Source: Octopus vulgaris (lineage: Eukaryota). Taken from it: 64,000 nucleotides of DNA. The stretch lies in NCBI GenBank assembly GCA_951406725.2, contig OX597831.1, positions 33,976,001-34,040,000 on the forward strand. Reading direction: 5' to 3'. Positions 1 to 64,000 of this stretch are shown in pieces. Numbering within the stretch: the first letter of the stretch is position 1; each line of letters starts with the position of its first letter. Made by a program: the position numbers and the translations under genes. The notes under the pieces were generated by a model that saw only the letters and a program-made list of their open reading frames with translations, made no database searches and was not told the origin of the DNA.

Positions 1-1017
<1,017 letters not shown>

Positions 1018-1112
1018 CGAGGTCTGATCTATAAGTACCCAGACTCTGGCCATAGTAACGAAGCTAAAGCCTCTTGGCATAGATTGACCTTGAACGCTGC
1101 TGTGCATGCACA
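1018..1112 (+). mobile_element. Inverted copy of the mariner end at 554-644
   Basis: 1022-1112 is the reverse complement of 554-644 with 4 mismatches in 91 bp. Confidence 0.85.
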
Positions 1113-1242
1113 GTTCCCTTTTAGCACGTAAGGTGTCCTGTTATGGTCACCCCTTTCGTGTATAATGTTGTCTATTGACTACTTTATGCATCCTAGCCAC
1201 TGGTAGAAAATTCCTCTGAGTTTTCTACCCTATATATGTATA

Positions 1243-1298
<56 letters not shown>

Positions 1299-2453
1299 TA
1301 TATTCTAAGGAATCTAATGCTCTAAGCTTAATTTTCCTGGCCAGATTTGAGCAATCTCAAGTATAACCAGCCGAAATTGCAAATATAATCTGGAACTCGA
1401 CTGCGGAAAGAAAACTCCGAATTACCCGTCCTTGTTTTCTTTGTAGCGTTTATCTGGATGTTTTACGTTCTTGCCCATTTTGTATTTTTTATATACAAAA
1501 CATAGCGGCGTACGTACACTTCAAACTCTTTTATATGTAAGTATATATTTATGTAAATCATGCACAACTCTATTCTTTCTATTACTCTTTCCTTCTTTCT
1601 GTCAGCCCTTTCACGCTTACTTCGTTCATTCCACTCTTCGTTCTTTCGTTCCCGCTCTCTCACATTTCCTTGCCTTCTCTTCTTGCTCACTTTCCCTCCT
1701 CTTTTCACTTCACTGTGTCTCTGTCATTTTTCTCTCCCCTCCTTATTTCTTCTGTCCCTCTGTCTCTACCTCTCTCTCTCTCTCACTTCTCTCCCCACGT
1801 GACCGGTGTTCGGCCAAGCCTGACCTTCCTTTCTTGGTTCAGCCGCTGTACGTGTATCTATATTCCTCCCTGTGCCTCTGAAATCTAGTATCCCTGCCGT
1901 AAGGTTTTACTGCCACAGACACCAGCTTAATTCAATTCGTCCTTAGTCGAAAGACCCACTGTTAATGTCCTGTTATTTGTATTTGTGTAACATTCTCCGT
2001 TTTTTTCCGTCCTTGTTTTCGTATACATGCGCTGCTTTCTTCCAAGGAATCTAATGCTTTTAACTTAGTTTTTCCTTGGAGCTTGCTAGATTGGAGCAAT
2101 CTCGAGTATAACCAGTCGAAATTGCAAAGATAATCTGGAACTCGACTGAGGAAAGAAAACTCCGAATGACCCATCCTTGTTTTTTCTGTATTGGCTGTCT
2201 GGATATTTTGTTATTCTTTTTTGGTAACACTTAACTGTGTGGATGTTTTGCGTTCTCGTCCTATTTTGTATTTTTATATATAAAACATATAGCGGCATAT
2301 GTACACTTTGGTCTCTTATATGTATATATAATAGACAACATTATACACGAAAGAGGTGACCATAACAGGACACCTTACGTGCTAAAAGGGAACTTTGACT
2401 GCCCCTTTTAGCATGTAAGGTGTCTTGTTAGGGCCCACCTCTTTTGTGTATAA
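1113..2453. repeat. Repeat relic with direct repeats (about 1303-1545 and 2041-2325) and inverted ends (1113-1175 / 2331-2395 / 2402-2453); possibly Penelope-like pseudo-LTRs
   Basis: The direct and inverted repeats are read from the sequence. The family assignment is inference from architecture only. Confidence 0.5.
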
Positions 2454-3296
2454 ACACACGTACACATATCATGCATCCTTCTACGCCTTCTTTTATACTC
2501 ATCTGCTTTAATGAACCTTTTCTAATTCTTCGATTTTACTCTTGGCATAGTTGGATATCGGACCTCATAGGTACAAATCTTTAAGTATTATTGAAATGAT
2601 TAGTTATATCATCATATGATCTTAAAATTTATTACCTAATAATACGCGTCTAGCCATTTCTTTAACTGTCAACACCCCACCCTGGTCCTCTTTGGCTCCC
2701 ATTTGTATTTACATCCTTTTCTTAAAATTCAACTGAGGCCGTCTCGCCTTTGCACGTTTCGATGATCTTTTAACATCTTGACAACTAGACATTCTGGCAG
2801 ACACGCTTTTAGCTGGAGACCTCTCAACCTTTCTTGTCTTTTCTCCTAATTGCTTTATTGTTCTTTGATATTTGAATCTAACACACATCCTGTAGACTTC
2901 TTACACTCTACTGCTTCGCTTTATTGCCTTTTGAACGATTGACTGGAATATCGTTGTTTCAGTTCAACTCCCGTCTCTCTCATCTATATATTTACCTTTC
3001 TTCCTTCTTTCTTTCCTCTTTTTTCTTCCCTTGACCTATACACCCCTCCATCAACTCCTACTCTGACTTCTACTCTTTTGAACTCATCCTTACTTTTCTA
3101 CTTCTTTCTCTCTATTGCCCACTCTTCTACGCTTTTTCGTTTGTCTTGATAGGACACTGTATTTATATTGAATACATTCCACTGTTTAAATTCTATATTT
3201 TCGCCCGATAATGGGGTAAGTGATACTAAAATTTAAATTTTCGTTATTTCATATACACCCGCGAACACTAATTTACTTCATGTATACATACATACA

Positions 3297-3332
<36 letters not shown>

Positions 3333-3451
3333 CATATATATACATACATACATATATATATACATACATACATACATATATATATACATACATACATATA
3401 TATATACATACATACATACATATATATACACATACATACATATATATATAT

Positions 3452-3498
<47 letters not shown>

Positions 3499-3506
3499 AC
3501 ACATCC

Positions 3507-3544
3507 ACGTAAGAGTGGCTGTGTGGCAAGTAGCTTGCTTACCA
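3507..3544 (+). mobile_element. SINE family A, tRNA-like head (5' part, interrupted by an insertion)
   Basis: GAGTGGCTGTGTGGCAAGTAGCTTGCTTACCA matches the heads at 9216, 15005 and 63862. The SINE resumes at 4829. Confidence 0.85.
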
Positions 3545-4828
3545 GCCGTTAAATTTATCTCACGGTGACCCTAATATGCAACGGTCTGGTTGCTATTTGA
3601 CTGCCCACAAGAAGCTTGCGACTTTGTAAGCCAGCCCCTTGAGGGCAAAGAAATATTGTTTCTCCCAAACTATATGGGACAAAAATTATTGAGGGCTTGG
3701 ATCTGCGGCCTACCACCCGGAGTTGAGCCCGAGTGGATAGAGGACTCTATCCGCCGGGGTCTGGGTGGGAGCAGTGCCAAGCTGCTAAATGTAAAAGTGT
3801 TGCCTGCGGCTGATTGGGAGGGGTCGAAAGCTGTTTTGACCCTATGGACCCAATCAGCCGAAAGTCTGGTTTTTCCAGATATTTGAGGATGGCCGGGTCC
3901 AGGTATCCGGTGATGCTTGAGGGACGCCTCCCAAGTGTCACCTGTGCCTGGAGACCGGCCACATTAAGAAGAACTGCCCCAGGGACCAAAGTAGGATCCT
4001 GGAGCAGTTAATGGTGGAATCTCTCCCTGCTCCCCCAATGAAGGGAGAGAAACAGAACGAGGAAATTGCTACATCCTCAAAAAAGAAAAGAAAGATGGGC
4101 AACAATGGTGACCCACGGAAAGACCCGGGAGCTGCGGGAGAAAAAGAGGACCCGTTGTGTGCAACACAGGAACCTCACCCTCCCGCGGCCCAGGGAAAAA
4201 AGGAAAAAAAGAAGAAAGAGAAACGGGACGCCGCCGGCGGATTGTAACACGCAGACGGCGTCTCTCAAGTCTCCTCAGGTGGGTGTGCCGCCGGAGAATC
4301 AATATGTGGTTCTCTTCCACAAAGAAGGAACGCTTGAAAACGAGATAGGTAAAATGAGAAGGAGAGGCCAATGGGAGGGACTTCGGTCCTGCACGGAGGA
4401 CCCCGAGTGGCCTTCGCAGGTGGCTGCGGAGGTCCTATAGGATAGCGATCTGAGCAGGATCGTGAATTCCTTCCCGGAGGACTCCTTTCAATTTATACCT
4501 GTATGGTACGGCCTGACAAAGAATGATTGCCTCAATGAAGCAATAGCGCTGGTCGGCCGGGTGACGAACTTTTTGAATGTTTTAAAAAGAAAAATTGTAT
4601 CGTATTGAGAAAGAGGTTCATTGCCTCATTGTGACTTTTGTGAAATTTTGTGACATTTTGAATTTTTTGAAAAAAGAACATTGTCTTAGAGAAGCCGAAG
4701 TCGGCGGGCGCTTTCGTCTTCTCCCATCACCATCTTTGTTCCATCACCATCATTCATACCATCAATGTCTACGTCCAGCCCGCAAAGCTACACCTGTGTA
4801 ATGCCCCTGTGGTAAATTAGATAAAATA
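3545..4828 (+). mobile_element. 5'-truncated non-LTR retroelement carrying only a degenerate L1/Tx1-like ORF1 (RRM-like region plus CCHC zinc knuckle)
   Basis: Frameshifted ORF reads LFDCPQEACDF...RAWICGLPPGVEPEWIE...EGR/PKCHLCLETGHIKKNCP (CX2CX4HX4C at 3936-3977), then a K-rich linker and a C-terminal segment to about 4580. It ends with a short 3' UTR, the A-rich end ATAAAATAAA and a 17-bp TSD AAGTAGCTTGCTTACCA (3528-3544, 4829-4845). Confidence 0.8.
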
Positions 4829-4969
4829 AAGTAGCTTGCTTACCAACCACATGGTTTCGAGTTCAGTCCCACTGCGTGGCACTTTGGGCAAGTGTCTTCT
4901 ACTATAGTCTCGTGCTGACCAAAGCCTTGTGAGTGGATTTGGAAGACGGAAACTGAAAAGAAGCCCGTC

Positions 4970-4970
<1 letters not shown>
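4829..4970 (+). mobile_element. SINE family A, continuation after the insertion
   Basis: B-box-like GAGTTCAGTCCC and body CACTTTGGGCAAGTGTCTTCTACTATAG...GGAAACTGAAAAGAAGCCCGTCG, as in other copies. Confidence 0.9.
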
Positions 4971-5011
<41 letters not shown>

Positions 5012-5041
5012 TCAAAATAAGCAAAAGGATATCCAGAGGTA

Positions 5042-5129
5042 ATGCAGTACGATCGTTTCAAGCGACTCCATTTAATTGAACAATGCAACCATTTCATCAA
5101 TTTAAACGCAGAGCAATCCTCAGCTGCAT
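5042..5129 (-). ncRNA. Candidate type I hammerhead ribozyme in a Penelope-like relic
   Basis: Minus strand: stem I AUGCAG/CUGCAU, core CUGAGGA, long stem II, GAAA, palindromic stem III ACGAUCGU, cleavage triplet GUA. The stem II closing pair is non-canonical. Confidence 0.55.
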
Positions 5130-5229
5130 AAATACATAGAACTTGATCCGGTTTGCGTAGTAACCAGTCTGAATCTAGTATATGCTTTTAAAGTATTCTT
5201 AACTCCTCTCTCTCTCTCACACTTTATTT

Positions 5230-5431
5230 TTCCTTTACTTGTTTAGAATGCAGCCATGCTGGGACATCACGTTGAAAATTTTTTAGTCGAATGAATCGAC
5301 CTTAGTAATTACTTTTTAAAAGCTGGTACTTATTCTATCGACCTCTTTTACCAAACCGCTAAGTTACGGTGACGAAAACACACCAGCACTACTTGTCAAG
5401 CGGCGGTGACGGAACTGACACACACACAACA

Positions 5432-5475
<44 letters not shown>

Positions 5476-5685
5476 CGAACGCACATACACTCACATACAC
5501 ACACACACACATGGATATACATGTATACGAAGGGCTTCTATCAGCTTCCGTCTGTCAAATCCATTCACAAACCTTAAGTCAGCTCGAGGCTATAGTAGTG
5601 GACATTTGCCCAAAGTGTCATGCGGTACACTGAACCCCAAGCCATGCGGTTGGGGGAAGCAAGCCTTTTACAACACACCACGCTT
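5230..5685 (-). mobile_element. SINE family A, diverged full-length copy with internal (GCAC)n
   Basis: Reverse complement of the family A head, body and tail. Confidence 0.8.
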
Positions 5686-5805
5686 ATATTGATATATATA
5701 TTGATAGAAATGGTAAGACAACAAAAGAATGAAAGAGACCTCGATGTTAAGTAAATAGAGGAATTTATATGTAAATGGAATATGTGACAATTATTCGGTA
5801 GCCAT

Positions 5806-5867
5806 GATAAAACTTCCGAGTTTCGGATGCCGAAGTGGAAATCCACGCCACCATCTCTTCAGTTATC
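5806..5867 (-). ncRNA. Type I hammerhead ribozyme motif, unit 1 (GUU site)
   Basis: GAUAA-CUGAAGA-GAUG...CAUCC-GAAA-CU-CGGA-AG-UU-UUAUC. Confidence 0.55.
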
Positions 5868-5916
5868 CGGCCATCTAAACTGTAAATGTAATATGTGACA
5901 ATTATTCGGTAGCCAT

Positions 5917-5977
5917 GATAAGACTCCGAGTTTCGGATGCCGAGGTGGAAATCTACGCCGCCATCTCTTCAGTTATC
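5917..5977 (-). ncRNA. Type I hammerhead ribozyme motif, unit 2 (GUC site)
   Basis: GAUAA-CUGAAGA-GAUG...CAUCC-GAAA-CU-CGG-AG-UC-UUAUC. Stem I is GAUAA/UUAUC, the core is intact and stem III is short. Confidence 0.7.
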
Positions 5978-6101
5978 CGGCCATCGGAAACTGTAAGTGT
6001 AATATGTGCCAATTATTCGGTAGCCATGATAAAACTCTCCACCTGGGCATCCGAAACTCGGAGTTTTTTCATGGCTACCGAATGATTGCCACACATATTA
6101 C

Positions 6102-6184
<83 letters not shown>

Positions 6185-6186
<2 letters not shown>

Positions 6187-8568
6187 GTATATTTCTGCAT
6201 ATATGACGACGACTGAATACTAAAATTTACTCTAAAAATTTAGGGTCTCTTATACCACCATTCTAAATATCAAACCTTGAATTTCAAGTGAGCTTATAAG
6301 TAAGATAACCTCGATCTCGGTGCGATAACCACAGAGACACGTGAACAGGTTAACAAAATAAAAAAAATTATAATATAGGTAATAAAAACAATTTTACTTT
6401 ATATATTATTGGCATATGTTCATAATAAATAGCCTATTCGAGAGATAATTCTCTATCATTGAAATCAACTTTTATCTATGCGATTTGGGATGGGAAAATG
6501 TAAACATCGAGTTTTGTTGCGCTCACAATAACCTTTATCTTTCGTTAACCTTTCAAAAAGTTTAATGGTGATGTATAAGTGTAGTAATAACATTTAGAAT
6601 AACATATTTATATTTTTCATAAAATATCTATAATCATTTGATGGTAAATAACACAATTTGGATTACACACAACCTTTATTTTTCAATAAAATTATTTTAC
6701 GGTCATTGCAATTAAAACATAAGACACTATATTTAAAAAAAATTTCCTATCAAGATAAATGATATTGATAAAACTTCAAACCTGACACATGTATTTATCT
6801 AAAACCTATCAAATTCCTCACAATCATTACAATCTGTTTCTAAACGTTTCCTACACATATAAGACTTATCACGTATGTCTTCATTGTAAGGATTCCAGTC
6901 GGGTTCTGGTGAATCGACTTCTACTCCGACGTCGCTATTGTACAGAATATCATCTTTGGTACCATCGATGACATTAGAGATACCGCATTTTAAAAATGAT
7001 TTTATTACATTTTCTACTTTATTTTTGACCCATGCCTTTATAACGAAATCAGACATCACCAAGTGAGGCAGCACGATTAACTCCACCGTTTGTAAAAGAT
7101 TTTTCTCTATTCGTAAACCAGTCATTCCATTGCTCTCTCACATTATCTTTAAATAGTTTGTTTAAACTGACACCAGGTGGCTGCAGTATAGAAGTCAAAC
7201 CCCCAAGAATAACAACAGTATCAGTATTGGTTTTGGGTACTCACGTTTTAGTATTTGCCGTTACGTGACTAAGAAACATATCCCAAACCAATAAACTGCG
7301 TTCGTTTCGTATGGCACCTGGTCCCCCTGTTCCAAATATTCTCAATCCATAATTTCATATCACTCTCGTTCATCCACCCTGTCTCGTGAAAATGAACAAA
7401 ACCACCTGGAGGAAAATCTATTTGGGGTTTAGTTTTTTGTATTATCAGCCATGCAGGATAATACCACCGTTAAACCTCGTTTTTTCATGTCCCGTGCTCT
7501 TAACGTGCACCGTTTCTTCTCCTTTCAAATCTACCGTTTTGTTACCCAGCATGTCAAAGTTTAACGGAGTTTTATCCATATTTCCAATATGAGCCAATGG
7601 AAACTGATGCATTTTTCTCAGCTGGATGATGAACTGGTGGAAAATGGTTACTTTGTGATCGAGATCTTTGGGGCGATTTTTGTTTTCTCCCTTATTACCA
7701 GATTTTTTTCTGTTCATAAAACAACTGAACCAGCCTACTGTGGCTTTAAACTCTTTACTTTCTTCTTTATGTGATTTAGCCCATTTTAGGACATAAGGTT
7801 TTATTTTATTTCGTGTTTCAATGAAGCCATCTAGTCTCTGCTGGACTATCCATTCTGCTACATCATTTTCTAACTTCGGCCAACGAGTGCTTCTTCTTCT
7901 CATTGCACGTTTTTGTTTGGGCATTTGCCTTAATTTTTTTCTTTCTCCACTCTCTTACCATCTTCTCGGTATGTTCTAACAACAGCACAATTGTTCGAAC
8001 TCTTGGTTCCTGCTATAATTTTCAATTTGAAACTAGCCTCATATTTTCTTCTTTTCGTTGGTGATTGCATATTGGTATGGGTATAAAATAATTATAAATT
8101 TCACTTGACTAGACAGTTTGTGCTTTTATATAAAGTATATTGAAAAGGTTATTGATACACCAGGCTGACTGTCACTGTTTAGAACATTGCTGTCTTAAGA
8201 ATCACTATTATCATATTGTTGTTAGCGATTGTTATAATAGTGATAAAGTTTTGATAAAGAAGAAGAATCAGGTTCTCTTTTTAGGCGATGTATGTATGCA
8301 AAAATATTATGTAGAAACAGATTTGTTATTTCGTTTATTTTAATTTGTAAGGATATAGTAAGTAAAAAAAAAAAACTTTTGTAAAAGCATCATCTTTACA
8401 TGACCAATATTTCTAAATATACCCGTTTGTTGCAAAAGCCATTCTGTACACAAATGGTTTTGTAATTTAGCAGTCCTCTTATACTACAAACATGAGAAAA
8501 ATTTATGATTTTTTTACAAATTATGGCCTCGTCTTATCTAAAGATCGTCTTATACGCGGAAATATACG

Positions 8569-8569
<1 letters not shown>
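6185..8569 (-). mobile_element. Full-length degenerate pogo-superfamily DNA transposon (POGK-like architecture)
   Basis: TIRs CCGTATATTTCTGCATATATGACG (6185) and CGTCTTATACGCGGAAATATACGG (ends 8569). TA at the left end, CA at the right. Confidence 0.85.
6799..8070 (-). pseudogene. pogo transposase pseudogene (Brinker-like DBD, CENP-B HTH, DDE_1)
   Basis: MQSPTKRRKYEASFKLKII..., WPKLENDVAEWI...FKATVGWFSCFM, IGNMDKTPLNFDM...VKSTGHEKTRF, and an end reading IKSFLKCGISNVIDGTKDD. Several frameshifts. Confidence 0.9.
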
Positions 8570-8629
<60 letters not shown>

Positions 8630-8631
<2 letters not shown>

Positions 8632-8822
8632 AAGGGAAAGTGTACGAAAATAAAGAAAAGACGAAGGCAGATGGTGTACAAACAAACAGATGTATTAGTA
8701 TAGCGCTCAGGAATAGAAAAAGTCTTTTACGTTTCGAGCCTACGCTCTTCTACGGAATGGTACACAGAAAAAACAAGGAGAGAAACAGGGAGAGAAAAAA
8801 TGTGTGTAGTAGCTAACGATCT

Positions 8823-8868
<46 letters not shown>

Positions 8869-9125
8869 GTTGTGTCTGGGGAGATTCATTTTCTTTTTAT
8901 GCCTTATAATGTAACACACTCACCGGTAAAATTTCCACTTATTTCTTATTTTTATTTTCCTAAAATTTTCATTGCGTCTTGCAACCTTTTCAATAGTCTT
9001 GACTTTCTTTTACTTGTAAGTGTGTTACATTATAAGATACAAGAAGAAAACGACTCTCCCCAGACACAACAGAACATGCTTCAACACACGAACTCATATA
9101 AAGAATCTTGCAAATCAAATCCCAA
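8630..9125. mobile_element. Two Penelope-like terminal-repeat relics (related pieces at about 11050-11510, 22925-23005, 33795-33885 and 38640-38780)
   Basis: Dispersed repeats shared within the window and embedded in (TA)n. Degenerate minimal hammerhead at 8724-8757 on the minus strand. Confidence 0.5.
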
Positions 9126-9141
9126 AACGATATATATATAT

Positions 9142-9204
9142 CGCAATGGATAACGCGTCTGACTACGGATCAGTAGATTCCAGGTTCGAAACATGGTAAG
9201 CTCG
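9142..9204 (+). pseudogene. 5'-truncated tRNA-Arg(ACG) pseudogene
   Basis: CGCAATGGATAACGCGTCTGACTACGGATCAGTAGATTCCAGGTTCGA...GCTCG is nearly the metazoan Arg-ACG sequence. The 5' acceptor strand is replaced by (TA)n, the T-arm is mutated, and a T-run follows. Confidence 0.8.
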
Positions 9205-9215
9205 GTGTTTTTATA

Positions 9216-9451
9216 GGCACTGGAGTGGGTGAGAGGTAAGTAGTTTGCTTACCAACCACATGGTTCTTGGTTCAGTTCCACTGCGTTACGCCTTGCCCAA
9301 GTGTCTTCTACTATAGCTTCGGGCCGACCAGAAGCTTGTGAGTGGATTTCGTAGACGGAAACAGAAAGAAGGTCGTCGTATATATGTATATTATATATAT
9401 AGATCTATATGTTTGCGCGTCTGTGTTTGTTCCCCACCCCCCATCGCTTGA
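9216..9451 (+). mobile_element. SINE family A, 5' half
   Basis: Matches the family A head and body. Confidence 0.85.
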
Positions 9452-9947
9452 CTTAATTTATCGTGCCCGAAATGATGAAAGGCAAACCTAGGCGGAATTT
9501 GATCTCAGAATTTGAAGACGAACAAATTACCTATTTCTTTACTACCCACAAGGGGCTAAACACAGAGAGGACAAACAAGGACGGACAAACAGATTAAGTC
9601 GATTATATCGACCCCAATGCGTAACTGGTACGTATTTAATCGACCCTAAAAGGATGAAAGGCAAAGTCGACCTCGGCGGAATTTGAACTCAGAACTTAAC
9701 CGCAGACGAAATTCCTATTTCGTTATTACCAACAAGGAGCTAAACATAGAGGGGACAAACAATGACAGACAAACGGATTAAGTCGATTACATCGACTCCA
9801 GTGCGTAACTGGTACTTAATTTATCGACCCCGAAAGGATGAAAGGCAAAGTCGACCTCGGCGGAATTTGAACTCAGAACGTAGCGGCAGACGAAATACTG
9901 CTAAGCATTTCGCCCGGCGTGCTAACGATTCTGCCAGCTCGCCGCCT
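9452..9947 (-). mobile_element. SINE family B multimer (head GGCGGCGAGCTGGCAGAA; core GTCGACTTTGCCTTTCATCCTTTCGGGGTCGATAAA, Meta-domain-like)
   Basis: Three tandem core units; homologous copies occur across the window. Confidence 0.85.
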
Positions 9948-10456
9948 CAACAAAACTGTTTATTAACAGAACAATGTATTTTGACATATACTACATCATT
10001 TCTGCATTCGATCGTACTCGAACCTTCGAACCTAGCTACCAATAACGGTTTCTTACTTCACTATAATAACATATTTTGTGTAATGACAAGATGGCAGGCC
10101 AAACAGGCCTCAGTAAGTACTGGTATTTATTTATATTCATTGGATTAGAAGGGCGAAAAGAAATGTTAGATGGATTTGAGCTAAGTCGCAAGTATGAAGA
10201 TATTTAAGCAGGAAGATATTTGCGTCTCTTTTCTATCCGGTCGATTATCGATTCTGCTAAGCACAGTTCTCAGCGGATTGATGGTAATGATATTGATTTC
10301 CTTTGGCCTGTCACAAGGTTAATTGATTTATGGAAGTGGCTATAGAGACACATACACGTATATACACGCATACATACATACATGCATACATACATACATA
10401 CATACATACATACATACATACATACATACATACATACATACATACATACGGTATGT

Positions 10457-10504
<48 letters not shown>

Positions 10505-10584
10505 ATATATGTACTTGCATATTGCATACATATATAGATACATATACTGATCGGCGCGCATGTATGTATTTATCCATGTATCTA

Positions 10585-10636
<52 letters not shown>

Positions 10637-10644
10637 ACTGTCTG

Positions 10645-10708
<64 letters not shown>

Positions 10709-11100
10709 CCTATCTATCTATCTAACTCTCTATCTACTTGTCTCGCTAAATTTCTATTTATGCATATATGTTTGTATGCATGTGTGTATATGCACATACA
10801 CACATAATATATATATATATATGCATTTCTAGATATACAGGCATATATACAAGTAAGCACGAATGAACAAATGAGCTTCTAAAAGTGCGTGGCTCTTTTC
10901 ACTAGTGTGTTTGGTTGACGGTTATAATGTCGTAGGGTTCAATTTTTGCATGAGATGGGGCGTTTGCTCTAGAACCACTTATATTATTTCACATTGTGAC
11001 AACTTACACGACTGTATTGAGTACTCGCTGAGTACTGGAGATATATAGCAAAAAGCAAACCCAGATAAAACAAGCTATAAATAACAAATGTACAAGGGAC

Positions 11101-11340
11101 ATTCTGTTGTGTCTGGGGACAGTCATTTTCATTTTGTGCCTTATAATTTAACACCCTCACCGGTAAAATTTCCACTCCTTTCTTATTTTTATTTTCCTAA
11201 AATTTTCGTTGCGTCTTGCCACTTTTTCCAAGACGCAACCAAAATTTTAGGAAAATAAGAAATAAGTGGAAATTTTAAGGGTGAGGGTTTTAAATTATAA
11301 GGCACAAAAAGAAAATTACTCTCCCCAGACACAACAGAAT
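11101..11340. repeat. Fold-back inverted repeat, arms of about 115 bp
   Basis: 11101-11218 pairs with 11229-11340; same family as 8865-9125. Confidence 0.85.
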
Positions 11341-12715
11341 ATGCTTCAACCCACGAATTCACACAAAGAATTTTGCAAACCACATCCAAACACGAAGTAC
11401 ATGGGACAATCACAGTCGATATTATTGGGTTGATGCTCAAGGAAGAATGGAAAGAGTAAAAGATATAGAGTATAACTTATGGGCGTTTCGGATATAGTCC
11501 TTCTTCGGTTACTATAGGAAAATCCAGGAGAAGCAGGGAAGAGTGCGAAGAGAAAGAAGGATTGGAAAATAAAAGCAACATGCGAGAGTGAAGTTCACAT
11601 GTTCGATCTCTGATTAATCAGAAGTGAGAGATGCAAGATTTGCTTTAATGTCAGTCGCTGTAGACCTTACGATATGCAAATCCTTTTGTTACTGTTCTAT
11701 ACTTCACATTGTTCTTAGAAATAGGGAAGTCAAATTTGACTTGAGTAGAGCGTGAACTACGATTGTGAAGAGTTACAAAGCAATTTGTCTGTGTATACAT
11801 TGTAGAAACAGTGTAACGTTGCTGATAAGGTAAAAGCGATTCCATTCATCCATTCATCTCATCCTCTCACTATTCCGTAGAGGTTCATGGGTAGAGAGGG
11901 GTGTAGTGTTGTCAGACACCTCCTACATTGAGTTCTATCAGAAACAAACTTCAGTACACTTTTTGACTGGATGATATCAAGCATGACATATTGAGAATAT
12001 GGATCCTATCCAACCATCTCATTCTCAGTCTACTCTGAGGTCTCCTGCTCGTAACCTCGACTTGAAGAATCTCTCTTGTGATTCCTTCATTCTACATTCT
12101 GCTCATATGACCGTAGTACCAACAGAAACTGCGCTCTCTCTCAATAAGGAGATATAGCTGCTCGACTTGGAGAATTTCCCTGATTTTCGAGTTACGTACT
12201 CTACTGAGTAACGTTATACCAGAAACCCTTCGGAGGAATCCCGTTTCGTCCTCTTGTAATTATAGTCGTAAACTTTCGTTTATTACACAACATTTAAACC
12301 ACAGATGACGATAGGCACGAAAACCGAACCAAAGAGATCGAGTTTGGCTTTTTTTATCAAGCTCTCCGCTTCGCAGAACCGTATGTTAGGTCTGGCGTAA
12401 GTATTCAATCCAAGCATCTAGACATATTATATAACATGAATTCTGTATAACAGTCTTTGGTTAGAATTATGTTCTTGGAATAGAAATATATTTTTTTAAC
12501 AACTAAATGCAGAAAAATATGGTGATTACAGATAAAATACAGAAGAAAATATATTTAAAGGACGCAGATATATACGCACATATGCAGATGTAATACATGC
12601 GGAAGCACAATGCTTATATGCATGGAGGGCCATGTGCAGAAAATTTATTATATGAAGATGGACACCAAACATAACACAAAAACACACATATATGCTCGTG
12701 TGCACGTGTACATAC

Positions 12716-12780
<65 letters not shown>

Positions 12781-12781
12781 C

Positions 12782-13133
12782 ATATTGTTATATTTCGGAA
12801 TGGTCATATAGTTTAGCCAATAAAAACACACGCACTATATATTTGGTGTTATTTTGCTTCAGTGATATTTATTTTTTACATTAATCTTAATCTTATTTCG
12901 GCCAAAGTTCTTTCGTCACACTCCTGTGACCGCATCAGTGGTCCTTTGTTTTCTTCTCACTTACTTGTGTTTCTCTTTACTAACCGTAAGCCATTTTGTA
13001 TTTCTATTGTATGTCTTCATTTGCGCATGCTTATATCTCTATGTGCGTCTATGTTTATTTAGTGTGTGTGTGGGGGGATGCCTGTAATATTTGTGACCAT
13101 TCCGGAATATGACCATTCCGAAATATAACAATA
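12782..13133. repeat. Element bounded by 28-bp inverted repeats
   Basis: ATATTGTTATATTTCGGAATGGTCATAT / ATATGACCATTCCGAAATATAACAATAT. Confidence 0.7.
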
Positions 13134-13318
13134 TCTGTTTCAACACACGACTTCACATAAAAAATCTTGCACAACAAATATTTAAACGTATATATATACA
13201 GATATATATATAAACATATGTATGAGAATTGACGAGCCACATCAGAAAACTATTTCATGAATATATTTTCATATATGAATGAGCAAATATATACAAGCTT
13301 CGTATACGCATACATAAA

Positions 13319-13386
<68 letters not shown>

Positions 13387-13407
13387 TGTATATGTACATA
13401 TATATAT

Positions 13408-13438
<31 letters not shown>

Positions 13439-13439
13439 T

Positions 13440-13484
<45 letters not shown>

Positions 13485-13492
13485 TACATATA

Positions 13493-13681
13493 TATTATAT
13501 AGAGGACATTATTACACATAAATACCACACGCTAGGAGGGACTCTTAAAGAATTTCTGTTTTTAAACGTCTTGCTTCGAGAGTCGCATTCGGTGCGATAT
13601 GTTTATTTATTTTAGTAGTTTTTACTTTGAGTCCCTCCTAGATTGTGGCATTTATGTGTAATAATGCCCTCTATATAATAT
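13493..13681. repeat. Fold-back inverted repeat, arms of about 52 bp, adjoining (TA)n
   Basis: 13493-13545 pairs with 13629-13681. Confidence 0.8.
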
Positions 13682-13783
13682 AAATAAATATATTTCAGTG
13701 AAAAAATTGGTAGATTTTTTCTCTTATGAGGTTTTTCACACTAACTACTTGATAAATTCTTATGAAGATTTTATCCTAATATT

Positions 13784-13822
<39 letters not shown>

Positions 13823-14572
13823 GTGTGTGTATATATATATGTATATATATATATGTATATATATATACATACATATATATATATATATATACAATTTTAA
13901 TTACGCTATACACATGTACTCACTTCAAAAGCATACACATATTTGTTAATATATTACCTGATAATTTCAAAAATACATAAAATCATATACAGACGTACAC
14001 ACATCAAAACTTATATATATATATGGTCATATGCACACACTCACACACACACACACACATTTATATAAATACACACTCACCTCCAAACGTAAGCATTCAA
14101 AGTGCTAGGTAGATAAAAATTATTAAGCAAATCACAACAACAATAACTGGCAATGGCAACAAGATAGCAATGGCAACAAGATAGCAATGGCAACAAGATT
14201 CACCGAAAGTTACAGCAACAACAGTGACAACAACACCGAAATGTCAAAGAGTAGAAGCAACTTAACAAATGACGTGGCTATAGAGGTGAGTGTATAGGGA
14301 GAGTGCTGTTCTGTGTCACAGGAGGATATATAGTAAGTAATCCCACCCCCACCTGTTATTTATAACAATGAGTAAGTTACAACCATTAGCTTGATGTATT
14401 TTTCAATCGAATCCATTAAGAGACGCAGAATTAGCTAAGTACTGATCATGCACACACACACACACACACACACATATAATCTATAAAGATATATATTTAT
14501 ATATTTATAGATTATAAGTGTATATGTGTGTGTGTGTGTATGCATGATCAGTACTTATTTATTTTGCTTCTC

Positions 14573-14686
<114 letters not shown>

Positions 14687-14777
14687 TGTATGTATATACA
14701 TATATATGTATATATATACATATATATATGTATATACATATATACATGTATATACATATATACATGTATATACATAT

Positions 14778-14836
<59 letters not shown>

Positions 14837-15004
14837 AATGGATGAATGAATTTTCCTTTGTTCACTGTTAACATGGGAAATTCAATAAACAGTTTCCATT
14901 TATTTACTTATATATATATATGTATGTATGTATGTATATATGTATATATATACGTATATGTGTATATATGTATAGATATGTACATATATGTATATATATA
15001 TGCA

Positions 15005-15655
<651 letters not shown>

Positions 15656-16724
15656 GTACACATATGCATATATAGATACATGTATATGCTTATACATGCG
15701 TGCATACACACATGCAAATAAACGCACTTATTTCAATATTTAAACGCTTACGTACCTACCTGATTACAAATAGTACTTGGGAACGTAAGCCGATACGTAT
15801 GTATACACACGTTTCTACACACACACACACATACAACACACATATAGAAGCACTTCCATACAGTATATGTAAATATATGCGTACACGTATAGATATAAAT
15901 ACATACATTATATATATCTATATGATATACATATGCGTACGTGTATACTTGTATAAGAACGTATATAGAAACTTGCATACATTTAAACATAAGATTTAAA
16001 GTAAAAAACTTAAAACAGCTATTTTTTTTAGCTTTCATATCTGATACCAATGCCACTGCTGCTGCTGCTGCTGTTACTATTATACTACTACTACTGTTGC
16101 TGCTTGAATTATTAATTGGCTGGTTATTGTTTTGAATACAATAGATGGGATGAATCTTTCAGTTAAGATGGCTGGCATATTCATGTCGCACTGCTACTCA
16201 CCAGACGTAAATGACATAGGACAACATGACGGGATTGTACGTTAGCATCATTATCATCAACAACTACAACAACAACAACAACAACAAAATCAGCATGAGG
16301 AAAACATCGATGACAAATGGATTATCTTTGGACGTATGTATGCTGGACTAGGAATGGTCTGGGTCTAAATATTATCATCAAACAATATAAAAAATGGTGT
16401 CTGACACAATAATAAAGATCGCAATATTTGGAGGAAAAGAAAAAAGAGAAAACGTTAGCTCCAAATTAATGACTTATGGAAGCAATCAAAATTACAATAT
16501 TCTTTTCTCTTCTTCGTGCCACGACCTCAATCTAGATTTATGTAATTTTTCCATGCACAATCTTTGGGTGTACTGGGTCATTTCGTCATTCGTGCTTCGT
16601 GGAATCACTGTAGGAAGGGGTGGGGGATTTTTTCTTTCAAAATTCAGTGACTCTCATTTAGATAACCCAATTACTGTTTAGCCATCCCCATCGTATGTCA
16701 AGTTGACACTACCTGGGATAACAT

Positions 16725-17075
16725 TTCCCTTCCAGGCCACAATCTTCTTGGTCCAAAGTCACATACAAGCAACATCTGATGCTTTCGTACTTAACTTAAC
16801 GGCCTTCTGCCTACTGGCCCTTATGATGTTCAGTATGTCGCAGGGTCTATAGAGGGACAAGTCTGTGAGCCATCTGCATCCCATATGAATTGGACCACAC
16901 ATTGTTCATCATCCCTTGTTGCGACATAATAACACCAGCTAAGCGAATTTCAACGCCTCCTCGTTTGCTTCTTCAGTACAATCCTTCCATGAAATGGAGA
17001 GTTTTTTCAGAACCAAATGCTTGAATTCTTCTGAGATCGTATCGTGTCAGGTCTTGGCAAACTGTGGTATCAGCA
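16725..17075 (-). mobile_element. Degenerate 3' end of a Hero-like (RLE) non-LTR retrotransposon
   Basis: Minus strand reads RPD...LSISWKDCTEEANEEALKFA*LVLLCRNKG**TMCGPIHMGCR...ASDVACM*LWTKK, resembling the LRPD..ELTVPWE..EEA.ERK..KY..P.EVGCRG..ASRWLW C-terminus. Confidence 0.65.
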
Positions 17076-18209
17076 ACTGCAACAATAAGATAGCAAGTGC
17101 GGCGGGAGTGAAAAATATAATAATAGATTCACATTTCGGCACAAGGTCAGCTAACCTTTCTAATTTTAGCATAAGGCCAACTAAGCTTTCTACTTTTGAT
17201 ACAGGCCAGCAATTCTGAAGGGAAGAAGAAGTTGATTGTATTGAAACCATTTCTCCCCTCGTACTTACTTTATCGATCCCGAAAGGAGAAAAAAAACAGG
17301 AAAAAATTTTGTTGTCGGCGAGATTTCATGTCTCAGAACGTGAAGCATCGGAAGAAATGCCACAAAGCATCTAGTCCGATATATAAACGATTTGATTAGC
17401 TCGCCGCCTTAATTGGGGAGTATAGTAATTCTTTCTATTAATAATTTAGGCATAAAGACTGACATTTTGTGTAAGGGGTCCTATCGATTATATGAATGCC
17501 GGTGCATAATTGATACTTATCTAAGCGAACCCGAAAGACGACCACAGCGAATTCAGAACACAGAGACGTACGAAATACCACGAAGCCTTTTGGCCGGCGT
17601 GCTAACCGTTCTGCCAGCTTGCTACCTTAATATGGTATGTAATGATGGATTCCAGTTTTTGCACAAGACCAGCAATTTCGAGGAAGAGAGTAAGTTGGTT
17701 ACAGCAACCCCAGTACTCAACTGGAACCATTTTCTTTGTCAACTCCGAAAAGATGAAGGGCAAAGTCGATCCCGGTGGCACTTTAACACAGAATGTAAGC
17801 TCGGAAGAAATACTGCCTTAGTGAGGTGTATAGTAATAATTGAATACAGTTGTTAAAGAAATGTTCTGCAGTATGATTGCACTGTCCCAGACATTACGGT
17901 TGAGAGATAGAAGTACTTTAACAACCATTAATAAAATTACTAGACTTTGGACAGTATCATCGTTGATAAACGATCTACGTAATAAATACGAAATAATCAA
18001 CCAACCAACTAATTGGCAAGTAAACACTTGTTTGGGAGTGTTGCGATCGTAATCATAGGATAGTGGTTTCGATACCTAGACAGGGCAATGCGGTGTGTTC
18101 ATGAGAAAACCACTTTATTTCAGGTTGTCTCGGTTTACATCCTGCTGAAAATGAGTGGTAGTCGAGCGATAGTGCAACCTTTTTTCACTTCTGCTGTCAC
18201 ATCTTAGAC

Positions 18210-18867
18210 CAGTGGTTCTCAGCCAGGGTCCATATAAGATTTTGGTGTTAACATTTTTTTCCCCTTAAATTGTTTATTCTTCTGAAATACACATAATACT
18301 TTAACAATCTTGTTTATACATTTCCTAATAATATTTAATTATAAAAATATTATAATTAAATATTATTAGGAAATGTATAAAAAAAATTGTTAGGGTATTA
18401 TGTGTATTTCAGAAGAATAACCAATTTAAGACAAAAAAAAAAAATATTATGGAGGCGCAATGGCCCAGTGGTTAGGGCAGCACACTCGCGGTCGAAGGAT
18501 CGCGGTTTCGATTCCTAGACCGGGTATTGTGTGTGTTCATTGAGCGAAAACACCTAAAGCTCAACGAGGAGACCGGCAGCGGGTGGTGGCGATCCCTGTT
18601 GTACTCTTTCGCTCCAACTTTCTCTCACTCTTTCTTCCTGTTTCTTGAGTAACATTGCGATGGACTAGCGTCCCATCCAGCTGGTGGGAACACATACGCC
18701 ACAGAAACCGGGAAACCGGGCCCATGAGCCTGGCTAGGCTTGAAAAGGGCGCGTAAATAAATAAAAAATATTATAGAGTTTTTAAAACATAGAATGGCTA
18801 TGAGAGTCTAGAAGAGTAAAAAAGCAATCAAAGAGGTCCATAGGCAAACGATTGCTGAGAAACGCTG
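18210..18867. mobile_element. hAT (Charlie-type) MITE with an internal palindrome and a nested SINE
   Basis: TIRs CAGTGGTTCTCAGC / GCTGAGAAACGCTG. 8-bp TSD TCTTAGAC / TTTTAGAT. Confidence 0.75.
18450..18765 (+). mobile_element. SINE family C (tRNA-Arg-like head GGAGGCGCAATGGCCCAGTGGTTAGG), full length
   Basis: A and B boxes, (TAAA)n tail, flanking duplication AAAAATATTAT. Confidence 0.85.
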
Positions 18868-18934
18868 TTTTAGATGTTATGCAAGGACAAAGTGTCCATA
18901 TTTGTATCTAAAACAATTATCAGGAGGCATAGTA

Positions 18935-19278
18935 TAGGTTGGCTCGAAAGTCTTGTCCCCACCTATCGAAAAGTACTAAGAAAAATAAAGGGACAATATA
19001 ATAATATCAAACACATGTACTGGTTGTAATATATTTATTTTCATTGATACTGACATGAACACCATCGATTTCGTGGCACAGAATGATGCGGTGCCATGTC
19101 CTGTGTGATATTTTACGAAACTGTTGGTGTCATACGGACTTTCTCGATGTGTGACAGTGTTAGCGTCAATGCAAGGGAATATACTAAAATCAGTATATGC
19201 GTTAGATTTTGTTTCATTGTTCCTCTGTTGTTCATATAGCTTTTCGGTAGGTGGTGACAAGCCTTTCGGGTCACCCTA
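18935..19278. mobile_element. Tc1/mariner-type MITE
   Basis: TIRs of about 40 bp: TAGGTTGGCTCGAAAGTCTTGTCCCCACCTATCGAAAAG / CTTTTCGGTAGGTGGTGACAAGCCTTTCGGGTCACCCTA. Confidence 0.7.
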
Positions 19279-19611
19279 TTCATTTTGACATTTCGAACTC
19301 ACTTGCAAATGACGTTTGTACTTAAAAAAGAGGTGAAGGAAACCACTTTATTTTTATAAAAGTCTTTATGTATTGCCTTGCTATGGTGGATTGAAATAAT
19401 CGCTGGAATACCGGACAAAATGTCCAACGGTATTTTTCCGTCACTTTACGTTATGAATTGAAATTTCATAGAGGTCAACTTTGTCTTAATTGCATTATGC
19501 ATCTGAAATCGATAAAATAATACACTACTTCAGGATTGTGTGAACTTGTGAACTAGTGAACCTGTTGGTGCGTTGGACAAAATGTTTTGCGGTATTCTTC
19601 TGGAATTTGGC

Positions 19612-19780
19612 GTTGGCGTGTTTATGTCCCCGTAACTTAGCGGTTTGGCAAAGAGACCGTTACTAGGCTTTAAAAAAAACTAAATCCTGGGGTCGAATTG
19701 TTCGACCAAAACACTTCAAGGTGGTGCTCCAGCATGGCCGCAGTCAAATGAGTGACATAAGTAAAAAAGTAAAAGAGTAG
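19612..19780 (+). mobile_element. SINE family A, 3' tail
   Basis: CCCCGTAACTTAGCGG...GGTGCTCCAGCATGGCCGCAGTCAAATG. Confidence 0.8.
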
Positions 19781-19878
19781 AAGCGTATGATAGGGAAAAC
19801 TCGGTAACTAACATCTGTTACCAATGCACAGATACAGTTGTGTCTGTGATTAAAGCCTGTTCATTCTATCTACATTCC

Positions 19879-19946
<68 letters not shown>

Positions 19947-20027
19947 ATGTGTGCATATATATATATGATTGTGTGCATGCGTATTTATGATGTATATATA
20001 TGATATATACATATGTATGTATGCATA

Positions 20028-20064
<37 letters not shown>

Positions 20065-20117
20065 CATGAACTTCAGAGAAATATATCCTGCGTATCACAT
20101 GTGAGTACAGGACAGGA

Positions 20118-20250
20118 CTTTGAAATAAAACCTAGAAGTTCCAGACACTCAGCTGAATACTTGACAGACACTGACTTTGCTGACGACATCGCTCTTATCA
20201 GTGATTCTCTCTCCAATCCCCAGTCTCTTTTACAATCTCTCGAACAAGAC
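20118..20250 (+). mobile_element. RTE-type LINE reverse-transcriptase fragment
   Basis: KPRSSRHSAEYLTDTDFADDIALISDSLSNPQSLLQSLEQ contains the catalytic FADD motif. Confidence 0.8.
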
Positions 20251-20719
20251 TGAATATATAAACATGTGCCTGTCCAACAGTATATATATATACATCAATC
20301 ATAAGGGCATACAAATGTGCTTATGATTGATATGAATTTTAATTCTATAGCTGTATAATGCTATTTTAGGCTTGCAACCACTAATATTATTGTTGTTGTT
20401 ATTATCAACTATTTATATTATCCTGGATAATAATAACAATAATACATGTGGAATGAAAGGGTCACTGAAGAGGTCACAGACGTGTGACGAAAGATTTCAA
20501 GACAATGGAAACAACATAAAATAAGAACAATACTAAACGGGTGCAGAACGAATATAGAGCGCGTATGTTTATTTGGTCCGAAGAAGAAAAAATGAAAAGA
20601 AAATGACTATCCTGAAATGCAATATATAGCTACGCAGCCAGGAGGTAAAATTGTAAAATTAATAGCAAAGAAAACAGAAAGAAATGTTTGGGATTTATAG
20701 AAATTCTAATTTAGATTAA

Positions 20720-21200
20720 TCAAACTTGAAAGAGATCTTGAAAGCTGCCAATATGGGGAAATTTAGTTGTCAGAAGGAAATGGCAAGATAAAAGTAGAAA
20801 AGAAAGCAAAAAATTCGGGTCGGTAGTTAACGATTGCCACAGCAGCTCCATCTGTTGAATAAGGATAAAGTTTCGTATCGGATTCATTCCGAAATTTGAC
20901 TGGAGAAAAGAAATACTACCGAAGATTGCGCTTGAGATTAAACCGCATAACATAAACCAAAAACGTAAAGTATTTGTAACAATAGTCTGATAATTGTTGT
21001 GGAAATAGCAAGATAAGAAAATACTGCGAAGAGATTTCATTGTTGGCTGATGTTAATAAAGAAATTAAGTTTTTCTATCGGCGCCAATGTATCAATGTAA
21101 GCCAACAAATTTCTCAGTAGCAAGGAAATCGATAGAACAAGCTGGTTGATATTAGCAGAAACAAAGTTAATTCCCAAGAACAATACTACGGTAAATGGTA
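20720..21200 (-). mobile_element. Possible very old CR1/Jockey-group LINE 3' relic
   Basis: Only weak motifs: CYFHN (like YRYFH) and LLWQSL (like LWNSL). Confidence 0.3.
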
Positions 21201-21750
21201 TTGGACTAACGGCCAACTGGCTTGGTATCAAAATAAGTGTTTCCATTGAGTTACACACTGGTAAATGATAGCTAATATAAACCTTGTTAATGTGTCGCAG
21301 AGTAACACTTCGACAGTATTTAGTTGTCATTAAAAGTTGTAGTGAGCCGATGGCAAACTAGAGCTAACACAAGGAGCCAGTAAGTGGTCTCATATCCATC
21401 TAGAAATAACAACCAAATCTTACTCAACTCATGACATTTTACATTATTAAAGTGAGTTAATAAATTGTCCTGGATGAACTATGCTTTCAGTTAAGATAGA
21501 CTGATCATAGGTGGAGTGTATTTCATCATAGGTCTACTTGAGCTGAGCTGAGCTGACCGAGAGCTAAAATATAGCAACGACATATTTAGTCGATACTAAC
21601 CTTGTTAGTATGTCATATGAGATGAGATCCCTTCAACAGCATTTATTAATTAGCGCTCTCCTACCGTAATTTTCTTGCGGTGAGGCGCCGTATAGCGCTG
21701 CCGGTCATCGTGCGGTGACTGGAAAAGCATAAGAGAGGTAAACTCTTAAT

Positions 21751-21852
21751 TCAGCTCGCAGTGCTATTTGCTTAGTGTTTGTGACCGGTGAGGAGACAAC
21801 TACTCCGAAATGTTAACATCACACAGTCTATGTAGGTGGCGCTGCGAGCTGA
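21751..21852 (+). ncRNA. Hammerhead-like fold with an extended stem I and a mutated core
   Basis: Stem of about 30 bp rich in G-U pairs, core CCGGUGA, stem II GGAG/CUCC, GAAA, palindromic stem III AUGUUAACAU, AUC site. Confidence 0.5.
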
Positions 21853-22137
21853 TCTAGTTGCACACACATCAATTGTCTTCAAACGAGATATATTCTTTGT
21901 GACAACACACAGTAAGTAGCCTGTTCTCTGGTTCGAACGTGCATCAAGCATATTCGGACAATAACCATTGCAATTTCAATTATTACTGCTTAACGCTCCC
22001 CCTCCTTAATTAACTATTTAGTTAATTAAACATTGTGGTCATTAAACATTGTGGACCCTTGGATGCAATATACAAACAAGAGCCAACGAAGGAAGTTCCA
22101 GCATGGTCTTATGGTCATGATTGTAGTCTCTCGTAGT

Positions 22138-22336
22138 AAGGCGGCGAGCTGGCAGAAACGTTAGCACGCCGGACGAAATGCTTAGCAGTATTTCGTCTGC
22201 CGCTACGTTCTCAGTTCAAATTCCGCCGAGATCGACTTTGCTTTTCATCCTTTCGGGGTCGATTAAGTAAGTACCAGTTTGTTTGTCCTTGTTTGTCCTC
22301 TCTGTGTTTAGCCCCTTGTGGGTAGTAAAGAAATAG
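22138..22336 (+). mobile_element. SINE family B with a perfect 15-bp TSD
   Basis: GTAGTCTCTCGTAGT at 22123-22137 and 22337-22351. Confidence 0.9.
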
Positions 22337-22726
22337 GTAGTCTCTCGTAGTCCGAGAAAAAACTGCCATCACTGAACGACCGTCACAAATGATTTGTTGC
22401 TAGAGATAAAATGTATGTATCACACACTAGCTCACTTTGTGTGCACAGTGTACCACATGTTAGGTGTGAAGGTGATAGCAGAGCAGCATGTGACAAAGTG
22501 CTTTGCCTAAAAACACAACGCACACTTCGTCCAGGATTTGAAACCATGATCCCACGTTCGTGAGTGAAACACACCATTCACCGGCCACGCACCGTCACAC
22601 TTGTTATACCTAACTGGAAACAGTAGCTTAATCTCTCTCAATTCACAGCTTAATATCTTGTTATTGCTATCCATTATTACAGTTTTGAATATCTACATAT
22701 GCATTGAAAAGATTCAAAAGTGGCTT

Positions 22727-22810
<84 letters not shown>

Positions 22811-23002
22811 TCTGCTCGCTTAGCCAGCGGGATGGCGCCATTTGAAGGCTAAAACAATGCGAAGTGCATTGTGACCAGCGATGTGTAGCAACATCTGATA
22901 TCCTTGTCGGTCACGGTGATATATATAGGGAGAGTTTACGAAAAAAACAAAAGACGTAGACAGGTGGTGTACAAAACAAACAGATCTATTAGTATAACGC
23001 TC

Positions 23003-23050
<48 letters not shown>

Positions 23051-23059
23051 ATATATATT

Positions 23060-23278
23060 TATTTATTGCCCACAAGAGGCTAAACATAGAGGGGGCAAAC
23101 AAGTACAGACAAAGTGATTAAGTCGATTACATCAACTCCAGTACGAAACTGGTACTTATTTATCGACCCCGAAAGAATGAAAGGCAAAGTCGACTTCGGC
23201 GGAATTTGAACTCAGAACGTAGTGGCAGACGAAATACCGCTAAGCATTTCGCCCGGCGTGCTAACGATTCTGCCAGCC
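23060..23278 (-). mobile_element. SINE family B
   Basis: Reverse complement of the family B consensus. Confidence 0.85.
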
Positions 23279-23338
23279 CAGTCCGGGAATCTAACCCACG
23301 ATCTCGCGATCGTGAGTGCAACATCCTATCCATCTGGT

Positions 23339-23749
23339 CAGTGGTTGCCAAACCGGGGTCTGCGGGCCCCTGGTGGCCCGCAAATGTAGTATTGGGGGGG
23401 GGGGTCTGTGAACTAAATTTAAAATTTCGTATCTATGTATATATATATATATATAATATTATTTACTTTATTTATTTATTTATTTACTTACTTTATATTA
23501 AAATTTTTTATGTATTGATTAAGTCTCTCCTTGTTTGATTTGCAAAATAGTGGTTTTGTCTCGAATTAATATTATATAATATTTTACTATAAGATTGGAT
23601 TTAATCCTAAATCTGATTTTTTTTCCCTGTAATTTTGGATTTATTCCCTAATATTTATCATTATATATATATATATATATTTAAAGATAAGCATATTCAA
23701 AAGGGGTCCGTGGGAAAACTCATTTAAGTAAAAAGGTTGGGAACCACTG
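23339..23749. mobile_element. hAT MITE inserted into a family C-like SINE head
   Basis: TIRs CAGTGGTTGCCAAACC / AGGTTGGGAACCACTG, degenerate 8-bp TSD CATCTGGT / CACTAGGT. Confidence 0.75.
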
Positions 23750-25024
23750 CACTAGGTCATTCACCCCTTATTATGTGTATACTTGAGACAAAACAACATG
23801 TTTTCCTATCGCTCTGGCATTCTACTGTTCAATTGTTTATTTTTCCCTATCAACGTCAATAGATTCAAATCATGATATAAACAATAACTCTTAACACAGG
23901 CAAACAGCCGTCGAGAGACAAGTGATAATTAACAGCCGGTTGTCACTCTGATATTGATACATCCAAAATTACCAGATTAATTTCTTTCGATCTCTAAATT
24001 AAACACATTTGTTACTTTAATGTTATTGCCATTAAAAGGAATCGTATTTAATATCCTAGACGCAGAAGGATTAGATGGAGGGTTATTTATACAATGTTTT
24101 TAGATTAAATTGAGATGCAGCATGGAATGTTGTCAGTGAACATGGCGTCGTCGTCTCAAAGCGACGAAAATATTTTGAAAAATTAAATTTAAATGTTGAA
24201 GTAAATCTAAGGGTTTTTGTGTGTTTTTAAATGGCTTATTAGCATCTTCCACGCTGCAATTGTTATTTTTTTTTTTTGTTTTGCCTTTCCAACAAATCGA
24301 GTCTGCAAAACTGATTATTTTCACACCTGAAGCTAATTTATATCACCTACACCATTAACTTACTCGGTAGGGTGTTACACTTACAAAATCGAAAGATCGT
24401 GGTTTCAACTCCCGGATCGGGCGACGCGCTGTGATCTGAAGCAAAACACTTCATTTTGCGTTGTTTTGCTTTCATTCTTTCATCTGCAAACGGATAAGGA
24501 TTCGACTCGACGGACTGGCCATCTGTTCAGCAGTGGGGTGGCTGTGATATCAGTCACTTATGGAAATCGGGTAACCGGCTCTACGAGTCTAAGCACTGGA
24601 AATTAATGCTCAGAAAAGGCCTTTTAGATAGATACCACTAGATAACGGTATTAGATTATTAATGATGATAGGTGATTTCCAAATCTAGTGCTTTGGTTTT
24701 GCTTCGTCCATTAGCCCAGAGAGTTTTTGTACCTGAATAAATCGTTTTCTAATTGCAGTATTTTCGTCATCGTGATCGAGACTGCCGGCATTTTTCTAGA
24801 ATGAAACACGGAAACTTTGCTTCTGGGAGTTTCTAATATCTCATAAAATCTGTCCGTTGAATGTCTGATAGAAGTGTCGCCTATTTTTTAAAATTTTTTC
24901 CTCAAATAGGGGAAGTGGAAATGGAACTGAGAAGGAATTCACGGAGCCAGAAAAGATACAGACCCCACTCCCATATATACACATTCTTTTATTCTTTTAA
25001 AGGTCAGGCCTAGAGAATATCATT

Positions 25025-25428
25025 CACTTGTTTCAGTCATTAGACTGCGACCATACTGGGACACCGCCTTGAAGAACTTTAGTTGGACAAATAAACCCCT
25101 GCACTTATTCTTTTGAGTTTGGTACTTATTCTGTCTCCTTTGCTGAACCGCTAGCTTTCGAGAACGTAAACACACAAACACCAGTTGTCAAGCGGTAGTA
25201 GGGGAAGAAATCCATAAAGACATACAAACACACATGCACGCACGCACGCACGCACGCACACACATACATACAACGGGTTACTTTCAGTTTCCATCTGTCA
25301 AATACCTCTGAAGGCTTTGGCCGACGCGAGGCTTTAGCAGAAGGCACTTGCCCAAAGTGGATCGTTGTGGCAGTGAAAATGGGACCATGCGGGTGAGAAG
25401 CAGACTTCTTACCATTTTGCTACGCCGT
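25025..25428 (-). mobile_element. SINE family A, diverged
   Basis: Reverse complement of head, body and tail. Confidence 0.75.
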
Positions 25429-25449
25429 ATATTTATTATGCATTTAGAA

Positions 25450-25872
25450 AGGGCGGCGAGCTGGCAGAAACGTTAGCACGCCGGGCGAAATGCGTAGCCG
25501 TATTTCGTCTGCCGTTGCGTTCTGAGTTCAAATTCCGCCGAGGTCGACTTTGCCTTTCATCCTTTTGGGGTCGATTAAATAAGTACCAGTTACGCACTGG
25601 GGTCGATATAATCGACTTAATTCCTTTGTCTGTCCTTGTTTGTCCCCTCTATGTTTAGCCCCTTGTGGGCAATAAAGAAATAAGAAACGTTAGCACATCG
25701 GGCGAAATGCTTAGCGGTATTTCGTCTGTTTTTTCGTTCTGAGTTCAAATTCCGCCGAGGTCGACTTTTCGTTTCGGGGTCGATGAATTAAGTACCAGTT
25801 TCGTACAGGGGTCGATCTAATCGACTGGTCCCCGCCCCCAAAATTTCGGGCCTTGTGGCTACAGTTGAATAG
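25450..25872 (+). mobile_element. SINE family B dimer with TSD
   Basis: Two core units, flanked by ATTATGCATTTAGAA / ATTATACATTTAGAA. Confidence 0.85.
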
Positions 25873-26084
25873 ATTATACATTTAGAAGAAGAGCGGTGAC
25901 AGTAAATCCAATGGGTGCCAGCAGGCCGAAACTTCGAAGTTACTGTTACCTTCTTGTAAAAGTATGAGAGACATGTACTTTACACAAAAAATTATCGATT
26001 AATTGTGCAGTTTAATATTAAATGGTCTTTATTAAACTTGGCATCGAACAAACATCAACATATACTTAAAAACATTTTTATGTA

Positions 26085-26111
26085 TGTATATATGAATTCA
26101 CACACACACAC

Positions 26112-26170
<59 letters not shown>

Positions 26171-26372
26171 CTCACACACTCATATGTAATTATATACGTA
26201 TGTATATGTGTGTGTATGTATGTATATATATATATGTGTGTGTGTATGTATGTATATATATATGTATATGTGTGTGTATGTTTGTATGCATGTATATGTA
26301 TATATATGTATATGTGTGCATATGTATGTATATGTATATGTATGTATATGTGTGTGTGTATGTATGTATATG

Positions 26373-26439
<67 letters not shown>

Positions 26440-26590
26440 ATGTATATATATGTGTGTGTGTGTGTGTGTGTATGTATATATATGTATATGTGTGTATGTA
26501 TGTATGCATGTATATGTATATATATGTATGTGTATGTATGTATGTATGTATATATGTATATATATGTACATGTGTGTGTATGTATGTATA
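26085..26590. repeat. Compound (CA)n/(TG)n/(TATG)n microsatellite
   Basis: Directly visible. Confidence 0.95.
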
Positions 26591-27240
26591 CCACCACTCC
26601 TATACATATAAATATTGTATCAGACATTTTCTCAAAAACCGATTAAATAAACAAAAGAACAAACAAATTATAAGCCTGCAATAAAAACAATAATATTTTA
26701 AAACCCAGAGAAATAAATAAAAGTAATAAATTGTTTTTTAAACTTGCTAATAGCTATAAATTGGAGGCAAACTTCCGGTTATTAACGACGTAGCCGTGAC
26801 ATGATGGCCCTTGAGAGTCACCAAACTCCTTTCTTTTCACAACTAAAAACTAAGACATTATACATATTTTAAAAACATAATAAATCAATTATGTCAATTT
26901 ATAAACAAGATTATACATACATACATATATACACACGCACGTGTGCGCGCACACACACACATACGCCGACAGACAGACAGACATACAGACACACACACAC
27001 ACACACACACATATATTCTAATCAATGAAGCTGTTTAGCGTGAACGCTGATGTTGCTGTGAGGGTAGGAAATTTGGTTTGTAATTTAGTGATTTTTAGGT
27101 TCGATGTCTCTAAGCGACGTCTTGGATATGTACTTCAACCCTAGCCTCTGGTTGTTCAAAATCTCGAGGGTTCGATTCAGTTGCATGGCAGCACTTTAAG
27201 CAAGAGCACATATATATTTTTTACCATATTTTCGGATTAG

Positions 27241-27466
27241 TTAACCCTATGCCTGTCCAAAGCATTTTCATAAGAACTGCCCTAAACGTGCATACGTTGC
27301 ATACGTTCTGAATAAAAGAAAACTTTTTTCCATAAGTCCATAATTACTCAGGTTGTTGAAAAAATAATGGAAATGTGCATGATATATGATGCCTGAACTT
27401 CAGAGAAATATGTCCTGCGTATCACACGTGAGTACAGGACAGGATACAAAACAGGGCAAAGAATTA
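27241..27466. mobile_element. Possible piggyBac-type MITE
   Basis: TTAA|CCCTATGCCTGT ... ACAGGGCAAAGAA|TTAA. An internal segment of about 55 bp recurs at about 20061-20117. Confidence 0.4.
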
Positions 27467-30047
27467 AAACTTTTTAGGTGAAATTTGATAGTCGGAACCT
27501 TCGCGGAATCCAGCTCACAGACCGCTGGTGTTTGGGAGTGGTAGACCTACTCTCCTGCCGCATATCAAACCATATCACCATATCACATCTGGCCTTTAGT
27601 AGAATATATTCTGCTGCATACATTGGAGCTAGACATTTGTCTGGGGAATAAAAAGTTTTTCTTAGCAAGTTAGTGATTTTAGGTCCGATCTGATTCAACA
27701 ACACCGACGATAAGTGTCTCCTATTATAACTTCGAGGTAACCAAACCATCGTGAGTTCGATCCCATTATTTGGAACTTTGAATAAGCAGTTCACCATGGT
27801 TTCAGATTGGCTAACACCTTGTGGGTGAAATTTGATTGTTAGAAATTATGTAGAATCTAGCCAAAGGACTATTGTTTCGGAGTAGTAGACATAATCTAGT
27901 ACCTTCTACCACCTGACCCTACTAACTCTTGAGTACCTTCAGTGGGATTTATTCCACAGCACGCATTTGGGCCAGACACTGGACTGGGGGATAACGTCAG
28001 TCCTTCCTCTCACTGGTCCTGCTGCTGTCCTTCCTCGTTCGACTAAATAAGCCAGTAAGAAAGAAAAAAAGAAAGAAAAGAAAAACAAGCTAATTCCTCA
28101 AATCGTGTTGAAATGCTAAGGAATAATAATGGTTTAATCTGGGCGAGACGCTGAATGAAATTTTGCCAAAATACAATTCAAAAGAAATTGGATAAGAAAA
28201 TATTATTCGTGCTTCCTCACATAAAAGATATTGATATAGATCAATGTACAGCGTGATGACTTCTTAATAATAGAAAAAAAAATGCTACAGAATGTTCATG
28301 TAACGGAACTGTGCTATTTACATAGAAACTTGAAAAAAGTTTGATTCTGTATGAAGAGTCGATATGTGCGCGTCAGAAACAGGGAAATTTTAATAAGTTG
28401 TGGTGTGTTATATCTAAAGCTATTTCCAAATTTGTACATCAAAACAATATCGCATTTTATGATAAATAATATCTTCAATAATATTCTGATTTAAACAGAA
28501 ATTAAAAATGATTTAAACATTTGAAGCATAAAAAAAAATCAATTCAAGATATATTTATATACCCGTATCTTTGTTACTTATTTGCTTTATATATATATAT
28601 ATACACTCTCAAAGCGCCGGGTGTTAAAACATCTGTAAGTCATGGGCAAGTGAGATAACCCACTTCTAATCCCATCCATCGATGTTTCACTATTTTTGTG
28701 GCTTATCAATATCACGTACCTGAACAGGATCGGAGATGAATCATTTCGCCAGTCCGTGACTTATATGCATATCATTAATTACACATTACATATAGAGCCA
28801 TATCATTAATCATACATCAGATATAGCAATATCTTAACATGTAATACGTGGTATCTTCAGTAACATCTTTCAGTGGACATGGCCTCACTTCAAGGTGTGA
28901 TGTATAAAAGTTTCAGTCATATCCTGAATTAACAGATTTAACACCACTATACCTAAAGCTGTGATAGTTAGTATCCCAAAAGCCTTCATTATTCCGTGTG
29001 TCTATCTGTAGGTTTTCTTTATTTGATTCTCTAAACCTACGCCCCATAGACATTAACAGCTGCACGGTTGATATATACTATCATTGTTGTCAATTTGTTG
29101 AGAAGACTTGAATTTTAGTGAGGAAATCTTATTTACAAAGCCGCTAGATCAATTAATTTGTGAGGGCGGAATAATTTCAAGAACGTCTGAAATGTTTGTA
29201 AAGGAAATCCAGCTTCTCGATCCTTTCGAATGTATTCAAAGAATGATTTCCTCCGCTTCCTTTACGCTTTTCAAAACCAACAACGAAAAGCCATTTTGTT
29301 GAAATGTCGGAAAAAGATAGGCTCCCGATTTCTAGAAAGTCAGCATGCCACACATTACTAGTAAATACACCAAGCATAATTACTTACAACATGTCTCGCA
29401 GACACGACACTACTTTAGTATGAACATAAAATATTGCGAATCTAAGCTTTTAGGACTTTGTTAAATTGCAGCATTCCATTAAAGTTAATGCTTTGGAACT
29501 TCCGAACAATCATTGTCAATGAAGGAAACAAACATGAAAACATTTTCAGGATAAAATAAAATGTCACGAGTTAACTTCGTGCTGTATTCCTGACATCGCA
29601 TCGATCTTCTTCTTCTCATGCATCAGTTTAACTCTTTACCTTTATGTTATCCAATATGTCATTCCCAAGTCATTTTATTTGATCTATATTTTTACTTTCC
29701 TTATGTTTTTACTCTCCACAGTTACTTTGTTTTCACTAAAGAACTTATCCATTTACCTTGGTTTACGTTCTCAACTTCTGTTCTTCCTTTTATCGAATCG
29801 ACTTTTACAAACGTTCCCTTCGCATGACTTTAGAAAATAGCAACAGAAAAATCAACAAACAAAAACAAAAAGAAGCAGATTTTTTTTTATTCCAACACAA
29901 AGTAATTTTGCGCAGTTCTACACTATCCATATTTTATTGTCCCATCCAAAATGCATCTCTTTTTAGATATTTCCATGGATTAGCGCCTCCTACCTTAAAA
30001 AGTTATGAAAATGACTACATAAATTGAAAAATTATGTTTGGGTTTCT

Positions 30048-30520
30048 GATTTAGGCACAAGGTCGACAATTTTGAAGGAAGAGTGTTAGTCGATACCATA
30101 GACCCCAATACTTGACTGGCACTGTACTTTGTCGACCCCCGAGGGATGAAAGACAAAGTTGATTTCGATTAGAATTAAACACAGGAAGTGAAGATCCAGA
30201 ACTACCGTAAGGTATTTTTTCTGTCCTCCTTACGAAGTACTTGAATGACACTCTATTTTATCGACCCTGGAGGGGTGAAAGGTAAAATTGCCCTCTGCTG
30301 GATTTAGACTCAGAACATAAAAAGCCGGAAAAATATCACAAGGCATTTTATCCGACGCCTTAACGAAATACTTGATCGGTACTTTATTTTATCGACACCA
30401 GAGGAATGAAAGACAAAGTTGACTTCGGTGGCATTTGAACTCATAACGTAAAGAGCCGGAAGAAATATCACTAAACATTTTTTCAACCACCGTAAAATTT
30501 TTGTCAATCCACCGCTCCGA
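30048..30520 (-). mobile_element. Diverged SINE family B multimer
   Basis: Three repeats of TCGACCCC..GGATGAAAG.CAAAGT.GAC. Confidence 0.7.
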
Positions 30521-31179
30521 GGATTTACGTAATGAAATATGCTGCAACATAAAACATAATATTGCTCACTGACAACACAATATGAAATTCATATTGAAAT
30601 CCTGATAGAGAATTTTTTTTAGAAAATATCTTTAAAATACAATTATTGTACGTTGTTTAAATATTTCATTTCTTAGAAAAACCATGGCACATCTAAATAA
30701 TACCTCATTAAGATTCGCCACCCGTTTGCGAGTTCACAACGCTCCATAGCGGGCGCTACCTGCACACACTAAGACCTGTATGTTTAGGACGATGCTATGG
30801 ATTGTCTTTTCCTTTTCTTTAGTTTTTTTTACGGTAGAGTGTGTGGTTTGAGGGGGAATTTGCCTATTATTTCTAATTGCACATAAGAGCTACTTACTAT
30901 TTAGAAACTCGTTCGGTAACTCGTTGGCAAGAGTTTGTAAACTAATAATCAAAAGAAAACAAAACGACACAAACAGACAACAACAACAACATCAGCAGCA
31001 ACATCACCACCAACAGCAGCAGTATGTTGCTTCTCGAATGATGAATTACGATTTGGTTCTAATTTTATTTTGCATTTTATAAATTTGGATTTTTTTTTCC
31101 TCTCCCTTTCACATTACATTACAACGAAATGAGTTTTAATGACGGAAATGGCGTTAATGACGAAACGCCTTTAGCGAAC

Positions 31180-31260
<81 letters not shown>

Positions 31261-31705
31261 AAAAATGTGCAAACTTAAATAAATTAATAATGAAGAATTT
31301 TACCATAATTCCCAGGATAATTTCGTTACTGAAATAAGTAATGGTTCATTACAAAACAAACGAATGAATGAATGAATTGAATAATGTGTAAAATCAAAAT
31401 AAATCTCTTGATAATATAATGAAAAAAAAAAAGAAAAAGAAAATGAAGGAGTAACGAAGAATACAGTCACTCACCTAACATCGGAAAATGAATAATTAGA
31501 AACAGCAGTCAAACTATCATCTAGCAATTACATCTTACTATCTTTCAAAAAAGAAACGATATAGGGTGGAGAGAAGCAGAAAGAATGCCTTGATGTAAAA
31601 TGTGAAAAAAACAAACCAAGAAAAATCACGAAAAACAAACAGAAAACAATGTGAACACTGTTTGTACGTAGTTAATCATAGATCATTATCACAGTTGACC
31701 TTATA

Positions 31706-32365
31706 AGGCAGTGAGCTGGTAGAAACGTTGGATCTCCGGGAAAAACGCTTAGCAGTACTTCGTCCGTCTTTACGTTCTGAGTTCAAATTCCGCCGAGGTC
31801 GACTTTGCATTTCATCCTTTCGGGGTCAATGAATTAAGTACCAGTTACGCACTGGGGTTGATGTAATCGACTTAATCCCTTTGTCTGTCTTTGTTTGTCC
31901 CTTCTGTGTTTATCCCCTTATGGGTAATAAAGAAATAAGAAAGGTCAGATCGCCCGGAAAGCGCTTAGCGGTGTTTCGTCCGTCTTTACGTTCTGAGTTC
32001 AAATTCGGCCAAAGTCGACTTTACCCTTCATTCTTCTGGGGTCAAGAAATTAAATACCAATGAAACACTTGTGTTAATGCAATCTACTAATGTTCTTCCC
32101 CTCCCCATATTTCAGGCCTTCTGCTTTTAGTTGGAAGGATTATTATAGCCGACCTTAGAAGGCGGTGAGCTGGCAGAAAGGTTAGCAAAAAGATTAGCGG
32201 CGTTTCGTCTGTCTTAAGCGTTCTGCGTTCAAATGCCGCCAAAGTCGACCTTGCCTTTCATCATTTTGGGGGCGATAGAATAAGTACCAGTTGACTACTG
32301 GGGTTGATGTAATCACTTACCCCTCCCCGAAATTGCTGGCCTAGTGCCAAAATTTGAACAAATTA
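31706..32365 (+). mobile_element. SINE family B cluster (dimer plus monomer)
   Basis: Heads at 31706 and about 32159; three cores. Confidence 0.8.
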
Positions 32366-33731
32366 TTACAGCTGACCGTGAATTTATCACTTTTTGTGGT
32401 CTTGAGATTTCTACTGCTCTTTCTAGCACAACGATTTCCTATTTGGAAGCCTCTTATTGTATTTCTATATGAATAATATATAGTCTAATGACTAATTCGT
32501 TTTTTGTGCTAGGCCACTGGTAATAATAATTTATTATTACCCTATTTTATTATGTTTAAATATTGTTTGATAAATTTGTTCGAAATTTTATTACATTTAT
32601 TCATATATAGTACATACATACACACACATATATGCATGAAGAATTAACGTTGCTGGCGTCTGTCTATGCAACTGGGTTTATGTTCTCCAGTGTAAAACAG
32701 TTTTTCCTTATATCGAACATCATGTAGCTACTCGAGAAAGAAAGAGCGTTAAAACTAATATCTGACGAAGATCGATATAGACAGTGCCCCAGTATAAGCG
32801 CAATCCAGTCACTAAAACGAGTGCATGATTGCAGATATCGTGGTGGTGGTGGTGGGGCCCTGCACGGTAACAATACGTCGCTCCATCCACCATTTGTTGG
32901 TGACTCCCTACTATTTCTGGCAGATGACACCTTTGCCCCACTCAGGTCACAATCCTCCAAATCATGGGTCTGTTTGGGTGGTCATTGATGGTGAGGCTTT
33001 TTACGATATCGGAGCGCAATTCATAACTCAACCTCTTTTAGTCGCTTTTTAATCGACACGCAGAGGAAACGTTGGATCTATTCTTTGACATGGCGGTCTC
33101 CACGCAGCATAACATGGCGATAAATAAGAATTTAAATTAAAAGCCAAACATTCCAAACACAAACCATAGAAACTGAGTGGAACATGAAACATTAGAAGTC
33201 TTCTGTTTCACTGCGCATGATTCAGAAATTAATCCGTATATGAATAACTCCATTAATTTTACTGCAAAAAGTAAACAGACGTGCTGACAGTCACGCCTAT
33301 TAATCGCAAATATAGTGACGTAGCATATATTTCGGATCGTGCCTAGGATCACTGGGAACTTGTCTCTAAATAACCTCATCATTGATACTGTTGCTGTCGT
33401 TTAGCAACAATTAATGCGGCTTAAATTCCATGTCGTCATCCTTCACCGCGCATCAATGTGTGTACCAACTCCTCTCTTCTCCTCTTCGTCTCTTTGTGTT
33501 TGTTCGCTTGTGTGTATGAGTGTGTGTGTGTGTATTGTATATATATGTAAATATGCATATATATGTGCGTGTGTATGTATGTACGTATGTAAATATGTAT
33601 ATACACAGGAGGAGAGGGAGAGGGTAGAGAAGGTGAGGATGGCTCATAAATTTAACGCGCACTATATATATTATATAAATTTATATATACACATACATAC
33701 ATATATATACATACACACATACATACATACA

Positions 33732-33796
<65 letters not shown>

Positions 33797-35034
33797 CTTT
33801 TTTCAATTCCCGAGCGTTATACTAATACATCTGTTTGTTCTCTACACCACTTGTCTTCGTATTTTTTTAAAATTCTCCCTATATATATACATGTATATAC
33901 ACATACACAACATACATACGTACATACATATATACATGCATACATCCATACATGCATACATACATACATGCATACATACATACATACATGCATATATGTA
34001 TATTATAAGTAAAATGCAGAAAACATATTTGGTGTTTTATACTTCATAAAACATAACGCGTTTGGTCAAACTGAATGGTAGGATTACATATCAGCATGAT
34101 CAAGATTATGTAGGCAGTGCCTCAGCATGGGCGCTCTCTAAAGGCTGAAACATATAAAGATAAAATATATTCCTCGGTGATTAGCAAAAACTGAATGAGT
34201 GGTGAGGATGCGTGACTTAGTGCTTCGGGTATTCAGCTCATAGTCGTAAGGTCACAAGTTCTAATCCATGACGACGCGTTGTATCCTTGAGAATGATACT
34301 TTAAGTCATGTTGCTCCTGTCCATTCAATTGGAAAAAGTTAGTTGGACGTATAATTTAAAGAACCAGCCTCGTCACATTCTGTGTCGCGCTGAATCTGCC
34401 TAAAGAACTACGTTAAGGGTGACGCGTGTCTGTGGAATCCTGTGACACTTGCAACGTTAATTTCACGAGTACACTGTTCCGTTGGTCGGTCGGATCAAAG
34501 GGAATTCTCATCACCGCAACCAACGGAGCGCTAGGTATACTTTTACAGCCCCGTGATGTAATTTATAGAGTATGCTAGTGAAGCGGCAATGCATAGAGCA
34601 CACTGTAGCATGAAAAAGGAGAAATAAGACAGAAAGGCGAGGCCACACCTTTCCATGCATATTGGGACACTTATGTACTCTCATAACCATTCACCTAGGT
34701 ATCCTCTATGCTATGGATTCTGTCACTCCACTGCTATTGTTGACAATTTTCACAAAGGAAATGTATATTAGAGACTTAACATCATTCTTTGTAGTTTGCT
34801 AAACACTGAGAATATACCTTTATAAAACTCTGTAATTCATAAGAATATATAATTTAGCAATTATGAAATCTTTGCAGTTAATTCGCCGAAACGCTTATAT
34901 GTTTCATAAAGCATAAAACACCAAATAAGTTTTCTGTATGTTATTAATATTATGTGTCTAAAATTCCCCACACTTGCTTATCCTGTGCTATCTTAATTTG
35001 TGTTATCAAATAATTATATTTATAGGCTGTAGGG

Positions 35035-35037
<3 letters not shown>

Positions 35038-35069
<32 letters not shown>

Positions 35070-35284
35070 TACTTGTTTCAGTCATTTGACTGCGGCCATG
35101 CTGGAGCACCGCCTTTAGAGTGGTGAAAGAGTACAGCAGGGATCACCACCTCCTGCCGGAGCCTCGTGGAGCTTTTAGGTGTTTTTTCGCTCAATAAACA
35201 CGCACAACGCCCGGTCTGGGAATCGAAACCGCGATCCTCCGACCGCAAGTCCGCTGCCCTAACCACTAGGCCATTGCGCCTCCA
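35038..35284 (-). mobile_element. Chimeric SINE: family C head, family A 3' tail and poly(A)
   Basis: 35120-35284 matches 18450-18612. 35069-35117 matches the family A tail. About 31 T on the plus strand at 35038-35068. Confidence 0.85.
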
Positions 35285-35421
35285 TTTAAATGATTATATT
35301 TGCATATCACAAGCAAATAAAATAATAAATGAAGAATAAACCATAATTCAAACCGACCAGCCAAGAACAAAGAGAAAAAGATAAATAAACATGAGATAAG
35401 AAAATAAATCAGTAGATAATA

Positions 35422-35461
35422 GGCGTAGGTGTAGTTATATGGTAAGAAGCTCGCTTCCCAA
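35422..35461 (+). mobile_element. SINE family A head, cut off at the insertion site
   Basis: GGCGTAGGTGTAGTTATATGGTAAGAAGCTCGCTTCCCAA versus GGCGCAGGCGTGGCTGTGTGGTAAGAAGCTTACTTCCCAA at 15005. Confidence 0.7.
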
Positions 35462-36580
35462 TGCGCATTCGTTGTTGTCAGTGTTGTTCGTACCACTGAT
35501 TGAAGTCGCCACGCTGGTTTGAAGCTGGTGAAATAGTGATTAAAAAAGAAGCTCAACTGCAAGGTAGAACTTTTGCTTTTTTGATCCAGTGGGGGGTTTG
35601 TTGTTTGCCGTAAATATTTTTTTTTACAAACAAGAAGTCCTCAGTGGATTCTGGACTCGGGTCTGCCTACAGTTGAGTGAATAGTTTTTCTCACTTAATT
35701 GTGAGAAATGTTATTTGGGGGGGCGTATCTCGCTTCCAAAAATTTGTTCACTTTAAGCGAATAGTTTTTCTCACTTAATTGTGAGAATTGTTGTTTCCAA
35801 AATTTGTTCACTTTTAGTGAATAGTTTCTTTCAAAAATTGTGAGAATTCACCGAAGATACAACTTATTTCACCAATTTTTGTGGAAGCTGTGTTTCAAGT
35901 TGTGACGTTCTGGGTTCAAATTGGATTACAAAGTGGGCGTGGATTACCTAGTGGCCAGAAGATTTTTGCTTGCTGGGTTTTTTTCAACTGTAGACTTTTT
36001 TCTTTCTTCTATCTTTTATTTGTGACTTTCTTTTTATTGAACTGTTTTCTTTTTTCTTCCTTCCTTTTTGTTGTGATTTTCTTTTGATTTTTTGATTTTT
36101 CTTCCCTCCTTTTTTAAATTTTTTATCATGGACTGTCTGAACATTTTGTTTAAAAAAAAAACATGGCAAAGAACAAGGACAATGTTTTGGAGTAGGAAAT
36201 TGTACCACCCAAACAGTGGTTGAAAGACTTTGAAGAGAGGACGGTGGTATTGAGGACTTACTTCAAGTCGCTCGAAACCATCGCCCAAGTTGAAAAGAAT
36301 GTTATCGAAAGGGAGTTGGCAGAGAATCTGCCAGCAAATTAAATTCATCTCCAAGGGTTCAAATATGCAACGGTGTGGTTACTATTTGACACCCCCTGAG
36401 GAGACCCGCAAATTTGAGAGTCAGCCCTTGGAGAGCAAAGAGATTTTGTTCTTTCCCACGTATTGTGGGAAGTTGACAAGAGCTTGGGTCTGCGGGTTGC
36501 CAACTGGGATAGAACCCGAGTGGATAGAGGAGACTATCCGCCTGGGTTTGGGTGGCAGCGGAGCCAAGCTCCTCAATGTA
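35462..36580 (+). mobile_element. 5' part (putative 5' UTR plus ORF1 N-terminus) of a second L1/Tx1-like ORF1 element
   Basis: ORF from ATG at about 36163: MAKNKDNVLE*...ERTVVLRTY..., then SQPLESKEILFFPTYCGKLTRAWVCGLPTGIEPEWIEETIRLGLGGSGAKLLNV, clearly homologous to 3590-3886. The 3' part is lost at a (TA)n tract. Confidence 0.75.
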
Positions 36581-37499
36581 ATATATATATATATGTTTTT
36601 ATATATGTTCTTTTTTGTTTTTGCTTGGGATATGCAAGCCTAACCATATAAATCCCTGGTTCTATGCATAAATTGTTGATAAAACAAGTTATAACAACAA
36701 ACGGATTTTATACACTGAAAAGTCGACGTTCGAATGTATTTGCATAATGATGCCTCAGGAATCTAGCATATATTATATACTATATAATAATAGAACAACA
36801 TTCTTGAGATCGAATAGCGATGAAACAATTGTAAATTTATGTAATAAAATGACTTGCTCACTCCATTCTCCTTGTGAATATTTATATAAACTCATCAAAT
36901 ATTTATGGATTTTCCGAAATATTACCTGTGAAACAATCAGTCTGCGATTTAAAGTCAAATGTTATAGCTTAATGGAATGACCTCAAGAACTAAAACCTGA
37001 ATGGAATTGATATTATAAATATAAGGATCATTAAATGGCGTTTAAAGTTTACAACATATAATACATTTCATTAGAAACCCATATATGGCGTTACAGCCCA
37101 TAACAGATGCCTGGTATTACTCAGATAAACCCATATAACTGAGTGAGCAAACATAAGAAGAAAAGAGTATATACATACACGGTCACACGCACATATACAC
37201 AAACATACATGTATATGTATGTATATATATATGTATGTATGTATTGGTCATCAATCTTATTATTCATTTTGATTCATTTCAAATCATTAGTAATTTGCTA
37301 AATGACCGCGGTGATGGCAAATTTATGTTCATTAGAATAGGGAAATGTCGGCAGGATTGTCGATTGTCCTCTAATAAATTACGATCTTAAATGAGATAGC
37401 AATAGATCTAATAAAACCAATGAGAAACACACTTCCATATTGCTTGCTTCCAGCTATATTCGTCTCAATGAATTATACCTACAAGTTATGAAATCATAA

Positions 37500-37885
<386 letters not shown>

Positions 37886-37920
37886 ATGTTTATATGTTTA
37901 GATATAATTTTTCATGCATA

Positions 37921-38157
37921 CAGGGGTTGGACAAATTAATGGAAACACCTAGCATCATAGCATCATAATCTTGAAATATCTATAAATCCGTCAAAAGCTT
38001 GTTTATTTTTTGTTTTTTGATTTATTATTAGTGTTGCTTAACATGAATTGCTAAAATTGCTGTTGGTTTTCAGATATCACCAGAAAAAGGTAATTAAAAT
38101 TCATTAACATGACAGATCTATCGGACTTTCAAAGAGATGAAATTGATGGTACTCGGA
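37921..38157 (+). mobile_element. Tc1-like transposon 5' fragment
   Basis: TA|CAGGGGTTGGACAAATTAATGGAAACACC terminus, then MTDLSDFQRDEIDGTR, like the Tc1-family DLSDFQRGQIVGAR. Confidence 0.7.
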
Positions 38158-38725
38158 TTTTAATAATTTTGTTGATAGTGACTTCAAAGTTTCGCCATGT
38201 CTTGTCCGACTGCGAATCCTACCCAGATTTTAGTGTGTGAAGAGCGAAATCTAAGTAAATTTCTTATTCTGTCAAAACCGACCATTGAGGAAACTTGGAA
38301 GCCATTGTTAATAAAACGATGATACGCAAATACGTGTGTGTGTGTGTGTGTGGATGTGTGTGCTTGTGTATACATATTTATATGTGTGTGAATGTGTGTG
38401 TTCATGTATGCATGGTATGTATATAAGTACACACACATGTTACCGTGATATACTTTTGCGACTGTTGTAAGTATACGCGCATTCGAACACATTCTTATAC
38501 ACACATATCATATATATATATATACACATATATATACATACATAAAAACACACACATGTGTATTTATATTTATTTAAAGATGAATATATAGATACACGCA
38601 CACACACAAACACACGCACGTATATATGTATATAGTTGAAACTTACAGAAAAACAAAAGACGAATATAGGTGTATAAACAACATGCAGGTGTATTATTAT
38701 TTTGATTCTCGGGAAGGTGAGAGAT

Positions 38726-38761
38726 CTTTTACGTTTCGAGCTTACGCCCTTCAACAGAAAG
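38726..38761 (-). ncRNA. Minimal hammerhead-like motif of Penelope type (variant core)
   Basis: CUUU-CUGUUGA-A-GGGC-GUAA-GCUC-GAA-ACGU-A-AAAG. Confidence 0.4.
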
Positions 38762-38884
38762 GAACACGCTGAAATAAACATCCGTAAGTGTCGAACGATG
38801 AAAATAAGTGCTCAACACTGCATCGGTGGATAGAATTTCTTTATTTGTGAATTAAGCCTACCATTGGTTTCACATTAAGAAATG

Positions 38885-39575
38885 TAGGAAAATATCTTAG
38901 TGTCTTAACAATTTTCCAAGCCGATCACATGGTTTTAGCTATGATGTTCCATTTTATCTGGCTTTAGCAATGATGATACTTATTCCAACTTCTTTCAATG
39001 TCCATGTGGGATACGTAACTCCCAGATAAAATGGAACATCATCGCTAAAGCCAAAAAAAACTACAGGGGACGGGGTACTAAATGTGAACTTTGTATTACT
39101 GAAATAACTGAATATTATACTGTCAACAGACAACATTCTAAACATTAGGGATGAAGTCTTCTCTCCTTGCATACACAAGCAATATTTCACACTGAAATAC
39201 TTCAAAGAAGAGCCACCATCTACAACGCTAATCCCACCAAGATAGCCCCTCTCCTGAAAGTGAAATTTGAATATATATAACACATGAACTCCACATACAG
39301 AAGAAATACGCCCGCATGAGGAACTATCTCGTCATACAAGCATAAGAACATCACACCTAGAACAAATTTACCACACAGCTGTTTGCCCAATAGTTAAATC
39401 CAAGAGAGTCAACCACTCCAAAGATGCCATCCAAAAGTAGCGACCTTTGATCCATTGTTTTATTCATGAGAATCTCCGCGAATTCAACGAGACTTTACGC
39501 TTTCCAAAAGGGAGACGAACACCTTTCCTCCGTGTGATCGGCTTCAAAAATTAAGACACTAGGATATTTTCAGTC
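38885..39575 (+). mobile_element. Penelope-like element 3' fragment (GIY-YIG C-terminal region) with an inverted terminal repeat
   Basis: QIKWNIIAKAKKNYRGRGTKCELCITE...ILNIRDEVFSPCIHKQYFTLKYF matches the PLE C-terminal W..I..A..Y....C.LC..E..LN.R.E..S.C.H pattern. 38888-38932 is inverted at 39532-39571. Confidence 0.75.
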
Positions 39576-39619
39576 TTTTTCAACATGAAACGCATGGTAG
39601 CCTTATATATATATATATA

Positions 39620-39800
39620 TATATATTATAAAATCCGTTCTGTCTGTCTGTGTGTATGTGTGTCTCCTAAGATCTCGAGCATCCTCCATCCGATTGCACT
39701 CAAATTTGATATGTTAGATACCGACGGTATCAGGGCGTGTATAAGTCTTGAAAAAATTACAAAAATCGATTCCAGGTGAGAATGCGATCGATACAGCCGT
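39620..39800 (+). mobile_element. Possible non-autonomous Helitron/Helentron-type 5' region
   Basis: TATAAAAT...(TGTC)n...CCGATTGCACTCAAATTTG pattern; no 3' terminus found. Confidence 0.3.
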
Positions 39801-41292
39801 GGGAACGTGCATTTGTACATGAAAGTACATCAGCTGTTGCGATCGATACTACGCGTAAGCGAGAAAAATGCACGTGCAGTTTGCGCAAAATGCCACAAAA
39901 TGCAGTATATTTAAGAGACCAAAAAAGTAAGATGCAAAAGAGATATTTTCTTCAAACTTGGCATGATGGAAGGAAAGACCATTTGGTTTCTTAAGAAGTT
40001 TTTTTTTTTGCCTTAACTTCGTTTAACAAAACCAAAAATTTTATTGAAATAAAGGCATGCTTAATTATTTTTAATGAAAAGAAAACACTGATTATTTTTT
40101 GTTTAGGGAAGAAAATACTATCTTCTTGCTAATAAATTATTTACCATGTTTGTGTTCTCCCAGTCAACAGCCTTATTATTTCTGGTACTTTAAACTCTTC
40201 GGTTGCATATCTGTGTGAATAAAATCGTTTTTCTTTGGAATAGAAAAAAGTCTATCTTTATTTCATCTTTTGCTGGTGTCTCAAATTTAGGTTAAATCAG
40301 TGTTTCTCAAAGGAGAAGTTGTTTTGAGAAAATTTGGTTTAAATGTTCGACAACTAAGCACCGTCCATTGAAGTGGGGGTGCGTTTTGCTCGTGTATATA
40401 TACATATATATATACATATACATACATACACGCTCACACACATATATATATATATATGCATAAATATGTGTGAGTGTGTGTGTATGAAAATATAAAAATG
40501 TAATGATATATGTGAGTACATATGTCGTCAAAATACATCACCAGGAAACGGTAAATGTCATCGGCTTAACAAAGAATAAAGCCCAAGATATATAAAAAGA
40601 AATATAAAGAAAAACACTCATAAATAAAACAAAAAGATAATATAATACAAACCGGTGCTTTTCAACATAAATCCCTTGTGTGTATATTTGTTCCGCTGTA
40701 GTTACACAGACAAGTTCTTGTCAATCTTGTCACTGTACATTTCCGTGCGGTTATGATCCACAAGTTGGAAACAGTAACCAAAGAGGATATTATGCAGAAA
40801 TTGTGATACGAACAAAAATACATATACAAATAATTGCGAAACGTGATTTTTTACGAGAACGTGTTCTTCCCAACAGGTTTTACTCTCTTCGATTTTCTCA
40901 AGAATCTAAACAGTTATATGACTGTCTTGCTAAATATTTTCTTAGTGATTTTTGAAAGTATGGCATGAGAAGTTTTGGAGAATATGAAACGCAGCTTAAC
41001 ACATCATCACTCATGTATGTATGTGAGAGGAGGAAATCATTGACTTTAATGTGGTGAAGGCAAACTTTGGCCTAAGACTAGATATCAGCTTTCCTCTCCC
41101 TCTGCTTGTCCGTCCAAACAGTAATGAATGTATGTGTGTCTGCGTGTTTATGTGTGTGTTCGTGTGTACAATGTGCAAAAGTATATGCGTGTGCATAAGT
41201 ATATGAGTGTGTGTATGTGTGCTTATGTATCTGCGCATGCAATTTAACATTTCATGAGTATAGACTTAAGAATATATTCATACATACACTTG

Positions 41293-41350
<58 letters not shown>

Positions 41351-41508
41351 TGTATGTATGAGTATATTCATAATTCTATATATATGTGTGTATCTCTGTG
41401 TGTGTGTACATATATAGTTTCCTATATATGATATGAATACTCACGATTTCAGGAATATATATATATATATATATAAAGATAAAATAAGCAACAGGATATC
41501 AAGTAGTT

Positions 41509-41640
41509 ATGCAGTACGACCGTTTCAAGCGGCTCCATTTAACTGAACAATGCATCTTCAGCTGAAGATGGCACTGCACTTAAATTGATGTAATGATTGT
41601 ATTGTTCAATTAAATTGAGCCGCTTGAAACGCTCGTTTTG
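41509..41640. repeat. Back-to-back hammerhead-like motifs around an 18-bp palindrome (family of 5020-5190)
   Basis: CATCTTCAGCTGAAGATG at 41553-41570. CTGAAGA...CTTGAAACG reads outward on both strands. Confidence 0.55.
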
Positions 41641-42656
41641 CGGCCGTTTCAAGCGACACCTTGAATCTTTTGGAAGTTATAGCAGTATTCCAGACAAAAG
41701 TGATAAATTAATTGATATCATGACGACCTACTAGACAATCTAAGTAGTGAAATCTTACATCCGGCTTTATCTACACCAAAAGATAAGGCTTGGGATGGTT
41801 GAAGAAGTGGGATAGCCTGACGGGGAAGCGGTGATAATCGTGCATACATACATACATACATACATACATACATACATACATACATACATACATACATACA
41901 TACATACATACATACAGACAGACAAACAGACAGACATGCACACATACACACACACGCACAAACACACACATATTTATAACAATGCGCAGAATAGATATAA
42001 TTCGCGACACAATGCCATATTCCAAACATTTTTGAAAATCTAATGCCAACATGGAGTGTATTCCTATATTATAAAATGTAATTAAATTCTAATTTATTCT
42101 AATATAGTCTCTGCGCATATTTAACTTCATTCTTCTATTCCTCTACTTGTTTGGATTCATAACAATGCACAGACACACATACATGCACACATTTATAATA
42201 TAGAAATGCATACATACACACATATATTTACATATGTACACACACTATTATATTCTTTAATACAGGTCTCAGTTTTTGGGCTGCAGTTGTTGCTGGGGCT
42301 CTGGCTCCAAGTGCTTCAGTCGATGATATCGACCCTAGCACATATATGTATTGGATACACATTTTATCGATCTATATGTCATCGACTGGCTATATTACAT
42401 TATTGATACACCACACAAATTCACAGTTATATGCACGTGTATGCGCACACACATATATATACATACACACATATATATACATATACATACATATATATAT
42501 TTAGAAAGAGAGAGAGCGAGAGATGGATGGGGAACGAGAGGGAGGGAGAGAGAAGAATGTTTACTTATATATATATATATAATTATTTGAGGGAATATTA
42601 ATCCTAACTTACGGGGAAAAAGTTCAATTTAGAAATACTAAATCAAATTTCACACA

Positions 42657-42720
<64 letters not shown>

Positions 42721-42803
42721 AAAATACCCACCTTTTATCGATTCATTTTGAATTGATAAAAGGTGGTTTTTTTCTAATTTATATATATATAGATATATAT
42801 ATA

Positions 42804-43700
42804 CGAGGTCTGATCAATAAGTATCCGGACAGTTGCGCCAGAGTAACGAAACTATAGTATGCAGAGTAAAGCTTCTTGGCAAAGTTTGACCTTGAACACT
42901 GCCGTATAAGTGCACTAAGTTTCAACGTTCTAGCTTACTTCCGCTGTTTACAGCAGTGCACGGAAGGAAGGTGTGTAGCGTCTGATTATCGCATTGAAAA
43001 TGACAGAGACGGTTGAGCAGAGAACCTGCATCAAATTTTACCAAAAGCTTGGCGATACATGTTGAGAGGCCTATGCAAAGTTTTCAAAAAGTTTTCATTG
43101 TACTTGACGCAATCAGCGAGATTTTGTGCAACAGAAACCCGTGTGTCTTACTGATCAGCTGAAAGCAGTTTTGGCACTAACTTGGCAGACACGCGTCTCA
43201 TACTCAAATCTTCAGTGATAATGGACTGAACTGATCCGTAACCAATTTACACTTCCTCTGGTAACTCATAGGTGATGATTCGACTATTTCTCCATCACAG
43301 CTGTACGCATATATGCGATGAATTTTTCAGTTCTGCTGGTTGAGGGTCTTCCAGAACGTTCGTCAATATCAACATTTTTCGGCCATCTTGGAAACAGGTG
43401 AACCACCCATACGCTTGTGTGCAGCTCATACACTCCTCTCCATACACTTTCTGCAACTTTTCGTAGACCTCTGAGAAGGTATCCCTATGAAAACTTTCTC
43501 TGTCATGGTCAATACGATCATCACACGCTACACACCTCCCTTCGAAGCACTGCTGTAAACAGCGAAAGTGAGCTAGAACAAAAAAACGTATTGCACATGT
43601 AGAAACAAGGTGCAGATCAATCTGTGCGAAGCGGTTTTACTCTACGTTCTTTAGCTACGTTAATATGGCAACAATCCGGATACTTGTCGATCAGACCTCG
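42804..43700. mobile_element. Non-autonomous mariner element built from two opposed 5' ends
   Basis: TA TSD and TIR CGAGGTCTGATCAATAAGTATCCGGA / TCCGGATACTTGTCGATCAGACCTCG. The inverted arms extend more than 200 bp, through the transposase ATG. Confidence 0.9.
43085..43506 (-). pseudogene. mariner transposase N-terminal fragment
   Basis: EVYEKLQKVYGEECMSCTQAYGWF..FQDGR..DIDERSGRPSTS...IITEDLSMRRVSAKLVPKLLSADQ (WVPHEL-type motif), with frameshifts. Confidence 0.85.
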
Positions 43701-44057
43701 TATAATATGCATAAAACACGTGAGTATACACACACACACAGGGACAGAAAAACACATTCACATAGGTATGTGTAAAGGTAAGATTCAAGGATCAAAGTGT
43801 ATGAAGTTTGTAGGCTTCGAGCAGTCCGTAGGTTGTATAAAAAATAACTTTCAGAAAGAATATGCCTATACTTTATAGTTATATATAAAAATGAGTTGTG
43901 TAACATGGATTCAGAGAATCGTACCACTATCGCTGTAATTTTATATAATACAGGCATACATACATACATGCATACTTATATACACACATATACATACACA
44001 CACATACAAACACATATATATAGCTATAGGTATGCACACATATGTATATATATGTGT

Positions 44058-44109
<52 letters not shown>

Positions 44110-44111
<2 letters not shown>

Positions 44112-44445
44112 CATGGTGCCAAAGATCCCAACATCACCATCAAAATACAGGACCAGAAACAGCTTGGGTTTCAGGGGACCACAGCTCTTCAAAATCCTTC
44201 CCAAATGCCTCAGAGACCTGCATTTTGTGGATGTGCATTTCTTTAAAACTAAACTGGATATCTTCTTGTTTGGAGTTCCAGATGAACCTACCTCTCGGCA
44301 GGAAACACAGATGCAGGCTGCGACGTCGAACTCTTTTGTCGACCAAGTGCCACGTATCAGAGGTAGTTTCACATACTAGTGTAGCACATTTAAGGGTGGT
44401 GCCCCAGCATAGCCGCAGCTTTCGGGCTGAAACATTTTTACTGAT
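44110..44445 (+). mobile_element. CR1/L2-group LINE 3' end (ORF2 C-terminus plus 3' UTR stem-loop)
   Basis: [21 protein letters not shown]...[17 protein letters not shown], stop at 44379, tail GGTGCCCCAGCATAGCCGCAGCTTTCGGGCTGAAAC. Confidence 0.75.
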
Positions 44446-45099
44446 TTAAGGATTTAAAGATATACATATATCTAATTGGGTGAGCGTTTGTACGTGTGTA
44501 TGTGTGTGTATCTACATGTATATGTACGCATGGTGCCGTATATGTACGGATTTGAAGTGCTACGCAGTGATTCTGGCTTTAGACAAAAACGTATAAGTAG
44601 ACCATGTTCGTCCGAGGCACCCTCTATCCAGTTCAAACGAATCATGCATTTCTGAGTAATTATCTCATCTTCTGCACCTAATACTGGAAAGAGAGTCACC
44701 CCGAACTGACTGCAAGAAACTAAATCATTCTTATAATATTTCAGTCGAATCACTGTCATAGGTTGTACTCAACGGCAACCCAGTCAGTGAAATTGCTGAT
44801 TACAAGTGTTGAGCACTCGTGGAAACAAATTATATAAAATTCTCACTATAGACAAAAAAGGGTGCCACCTTTCTTGGTGATCTGTTAGCTTTCTATATTT
44901 GCATTAATCTGCGAATATATAATTGTACAGAAAAACGCTGAGCATACATATTAATAAAAGCATCTGTACATAATTTCCTACATGCTGAAATTAATGGTGT
45001 ATGAACAAGGCTGTGAAACGGCCGTAAGGCTATGGGCATCACGTGGTTAAATATATATATATATATTCAACTTACAAAAACGCTTGGCTTTGTTTATAT

Positions 45100-45168
<69 letters not shown>

Positions 45169-46845
45169 AATCTATCTTATACGAGTATAAACACATGCAC
45201 ATATATAAAGCTGTTTGTACGCACATATTTTAAATCTACATCTTGATAAATATATACTTAGACAAGCTGTCTCTTTTCTCTTTTCTTTTTCTCACTCACA
45301 CACTTAAACACGATGACAACGCTATACAAGCATATTACAGAAAGTATATACAAATATATGCATGAGTATCTGTGTATCACTTATACATACATATATATAT
45401 ATGTGTGTGTATAGGTATATATATAGGTATATATATGTGTATAGGTATATATATGTATGTATGTGTACATGCCTACACACATACACACTACGCCAGTCTG
45501 TTTTTTTCCCCAACAAATTGATATATCATTATTTTATCGAGTTTCTTTCCATGAATCATCTGACAAATAAAGAAAATATAAAAATATATACACACATAGA
45601 CAAGCAAATATAAGATAAAGTAAATATGTAAAACCTAAGTTAAAGAGTAGGCTGAGTAGATGATCGCCTCTTAAAAATTTTATATGTAAAATATCTATAT
45701 TTAACTATATCACATCAAATTGTGATAACTACATTAGTTAACAGCTATTTTCTTCGTTTATCATATTAATACTAGTGGAATACTACGTTCTCAGATATAC
45801 TACTGCGCCGACATTTTGAGAGAAAAAAAATCAAATGAAACCGAAACAACTTAATTTTATTACAGATATATTTGATGAATTATTTCTTCCTATCTTATTT
45901 TCTCTCTCTCACTATATAATTTACTAGGAATGGGAGTCATTGAACTGTAAAGTATGAAATTATCCAATCCTTTTTTGTTTTGTTTTTGTTTTTCTCTTTT
46001 TCTTCTGTTAAATAAATTATAACCTCGAAGATCATATATTTAACGTTAATTATATCTACAGCTATATCAACGACAAAACGAAAAATGGCAATAGGCATGA
46101 TATGTGCATTTGTAATCATTGCTGGTGTTGATGCTTTTGTGATGCTGCAAAATATATAAAATCATAAAACTATCAAATTTAAAATGAAAAAAAAACCACA
46201 GCCACAACAACAATGTTCATCGTCATCATCATCATCATGATATACAGAACAATAACAATAACAACAACAATATACTATCAATTCAATAATACAACCCAAA
46301 CAAAACTATCCACAAACACGAGACACAATCTATATAGCAAATATTCAATAAAATTAACAACCACCAGCAGGCTATCCAAACAAGGGAACACAACGAGCAT
46401 TGCACACAAATAACAGAGTTATCGTAGCGACCGGAAAACGATGAAATACAAAGTCAAATTCATTCTAGGGCTGTGTTTTCTATATCGAGCTTATCTAACT
46501 CTCATCACGTGACTATATATATGTATAGATATTTTATATGCATATACATACACGCGCTCGTGCGCAAACACACTTCTACACTCACATACACACAAACATC
46601 TATGAGTGTACACACACACATACACACACACACACACAGAGACATTATATAAGTAGTTAGGTTATATCCCAGTTATTTACCAGTTGTATTGTTTTTTCTC
46701 TGTCTGAAGAATTTCTAATAGAAAATTCCTTTATGTCTATCGAATATAAATTTGTAATTCCTATGAGCAAAGGAAACACTTGTAATGGTGAATAAATAAC
46801 ATCACAAATTTACAATTTCCTGTTATATATATGTATATATGTATG

Positions 46846-46907
<62 letters not shown>

Positions 46908-46908
<1 letters not shown>

Positions 46909-47255
46909 GCGCAGGAGTGGCTGTGTGGTTCCAGGTTCAGTCCCATTGCGTGTCTTATACTATAGCCTCGGGCCGACCAAACCCTTGTGAGTGGATTTGG
47001 TAGACGGAAACTGAAAGAATCCTGTCGTATATATGTATATATATGTATATGTTTCTGTGTTTGTGTTTGTCCCCCCAGAATCTCTTGACAACCAATGCTG
47101 GTGTGTTTACGTCCCCGTAACTTAGCGGTTCGTCAAAAGAGACCGATAGAAGAAATACCAGGCTTACAAAGACTAAGTCCAGAGGCCGATTTGCTCGACT
47201 AAAGGCGGAGCTCCAGCATGACCACACTCAAATGACTGAAACAAGTTAAAAAAGA
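46908..47255 (+). mobile_element. SINE family A, near full length
   Basis: Head (with internal deletions), body and tail are present. Confidence 0.9.
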
Positions 47256-47275
47256 GTGTATATATATATATGCAT

Positions 47276-47307
<32 letters not shown>

Positions 47308-48358
47308 ATGCATATATCTTCAGACGTATTAAGTGATCCTTTTAACAGTTTTTATATATAACTTTTTATAAAGCACTCATCATTTGTGTGTGAGTATGTG
47401 TATGTCTGTGTATCTGTGTGTGCACGCGTATGTTCTTGTATGCACGTGCCGGGATTATAGTTAGGGAAGATCATTCTGCAACGGAATCAAAGACATTGAC
47501 TAATTGTAATTCACTTCAAATTGATTAATAGTTAGCTAATTAGCTAATTCATGATAAAACTAAACGGAAATTGCAGCCAGAATGTTCCTGTTTGACATCT
47601 GCTAGCTGCTGCCCAGTAGAAAACAAGAACATCTCTTTCAACGCAAGATTTCCCATCAAGCATCTAAATAAAGAAAACTGAATCCAAGTTCACACACACA
47701 GATACCCCACTCATACACACGGACATGCACGCAAGCACACACACGTGCGCATACGAACATAAATACATCTATTCTCTTTTATCTTATGCTTGCTTCAGTT
47801 ATTGTCATTTGACTGCGGCCATGCTGGGGCACGGTCTTGAAGAATTTTAAATTATATATAATGATAGAAATCACTTACATGAACTAAAGGTGTGTTTTTG
47901 CCAATGTTTACTTCGGTATGCACGCTCTATAACCGTGTTTACAAGGGGATTTTTAGAAAAAAGAATAAAATGTAGTTCAGAATTACAGAGAAGACAAAAT
48001 TCATTGCCTTTGTCATAAGGTATCGAGATTGAAAGAATCAACCAATCTAAATTAAACTGTTTATTGTGGTCTTTTAGTTCCCAAATTAATTTACTAAGCC
48101 CTGTACTGTTACGTTTATTCCTATCCCTAAATGTCGAGTAATTATTAGAAATTCTTCTAGATAACGGACTGAAGGAAAAGAAAGATGGTCACGTGAGGAA
48201 AAGGAAGATGGACGATGGTCACGTATGAGCAACAACAGAGAGTAAAAGAGGGAGAGAGAGAGAAACAGATAGAAAACGGTGAATGGAAAAAAGGATTAGA
48301 AAAAGGTTGAGAGAAAAAAACGAAAGGGGGAGAAAGGGAGAAAATGGAAGTAGAGAAA

Positions 48359-48392
<34 letters not shown>

Positions 48393-49365
48393 AAAAGGGG
48401 GAGACAGAAAACAGTATAGGGTACAGTCGCATCAAAATTAAGATAAACTTACTTAGAAATGGATGCGTTGTGTTCAATCATATAATAGTATAAATGATAT
48501 ATATATATATATATATGTAAATCCCAAAATTAAGGAATGGAGTAGATAAAATCCGGGTTACAGATTTTCTATAGCGAGCGGAACCTCGAAAGTAATACTT
48601 ATCCAAGCCGTTCTATACCGCAGGCTATTCTTCCGTCCAAGGATATCTTGATTATATGTAGTTTACATTGCCGTTCAGAGATTGTTTGAAACTCACTTAC
48701 TTCCTACACCTTGATCCTTGGATCTTAACTTTATATACCTAAATGTGTGTGTGTATCTGTCTGTGAGTTAGTGTGTGTATCTATGCATTTGTTTGTGTTT
48801 GTGTGTGTGTGTGTCTGTGCATCTGTGTGTGTGTCCAAGCCAAATTGCATGACCGTATAATTTTGTTACAAGTTAAATTCTAGACGTTCCTGTAAGAACG
48901 CGTATCATATTACGTCTTCCCCTCCCCTCCGCTATTTGCCAACGCAAAAAGTTTTCCTATGGGGACTTTATTAAATACAATCTTTCAAGCTGATAAAATG
49001 TTTGAGGTGTTGTAAGCTATGTTGACATTGTAAAACAAACATATTCTTTTGAATTTTTTCAACTCTGAATGCGATCGATTGACGTTCTGTTGGGTATATG
49101 ATCACTGGACATAGCGTCGATTTGTTGTATAGGTTTGTGTATACGTATACATATATATATACATATATACATAGTACTGACATATACAAACACAGACACA
49201 CACACAAACATACACACACGCGCGCACAATAACGCACGTGCGCACACACACACAACCCCACACATATATGTTTATATGTGCTTGTGTGTGTACGTGTATG
49301 TCTAGAATCCCCCTCTGTCTGTATATATCTATATCTATCTATCTATATATCTATCTATCTATCTG

Positions 49366-49454
<89 letters not shown>

Positions 49455-49491
49455 GTGTCTGTCTGTATATATATATATATATATTCTTTTA

Positions 49492-49893
49492 TTCTTTTAA
49501 TTCTTTTAGTCATTTGACTACGGCCATGCTGTAGCACCGCCTTTAGTCGAGCAACTCGACTCCAGGACTTAATCTTTGTAAGCCTAGTACTTATTCTATC
49601 GGGCTCTTTTACCGAACCGCTAAGTTACGGGGAACTAAACACAACAGCATCGGTTGTCAAGCGATTCTGGCGGGACAAACACAGACACACAAACTTATAC
49701 ACACACATACATGCATATATATATATATACGACGGGCTTCTTTCAGTTTCCATCTACCAAATCCCCTCGAAAGGCTTTGGTCGGCCCGAGGCTATAGTAG
49801 AAGACACTTGCCCAAGCTGTCACGCAGTGGGACTGAACCTGGAACCATGTGGTAGGTAAGCAAGCTATCTACCATACAGCCACTCCTGCGCCT
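49492..49893 (-). mobile_element. SINE family A, full length (an uninterrupted reference for the insertion site)
   Basis: Minus-strand head GGCGCAGGAGTGGCTGTATGGTAGATAGCTTGCTTACCTACCACATGG. Confidence 0.9.
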
Positions 49894-49895
49894 AC

Positions 49896-49944
<49 letters not shown>

Positions 49945-49975
49945 TAATAATAGTAATAATAATAATAGTAATAAT

Positions 49976-50031
<56 letters not shown>

Positions 50032-50154
50032 GAAGAAGAAGAAGAAGAAGAAGAAAAGGGTAATGTTAATTAATTAATTGATTAGTAATTAATAATTTTA
50101 CCAAGGAGTTCGGAACGTTAAAATAACCTCTTTAGGTAAGATTATACAAATATT

Positions 50155-50362
50155 ATTTAATTACAAGCATAATTATAATCAGGGGACAGCTAATTGCTTC
50201 GCCACGCACCGAATTCAGTAATAGTAGTTAAAATACCTTTTCTGCTACTATCTGGGATATATTCATGGTAACGGAAAATGTATTTTAACTACTATTTCTA
50301 AATTTGGTGCGTGGCGAAGCAATTAGGTGACCCCTGTTTATAATTATGCTTATAATTATAGA
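50155..50362. repeat. Fold-back inverted repeat, arms of about 95 bp
   Basis: GCTTCGCCACGCACC...AGTAGTTAAAATAC / GTATTTTAACTACT...GGTGCGTGGCGAAGC. Confidence 0.85.
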
Positions 50363-50496
50363 ATATTTGCATATATGTATATAATATGCATATAAATGAG
50401 GGAAAAACCACTATTATGCTATTCAAACAATGATAGGCATAAACCAAATCTTAAATACAAAATATAATATATTTAGAACATAATAAAACATAATAT

Positions 50497-50585
<89 letters not shown>

Positions 50586-51623
50586 TTATATATATATATA
50601 TATTTATATATATACATACATAAACACATACATATGCTTGCGCGCGTGTATGTGTGTGTGTGTGTGTATGTATGTGCTGAATGACACACGATACGATTTT
50701 GCGCCTCCATCTCCAACAAAATATATTTCCGAAATTTTGAAAGTAGCCCTACACAAAGTTTTTATTTTCTCACGCTTTCTCAAGTATTGCTTTTAAGGAT
50801 TTCTTCGTAGAAATACGAGGATTTAGATTGTGAAATGACCTCTCACCCACCCGCACAGAACATGAAAAAACTGTGTTTTCATTTTTCATATTGTCTCAAG
50901 CTATCGGAAAAATATTTTTTTTTCTATAGAATTAAACGGTTGAAACAGCTTTACGCTTAACGTCTACCACGGTCTTGAAATCGTTTGAGAAACCACGTAG
51001 AGGTTGTTATCGAATTTCATGGAAGGTTGTTATCGAATTTCTTGCACAAAATGTTTAGCGGCATTTCTTTCGGCTCATAGCGTCCTGAGTTCAAATTCTA
51101 CCGAGGTCGACTCCGCCACTCTTCTTTCCGGGCCGACGATAAATAACCAGTTGAACAATGGGGTTGATGAAAACCCTCCAGTAAAATTTCGTGTTAATCA
51201 TTGTCCTAAATTACCTTAATTATATGGTGGTTATTTTGCTAAATTCTTCATTATTTGCAAAATTATTTGAGGAAACGTAGAATATTTCAACAGAATATGC
51301 TCGCATTGTAACAAAAAATTTCGAGAATTAAAAATTTCTACAAAAATTTCTATTAATGTTTCAAACACCAGCTTAATAATGACAGGATTATTTTATTAAA
51401 TTCCTCATTAGTTTGAAAATTAATTGAAACAAACGTAACAAATTTGAACAGAAGCTGTGATAACAAAAGTGTTAATCTAATCCAGAGGTGGATCCAACGT
51501 TACAACGTGACAAGGTTCAACACCTATATTAGAAACCTTGACGGTTTCTACAGAGTTTCCTTCAAACCAATTTCTCATAAGATGACCAGAGCCAAAATTA
51601 ATAGATACTTGACCATGATATAA

Positions 51624-51806
51624 GCGCTGGCGTGGGTGTGTGGTAAGAAGTTTCCTTCTCAACTACATGGTTCTGGGTTCAATCCCACTGCGTGGCATTC
51701 TGGGTGAATGTATTTTACTATAGCCATGGGCCGACCAAAGCCTTATGAGTGGAAACTGAAAGAAGCCCGTCGAATATACATACATACATACATACATACA
51801 TACATA

Positions 51807-51863
<57 letters not shown>

Positions 51864-52120
51864 ATATATATATATATATATATACATATGCATAAATGTA
51901 TATATTTATGTATGTCTCAGTCCCCCCGCCTCCGTCGCTTGACAACCGATGTTTGCGTGTTTACGTTCCTGTGAAATAGCGGTTCGGCAAAAGCCACTGA
52001 CAGTGAGTACTAGGCTTACAAAAAATAAGTCTCGGGGTCGATCTGTTTGACTAAAATTCCTTTAAGGCAGTGCTCCAGCACGGCCTCAGTCAAGTGACTG
52101 AAACAACTGAAGGAATAAAA
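51624..52120 (+). mobile_element. SINE family A with an internal microsatellite
   Basis: Head, body and tail are present. Confidence 0.85.
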
Positions 52121-52525
52121 GAATGGTGCTGCTCACTCGGATCGAAACCTTGGCCTTGAGATAAGCGAACTTCGTAACCAATAGGCCATACTCCATGTCC
52201 TACACAAGTAAGCCAGTACTCCGTTGGTTTCGATGACGAATGTTCCAGTTGATCCAATGAACTGGAACATCCTCCTCGTGAAATTAACGTGCAAGTGACT
52301 GAGCACTCCACAGACACGTGTACCCTTCAGCTGACTGAACTGGTGTAATGTGATATAAAATGTCTTGCCCATGGACAGAGTGCGCCGCTGGGCGGCATCG
52401 AACACACGACATTACAATCGTGGACCGAATGCCTCAACCACTAAGCTACTTACCTTCCCTGTCCGACACAAATAATAATAATAATAATAATGATATTATT
52501 ATTATCATCATCATCATCATCATCA

Positions 52526-52584
<59 letters not shown>

Positions 52585-52612
52585 ATTATTATTATCATTA
52601 TTATTATTATTA

Positions 52613-52674
<62 letters not shown>

Positions 52675-52676
<2 letters not shown>

Positions 52677-52868
52677 GGCAGCAAGCTGGCGGAATCGTTA
52701 GCACGCTGAGCGATCTGTTTTCGTCAATTGCTACGTAGTGAGTGCAAATTCCGGCGAGGTCGACTTCGCCTTTCATCCTTTCGGGGTTGATTAAATACGC
52801 CCTGGGTTCTATGTAAACGACTTAATCCCTTCCCCCAAATTCCAAACGCTGTGCGTCCAGAAGAAAGA
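52675..52868 (+). mobile_element. SINE family B
   Basis: Head and core are present. Confidence 0.75.
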
Positions 52869-52894
52869 ATTATTATTATTGTTGTTGTTGTTTT

Positions 52895-54209
52895 TATTCT
52901 GAAAGACTCTCGGATAGTTCTTAATTACCGGTTATTCTTTACTTGAAAACAGACAAAACCAAATCACCAAAGGTTTCAAAAGTGACTCAAAGAGACAATA
53001 TTCTCCTTAGAATGCGAGCTGCACCCAACAATGCTGTCTTCTGGATCACTTCGAGCCTGACAGTTAGCTCTAATATTCTTAATGTGTTTTTCAAAGCCCT
53101 TGGAAGCTGCTCCTAATGCTCCAATTACCACCGGTATCACAATTTCTTTCCTCGTACCTCATAACTTTCCTATCTTGTTCTGCGGTGGCTGCTAATTTTC
53201 AGTTTTTTTCTGTTTCCTTACATTTTACCCTCAAATCGCCTGGTATTGCAGCATCTATTAACTCTACTTTTTTTTCATCTTTATCGATGAGTACGATAGC
53301 TGGTCGTGTCGCCTCTATGACTTGGTCGCACTGCATGTTAAAATCCTAGAGAATTTTCTAATGTTCCTTTTTCCATCACTCCCTCTGGCTTGTGTTTATA
53401 CTATTGTTCGGCTCACTCAAGGTTTGCTTTACCACACAAATGGAAATAGTTGGCCACATTGTCGTGTCTCCTTTTGTATTCTCGTTGTGCAAGCTTACAG
53501 CATTCGCTAACAATATAGCTTATACGAACCAAGCCAGGCTATTCTCCTCTTTCCTTACACAATCTTCACAACACACCAATCTCCGTTCCCCTTCCTTCCT
53601 CTTCACATACAATCTTGATTCATCACTCTTGGAGTGTAGTTCCTAGTTCCTTGTCATTAATTTACGTGTTTTCCGGCCTATCTTTTGTAATTCATGCTTC
53701 TTCCAAGATACTATTCCTGCCCCATATCACATCAAATCAACCGCCCACGTACTGCTCTAATCTTACAGCGGCCATTTAGCTTCGATTGGAGCACAAGCCG
53801 GGTTTTCCTCAAATACTCTTCCTTGTACATTTCTTTCATGTTGTGTTCATTCATCTTATCTTTTTCAATGATACCCAGGTACTTATATCCTTCTTCTCCG
53901 ACTTCCTTTATAGTTTCACCACTTTCCAGCTTGATCCCATGGCTTTTACTGATTTCCCCCCTTTTGAGAATCATTACACCACATTTCTCGATCCCAAATT
54001 CCATGTCCTTATATTTGCTAATCATCTGCACAGTAGCCGTCAAACACTCAATTTCTTTCTCGGTCTTAGCGAATAGCTTTAGGTCATCCATAAACCACAG
54101 GCTGTTTACTTTCACCCGGCCTAGCACGTACTCCACACGCATCTTTCTTAAAACGCTCGTTAGTGGCAGGTTGCAGACAACAAATAGGAGAGGCGACAAA
54201 CTGTCCCCA
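52895..54209 (-). mobile_element. Dong/R4-clade non-LTR retrotransposon, 5'-truncated and internally deleted
   Basis: RT motifs GDSLSPLLF...FMDDLKLFAK...FGIEKC...YKYLGI; IVSECCKLAQREYKRRHDNVA; RLE motifs RPAIVLIDK...IDAAIPGD...VIGALG. Flanked by (TAT)n. Confidence 0.9.
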
Positions 54210-54219
54210 ATTATCATTA

Positions 54220-54269
<50 letters not shown>

Positions 54270-54290
54270 GTTACTTTTTTTTTCTTCTTC

Positions 54291-54880
54291 TTTCAAATTT
54301 GCTTCCATTTCTTGCCGAGTGTCTTCCTGACTCCTAGGGCAAAGAAACTCATACATTGGTAGGCCATTAAACCAAACTCAGTAGTTCGTTCATTTTTTTT
54401 TTTTTTATTTTTTTTTTAAAGTTAAATTAAAATACATGAGCAGCAACAGTTCTCACATCGACAATGCTCTTCTCAATACGTGTGATGTACCAGTTAAGAC
54501 AATCTTTTGCACTTCTTGCAGGGATGGTAAGCCAGGGATCATTCTCATATAATTTTCGGTTCCCTTCTTGATCATTCCTAGTGCTCCTACGATCACTGGT
54601 ATTGTAACCGCCTTGAGATGCCACATTTTCTCAATTTCAATGAGTAGGTCTTTATATTTTCTGAGCTTGTCAAACTCTTTCGCTGAGATATTATGATCAC
54701 AGGGGATGCTCATGTCGATCAATAAGCAAACTTTATTGTTTTGGTCTTTCACAACAATATCTGGTTTATTGGCCTTGATGGTTCGGTCTGTATGTACTGG
54801 AAAGTCCCACAGAATGGTTACATTTTCTCCTTCAGTTACAGCCTCAGGGTGGTGATTATACCACTTGTCGGCAGTTTTGA
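54291..54880 (-). mobile_element. Second Dong/R4-clade element, 3' end (RLE domain open to the stop at 54453)
   Basis: WYNHHPEAV..ILWDFPVHTDRTIKANKPDIVVKD..LIDMSIP..KLRKYKDL..IPVIVGALG..QKIVLTGTSHVLRRALSM*. (TAT)n on both sides. Confidence 0.9.
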
Positions 54881-54983
<103 letters not shown>

Positions 54984-55966
54984 TCGCTTAGGCAGAGAAG
55001 TGCTGATAACTTAGTGTTAGAACTAAAAAAACACATAATTCAGAAACACGCGTCAGTCGAGTAGAGAACAGTAGTAAGAAATTAAATGACACGGGAATAA
55101 GAAGTTATGTAAGGAAGTTCAAAAAATAATTTCTTAATTTCTTTTAACCTTGTACTTAATTCACTGTTTGGGTTCCGGCCATCCTGGGGCACCGCATTGA
55201 AGTGCTTAGTCAAACAAATCGACCCCAGCACTTCTTATTCTTTAAGCCTGGGACTTATTATATCGATCGCTTTCGCCTAACCACTAAGTTACGGGAACGT
55301 AACCAAACCTACTTTGGTTACGTAATTAGTACTGATGTCTCCTTTACTTTTTCTTTTCTCTCATTAATTTAGAAAACAATTAGCGGAATATTTCTTCATT
55401 AACTGGATAATTATTAGTTACTGATATCCTTTCCATTTACGTGTCCAGTCTTGACACGGCAAATAAAAAACTCAAAATTATCACGTGCCTTAAAAAGCAC
55501 CATTTAATATAATTTTCTATATCTTTTAAAATCATTTTCGGTTTTATTTTTTATCATTGGTGTTTTATCTGTTATTTGCAGTTTTTTTTCCTTATTTTAT
55601 TCTCAAAGTTCAGTCTAAATTAAAATGACATTTGTTGCTGATATTTCGCATGATAAATGAATAAATTGCGTTCCTTGACAGAACCGACGCTAATTTTTCT
55701 TTATTAACAATATCCCAATGAAATACAAACATGAAATAAATCTGTTTTTAAACTTATTTAAAAGACGCGGAGAAAAGACACGCAAATTCAACGAAGAATC
55801 TGTTACCTTGAGGCAAAAATAATAAAACAAAAAAGGAGAAAGAAAAGAAAAATGTGTAATATCATAAACTACAAGTCAGGAAGTAAATGACACCATTTTG
55901 AGGATATTAGCAAACATATAACTTATGCAATGGTGCATATTTCATATAGAAAATAATCAACATAAT

Positions 55967-57268
55967 CTTCTTCTTCTTCTTCTTCTTCTTCTTCTTCTTC
56001 TTCTTCTTCTTCTTCTTCTTCTTCTTCTTCTTCTTCTTCTTCTTCTTCTTTTTCTTCTTCTTTTTCTTCTTCTTTTTCTTCTTCTTTTTCTTCCCCTTCT
56101 TCTTCTTCTTCTTCTTTTTCTTCCTCTTCTTCTTTTTCTTCTTCTTTTTCTTCTTCTTTTTCTCCTCCTCCTTCTTCTTCTTTTTCTACTTCTTTTTCTT
56201 CCCCTTCTTTTTCTTCTTCTTTTTCTTCCTCTTCTTCTTTTTCTTCCTCTTCTTCTTTTTCTTCTTCTTTTTCTTCTTCTTTTTCTCCTCCTCCTTCTTC
56301 TTCTTGTTCTACTTCTTTTTCTTCCTCTTCTTCTTTTTCTTCTTTTTTTTCTTCTTCTTTTTCTCCTCCTCCTTCTTCTTCTTTTTCTTCTTTTTTTTCT
56401 TCTTCTTTTTCTCCTCCTCCTTCTTCTTCTTTTTCTTCTTCTTTTTCTTCTTCTTTTCCTTCCTCTTCTTCTTTTTCTTCTTTTTCTTCCTCTTCTTCTT
56501 TTTCTTCTTCTTTTTCTTCTTCTTTTTCTCCTCCTCCTTCTTCTTCTTTTTCTTCTTCTTTTTCTTCTTCTTTTTCTTCCTCTTCTTCTTTTTCTTCTTC
56601 TTTTTCTTCTTCTTTTTCTCCTCCTCCTTCTTTTTCTTCCTCTTCTTCTTTTTCTTCTTCTTTTTCTTCTTCTTTTTCTCCTCCTCCTTCTTCTTCTTCT
56701 TCTTCTTCTTCTTTTTCTCCTCCTCCTCCTCCTCCTTCTTCTTCTTCTTCTTCTTCTTCTCCTCCTTCTTCTCCTCCTCCTTCTTCTCCTCCTCCTTCTC
56801 CTTCTTCTTCTTCTTCTTCTTCTTCTTCTTCTTCTTCTGCTTCTCCTCCTCCCTCCTCGTCCTCCTCGTCCTCGTTCTCGTCCTCCTCCTTCTTCTTCTT
56901 CTTCTTCTTCTTCTTCTTCTTCTTCTCCTCCTCCTCGTCCTCCCTTCGTCCTCGTCCTCCTCCTCCTTCTTCTCCTCCTCCTTCTTCTCCTCCTCCTTCT
57001 CCTTCTTCTTCTTCTTCTTCTTCTTCTGCTTCTCCTCCTCCTCCCCTCCTTCTGCTTCTTCTTCTTCCTCTCCCTCCTCGTCCTCCTCGTCCTCGTTCTC
57101 GTCCTCCTCCTTCTTCTTCTCCTCCACCTCGTCCTCCCCTCGTCCTCCTCCTCCTCCTCGTCCTCCTCCTTCTCCTCCCCGTCCTCCTCCTTCTCCCCGT
57201 CCTCCTCCTCCTCCTCCTTCTTCTTCTTCTTCTTCTTCTTCTTCTTCTTCTTCTTCTTCTTCTTCTTG
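55967..57268. repeat. About 1.3-kb polypyrimidine/polypurine (CTT/CCT/TTT)n tract
   Basis: Directly visible; source of the poly-L, poly-R and poly-K ORFs. Confidence 0.95.
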
Positions 57269-57439
57269 ATACTTAGCAGCGGCACGTCTTCCGTCTTAAT
57301 GCTCTGAGCTCGGCTTTGCATTTCGTCCTTTCGGAGCCGACAAAATACGTACCAGCTGAACACTGGGGTCGATGTAATCCACTCTCCCCACCCCAACTCG
57401 CTGGCCTTGAACCAGAGTTTGAAACCAATACTTCAATTA

Positions 57440-57539
57440 CTACGACCATCATCATCATCATCATCATCACCATCATCATTATCATCATCATCATCAACAC
57501 AACCACCATCATCATCAACACCACCAACACCACCATCAT

Positions 57540-57571
<32 letters not shown>

Positions 57572-57905
57572 CCAACACCATCATCATCATCATCATCATC
57601 ATCATCGTCATCATCATCATCATCATCATCATCATCAACACCACGACGACGACGACCACCACCACCACCACCATCATCATCATTAATATTTTTTTCATCT
57701 TCTCCCTCTTGTTGCTGTTTTTGTTGTTGTTGTTGTTCTCATTATTATCAGCAGCATCATCATCGTTGTTTATAACTTCTATTGTTGTCAATTATATTAT
57801 CATCATGATCATCATTATCTTCAGCACCTCCACAATAATCACTATCATTATTGTTGTTGCTGTTGTTGTTGTTATTGTTGTTGTTGCCGCTGCTGCTGTT
57901 GCTCT
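57440..57905. repeat. (CAT)n/(CAC)n/(TGT)n trinucleotide region
   Basis: Directly visible. Confidence 0.9.
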
Positions 57906-59129
57906 GGTTAATATGGTGGTTTTAACAGTAATTAATTAACCGCCGTTAATTCGCAATCATACGCGGGCGATTTTGAAAAATTGAAATTTCTAACTTAATT
58001 AATTGACCATTAAAAATATGATTAAGTGCAATTAAGGTCCAGTAATCAAAGTTGGGGGGCGGGTGATTGATTATCAAAACCGGTTAGTGTGTTGAACAGA
58101 ATGAAATGCCTTGCGGTATATATTCTGGCTCTCTGCATTCTGAGTTCAAATCCCGCTGAAGTCAGCTTCACCTTTTCTCTTCGAAATAATAAAATTCCAA
58201 TCGAGTAATAGGATCGTTTCTTCTCGTTCTCTCCCTTCGTACTTTCTCCTCCTTTCTCTTTATCTCTCTCTCTCTCTTTCTCTTTATCTTTCGTCTTCTA
58301 TTTCCTCTCCCCTCTCTCTTCTAGATATAGAGAAAGGTCGAGTAAGGAGTTATGTCTCTTCCCATAGAAAACAGGTTCCTACCGTGTATTGCAGCCGTGG
58401 TGAGGAAGAACAACAAAACTAACAAGAAGACGGGGAGGAGGAAGAAAAAGAAAAAGAAGAAGAGGGGGAAGAAAAAGAGGAAGAGGAAGAAGGAGGAAAA
58501 GAAGAAGGAAGAAAGAGGAAGGAGAGAAGGAAGAAAAAGGAAAACGAAAAGAGGCGGAGCAAGAGGAGGAAGAAGGAGAGGAACAAGAGAAGGAGGAAAA
58601 AGTATTGATACTGTATGTATGTATGTATGTATGTATGTATGTATGTATGTATATATGTATGTATGTTTGCCTGCAGCCAAACAGCTGTATCTCCGAGAAA
58701 TGATCTTATGCTGTAACTTATATGATATATATATCAGTGATGCACCATATTTGCTGTACTAGAATTTGGCATAAAACTAGCCGAGTTTCTGCCTTTGACT
58801 GACTTGAAATATTCGTGGGTCTAAGTGTGTGGTAGAGATTATAATGTTTGCTATCTTGATTATGTAATGAGCAGAATATTCAATAGCTACAGTATCAAAT
58901 GATCCTGTCATTTTCATCAAATTAATATTTCTGCTTAATCTTTCCATGCACATTTCAGCAAAATACACACAATGTTCCTATCGAATATTTTTGCCAAAAC
59001 GTTTTTGGAAAACAAGTAGATGAATTATTTTTTCCTTTGCAGCTTCCCAGCTTGCTATTTTGAAGTCAAACCGTCCAACCAATGCCAGTATGGAAAGCGG
59101 ACGTTAAACGACGACAATGATGATTATTC

Positions 59130-59730
59130 CCGTCGAGCATATTTTGACAAATAATTTTGCTAAGCGCTTTTAAAGGTTGCTTCAAACAAATATTTCCATC
59201 AGACATTTCTTTCAAACACTTCTTCCGAACATATCACCAAACGTGTTTTTACTATTACTTCTATGAAATATTTGCGACAAAATTTTCTATTGAATATTTC
59301 TTTCAAACCTTTCTGCAAAATATTTATTATAGACATTTCTATCAGACATTTCTATATCTGTTTTTCAAACGTCTCAATCATACAGCTACTTCAAACATTT
59401 TATGAATGTCTCCATCGACTCTTTCTATGATATATCCATCCCAAACCTTTCTAACGTTTCTATCAAACACTTCTTGCAAATGTTTCTGCCCAACGTTTCT
59501 TTCAAACAATTATATCAAACATTTCTTCCAAATGTTTCTTTCAAGCGTTTCTGACAAGTTTTTCTAACAATATTTTCTATCAAATATTTCCATAAAGAGA
59601 TTCCACTGATATTACTACGAAATACTTCTATTCATAAATACTTTGAATAGTTCCGTTTAACAATTACATCAAATGTGTCTATGGAATGGTTTTTATTAAT
59701 CGAATGTTTCTATCAAATCTTTCTATGCAA
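59130..59730. repeat. Degenerate minisatellite, unit of about 13 bp (AAACATTTCTATC)
   Basis: Many variants, e.g. AGACATTTCTATCAGACATTTCTAT and TTTCTATCAAACA. Confidence 0.65.
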
Positions 59731-62024
59731 TTTTTCTTACAAAATTCGTTTCAATGAAATTTATTTTCATCTAGTTTAATTTTGTGGAAGATATAATGAT
59801 TCTTGTACAAAGCCCAATCACGCAGCTGCGTATTTAAGTCTCTTAATAGGCTCATGTGAGTCTAACAGATAATGTTGCCACTTTGGAATTGGTAACTGGC
59901 ATTCGTAAACATAAAGTTATCAACTATTGATAAAAATCATCATTGATAAGATACTTGCCATATTAGAAATTGTTGTACGTCACACAATCTCTTATATCAA
60001 TACTATGTACAATGAAAGCAGGCCCATTTTATCTGATTGGAGCTAAATTTAACTGTCTATTTATAATATTCTTTTATGAGCATTCGCCTGTTTGTTAAGA
60101 TTGATGATATGCCATAAAAGATTGACGAAATATAATAAAAACTGAAGATGGTCTGTTTAAATTTTCTTCAGTGTGGTTTGTTTTGGAGTCAGTTCCAAAC
60201 CATATCTAGCAGACGATAATTGATATCGTTAAAATGTATCCCTTTACATCGTTAAAAGTATCCAAGTAACGTATTGTTGCCAGAAGCTTTATGTCTGTAT
60301 TGTAAAAAAATAATTGATTGTGTTGTAAAAATTTAGAACAGGAACATGTAATAATATAAAAGTTGTCCCTAAAATATTTCTACAGTTCGTTTCACAAATG
60401 CAATATTCTTATTCTACCTCCTCTATCACTATTAGTCAGAAACTTCTATACAATACGGTTTCATATTTCTCCTCGCTATCTGAGCGATTCAGTCCTGTTA
60501 AGTACGAAACTATTTAAATCAGCCATATTACATATACATATATATAATCAATATTTACTTTTCAAAGTTCCTGCTTTGATAAATATCTTATAGATAATAA
60601 GGTCAATTCTATTATCATCTCTGACAGGTCCTTTACAAACGAAACAATCTTGCCAACAGAATTCTAGAAGTTCTCTTTCACCATCCATCTATGCATCCCT
60701 CTATCCGTCCACCTATCCAGCCAGCCAGCCAGCCAGCCATCTATCTATCCACCTCACTATCCGTCGATCCACCCTTCTATCCTTCTATATATCTCTCCAC
60801 CCTCCCGTCCATCTAGCCATCCTCTCGAAAGCAAATTGGCAATAATTCACGATTAACAATAATATTTTTATTTATTTGATTACCTTCTTATTCATTTAGT
60901 TCTCACTTATTCGTGCAACTTCGCTTCCGTTCAATCAATTTCTGATCAGTATCAATGAATCGTTTCATATTATGTCATTTCCAATATACCGTAGACATAA
61001 AAATATCGAATTTTTTAACAATCATTATACACTTATTTTCTGCTTTTTCTACAAGTAACAGCCAGATAATTTATTGATTTTTTTCCAGAATATATATTTT
61101 TTTCTCCCGTATTTCTTCAACCTTCTTTTGTATCGTTGTCTTTCTATATCATGCAGCGTACTCTTCTTTTACCTGCTTTTGTTATAATATTTTGTTGTTT
61201 TTTTGGGGTTGTTGTGAACTGTTGCGATTTCATTATAGTTACTATTGTTGTTGTTGCTATTCTGTTGCTATTGTTGTTGCTTTTATTGTCACTATAGTTG
61301 CCATTACTATTCTTATTTTCGCTGTTATTGTTGTTGTCGCTCTTGGTCTTGTTATTGTCGTTGCTGCTGTTGTTGATGTTGCTATCGTTGTTGATGTTGT
61401 TGCTATTTTTGCTTCTACTATTCTTCTTCTTCTTGCTATTGTTGTTATTGTCTAACCCCATATCGGCTCTGACACAGTGAACCTGTGATCAGAAGCATTC
61501 AAGCCAAGACAATCCACTCAGTCTTTCAGCAAGAATAGTGTATCGTGGACTACACCTTGCAATGTCAGTTTTTGTAAGCTGCAGGATGTTGGGTGAAGTA
61601 GATAAGACTCATCGAGCCGAGAGGGGCCCAAAAGCGCTCCATTGATCACGTTTTCACTTTTTCCTTTTCCTTCAGATATATTGTATGTAAAACTACATTT
61701 GCAAATACAACTTTTCATTAGATGACATTTGATGTGAGGAATTTTCAGCTGCGATCTTTGACAGATTGAGCCGGAGTGAGGTAGCAGCAGCAGCAGCAGC
61801 AGTGGTGGTGGTGGTGGTGGTGGTGGTGGTAGTAGTAGTAGCAGCAGTTATCGTGTTTGAATTTCAGTTTTGTTGAATCCGCGGCTTGAACTTATATCTC
61901 AAACACCAATAAAATTTTTGAAAAAAGCGCTTCAGCAGTATCATTCATGTGTTTATATAGTTCTAGAAATGTCTAGGACTACGTCATCCAATGTGTCTCA
62001 CTTCCCTTTTTAAGACATATTCCG

Positions 62025-62085
62025 GGATAGACAGACAGACAGACAGACAGACAGATATATGGATGGATAGATAGACAGACAGATG

Positions 62086-62137
<52 letters not shown>

Positions 62138-62154
62138 GGTAGATAGACAAATAC

Positions 62155-62207
<53 letters not shown>

Positions 62208-62208
62208 A

Positions 62209-62264
<56 letters not shown>

Positions 62265-62495
62265 GCAGATAGATAAATAGATAGATATAGATAGACATAC
62301 AGACAGACAAACAAATAAACAGATAAATAAATAGATAGATCGATAAACATAGAGAGACAAAGAGAGAGAGCGTGCGAGAGAGAGAAGGAGAGAGAGCGAG
62401 AGAGAGAGACAAAGAAAGAAAGAGAAGGAGAGAGTGAGAGAGAGACAGAGACAGAGAGAGAGAGACAGAGACAGAGAGAGGAAGAGAGAGAGAGA
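62025..62495. repeat. (GATA)n/(GACA)n/(GA)n microsatellite
   Basis: Directly visible. Confidence 0.95.
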
Positions 62496-62747
62496 ACTCG
62501 TCGCTATTCCTAATAGTTACCTTTAGACCTGCCGGTAACAATATCTGAAGACGGAAATAAAGTTGTCTACTTCAGCTAATGTAGCGCTGTAACCAACAAC
62601 AACAACAACAACAACAACGGCAACAACAATAACCACAACAACAACCACAACAACAGCAACAGCAACAACTGCAACAACGACATCAACAACTACAAAAATA
62701 ACAATAGCAACAACGTCATCAGTATATTAAAAGATCGCTGGTTGTAT

Positions 62748-63146
62748 GGCGGCGAGCTGGCAGAAACGTTAGCACGCCGGGCGAAATGCTTGGAGGTATT
62801 TCGTCTGCCGCTACGTTCTGAGTTCAAATTCCGCCGAGGTCGACTTTGCCTTTCATCCTTTCGGGGTAGATTAAATAAGTACCAGTTGTTCACTGGGAGT
62901 CGATATAATCGACTTAATCCGTTTGTCTGTCTTTGTTTGTCCACTCTATGTTTAGCCCCTTGTGGGTGGTAAAGAAATAGGTATTTCGTCTGTCTTTACG
63001 TCCTGAGTTCAAATTCCGCCGATGTCAATTTTGCCTTTCATCATTTCGGGGTCTTTAAATTAAGTACCAGTTGCGTACTGGGGTCGATCTAATCGACTGG
63101 CCCCCTTCCCACAAAATTTCGGGCCTTGTGCCTAGAGTACAAATGA
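62748..63146 (+). mobile_element. SINE family B dimer with a degenerate TSD
   Basis: Flanks AAAGATCGCTGGTTGT / AAAGATAGCTGGATGT. Confidence 0.85.
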
Positions 63147-63512
63147 AAAGATAGCTGGATGTCTTTCTTTTCTGTCACTTGTTTTACTTTTCGCCTGTCA
63201 GTGAGATATAGTCGAATTAATAAAAATTCTTATTTCATTAGAAACGATGTCTTTCCTGAAGACATGATGATTCGTAGACATAATTTGTTCTGCAAATACG
63301 AAATGGGTGACGTTCCTCAGAAATAGTTGCCAAGAAAGTAATAGAATGTAATTCTTCAAAATGAATGATTCACATTGTCTTACATCACACGTAACGTCTC
63401 TCCTATACCAATAAATGTACTCTTACGGAAACATAGTTACAAGCACATATATACGGTTAAAATTGAGTCTATAAAACATGATTCTGTGTTAATTTGAAAA
63501 TTCACACATGCG

Positions 63513-63603
<91 letters not shown>

Positions 63604-63861
63604 GTGTGTGTGCGTATGTGTGTGTGTGCGTATGTGTGTGTGTATGCGTCTGCCTATTTGCGCTCACATATACATATATATGTATACATAATTACAAATA
63701 TATAGTTCACAGATGAGTTCCAGATGAAATCAATAAAAAAAAGTCGCACTAGAGATTTCTTGTGTCGGCTTGCTAACAGCTATATGTCCATCAAATTCGA
63801 GAATGAATAAAAGCAAAGAAAAATTAGTGAAACGCAAAAAATTCAAATATATATATATATA

Positions 63862-64000
63862 GGTGCAGGCATGGCTGTATGGTAAGAAGCTTACTTCCCA
63901 ACAACATGGTTCCGTGTTCAGTTCCACTACATGGCACCTTGGGCGAGTGTCTTCTACTATAGCTTCGGTCCAACCAAAGCCTTGTGAGTGGATTTGATAG
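63862..64000 (+). mobile_element. SINE family A head (runs off the window)
   Basis: GGTGCAGGCATGGCTGTATGGTAAGAAGCTTACTTCCCAA... Confidence 0.9.

Follow-up and report, generated by a model that had tools for sequence, protein, structure and literature searches.

What kind of element interrupts a SINE with a single open reading frame, and is the missing partner a property of its family or an accident of one copy? We studied these questions for an insert in a 64,000-nucleotide stretch of Octopus vulgaris DNA, to which we refer as the window. The original prediction for this locus, made without database searches, was that a LINE ORF1 lacking ORF2 had been inserted by target-primed reverse transcription (TPRT) in the manner of a HAL1-like half-LINE. 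Table 1 lists the features on which the following analysis is based.

Table 1. Features of the two copies and of the SINE sequence around them (positions in the window).
Feature	Position	Strand	Evidence or remark
5' SINE part, A box then target site	3509..3544	+	nhmmer 3509-3548, E=7e-6
5' copy of the target-site duplication (TSD); last 3 nt CCA are microhomology with the element	3528..3544	+	tblastn extends to 3539
Copy 1: 5'-truncated non-LTR insert, ORF1 only, 1,284 bp	3545..4828	+	
ORF1: second half of RRM1 and RRM2 (residues ~59-185 of P0001)	3548..3920	+	
CCHC zinc knuckle, then K/E/P-rich low-complexity linker	3921..4244	+	
Open frame of ~120 codons, stop 4438, terminal TGA 4606-4608	4240..4608	+	openness P=0.009
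3' region, 220 bp, short A-rich terminus	4609..4828	+	
3' TSD copy (4829-4845) and remaining SINE including B box	4829..4970	+	profile match
SINE 5' stub ahead of copy 2	35424..35461	+	nhmmer E=1e-4
Putative 5' UTR of copy 2, 702 bp	35461..36162	+	presumed part of the element, by position
Copy 2 ORF1, ATG 36163 through RRM1 into RRM2; disabled	36163..36580	+	

The split of the SINE and the 17-bp TSD that had been predicted were both recovered. The word AAGTAGCTTGCTTACCA occurs at 3528-3544 and again at 4829-4845 with all 17 nucleotides identical, the two occurrences are separated by 1,284 bp, and no longer word is common to both junctions. We built an nhmmer profile from six uninterrupted SINE copies of the window, which gave 13 SINE matches in the window. 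On this profile the two halves of the split SINE correspond to model positions 4-43 (3509-3548) and 23-163 (4829-4970). As the halves are in register with the uninterrupted copies, the repeated 17-mer is a true target duplication of SINE sequence, and the empty form of the site is present in the same window. In all four intact SINE copies examined there is an A box at -12 (one to two mismatches) and a B box at +31 (one to four mismatches) relative to the start of the TSD. From the spacing of the boxes the TSD would span roughly tRNA positions 20-37; neither Rfam nor ARAGORN identified a tRNA in the SINE. We presume that the SINE is the octopus OR1/OR2. In the available text of one paper OR2 is mentioned as an octopus CORE SINE (PMC4758252). 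The SINE accounts for 2.5% of the window and its copies differ by 12-21% (17-30 mismatches in 141 nt). Three further characteristics of the SINE copies were observed. At an anticodon-like position within the TSD the copies at 9238, 15027, 35444, 49870 and 63884 carry either ACC or CCC. The SINE at 46907-47027 (+) has two internal deletions, one of which takes out the target site. Part of the split SINE (4871-4956) and part of the neighbouring SINE (5541-5626) are inverted, 584 nt apart and 81% complementary.

The insert, copy 1, carries the remains of an ORF1. The closest relative, and the only close one detected, is the Octopus sinensis protein LOC115225585 (P0001, 281 aa, 80% identity), of which residues 56-276 align with tblastn to 3539-4196 in three frames. 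The reading is interrupted by stops (3566, 3572), by frameshifts (near 3880 and near 3920) and by another change of frame between about 4196 and 4247. Since the alignment only starts at residue 56 and runs through three frames with stops, copy 1 is 5'-truncated and dead. It begins at about residue 56-59 of P0001; the absent N-terminus is found in a second copy described below. At the 5' junction the last CCA of the target also represents element sequence as seen in that second copy, if one 1-nt indel is allowed, and such a match is as expected for a truncated TPRT product. For the detection of further domains we scanned 148 of the 438 ORFs of at least 55 aa in the window against Pfam, dropping low-complexity ORFs and the shortest ones. 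None of the 10 ORFs of the insert matched any Pfam family at E<=0.001, endonuclease and reverse transcriptase (RT) included, and the space in copy 1 is too small for an ORF2, so that the predicted lack of both enzymes holds. Transposase_22 matched neither P0001 nor any of the window pieces, and the knuckle of copy 1 matched zf-CCHC with E=0.0026, which is below the curated cut-off. Given the TSD and the truncation, we are highly confident that copy 1 is a LINE ORF1 inserted by TPRT, and for this copy the prediction of such an event without ORF2 is supported.

To which type of ORF1 protein does this frame belong? P0001 is 77-82% identical to the window copies and collinear with them over RRM1, RRM2, knuckle and linker; it is annotated as an uncharacterised host protein and has its C-terminus inside the linker. 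The two window copies and P0001 form three near-equidistant lineages, again with 77-82% amino acid identity. A phmmer search returned 47 proteins at E<=0.001 if the query is counted, most of the others being 23-36% identical. We ran Pfam on 25 of these 47 and found a zf-CCHC-type match in 9 of the 25 and an endonuclease or RT match in none; one is a chimeric model with an integrase. In this last protein (P0016) 45 residues of the family's ORF1 N-terminus, 64% identical to P0001, are joined to an integrase domain, and the gene model is probably a chimera predicted across elements nested in one another. The fold of P0001 was computed with AlphaFold2 from alignment A2, which holds 45 of the 47 phmmer matches (the chimeric P0016 and P0032 were left out), and showed two domains at a pLDDT of 80.6, compared to a pLDDT of 38 without the alignment. 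A single-sequence search of the PDB returned nothing below E=0.7. The best Foldseek matches of the model were tandem-RRM proteins (E between 4e-5 and 3e-4). With VIA, residues 14-102 matched the La RRM (Z=8.7, rmsd 2.7, 82 aligned) and residues 104-183 the U2AF65 RRM1 (Z=8.1, rmsd 2.4, 73 aligned), where both Z values are modest and the modelled protein is P0001 rather than the broken copy 1. In the model RRM folds take up residues 14-186. The look-alikes in the Atlas included CCHC and ZCCHC3-RBD clusters at 0.90-0.92. With two RRMs in the model and a CCHC knuckle, the ORF1 of the family has the composition of a Type I ORF1p. The prediction of an RRM-like region and a knuckle was correct in that both are present, but the family has two RRMs and not one. 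The combination of at least one RRM and a CCHC knuckle defines Type I ORF1p and is consistent with Tx1 in non-mammalian animals, according to the accessible part of PMC5203782. In a prokaryotic genome collection we found neither the protein nor the SINE, as expected.

Downstream of the linker the frame 4240-4605 comprises 122 codons with one stop, fewer than in shuffled sequences (P=0.009), and in GC richness it mostly matches the remaining ORF1. We regard it as probably the C-terminal part of ORF1. Several comparisons of this frame returned nothing: two pieces of it had no relevant match in Pfam, it was absent from the ranking of 2,130 window pieces by profiles from four to five relatives, its pairwise scores against the relatives were at shuffle level (for the best frame 394 of 500 shuffles scored as high), and a weak search of longer proteins gave none at E<=1 among 121 candidates. 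We also considered whether the frame is a C-terminal domain common to some of the relatives, for which there was a motif match by eye; the profiles did not uphold it. Because this open frame follows the low-complexity linker, the 3' region measures 220 bp, compared to the approximately 250 bp stated in the prediction. Seven of the last 10 nt of the insert are A, a count that 3% of the 10-mers in the window reach, and there is no A run. The expected A-rich end is weak, a minimal tail with nearly no poly(A). The sole AATAAA of the tail is located at 4825-4830 and overlaps the TSD by 2 nt. The predicted RNA fold of the tail was not better than that of shuffles (z=0.66), and the tail had no match elsewhere in the window. 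A candidate ORF2 remnant in the tail, a 71-aa frame at 4586-4798, matched neither Pfam nor the Atlas, a null that is uninformative.

The profile search of the window counted two copies of the family. The second copy (approximately 35,461-36,580, +), which first appeared as a 73% blastn match at 36339-36581, and the insertion site that it shares with copy 1 were not part of the original prediction. In front of copy 2 lies a SINE stub in the same orientation, and the SINE position at which it terminates agrees to within 1 nt with that of copy 1. All mismatches of the stub to the two closest intact SINE copies are transitions (9 of 9 and 10 of 10), and past the junction the SINE identity drops to 1-3 of 17. 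Copy 1 is inserted in an ACC-type SINE and copy 2 in a CCC-type SINE. The leader of copy 2 includes a 60-bp tandem repeat at 35734-35848. At its other end copy 2 breaks off at an (AT)n run; we detected neither its 3' part nor a second TSD for it in the window. A SINE 3' piece at 46926 was examined as the other half of the SINE hit by copy 2 and turned out to be a separate, internally deleted SINE.

Of the 13 SINE matches only two are 5' stubs, and each of them is followed by one of the family's two ORF1 relics in the window. With 9 target sites, a second insertion would hit the same site in the same orientation with a probability of ~2e-4 (computed post hoc with n=2). We then compared the coding sequences of the two copies. 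They differ at 16 first, 8 second and 31 third positions of 72 codons, which corresponds to dN/dS 0.17 and dS ~1.0 (69 codons). As most of the differences are at third positions, the copies derive from separate masters under selection on ORF1, and with separate masters the common SINE site is not a duplication. Such purifying selection, as read from the codon differences, would fit autonomous and non-autonomous masters alike. The dS of ~1.0 is larger than the divergence between SINE copies and thus the original target may predate the SINE expansion. This suggests that the lineages split before the present SINE copies arose and that there may have been an older target, e.g. earlier SINEs or tRNA genes. 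We consider a preference of the family for this SINE site very likely, and it is the stronger, better-supported and more unusual result when compared to the ORF1-only status. For comparison, a published criterion for target preference is that more than 20% of the flanks lie in one repeat (available text of PMC4494074), and our sample consists of two copies.

Other elements were encountered in the window. On the reverse strand, 6802-7954 holds a decayed Tc5/pogo-type DNA transposase (HTH_Tnp_Tc5 E=3.5e-4, DDE_1 E=6e-4, both below cut-off) and 43298-43636 a relic of a mariner transposase (HTH_48, E=3.4e-5). At 53735-55010 (-) there are an RT fragment (RVT_1, E=1.6e-7) and, upstream of it on that strand, a piece that resembles the C-terminus of a restriction-like endonuclease, each within (TAA)n runs; the region might contain two fragments of Dong/R4-type LINEs. 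At 5766-6037 a unit of ~111 bp is present in three copies that are 88-95% alike.

Is the lack of ORF2 a trait of the family? We lean slightly towards this reading. In copy 1 the ORF1 stop is followed by 220 bp up to the TSD without ORF2, a junction of ORF1 and tail that was seen once. Both window copies carry ORF1, a short tail follows what looks like the normal end of ORF1, and no family copy with only ORF2 or only the tail was found in the window. Set against this are the single junction, the putative nature of the ORF1 end and the deletions nearby. The principal alternative is an autonomous, SINE-targeting Tx1-like LINE of ~6 kb, from which copy 1 alone lost its ORF2 through a template jump or a later deletion. 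We consider this rather unlikely, though it is the most serious competitor. The evidence from the shared site fits it equally well, and deletions are common here, since copy 2 lost its 3' part and the SINE at 46907-47027 has internal deletions. Read by eye, the stretch around 4570-4650 may also resemble the extreme end of an L1/Tx1 ORF2. The recently active L1-Tx1 insertions of O. vulgaris average ~5.4 kb (2,288,644 bp over 421 insertions, as given in the accessible part of PMC13282606). However, such a loss must have removed essentially all of ORF2 while sparing both the open ORF1 end and the 3' terminus. Furthermore, most 5'-truncated copies of a 6-kb LINE should lack ORF1, yet two of two carry it, which is a weak argument with n=2.

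It is improbable that the insert is an ORF1-type LINE derivative without any site preference and that the stub of copy 2 was picked up as a 5' head or lies there by coincidence in a SINE-rich genome. In favour of this, the SINE makes up 2.5% of the window, some Tx1 families bear heads derived from small RNAs (PMC4494074, in the text available), and copy 2 is without a 3' TSD. A captured head that ends at the independent site of copy 1 would, however, be the trace of an earlier insertion there, and the chance of the coincidence is the ~2e-4 given above. Even less probable is that the insert was retrocopied from a host gene for an RRM-RRM-CCHC protein or from a domesticated ORF1 similar to ZCCHC3, a group that would include LOC115225585 itself. 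This best match is annotated as a host locus, the ZCCHC3 RBD cluster is among the Atlas look-alikes (0.90), and purifying selection between the copies would also fit paralogous genes. Against a host gene are the traits of a transposon: three near-equidistant lineages, dozens of diverged relatives, a pair of disabled copies that share one target site within 64 kb, and a leader with tandem repeats. In addition the O. sinensis protein terminates within the linker. In the parts of the literature examined we found no link between ZCCHC3 and a Tx1 ORF1. Least probable of all is that the insert is part of an LTR-element Gag. In favour of this, the knuckle (although the knuckle only) resembles retroviral nucleocapsids in the PDB and P0016 fuses the ORF1 N-terminus to an integrase domain. 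Against it, the folded part is modelled as two RRMs and not as a capsid, the insert has no terminal repeats (its longest internal exact repeat is 10 nt), P0016 resembles a chimeric gene model, and the TSD of 17 bp far exceeds the 4-6 bp that LTR integrases leave. The RRM folds and the missing LTRs disfavour Gag, and a host gene is unlikely.

The overall explanation that we tentatively prefer, at slightly less than an even chance, is an L1-group family, most likely Tx1, which is specific for the SINE site and of which copy 1 most likely derives from an ORF1-only, non-autonomous master. The L1/Tx1 origin is deduced from the ORF1 type, the TSD and the site preference rather than from an RT phylogeny. 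The master would measure ~2.2 kb, with a 5' UTR of ~0.7 kb, an ORF1 of ~410 codons and the 220-bp tail; these sizes are approximate because they are pieced together from two lineages. Type I ORF1p is an RNA-binding chaperone. The transcribed master would produce an RRM-RRM-CCHC ORF1p, with its domains assigned by the model, that coats its own RNA. The ORF2p of an autonomous relative would then bind the 3' end of this RNA in trans, and its AP-type endonuclease would nick the bottom strand of the SINE immediately 3' of the A box. The terminal A's of the RNA may pair with TT of the target and thereby prime reverse transcription. Opening of the top strand ~17 nt downstream would give rise to the TSD found around copy 1, whose synthesis ended early, in RRM1, and which was joined via the CCA microhomology. 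The insertion parts the A box from the B box, and separation of the boxes would disable the Pol III promoter of the SINE copy. An abundant, dispensable SINE may serve as a safe harbour for the element. There are possible helpers, as O. vulgaris has 80 L1-Tx1 families of which 13 were recently active, the latter with 421 insertions over 2.29 Mb (available text of PMC13282606). Target-specific APE elements belong to Tx1 or R1, as far as the available text of PMC4640811 goes. The helper would most likely be of the Tx1 clade.

A wider and still more tentative reading is that an old, multi-lineage Tx1-like clade of octopuses targets a fixed site that lies between the A box and the B box of its most abundant tRNA SINE and is accompanied by ORF1-only riders. 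This would amount to a system of three tiers (the SINE as target, a site-specific LINE and a half-LINE), and every insertion would cost one SINE copy its promoter. The target of the endonuclease has perhaps shifted from tRNA genes to the SINE.

We compared the element to systems described before. Known ORF1-only LINEs are HeT-A (Jockey), HAL1 (L1) and Ag-Sponge (CR1), and in the available text of PMC5786205 and PMC5753468 none from Tx1 is named. In these the element is non-autonomous, ORF1 and the 3' end are kept and movement occurs in trans, and the octopus element would be similar in these respects. HAL1 originates from the mammalian L1 and has a Type II ORF1p (coiled coil, one RRM, CTD), whereas that of the octopus element is Type I. 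Because HAL1 carries this mammalian Type II ORF1, the predicted likeness to HAL1 is retained in the functional sense of a half-LINE only, and the element is not a HAL1. Among the target-specific Tx1 LINEs, Tx1L inserts into Tx1D, the crocodilian Tx1-Mar into Mariner-N4_AMi, Keno (Tx1 clade) into U2 genes and Kibi and Koshi into microsatellites. Altogether the targets of Tx1 families include piggyBac, Mariner, Harbinger and LTR elements, U2 genes and microsatellites (PMC4494074, in the text accessible). The octopus family resembles these LINEs in its Type I ORF1 and in its probable fixed site within a multicopy sequence, which for Tx1 includes other transposons. The TSD lengths are also close, with 16 bp for SINEU-3, an inferred passenger of Tx1-Mar (available text of PMC4494074), and 17 bp for octopus copy 1. 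Compared to the Tx1 targets listed there, the tRNA-type SINE head, the cephalopod host and the absence of ORF2 are different.

A tRNA sequence is also the target of NeSL-1_TV, LIN15_SM, LIN25_SM and Dada (PMC4640811, PMC8869645, accessible parts). The sites of Dada cluster at the A box and the anticodon arm, and the octopus TSD extends from just past the A box to approximately the anticodon loop. However, these tRNA-gene targeters are restriction-like-endonuclease LINEs or DNA transposons, and they hit tRNA genes and not SINE copies. In the accessible portions of the open-access literature we encountered neither a LINE that targets a SINE nor an ORF1-only Tx1 family, nor any report of this octopus family. 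Equally, no such description occurs in the available text of PMC4758252, PMC8869645, PMC8967140 and PMC10351740.

If confirmed, the result would place a SINE head among the targets known for sequence-specific LINEs, and Tx1 among the clades that have spawned ORF1-only derivatives. The system would then offer a natural test of why non-autonomous LINEs retain ORF1, and another of how specificity shifts between tRNA genes and their SINE descendants. If a partner ORF2 had its defined target in so common a repeat, it would represent a new site-specific AP endonuclease. For the octopus genomes themselves, annotated 'genes' of the LOC115225585 type are probably transposon ORF1s.

Follow-up and report, generated by a model that had tools for sequence, protein, structure and literature searches.

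According to the accessible part of PMC4209133, the hammerhead ribozymes of metazoan Penelope-like elements (PLEs) possess a long helix II, a palindromic helix III, and a U-rich 5′ flank; they occur in thousands of copies, the majority of which are truncated remnants, and they cleave weakly and only as dimers. PLE insertions are described in the available portions of PMC8557442 and PMC8969392 as 5′-truncated partial tandems that are biased towards microsatellites and often have an adjacent inverted copy and a one-sided tail of 30–40 bp. In PAc of Anolis, reverse transcriptase (RT) starts at two internal sites, with the tail being the stretch between both, and the open reading frame (ORF) begins at helix II, which the ATG opens. 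The PAc hammerhead requires protein in order to cleave, and it is dispensable for insertion in vitro, as far as the accessible text of PMC11167929 reports.

Animal non-LTR retrozymes also carry hammerheads, and their RNAs measure 170–400 nt in the part of PMC7229834 that was available. The accessible portion of a preprint (bioRxiv 10.64898/2026.07.22.740005) gives retrozyme consensus lengths of 51–972 bp, an ancestry in pLTRs, and cleavage in one of nine dimers tested.

The hammerhead-bearing array described here lies in a window of 64 kb, which is the whole stretch of DNA that was analysed. It is probably one old, decaying insertion of a very abundant family, in which the hammerhead end likely represents the terminal repeat (pLTR) belonging to a Penelope-like retrotransposon, or to some non-coding derivative of one, and 5′-truncated pieces of that end were stacked and inverted in a microsatellite.

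Architecture of the array and its hammerhead motifs

The window is microsatellite-rich and animal-like in character, with 127 rows of tandem repeats and a GC fraction of 0.29–0.44, and its repeats seem similar to those of an octopus genome. A 1.3-kb (TCT)n array of 434 copies with extreme strand skew occupies 55966–57267, and two other long-period tandems of a dispersed repeat, at 9486–9896 (184 bp × 2.2) and 30228–30471 (131 bp × 1.9), show no hammerhead match. Weak remnants of other kinds comprise a Tc5 transposase HTH at 7448–7954 on the minus strand (E 3.5e-4), a mariner HTH_48 at 43298–43636 on the minus strand (E 3.4e-5), and a zinc knuckle at 3921–4244 on the plus strand (E 2.6e-3). SINE-like dispersed repeats lie at 4829–5011, 5243–5468, and 5475–5683, the last of which abuts the insertion, and several more copies are found in the window.

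Tandem Repeats Finder reports the array at 5770–6037, with a period of 111, 2.4 copies, and 93% matches. Repeat pieces extend over 5770–6108 and comprise two 111-bp units, a 46-bp partial unit, and an inverted 71-bp partial unit (Table 1). Read along the minus strand, the 46-bp 3′ piece is followed by unit 2 and then by unit 1, and the inverted piece meets the array head to head, forming arms of 59 nt that are 90% complementary, before ending on the (AC)14(AT)25 microsatellite, which is the likely target site of the insertion. All four pieces have one 3′ end in common and differ in their 5′ starts; they are thus 5′-truncated copies whose 3′ ends point outward. The left limit of the tail was set by a TA-rich run and by the SINE-like repeat ending at 5683, and the stretch 5690–5699 lies outside the alignment of sequencing contigs, which covered 5700–5900. 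No further copies of the unit, the tail, or the upstream word occur elsewhere in the 64-kb window.

Table 1. Features of the insertion, in window positions.
Feature	Positions	Strand	Details
3′ extension (tail) of the same repeat family	5690–5769	−	At one insertion end only; left limit approximate
Unit 1, 111 bp	5770–5880	−	Core 5862–5856; GAAA 5824–5821; GUU site 5811; extra A in helix III (5814/5815)
Unit 2, 111 bp	5881–5991	−	Core 5972–5966; GAAA 5934–5931; GUC site 5922
Type I hammerhead of unit 2	5910–5983	−	11-bp helix I with bulged A (5916); interrupted helix II of 10–11 bp; palindromic helix III (5931–5923)
Third copy, 5′-truncated, 46 bp	5992–6037	−	Starts within helix III, 4 nt before the H17 base
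Inverted 5′-truncated copy, 71 bp	6038–6108	+	Starts at the helix II 3′ arm and runs to the common 3′ end; without tail
(AC)14(AT)25 microsatellite	6106–6184	.	Abuts the inverted copy

The first-pass annotation, which was made from the letters alone, had placed the array at 5779–6108 with an exact 111-bp period. The array is real, but its pieces begin at 5770 and the element reaches left to about 5690. The period is borne out by the unit starts (5770, 5881, and 5992) and by the predicted cleavage positions, which are also spaced 111 nt apart. Inside the ribozyme, the offset between the units is 110, not 111, since unit 1 carries an additional base within helix III and is one base short at its 5′ end. 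Both local unit junctions are in identical register, and the two units differ by 8 events per 111 positions. The inverted partial unit at the microsatellite had been recognised correctly. The claim of one hammerhead per unit holds for both full units, but these are the only two whole hammerheads, the other two copies containing 3′ halves.

On the minus strand, both full units contain a type I hammerhead motif. It comprises CUGAAGA, a helix II that begins with GAUG/CAUC and includes an additional C, then GAAA, a helix III of short length, the NUH triplet, and a closing helix I, with the CUGANGA/GAAA/NUH core arranged in order around three helices. In unit 2, for which a complete core had been claimed, all the named elements were located, including GAUAA/UUAUC in helix I, the extra C at 5935, ACU/AGU in helix III, and GUC; the GUU reported for unit 1 was likewise seen, and unit 1 also has an additional A by which helix III is damaged. 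With the bulged A passed over, helix I reaches 11 pairs; helix II reaches 10–11 pairs with two mismatches, and helix III is an interrupted palindrome of odd length with a central G. An ATG opens helix II at 5854–5852 and 5964–5962 (minus strand), and the frames there stop early.

A strict type I descriptor finds exactly these two motifs in the 64-kb window. In 200 dinucleotide shuffles, a mean of 0.01 matches arose per window, with one match in 2 of the 200 and two matches in none; as the two real matches are copies of each other, they were counted as one event. These figures weigh against the very improbable explanation that an ordinary dispersed repeat takes on this fold by chance, or that the tandem is an assembly artefact. 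Such an explanation would sit with the Rfam results, in which the window has no match at the gathering score and hence no membership in the hammerhead model, although this bears on Rfam membership rather than on the fold. Over 5600–6300, Rfam searches up to E = 10 gave 18 weak rows, none of them ribozymes and all of them hairpin or AT-repeat artefacts. Folding z-scores of the motif (−0.7 to −1.3) would also sit with a chance fold. On the plus strand at 20465–20500, a separate combination of CUGAAGA-G, a 6-bp helix II, and GAAA has no convincing helix I, and may be a decayed minimal hammerhead of another family or chance.

As a monomer, helix III of unit 2 adds almost nothing to the predicted fold (−16.0 with versus −15.8 without). 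Its self-duplex, on the other hand, is predicted at −9.7 kcal/mol for unit 2, at −3.1 for unit 1, and at −6.4 for unit 1 with unit 2, the weak pairing of unit 1 being due to its extra A. A double hammerhead of two unit-2 copies reaches −45.9, compared with −32.0 for two monomers, and the ribozyme in source copies of the family is predicted to work as a dimer through its palindromic helix III. The active hammerhead is not the predicted ground state, either for unit 2 (−16.0 versus −24.3) or for the dimer (−45.9 versus −59.4), and pair probabilities of the helices in the hammerhead fold are 0.00–0.45; these are values from nearest-neighbour folding, which ignores tertiary contacts and proteins. 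Protein help is probable for the ribozyme of the source copies. In a transcript that includes the inverted copy, a long hairpin is predicted over unit 2. The local ribozyme is probably weak or dead, given the extra A in unit 1 and an inverted arm that would pair with unit 2.

Abundance, extent, and variation of the family

Words of the stretch are contained in 20 of the 24 sequencing runs listed (10 studies and five coded organisms). Contigs of four runs (X1, X5, X8, and X17), which represent organisms A and B, were aligned on 5700–5900 at 80% likeness; statements about the family cover these two organisms only, with C, D, and E left out. X1 is possibly the source sample, whereas X5 is not. 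None of the runs that contain the stretch is listed as RNA. For X8 and X17, RNA is no more than a guess; contigs from these two are no proof of transcription, and their lack of cover past 5881 was not used for or against any explanation. No pile-up of molecule starts or stops appears along the alignment, which contigs are in any case unable to reveal.

On these 201 bp, 6001 contigs match in X1 (organism A), 3772 in X5 (organism B, from another study), 903 in X8, and 269 in X17. Summed depth is 10^5–10^6, compared with about 15–45 for single-locus contigs, contig depth being no copy number. The array thus belongs to a very abundant repeat family that is present in two coded organisms from different studies. 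Pattern scans of metagenome, viral, and prokaryote genome contigs gave no match, as expected for animal DNA.

The 111-bp junction is scarce within this family. In X1, depth falls from 419387 at 5861–5867 to 4472 at 5882–5888 (1.07%), and in X5, it falls from 306100 to 298 over the same positions (0.10%); depth at the junction can be inflated by 3′-end contigs placed there and deflated by clipping at the damaged 5′ end of unit 1. Behind 5875, the loose ends of contigs (48, 56, 14, and 9 in the four runs) continue into an A-run and a shared word, not into the next unit. This upstream continuation is similar from run to run and, read on the sense strand, rich in U, with a low agreement of 0.53–0.63 over the 30 letters that are visible. 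Since the junction accounts for about 1% or less of the depth and most copies continue upstream into a shared sequence, 111 bp is not the unit of the family, which is longer upstream. The family also continues on the other side of the repeat, and the tandem unit is hence not its monomer.

In X1 and X5, depth over the left flank (5700–5769) matches that over the ribozyme, and single listed contigs bridge 5700–5814, while other family copies stop at 5766–5770 on (TA)n or (TG)n. Copies of the family therefore end at one of two alternative 3′ positions, which makes the tail optional. A change of strand occurs at nine of the 15 joints shown (two more are not shown), and six of these nine end at 5875–5879, beside the local unit starts. 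A strand-changing joint from 5813/5814 to 5875 recurs in X1, X5, and X8. At this joint, a 5-nt word, TCCGA, is common to helix III (5925–5929, plus strand) and to the sequence just 5′ of helix I (5988–5984, minus strand), which suggests microhomology-led template switching; joints could equally accumulate at this place through clipping at the extra base of unit 1.

Both organisms have contigs of the tandem type. One X1 contig contains the unit-2-type junction at a depth of 25.5, and the local tandem is therefore not an assembly artefact, although none of the contigs listed spans the whole stretch.

Variation among the contigs was mapped on the structure of unit 1, with helices I and II as predicted before the contigs were seen. 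The 26 variant positions listed between 5776 and 5850 were used (seven tail rows were left out, and 5778 and 5814 were dropped as private to unit 1), a position being termed variable from 3% upwards in either X1 or X5; some variants near 5814 and 5875 are hidden by clipping. Variable positions make up 0 of 13 in the core, 6 of 50 among paired positions (of which four keep the pair and two break it), and 7 of 11 among unpaired positions; beyond the ribozyme, the 3′ part of the unit has 5 of 28. Core and paired positions are thus better conserved across copies than unpaired ones. The difference between core and unpaired positions persists in the interior, away from clipped edges (0 of 11 versus 5 of 9; p = 0.008), whereas that between the core and the 3′ part is not significant (p = 0.16); these p-values overstate independence, as the variants reflect few lineage events. 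A core that was no better conserved than the rest of the unit had been named in advance, together with a lack of cleavage, as grounds for abandoning the ribozyme; the expected difference is present inside the ribozyme, but not against the 3′ part alone.

In the CpG at 5824–5825, the bulged C varies by 24% and 14%, while the adjacent catalytic G12 varies by less than 3%. The CpG at 5796–5797, outside the ribozyme, varies on both sides (9.4/14.2% and 8.9/9.8%). Variation that spares the core and falls on unpaired positions places the hammerhead fold under selection in the source copies of the family. Together with the descriptor shuffles, and with units that differ at 8 sites, this structure-sparing variation largely refutes a chance fold.

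GUU is the majority triplet of the family, as seen in the loose-end majorities before 5815 in all four runs and in three of the four local copies. A scheme in which GUC is the intact and GUU the decayed triplet was consequently rejected, the GUC of unit 2 being the minority letter.

Origin of the insertion

Assignment to PLEs derives from 5′-truncated copies that stand in tandem or inverted, from a candidate 3′ tail on one side, from targets in microsatellites, and from the palindrome in helix III, all of which are published marks of these elements. The partial tandem with its adjacent inverted copy is of the form known from EN+ PLEs. Insertion into AT-rich or microsatellite DNA is seen both in the local microsatellite and in the loose ends before 5766–5770. 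The one-sided extension is present family-wide and measures at least 70 bp, against the 30–40 bp published. As in PLE-type hammerheads, a long helix II is closed by G10.1–C11.1 and accompanies a palindromic helix III; the extra nucleotide between A9 and G10.1 is absent in both units, and no insertion is listed there among the family contigs.

Membership of the family in an autonomous PLE is likely. Near the locus, neither RT nor GIY-YIG was found in the 114 of 210 frames of at least 75 aa that were scanned (96 low-complexity frames were left out), and neither a reading frame nor linkage to an autonomous PLE was seen across the visible 30 letters of the upstream continuation. An RVT_1 fragment at 53735–54292 on the minus strand (E 1.6e-7) was rejected as a partner, as it lies 48 kb away, has an FMDD motif, is LINE-like, and is apparently unrelated. 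No tRNA was found, and the repeat is hence not a tRNA-headed SINE.

Insertion could have proceeded as follows. The endonuclease of the element would nick AT-rich DNA such as a TA/CA repeat, and RT would start inside the RNA, a downstream start giving the tail and an upstream start giving ends at 5766–5770. For the local insertion, RT may have begun at the downstream start and come to a halt in the U-run immediately before helix I. Three restarts or template switches, one of them onto the opposite strand, would then have yielded two 111-bp pieces, one 46-bp piece, and one inverted 71-bp piece. The copies have decayed since, as the 8 differences between units show. The two 111-bp pieces might stem from template jumps, from a small tandem template, or from later local duplication, the last of which would also give identical junctions.

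The identical register of both local junctions counts against the PLE assignment, as a small tandem or circular template explains it more simply than two separate jumps. Distinctly unlikely is the proposal that the 111 bp itself replicates, as a minimal retrozyme sub-lineage cut from a pLTR, whose concatemers would self-cleave to 111-nt monomers or circles and be copied more than once round. Two identical junctions, 2.4 copies, and cleavage sites exactly 111 nt apart speak for it, as do a junction depth in X1 of about 4000—far above that of single-locus contigs (about 25–45)—and the tandem-type contigs of both organisms. With two consecutive units bearing the motif, the locus would also probably fall under the definition in the available part of bioRxiv 10.64898/2026.07.22.740005. 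Against it stand a junction at about 1% or less of family depth, part of which possibly comes from 3′-end contigs, the 8 events by which units of 111 differ, and an inverted copy and tail that tie the locus to a longer family. The poor cleavage of PLE-type motifs (accessible part of PMC4209133) and the eight of nine predicted dimers left uncleaved (available part of bioRxiv 10.64898/2026.07.22.740005) count against it as well.

The first-pass annotation had named both Penelope pLTRs and stand-alone retrozymes as classes for the array. The former fits, but a stand-alone 111-nt retrozyme does not fit a family that continues on both sides and whose junction amounts to about 1.1% in X1 and 0.1% in X5; its 111-nt unit survives only as a minor sub-lineage. 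Such a sub-lineage might represent a retrozyme caught at birth, an idea that is just as doubtful. A breakage hotspot 5′ of helix I and an RT start 3′ of the ribozyme would have cut a 111-nt module from a Penelope pLTR, and a minor sub-lineage (about 1% of the family, in two species) would propagate as concatemers, with dimeric-hammerhead cleavage into 111-nt monomers or circles that are copied by the RT of the parent.

A longer non-coding non-LTR retrozyme is an unlikely source too. It would comprise the upstream part, the 111 bp, and the tail (perhaps 200–400 bp), make circles, and borrow PLE enzymes, the window holding a rearranged fragment of it. All that sets it apart from the PLE assignment is whether the end also belongs to an autonomous partner. 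A tail that matches the ribozyme in depth and exceeds the published tails in length would suit such an element, as would the lack of a visible ORF, the 170–400 nt typical of monomers in the accessible text of PMC7229834, and the sequence that retrozymes share with pLTRs according to the available part of bioRxiv 10.64898/2026.07.22.740005. Its ribozyme, however, has the PLE-type long helix II and not the canonical 4-bp form, many copies end at 5766–5770 on microsatellites, and strand-changing joints are common; as a retrozyme mobilised by a PLE would inherit the same traits, they separate the two only weakly.

Comparison with described systems

Penelope ends with hammerheads are already described and common, as are their tandem or inverted insertions, and the locus has little significance as it stands. 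It is likely an ordinary sighting of a known kind, not a new tiny self-cutting RNA, and even its size is not new. No published description of this family was found in literature and supplement-motif searches that included the available parts of PMC13282606, PMC8967140, and PMC6962438; Repbase and Dfam were outside the search, and the family may well be filed there. The selection on the fold, with the catalytic G12 spared and its CpG partner free, bears on whether PLE hammerheads matter, given that the PAc hammerhead is dispensable for insertion in vitro (accessible part of PMC11167929). Should the 111-bp junction belong to a genuine sub-lineage, invertebrates would offer a direct example of the proposed step from pLTR to retrozyme, which has so far been argued from Xenopus trees.

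Like animal non-LTR retrozymes, in the accessible parts of the sources on them, the locus is a short non-coding tandem with a GC content below 50% that is likely PLE-dependent. Two consecutive units each bear one type I hammerhead, helix III of unit 1 being damaged. The tandem junction is, however, a small minority of the family, and the ribozyme is of PLE type rather than of the canonical loop-loop form, with a helix II much longer than the canonical 4 bp of retrozymes. The first-pass annotation had called 111 nt small for this class, which is correct against the 170–400 nt in the available part of PMC7229834 but not against the 51–972 bp in that of bioRxiv 10.64898/2026.07.22.740005.

With EN+ PLE insertions, as described in the accessible portions of PMC8557442 and of PMC11167929 (PAc), it shares a partial tandem, an adjacent inverted 5′-truncated copy, a putative tail confined to one end, (TA)n/(CA)n targets, and an ATG at the start of helix II. 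It differs from them in a tail of at least 70 bp instead of 30–40 bp, and in two full short units that stand in a row without an ORF between. The local repeat is not Naiad-like: Naiad-like PLEs lack canonical hammerheads, and three motifs of the repeat are absent from the supplement of the paper on Naiad-like elements.

The closest resemblance is to the pLTR hammerheads of Cervera and De la Pena 2014 (PMC4209133, available part), especially the forms with a small palindromic helix III found in Aedes, Drosophila willistoni, and Saccoglossus 2. Both have the type I topology, the CUGANGA/GAAA/NUH core, G10.1–C11.1, a long helix II, a palindromic helix III suited to dimers, and a U-rich 5′ flank, and both occur as thousands of dispersed, mostly truncated copies with motifs close together on opposite strands. 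Differences here are an odd palindrome with a central G, a helix I of up to 11 bp past the bulge, the lack of a linked ORF, and the absence of a base after A9, in place of which helix II has an additional C on its 3′ side; the base after A9 is present in 54 of 56 PLE hammerhead examples in the accessible part of PMC4209133, and two of the 56 lack it. The local hammerhead is a genuine PLE-type motif that would work like the ribozymes of PLE pLTRs, within an ordinary decayed Penelope-style insertion.

Follow-up and report, generated by a model that had tools for sequence, protein, structure and literature searches.

The genome of Octopus vulgaris very probably harbors a clade of L1/Tx1-type LINEs that, together with elements encoding only ORF1, inserts at a single position of an abundant SINE (GGT/AAGWAG, the slash marking the junction), likely by means of an APE endonuclease that reads about 10 bp and of nick-primed reverse transcription. 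The preliminary description of the DNA analyzed here, a stretch of 64,000 nucleotides (the window), had proposed from two copies that a retroelement uses a SINE as its landing site; this proposal now extends to many families. The flanks of other copies are not random, as hundreds of junctions lie at one SINE site in one orientation, and 35462-36160 is the element's own sequence, its best genome-wide matches beginning at the same TGCGCAT and most of them reaching the same ORF1.

Copies in the window and their families across the genome

The two copies in the window, both of which run with the SINE head as had been reported, comprise the following features.

3513..3544, + strand: 5' half of the copy 1 host SINE, AAGTAG variant, with the upstream duplication at 3528-3544
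3545..4828, + strand: copy 1 (family A), a 5'-truncated ORF1-only element with a broken ORF1 and one CCHC knuckle at about 3933-3980
4829..4975, + strand: downstream duplication of copy 1 (4829-4845), then the remaining SINE head and body as far as (TA)n
35422..35461, + strand: 5' half of the copy 2 host SINE (AAGAAG variant), a tRNA-like head that includes the A box and carries the leader/duplication at 35444-35461
35462..36162, + strand: 5' UTR of copy 2 (family B) with the family-standard 5' end, which genome-wide matches share
36163..36581, + strand: decayed ORF1 of copy 2, N-terminal part of about 140 codons, with a premature stop and frameshifts

The ORF1s of the two copies are homologous and yet diverged (36339-36581 versus 3549-3794, 73% over 250 nt, E = 2e-35), in line with the preliminary description. 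Copy 1 ends in a 3' tail (4690-4828) with terminal AAATA and without poly(A), and its 5' truncation was confirmed, other copies continuing upstream of its first base. In copy 2, ORF1 starts with an ATG at 36163 and the sequence stops at 36581, where a (TA)n tract follows; the 3' part of about 1 kb and the remainder of the SINE are missing past this tract. Its 5' UTR contains a tandem duplication at about 35673-35848. The zf-CCHC match of copy 1 fell under the Pfam cut-off (E = 0.0026), a Pfam search with the copy 2 ORF gave no match, and an Atlas search with the latter returned CCHC/ZCCHC3-type RNA-binding look-alikes (0.90-0.92), which serve as a lead only.

The junction strings were found where they had been placed: AAGAAGCTCGCTTCCCAA lies at 35444, and AAGTAGCTTGCTTACCA occurs twice, at 3528 and 4829, as a 17-bp duplication around copy 1. 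In this window, the chance of a fuzzy target match beside a junction is about 0.003 per junction. The idea of a shared SINE position stands insofar as both copies lie at one site, but they represent two different families in two SINE variants. The fixed point had been sought in the anticodon-loop equivalent; this has to be revised, as the invariant is the 3' junction GGT/AAG and the anticodon-like stretch marks the far end of the duplication. Nor is the 5' junction sharp, given that perfect duplications vary from 3 to 17 bp in 46 loci and that full-length elements bring a target-like leader.

Contigs of the public runs X1 and X7, from one study on differently coded organisms, span the 5' junction of copy 2 with 3 and 1 differences, respectively, and this junction is therefore no assembly artefact. 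An empty allele at copy 2 was not seen in four runs (contigs of X1 and X7 bridge the 5' junction, X2 reaches only 25 nt beyond, and X10 has no flank), and no RNA run was listed as containing the sequence.

Several further features of the window were observed. A second tRNA-headed SINE with a SINE tail lies on the opposite strand about 140 bp upstream of copy 2 (35067-35283, − strand). Directly after the leader, at 35462-35471 and at the 5' ends of loci L065, L062, and L070, the string GCGCATG(C/T)GC occurs, and it recurs in many families; we take it to resemble an NRF1 site and, possibly, to act as an internal Pol II promoter. Another LINE type is represented by RT-like and endonuclease-like ORF fragments at 53732-54292 (− strand) and 54453-55010 (+ strand), split by (AAT)n, and the transposase fragments at 6799-7954 (− strand) are presumably Tc1/pogo-like.

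The assembly searched comprises 2.8 Gb in 227 contigs, and each DNA search scored the best 40 candidates. For family A, the last 139 nt of copy 1 yielded 1,234 candidates, of which the best 40 were scored and 30 fetched; AAATA followed directly by AAGTAGCTTGCT formed the 3' end in 27 of the 29 other loci (a script counted 26 including copy 1 itself, and L019 and L020 were added by eye; six are from one duplicated C13 array). For family B, the 5' UTR of copy 2 yielded 452 candidates, the best 40 of which were scored; among the 5' ends of 29 other loci, 21 had a strict AAGAAG SINE head, five had flanks that were partial, diverged, or part of an array, and in three such a flank was absent. Extension of 20 fetched loci recovered 16 3' ends, 15 of which run into a SINE head. 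Family B elements are 1.5 to 2.2 kb long, encode ORF1 only, and lack ORF2 similarity inside; their pairwise identity is 82%, and copy 2 is 84 to 88% identical to the members. The copies of the window are non-autonomous ORF1-only (half-LINE) elements of families of about 2.1 kb. Further families at the same SINE site emerged from an ORF1 search (best 150 of 11,323 candidates).

Exact 3' junctions number 710 compared with 71,914 exact free sites, an occupancy of about 1%. Off-site ends were found in 7 of 72 family B tails and also at L350, L021, and L023. At four loci (L183, L185, L187, and L276), element-tail insertions of only 52 to 106 bp occupy the SINE site and carry duplications.

A candidate autonomous LINE and its probable ORF1-only passengers

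An APE-RT partner had been called for, and a candidate was found in a young, 5.4-kb L1/Tx1-type LINE with an ORF1 and an ORF2 of APE-RT-zinc-finger architecture, first met as an ORF2 C-terminus upstream of an ORF1-only copy in an array. A search for the partner via the zf-RVT family gave mostly non-targeting LINEs. The autonomous family comprises 40 or more copies at 99 to 100% identity; 30 of 30 fetched 3' ends lie at the SINE site (one a base short), and 15 of 16 fully fetched copies match the whole reference of about 5.4 kb. Other LINE families served as a control: of their 30 zf-RVT loci, only one lies at the SINE site, and that one is within an array.

One copy (L171) is intact, with an ORF1 of 467 aa, whose CCHC match is just under the cut-off, and an ORF2 of 1,133 aa with three domains over the cut-off (Exo_endo_phos, 10-226; RVT_1, 509-754; zf-RVT, 973-1020). 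Among solved structures, LINE-1 ORF2p matched the partner ORF2 best (E = 8e-67, compared with 6e-20 for R2), and a hypothetical protein from Argonauta hians is its nearest named RT relative (64%). By architecture, the partner belongs to the L1/Tx1 group, and it may be a member of the Tx1 clade; no labelled Tx1 reference was among the RT matches returned. It shows the hallmarks of TPRT, namely target duplications, variable 5' truncation, and a fixed 3' end (46 loci with both junctions).

In an RT tree, all 17 rows of SINE-inserted copies group in a single clade (UFBoot 100) within the genome's own L1/Tx1-like radiation; the tree was built from query-anchored pseudo-alignments, with the short rows L358, L361, and L362 left out and the AAGAAG rows chosen by similarity to one copy. 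Older autonomous relatives have 72 to 91% DNA identity to the query copy L181, and where their 3' end is preserved it mostly lies at an AAGAAG-type head. Comparison of their endonuclease domains, which are few and decayed, with those of the AAGTAG type revealed no clear distinguishing change.

Other LINEs also showed recurrent ends. Five loci of a sister LINE with an ORF2 of about 1,140 aa (L372, L374, L381, L387, and L388) end at GGAAGCGACACCTACTG, and this LINE forms tandem arrays of units of about 5.4 kb, e.g., at G000:C2:73.04-73.06 Mb; these ends possibly represent another site-specific family or the 5' ends of next copies. Non-SINE-targeting zf-RVT loci like L092, L097, and L107 often end in AATAAAGAAATCA, in some cases followed by the apparent 5' end of another LINE, and such LINEs may target each other's 5' ends.

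The ORF1-only units, of about 2.0 to 2.2 kb, are multicopy, have both junctions, and lack an ORF2 match. Their intact ORF1s reach about 415 aa and show purifying selection (dN/dS of 0.09 to 0.40 in 10 pairs). The only relative of ORF1 in the protein database is an Octopus sinensis protein (62%), annotated as an uncharacterised gene. Because the window-family ORF1 matches that of the SINE-targeting LINE at only 27% over 197 aa, below the 29 to 40% seen for ORF1s of non-targeting LINEs, the window families are probably not simple deletion products of the partner. A second ORF1-only lineage consists of units of about 1.5 kb whose ORF1 is 39% identical to the partner's. At the first 30 junctions on C1, upstream similarity was to ORF2 in 6 cases and to ORF1-only elements in 16, the others being short or without assignment. 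The tails of ORF1-only elements and partner are similar as judged by eye, and the shared site and tail suggest that the ORF1-only families depend on the ORF2p of the SINE-targeting LINE.

Target site, probable succession with SINE turnover, and rival explanations

The host SINE is about 400 bp long, tRNA-derived, and very common, and it is possibly CORE-like. Its head aligns weakly with tRNA-Arg(TCG) (score 38) and tRNA-Thr (36). Octopus SINEs are mainly of the tRNA-Core and tRNA-Deu types (PMC8967140). OK, OR1, and OR2 are octopus tRNA-derived SINEs (Ohshima and Okada 1994, cited in PMC4758252 and PMC4824008, whose passages differ on which of OR1 and OR2 is the CORE SINE), and the host element resembles them, as described there, in being an abundant octopus tRNA-headed SINE.

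The invariant 3' junction follows SINE base 22, where the A box/D-loop equivalent ends, and precedes the B box; there is no poly(A), and 0 to 2 A's are ambiguous. Perfect duplications in the 46 loci with both ends have modes of 8 to 10 and 15 to 17 bp, and this spread ruled out a target site duplication of 15 to 17 bp as a general rule. In truncated copies, the duplication includes private variants of the host SINE (14 bp at L008 and 16 bp at L155), whereas full-length autonomous copies (L172, L174, L175, L176, and L178) have CTAACC upstream even though the host differs downstream. Mixed tandem arrays arise at single SINEs; one on C7 has 13 junctions within 28 kb, and another on C1 has seven 2.0-kb units ahead of an autonomous copy. 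At C13:23.04-23.08 Mb (L131-L134), an element array occurs twice, the two versions being inverted relative to each other and spaced about 20.4 kb apart. In the leaders of L076, L081, and L165, a second degenerate target-like stretch lies behind the first; these stretches, possibly stacked remnants of earlier junctions (nested fossil AAGAAG sites), are suggestive only.

These features are consistent with a mechanism in which the endonuclease would nick the bottom strand at 5'-CTT/AC-3', the terminal A's of the RNA would pair with the exposed T's, and the second strand would be cut usually 8 to 10 nt and up to about 16 nt away. The target-like 5' leader of the element may then anneal to the overhang and restore the full 15- to 16-bp site upstream; such a rebuilt site would let later elements insert in front, so that arrays grow and become mixed. 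ORF1-only RNAs would be served by ORF1p in cis and by ORF2p borrowed through the shared tail, and each insertion would part the A box from the B box and probably silence that SINE copy.

The families divide between two SINE variants. Among 72 matches to the family B tail pattern, 51 were exact AAGAAG, 12 near-AAGAAG, 2 AAGTAG-type, and 7 other. The family A tail, by comparison, was joined to AAGTAG in 20 of 21 matches, the autonomous tail in 99 of the 100 matches listed (115 total), and a young ORF1-only tail in 98 of the 100 listed (224 total), none of the three with AAGAAG; the patterns left the flank free except for one 3-of-4 base. AAGAAG makes up 9.2% of exact free sites (6,644/71,914), at which share 0 of 100 has a p of about 6e-5 (a smaller sample, 0 of 30, gives p ~0.055). 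Since that variant was available and yet unused, the young elements discriminate against it. The avoidance of AAGTAG by old families may only mean that this variant had yet to arise. Divergence from the group majority is 12.8% for AAGAAG SINEs (n = 21, none <5%) and 5.7% for AAGTAG SINEs (n = 50; p = 7e-8) in a sample of intact SINEs from fetched DNA, which is biased to loci near elements. As AAGAAG SINEs are the older ones, targeting likely followed SINE turnover, and succession is the simplest reading of the variant partition.

Judged from the sequences alone, the target of the DNA-cutting enzyme likely changed as the SINE changed, and endonuclease specificity would have shifted from AAGAAG to AAGTAG with the turnover of SINE subfamilies. 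A possible, if rather doubtful, extension is a reciprocal coevolution in three tiers, in which the SINE bases read by the parasite would have changed from AAGAAG..TCC to AAGTAG..TAC/AAC and thereby escaped promoter-splitting insertions, the LINE endonuclease would have been re-tuned, the ORF1-only hyperparasites would have switched too, and insertions would rebuild the site. Escape by the SINE is possible, and an occupancy of 1% implies weak pressure.

Sequence reading by the endonuclease has to be weighed against site choice by other means. The primer might pair with read-through RNA that carries AAGWAG, or SINE-bound TFIIIC might recruit the complex: element 5' ends carry target-like sequence, arrays would yield read-through transcripts, each ORF1-only family keeps to a single variant, and the target site adjoins the A box. 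We nevertheless consider RNA-DNA pairing or tethering by Pol III factors unlikely, in that the downstream duplication follows the variants of the host SINE and upstream and downstream types are concordant in 45 of 46 loci, while tethering alone would not tell apart two variants differing at one base. Moreover, recognition of about 10 bases suffices, because a 10-bp motif is expected by chance about 3,600 times compared with at least 65,000 SINE sites.

That the SINE is by-catch, and that the elements aim, or once aimed, at a tRNA gene or another multicopy RNA gene, is suggested by the tRNA-like SINE head and by related elements that hit U2, 5S, and tRNA-spacer sequences (PMC4494074 and PMC3706591). 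Such a target is very unlikely here, as junctions without another element next to them nearly always adjoin a SINE body and a search for an element tail abutting the D-arm motif of tRNA-Arg(TCG) gave 0 matches; among the 35 distinct tRNA-like sequences fetched, none was a gene for tRNA-Gly, the putative source of the head. It is scarcely credible that the element includes the SINE halves or that all copies go back by duplication to one insertion, although one C13 array is segmentally duplicated and leaders resemble the target: copies are variously truncated (52 bp to 5.4 kb), each with its own duplication, elements that are 99% identical lie in mutually different SINE copies, and one site is used both by families whose ORF1s are 27% alike and by ORF2-bearing ones. 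We therefore retain repeated, sequence-specific insertion into the SINE head as the preferred reading.

Significance and comparison with known systems

Site-specific LINEs thereby gain a further target class, the promoter of a SINE that is dispersed and continues to amplify, in a genome in which the ages of target, autonomous element, and passengers can all be estimated. The natural one-base switch makes a change of APE endonuclease specificity testable, and a young, intact LINE with about 99% of its listed ends at one short motif is a candidate site-specific insertion enzyme. Octopus repeat annotation is also affected, as arrays reach 28 kb and one ORF1 is annotated as an O. sinensis gene. 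HeT-A and TART form mixed arrays, and the octopus arrays are alike but interstitial.

A SINE-targeting LINE or these octopus families were not found in the literature searched, including the passages of PMC3747384, PMC8869645, and PMC9115989 with respect to a SINE-targeting LINE; Repbase, subscription journals, and supplements may describe them. In PMC4494074, a target preference is recognized when >20% of flanks are of one type; the corresponding values here are 99/100 and 98/100 among the matches listed, 63/72, and 20/21.

The octopus LINE resembles Mutsu (MutsuDr in zebrafish 5S rDNA) as a two-ORF LINE of about 5.5 kb that interrupts a Pol III gene about 20 nt from the gene's 5' end, with subfamilies divided between target sequence variants (PMC5340908). 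As Mutsu is described there, the octopus system differs in that its target is a dispersed, mobile SINE rather than a clustered host gene, its target variants differ in age, a poly(A) tail is absent, and ORF1-only families are numerous. With Tx1L (in the piggyBac Tx1D) and Tx1-Mar/SINEU-3 (in Mariner-N4_AMi), it shares another transposon as the target, a duplication of about 16 bp, tandem copies sandwiching a duplication, and non-autonomous passengers on the same target (PMC4494074). The targets given in that source, however, are DNA transposons, LTR elements, or microsatellites, whereas the octopus target is a SINE promoter, and octopus passengers, unlike those of the Tx1-Mar/SINEU-3 system, encode ORF1. 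Finally, HAL1, HeT-A, and Ag-Sponge likewise have ORF1 only, lack an RT, maintain ORF1, and depend on a partner LINE (PMC5753468 and PMC5786205), a dependence that is probable for the octopus elements as well. Unlike these elements as they are described, those of the octopus are sequence specific for a SINE and comprise at least two ORF1-only lineages.
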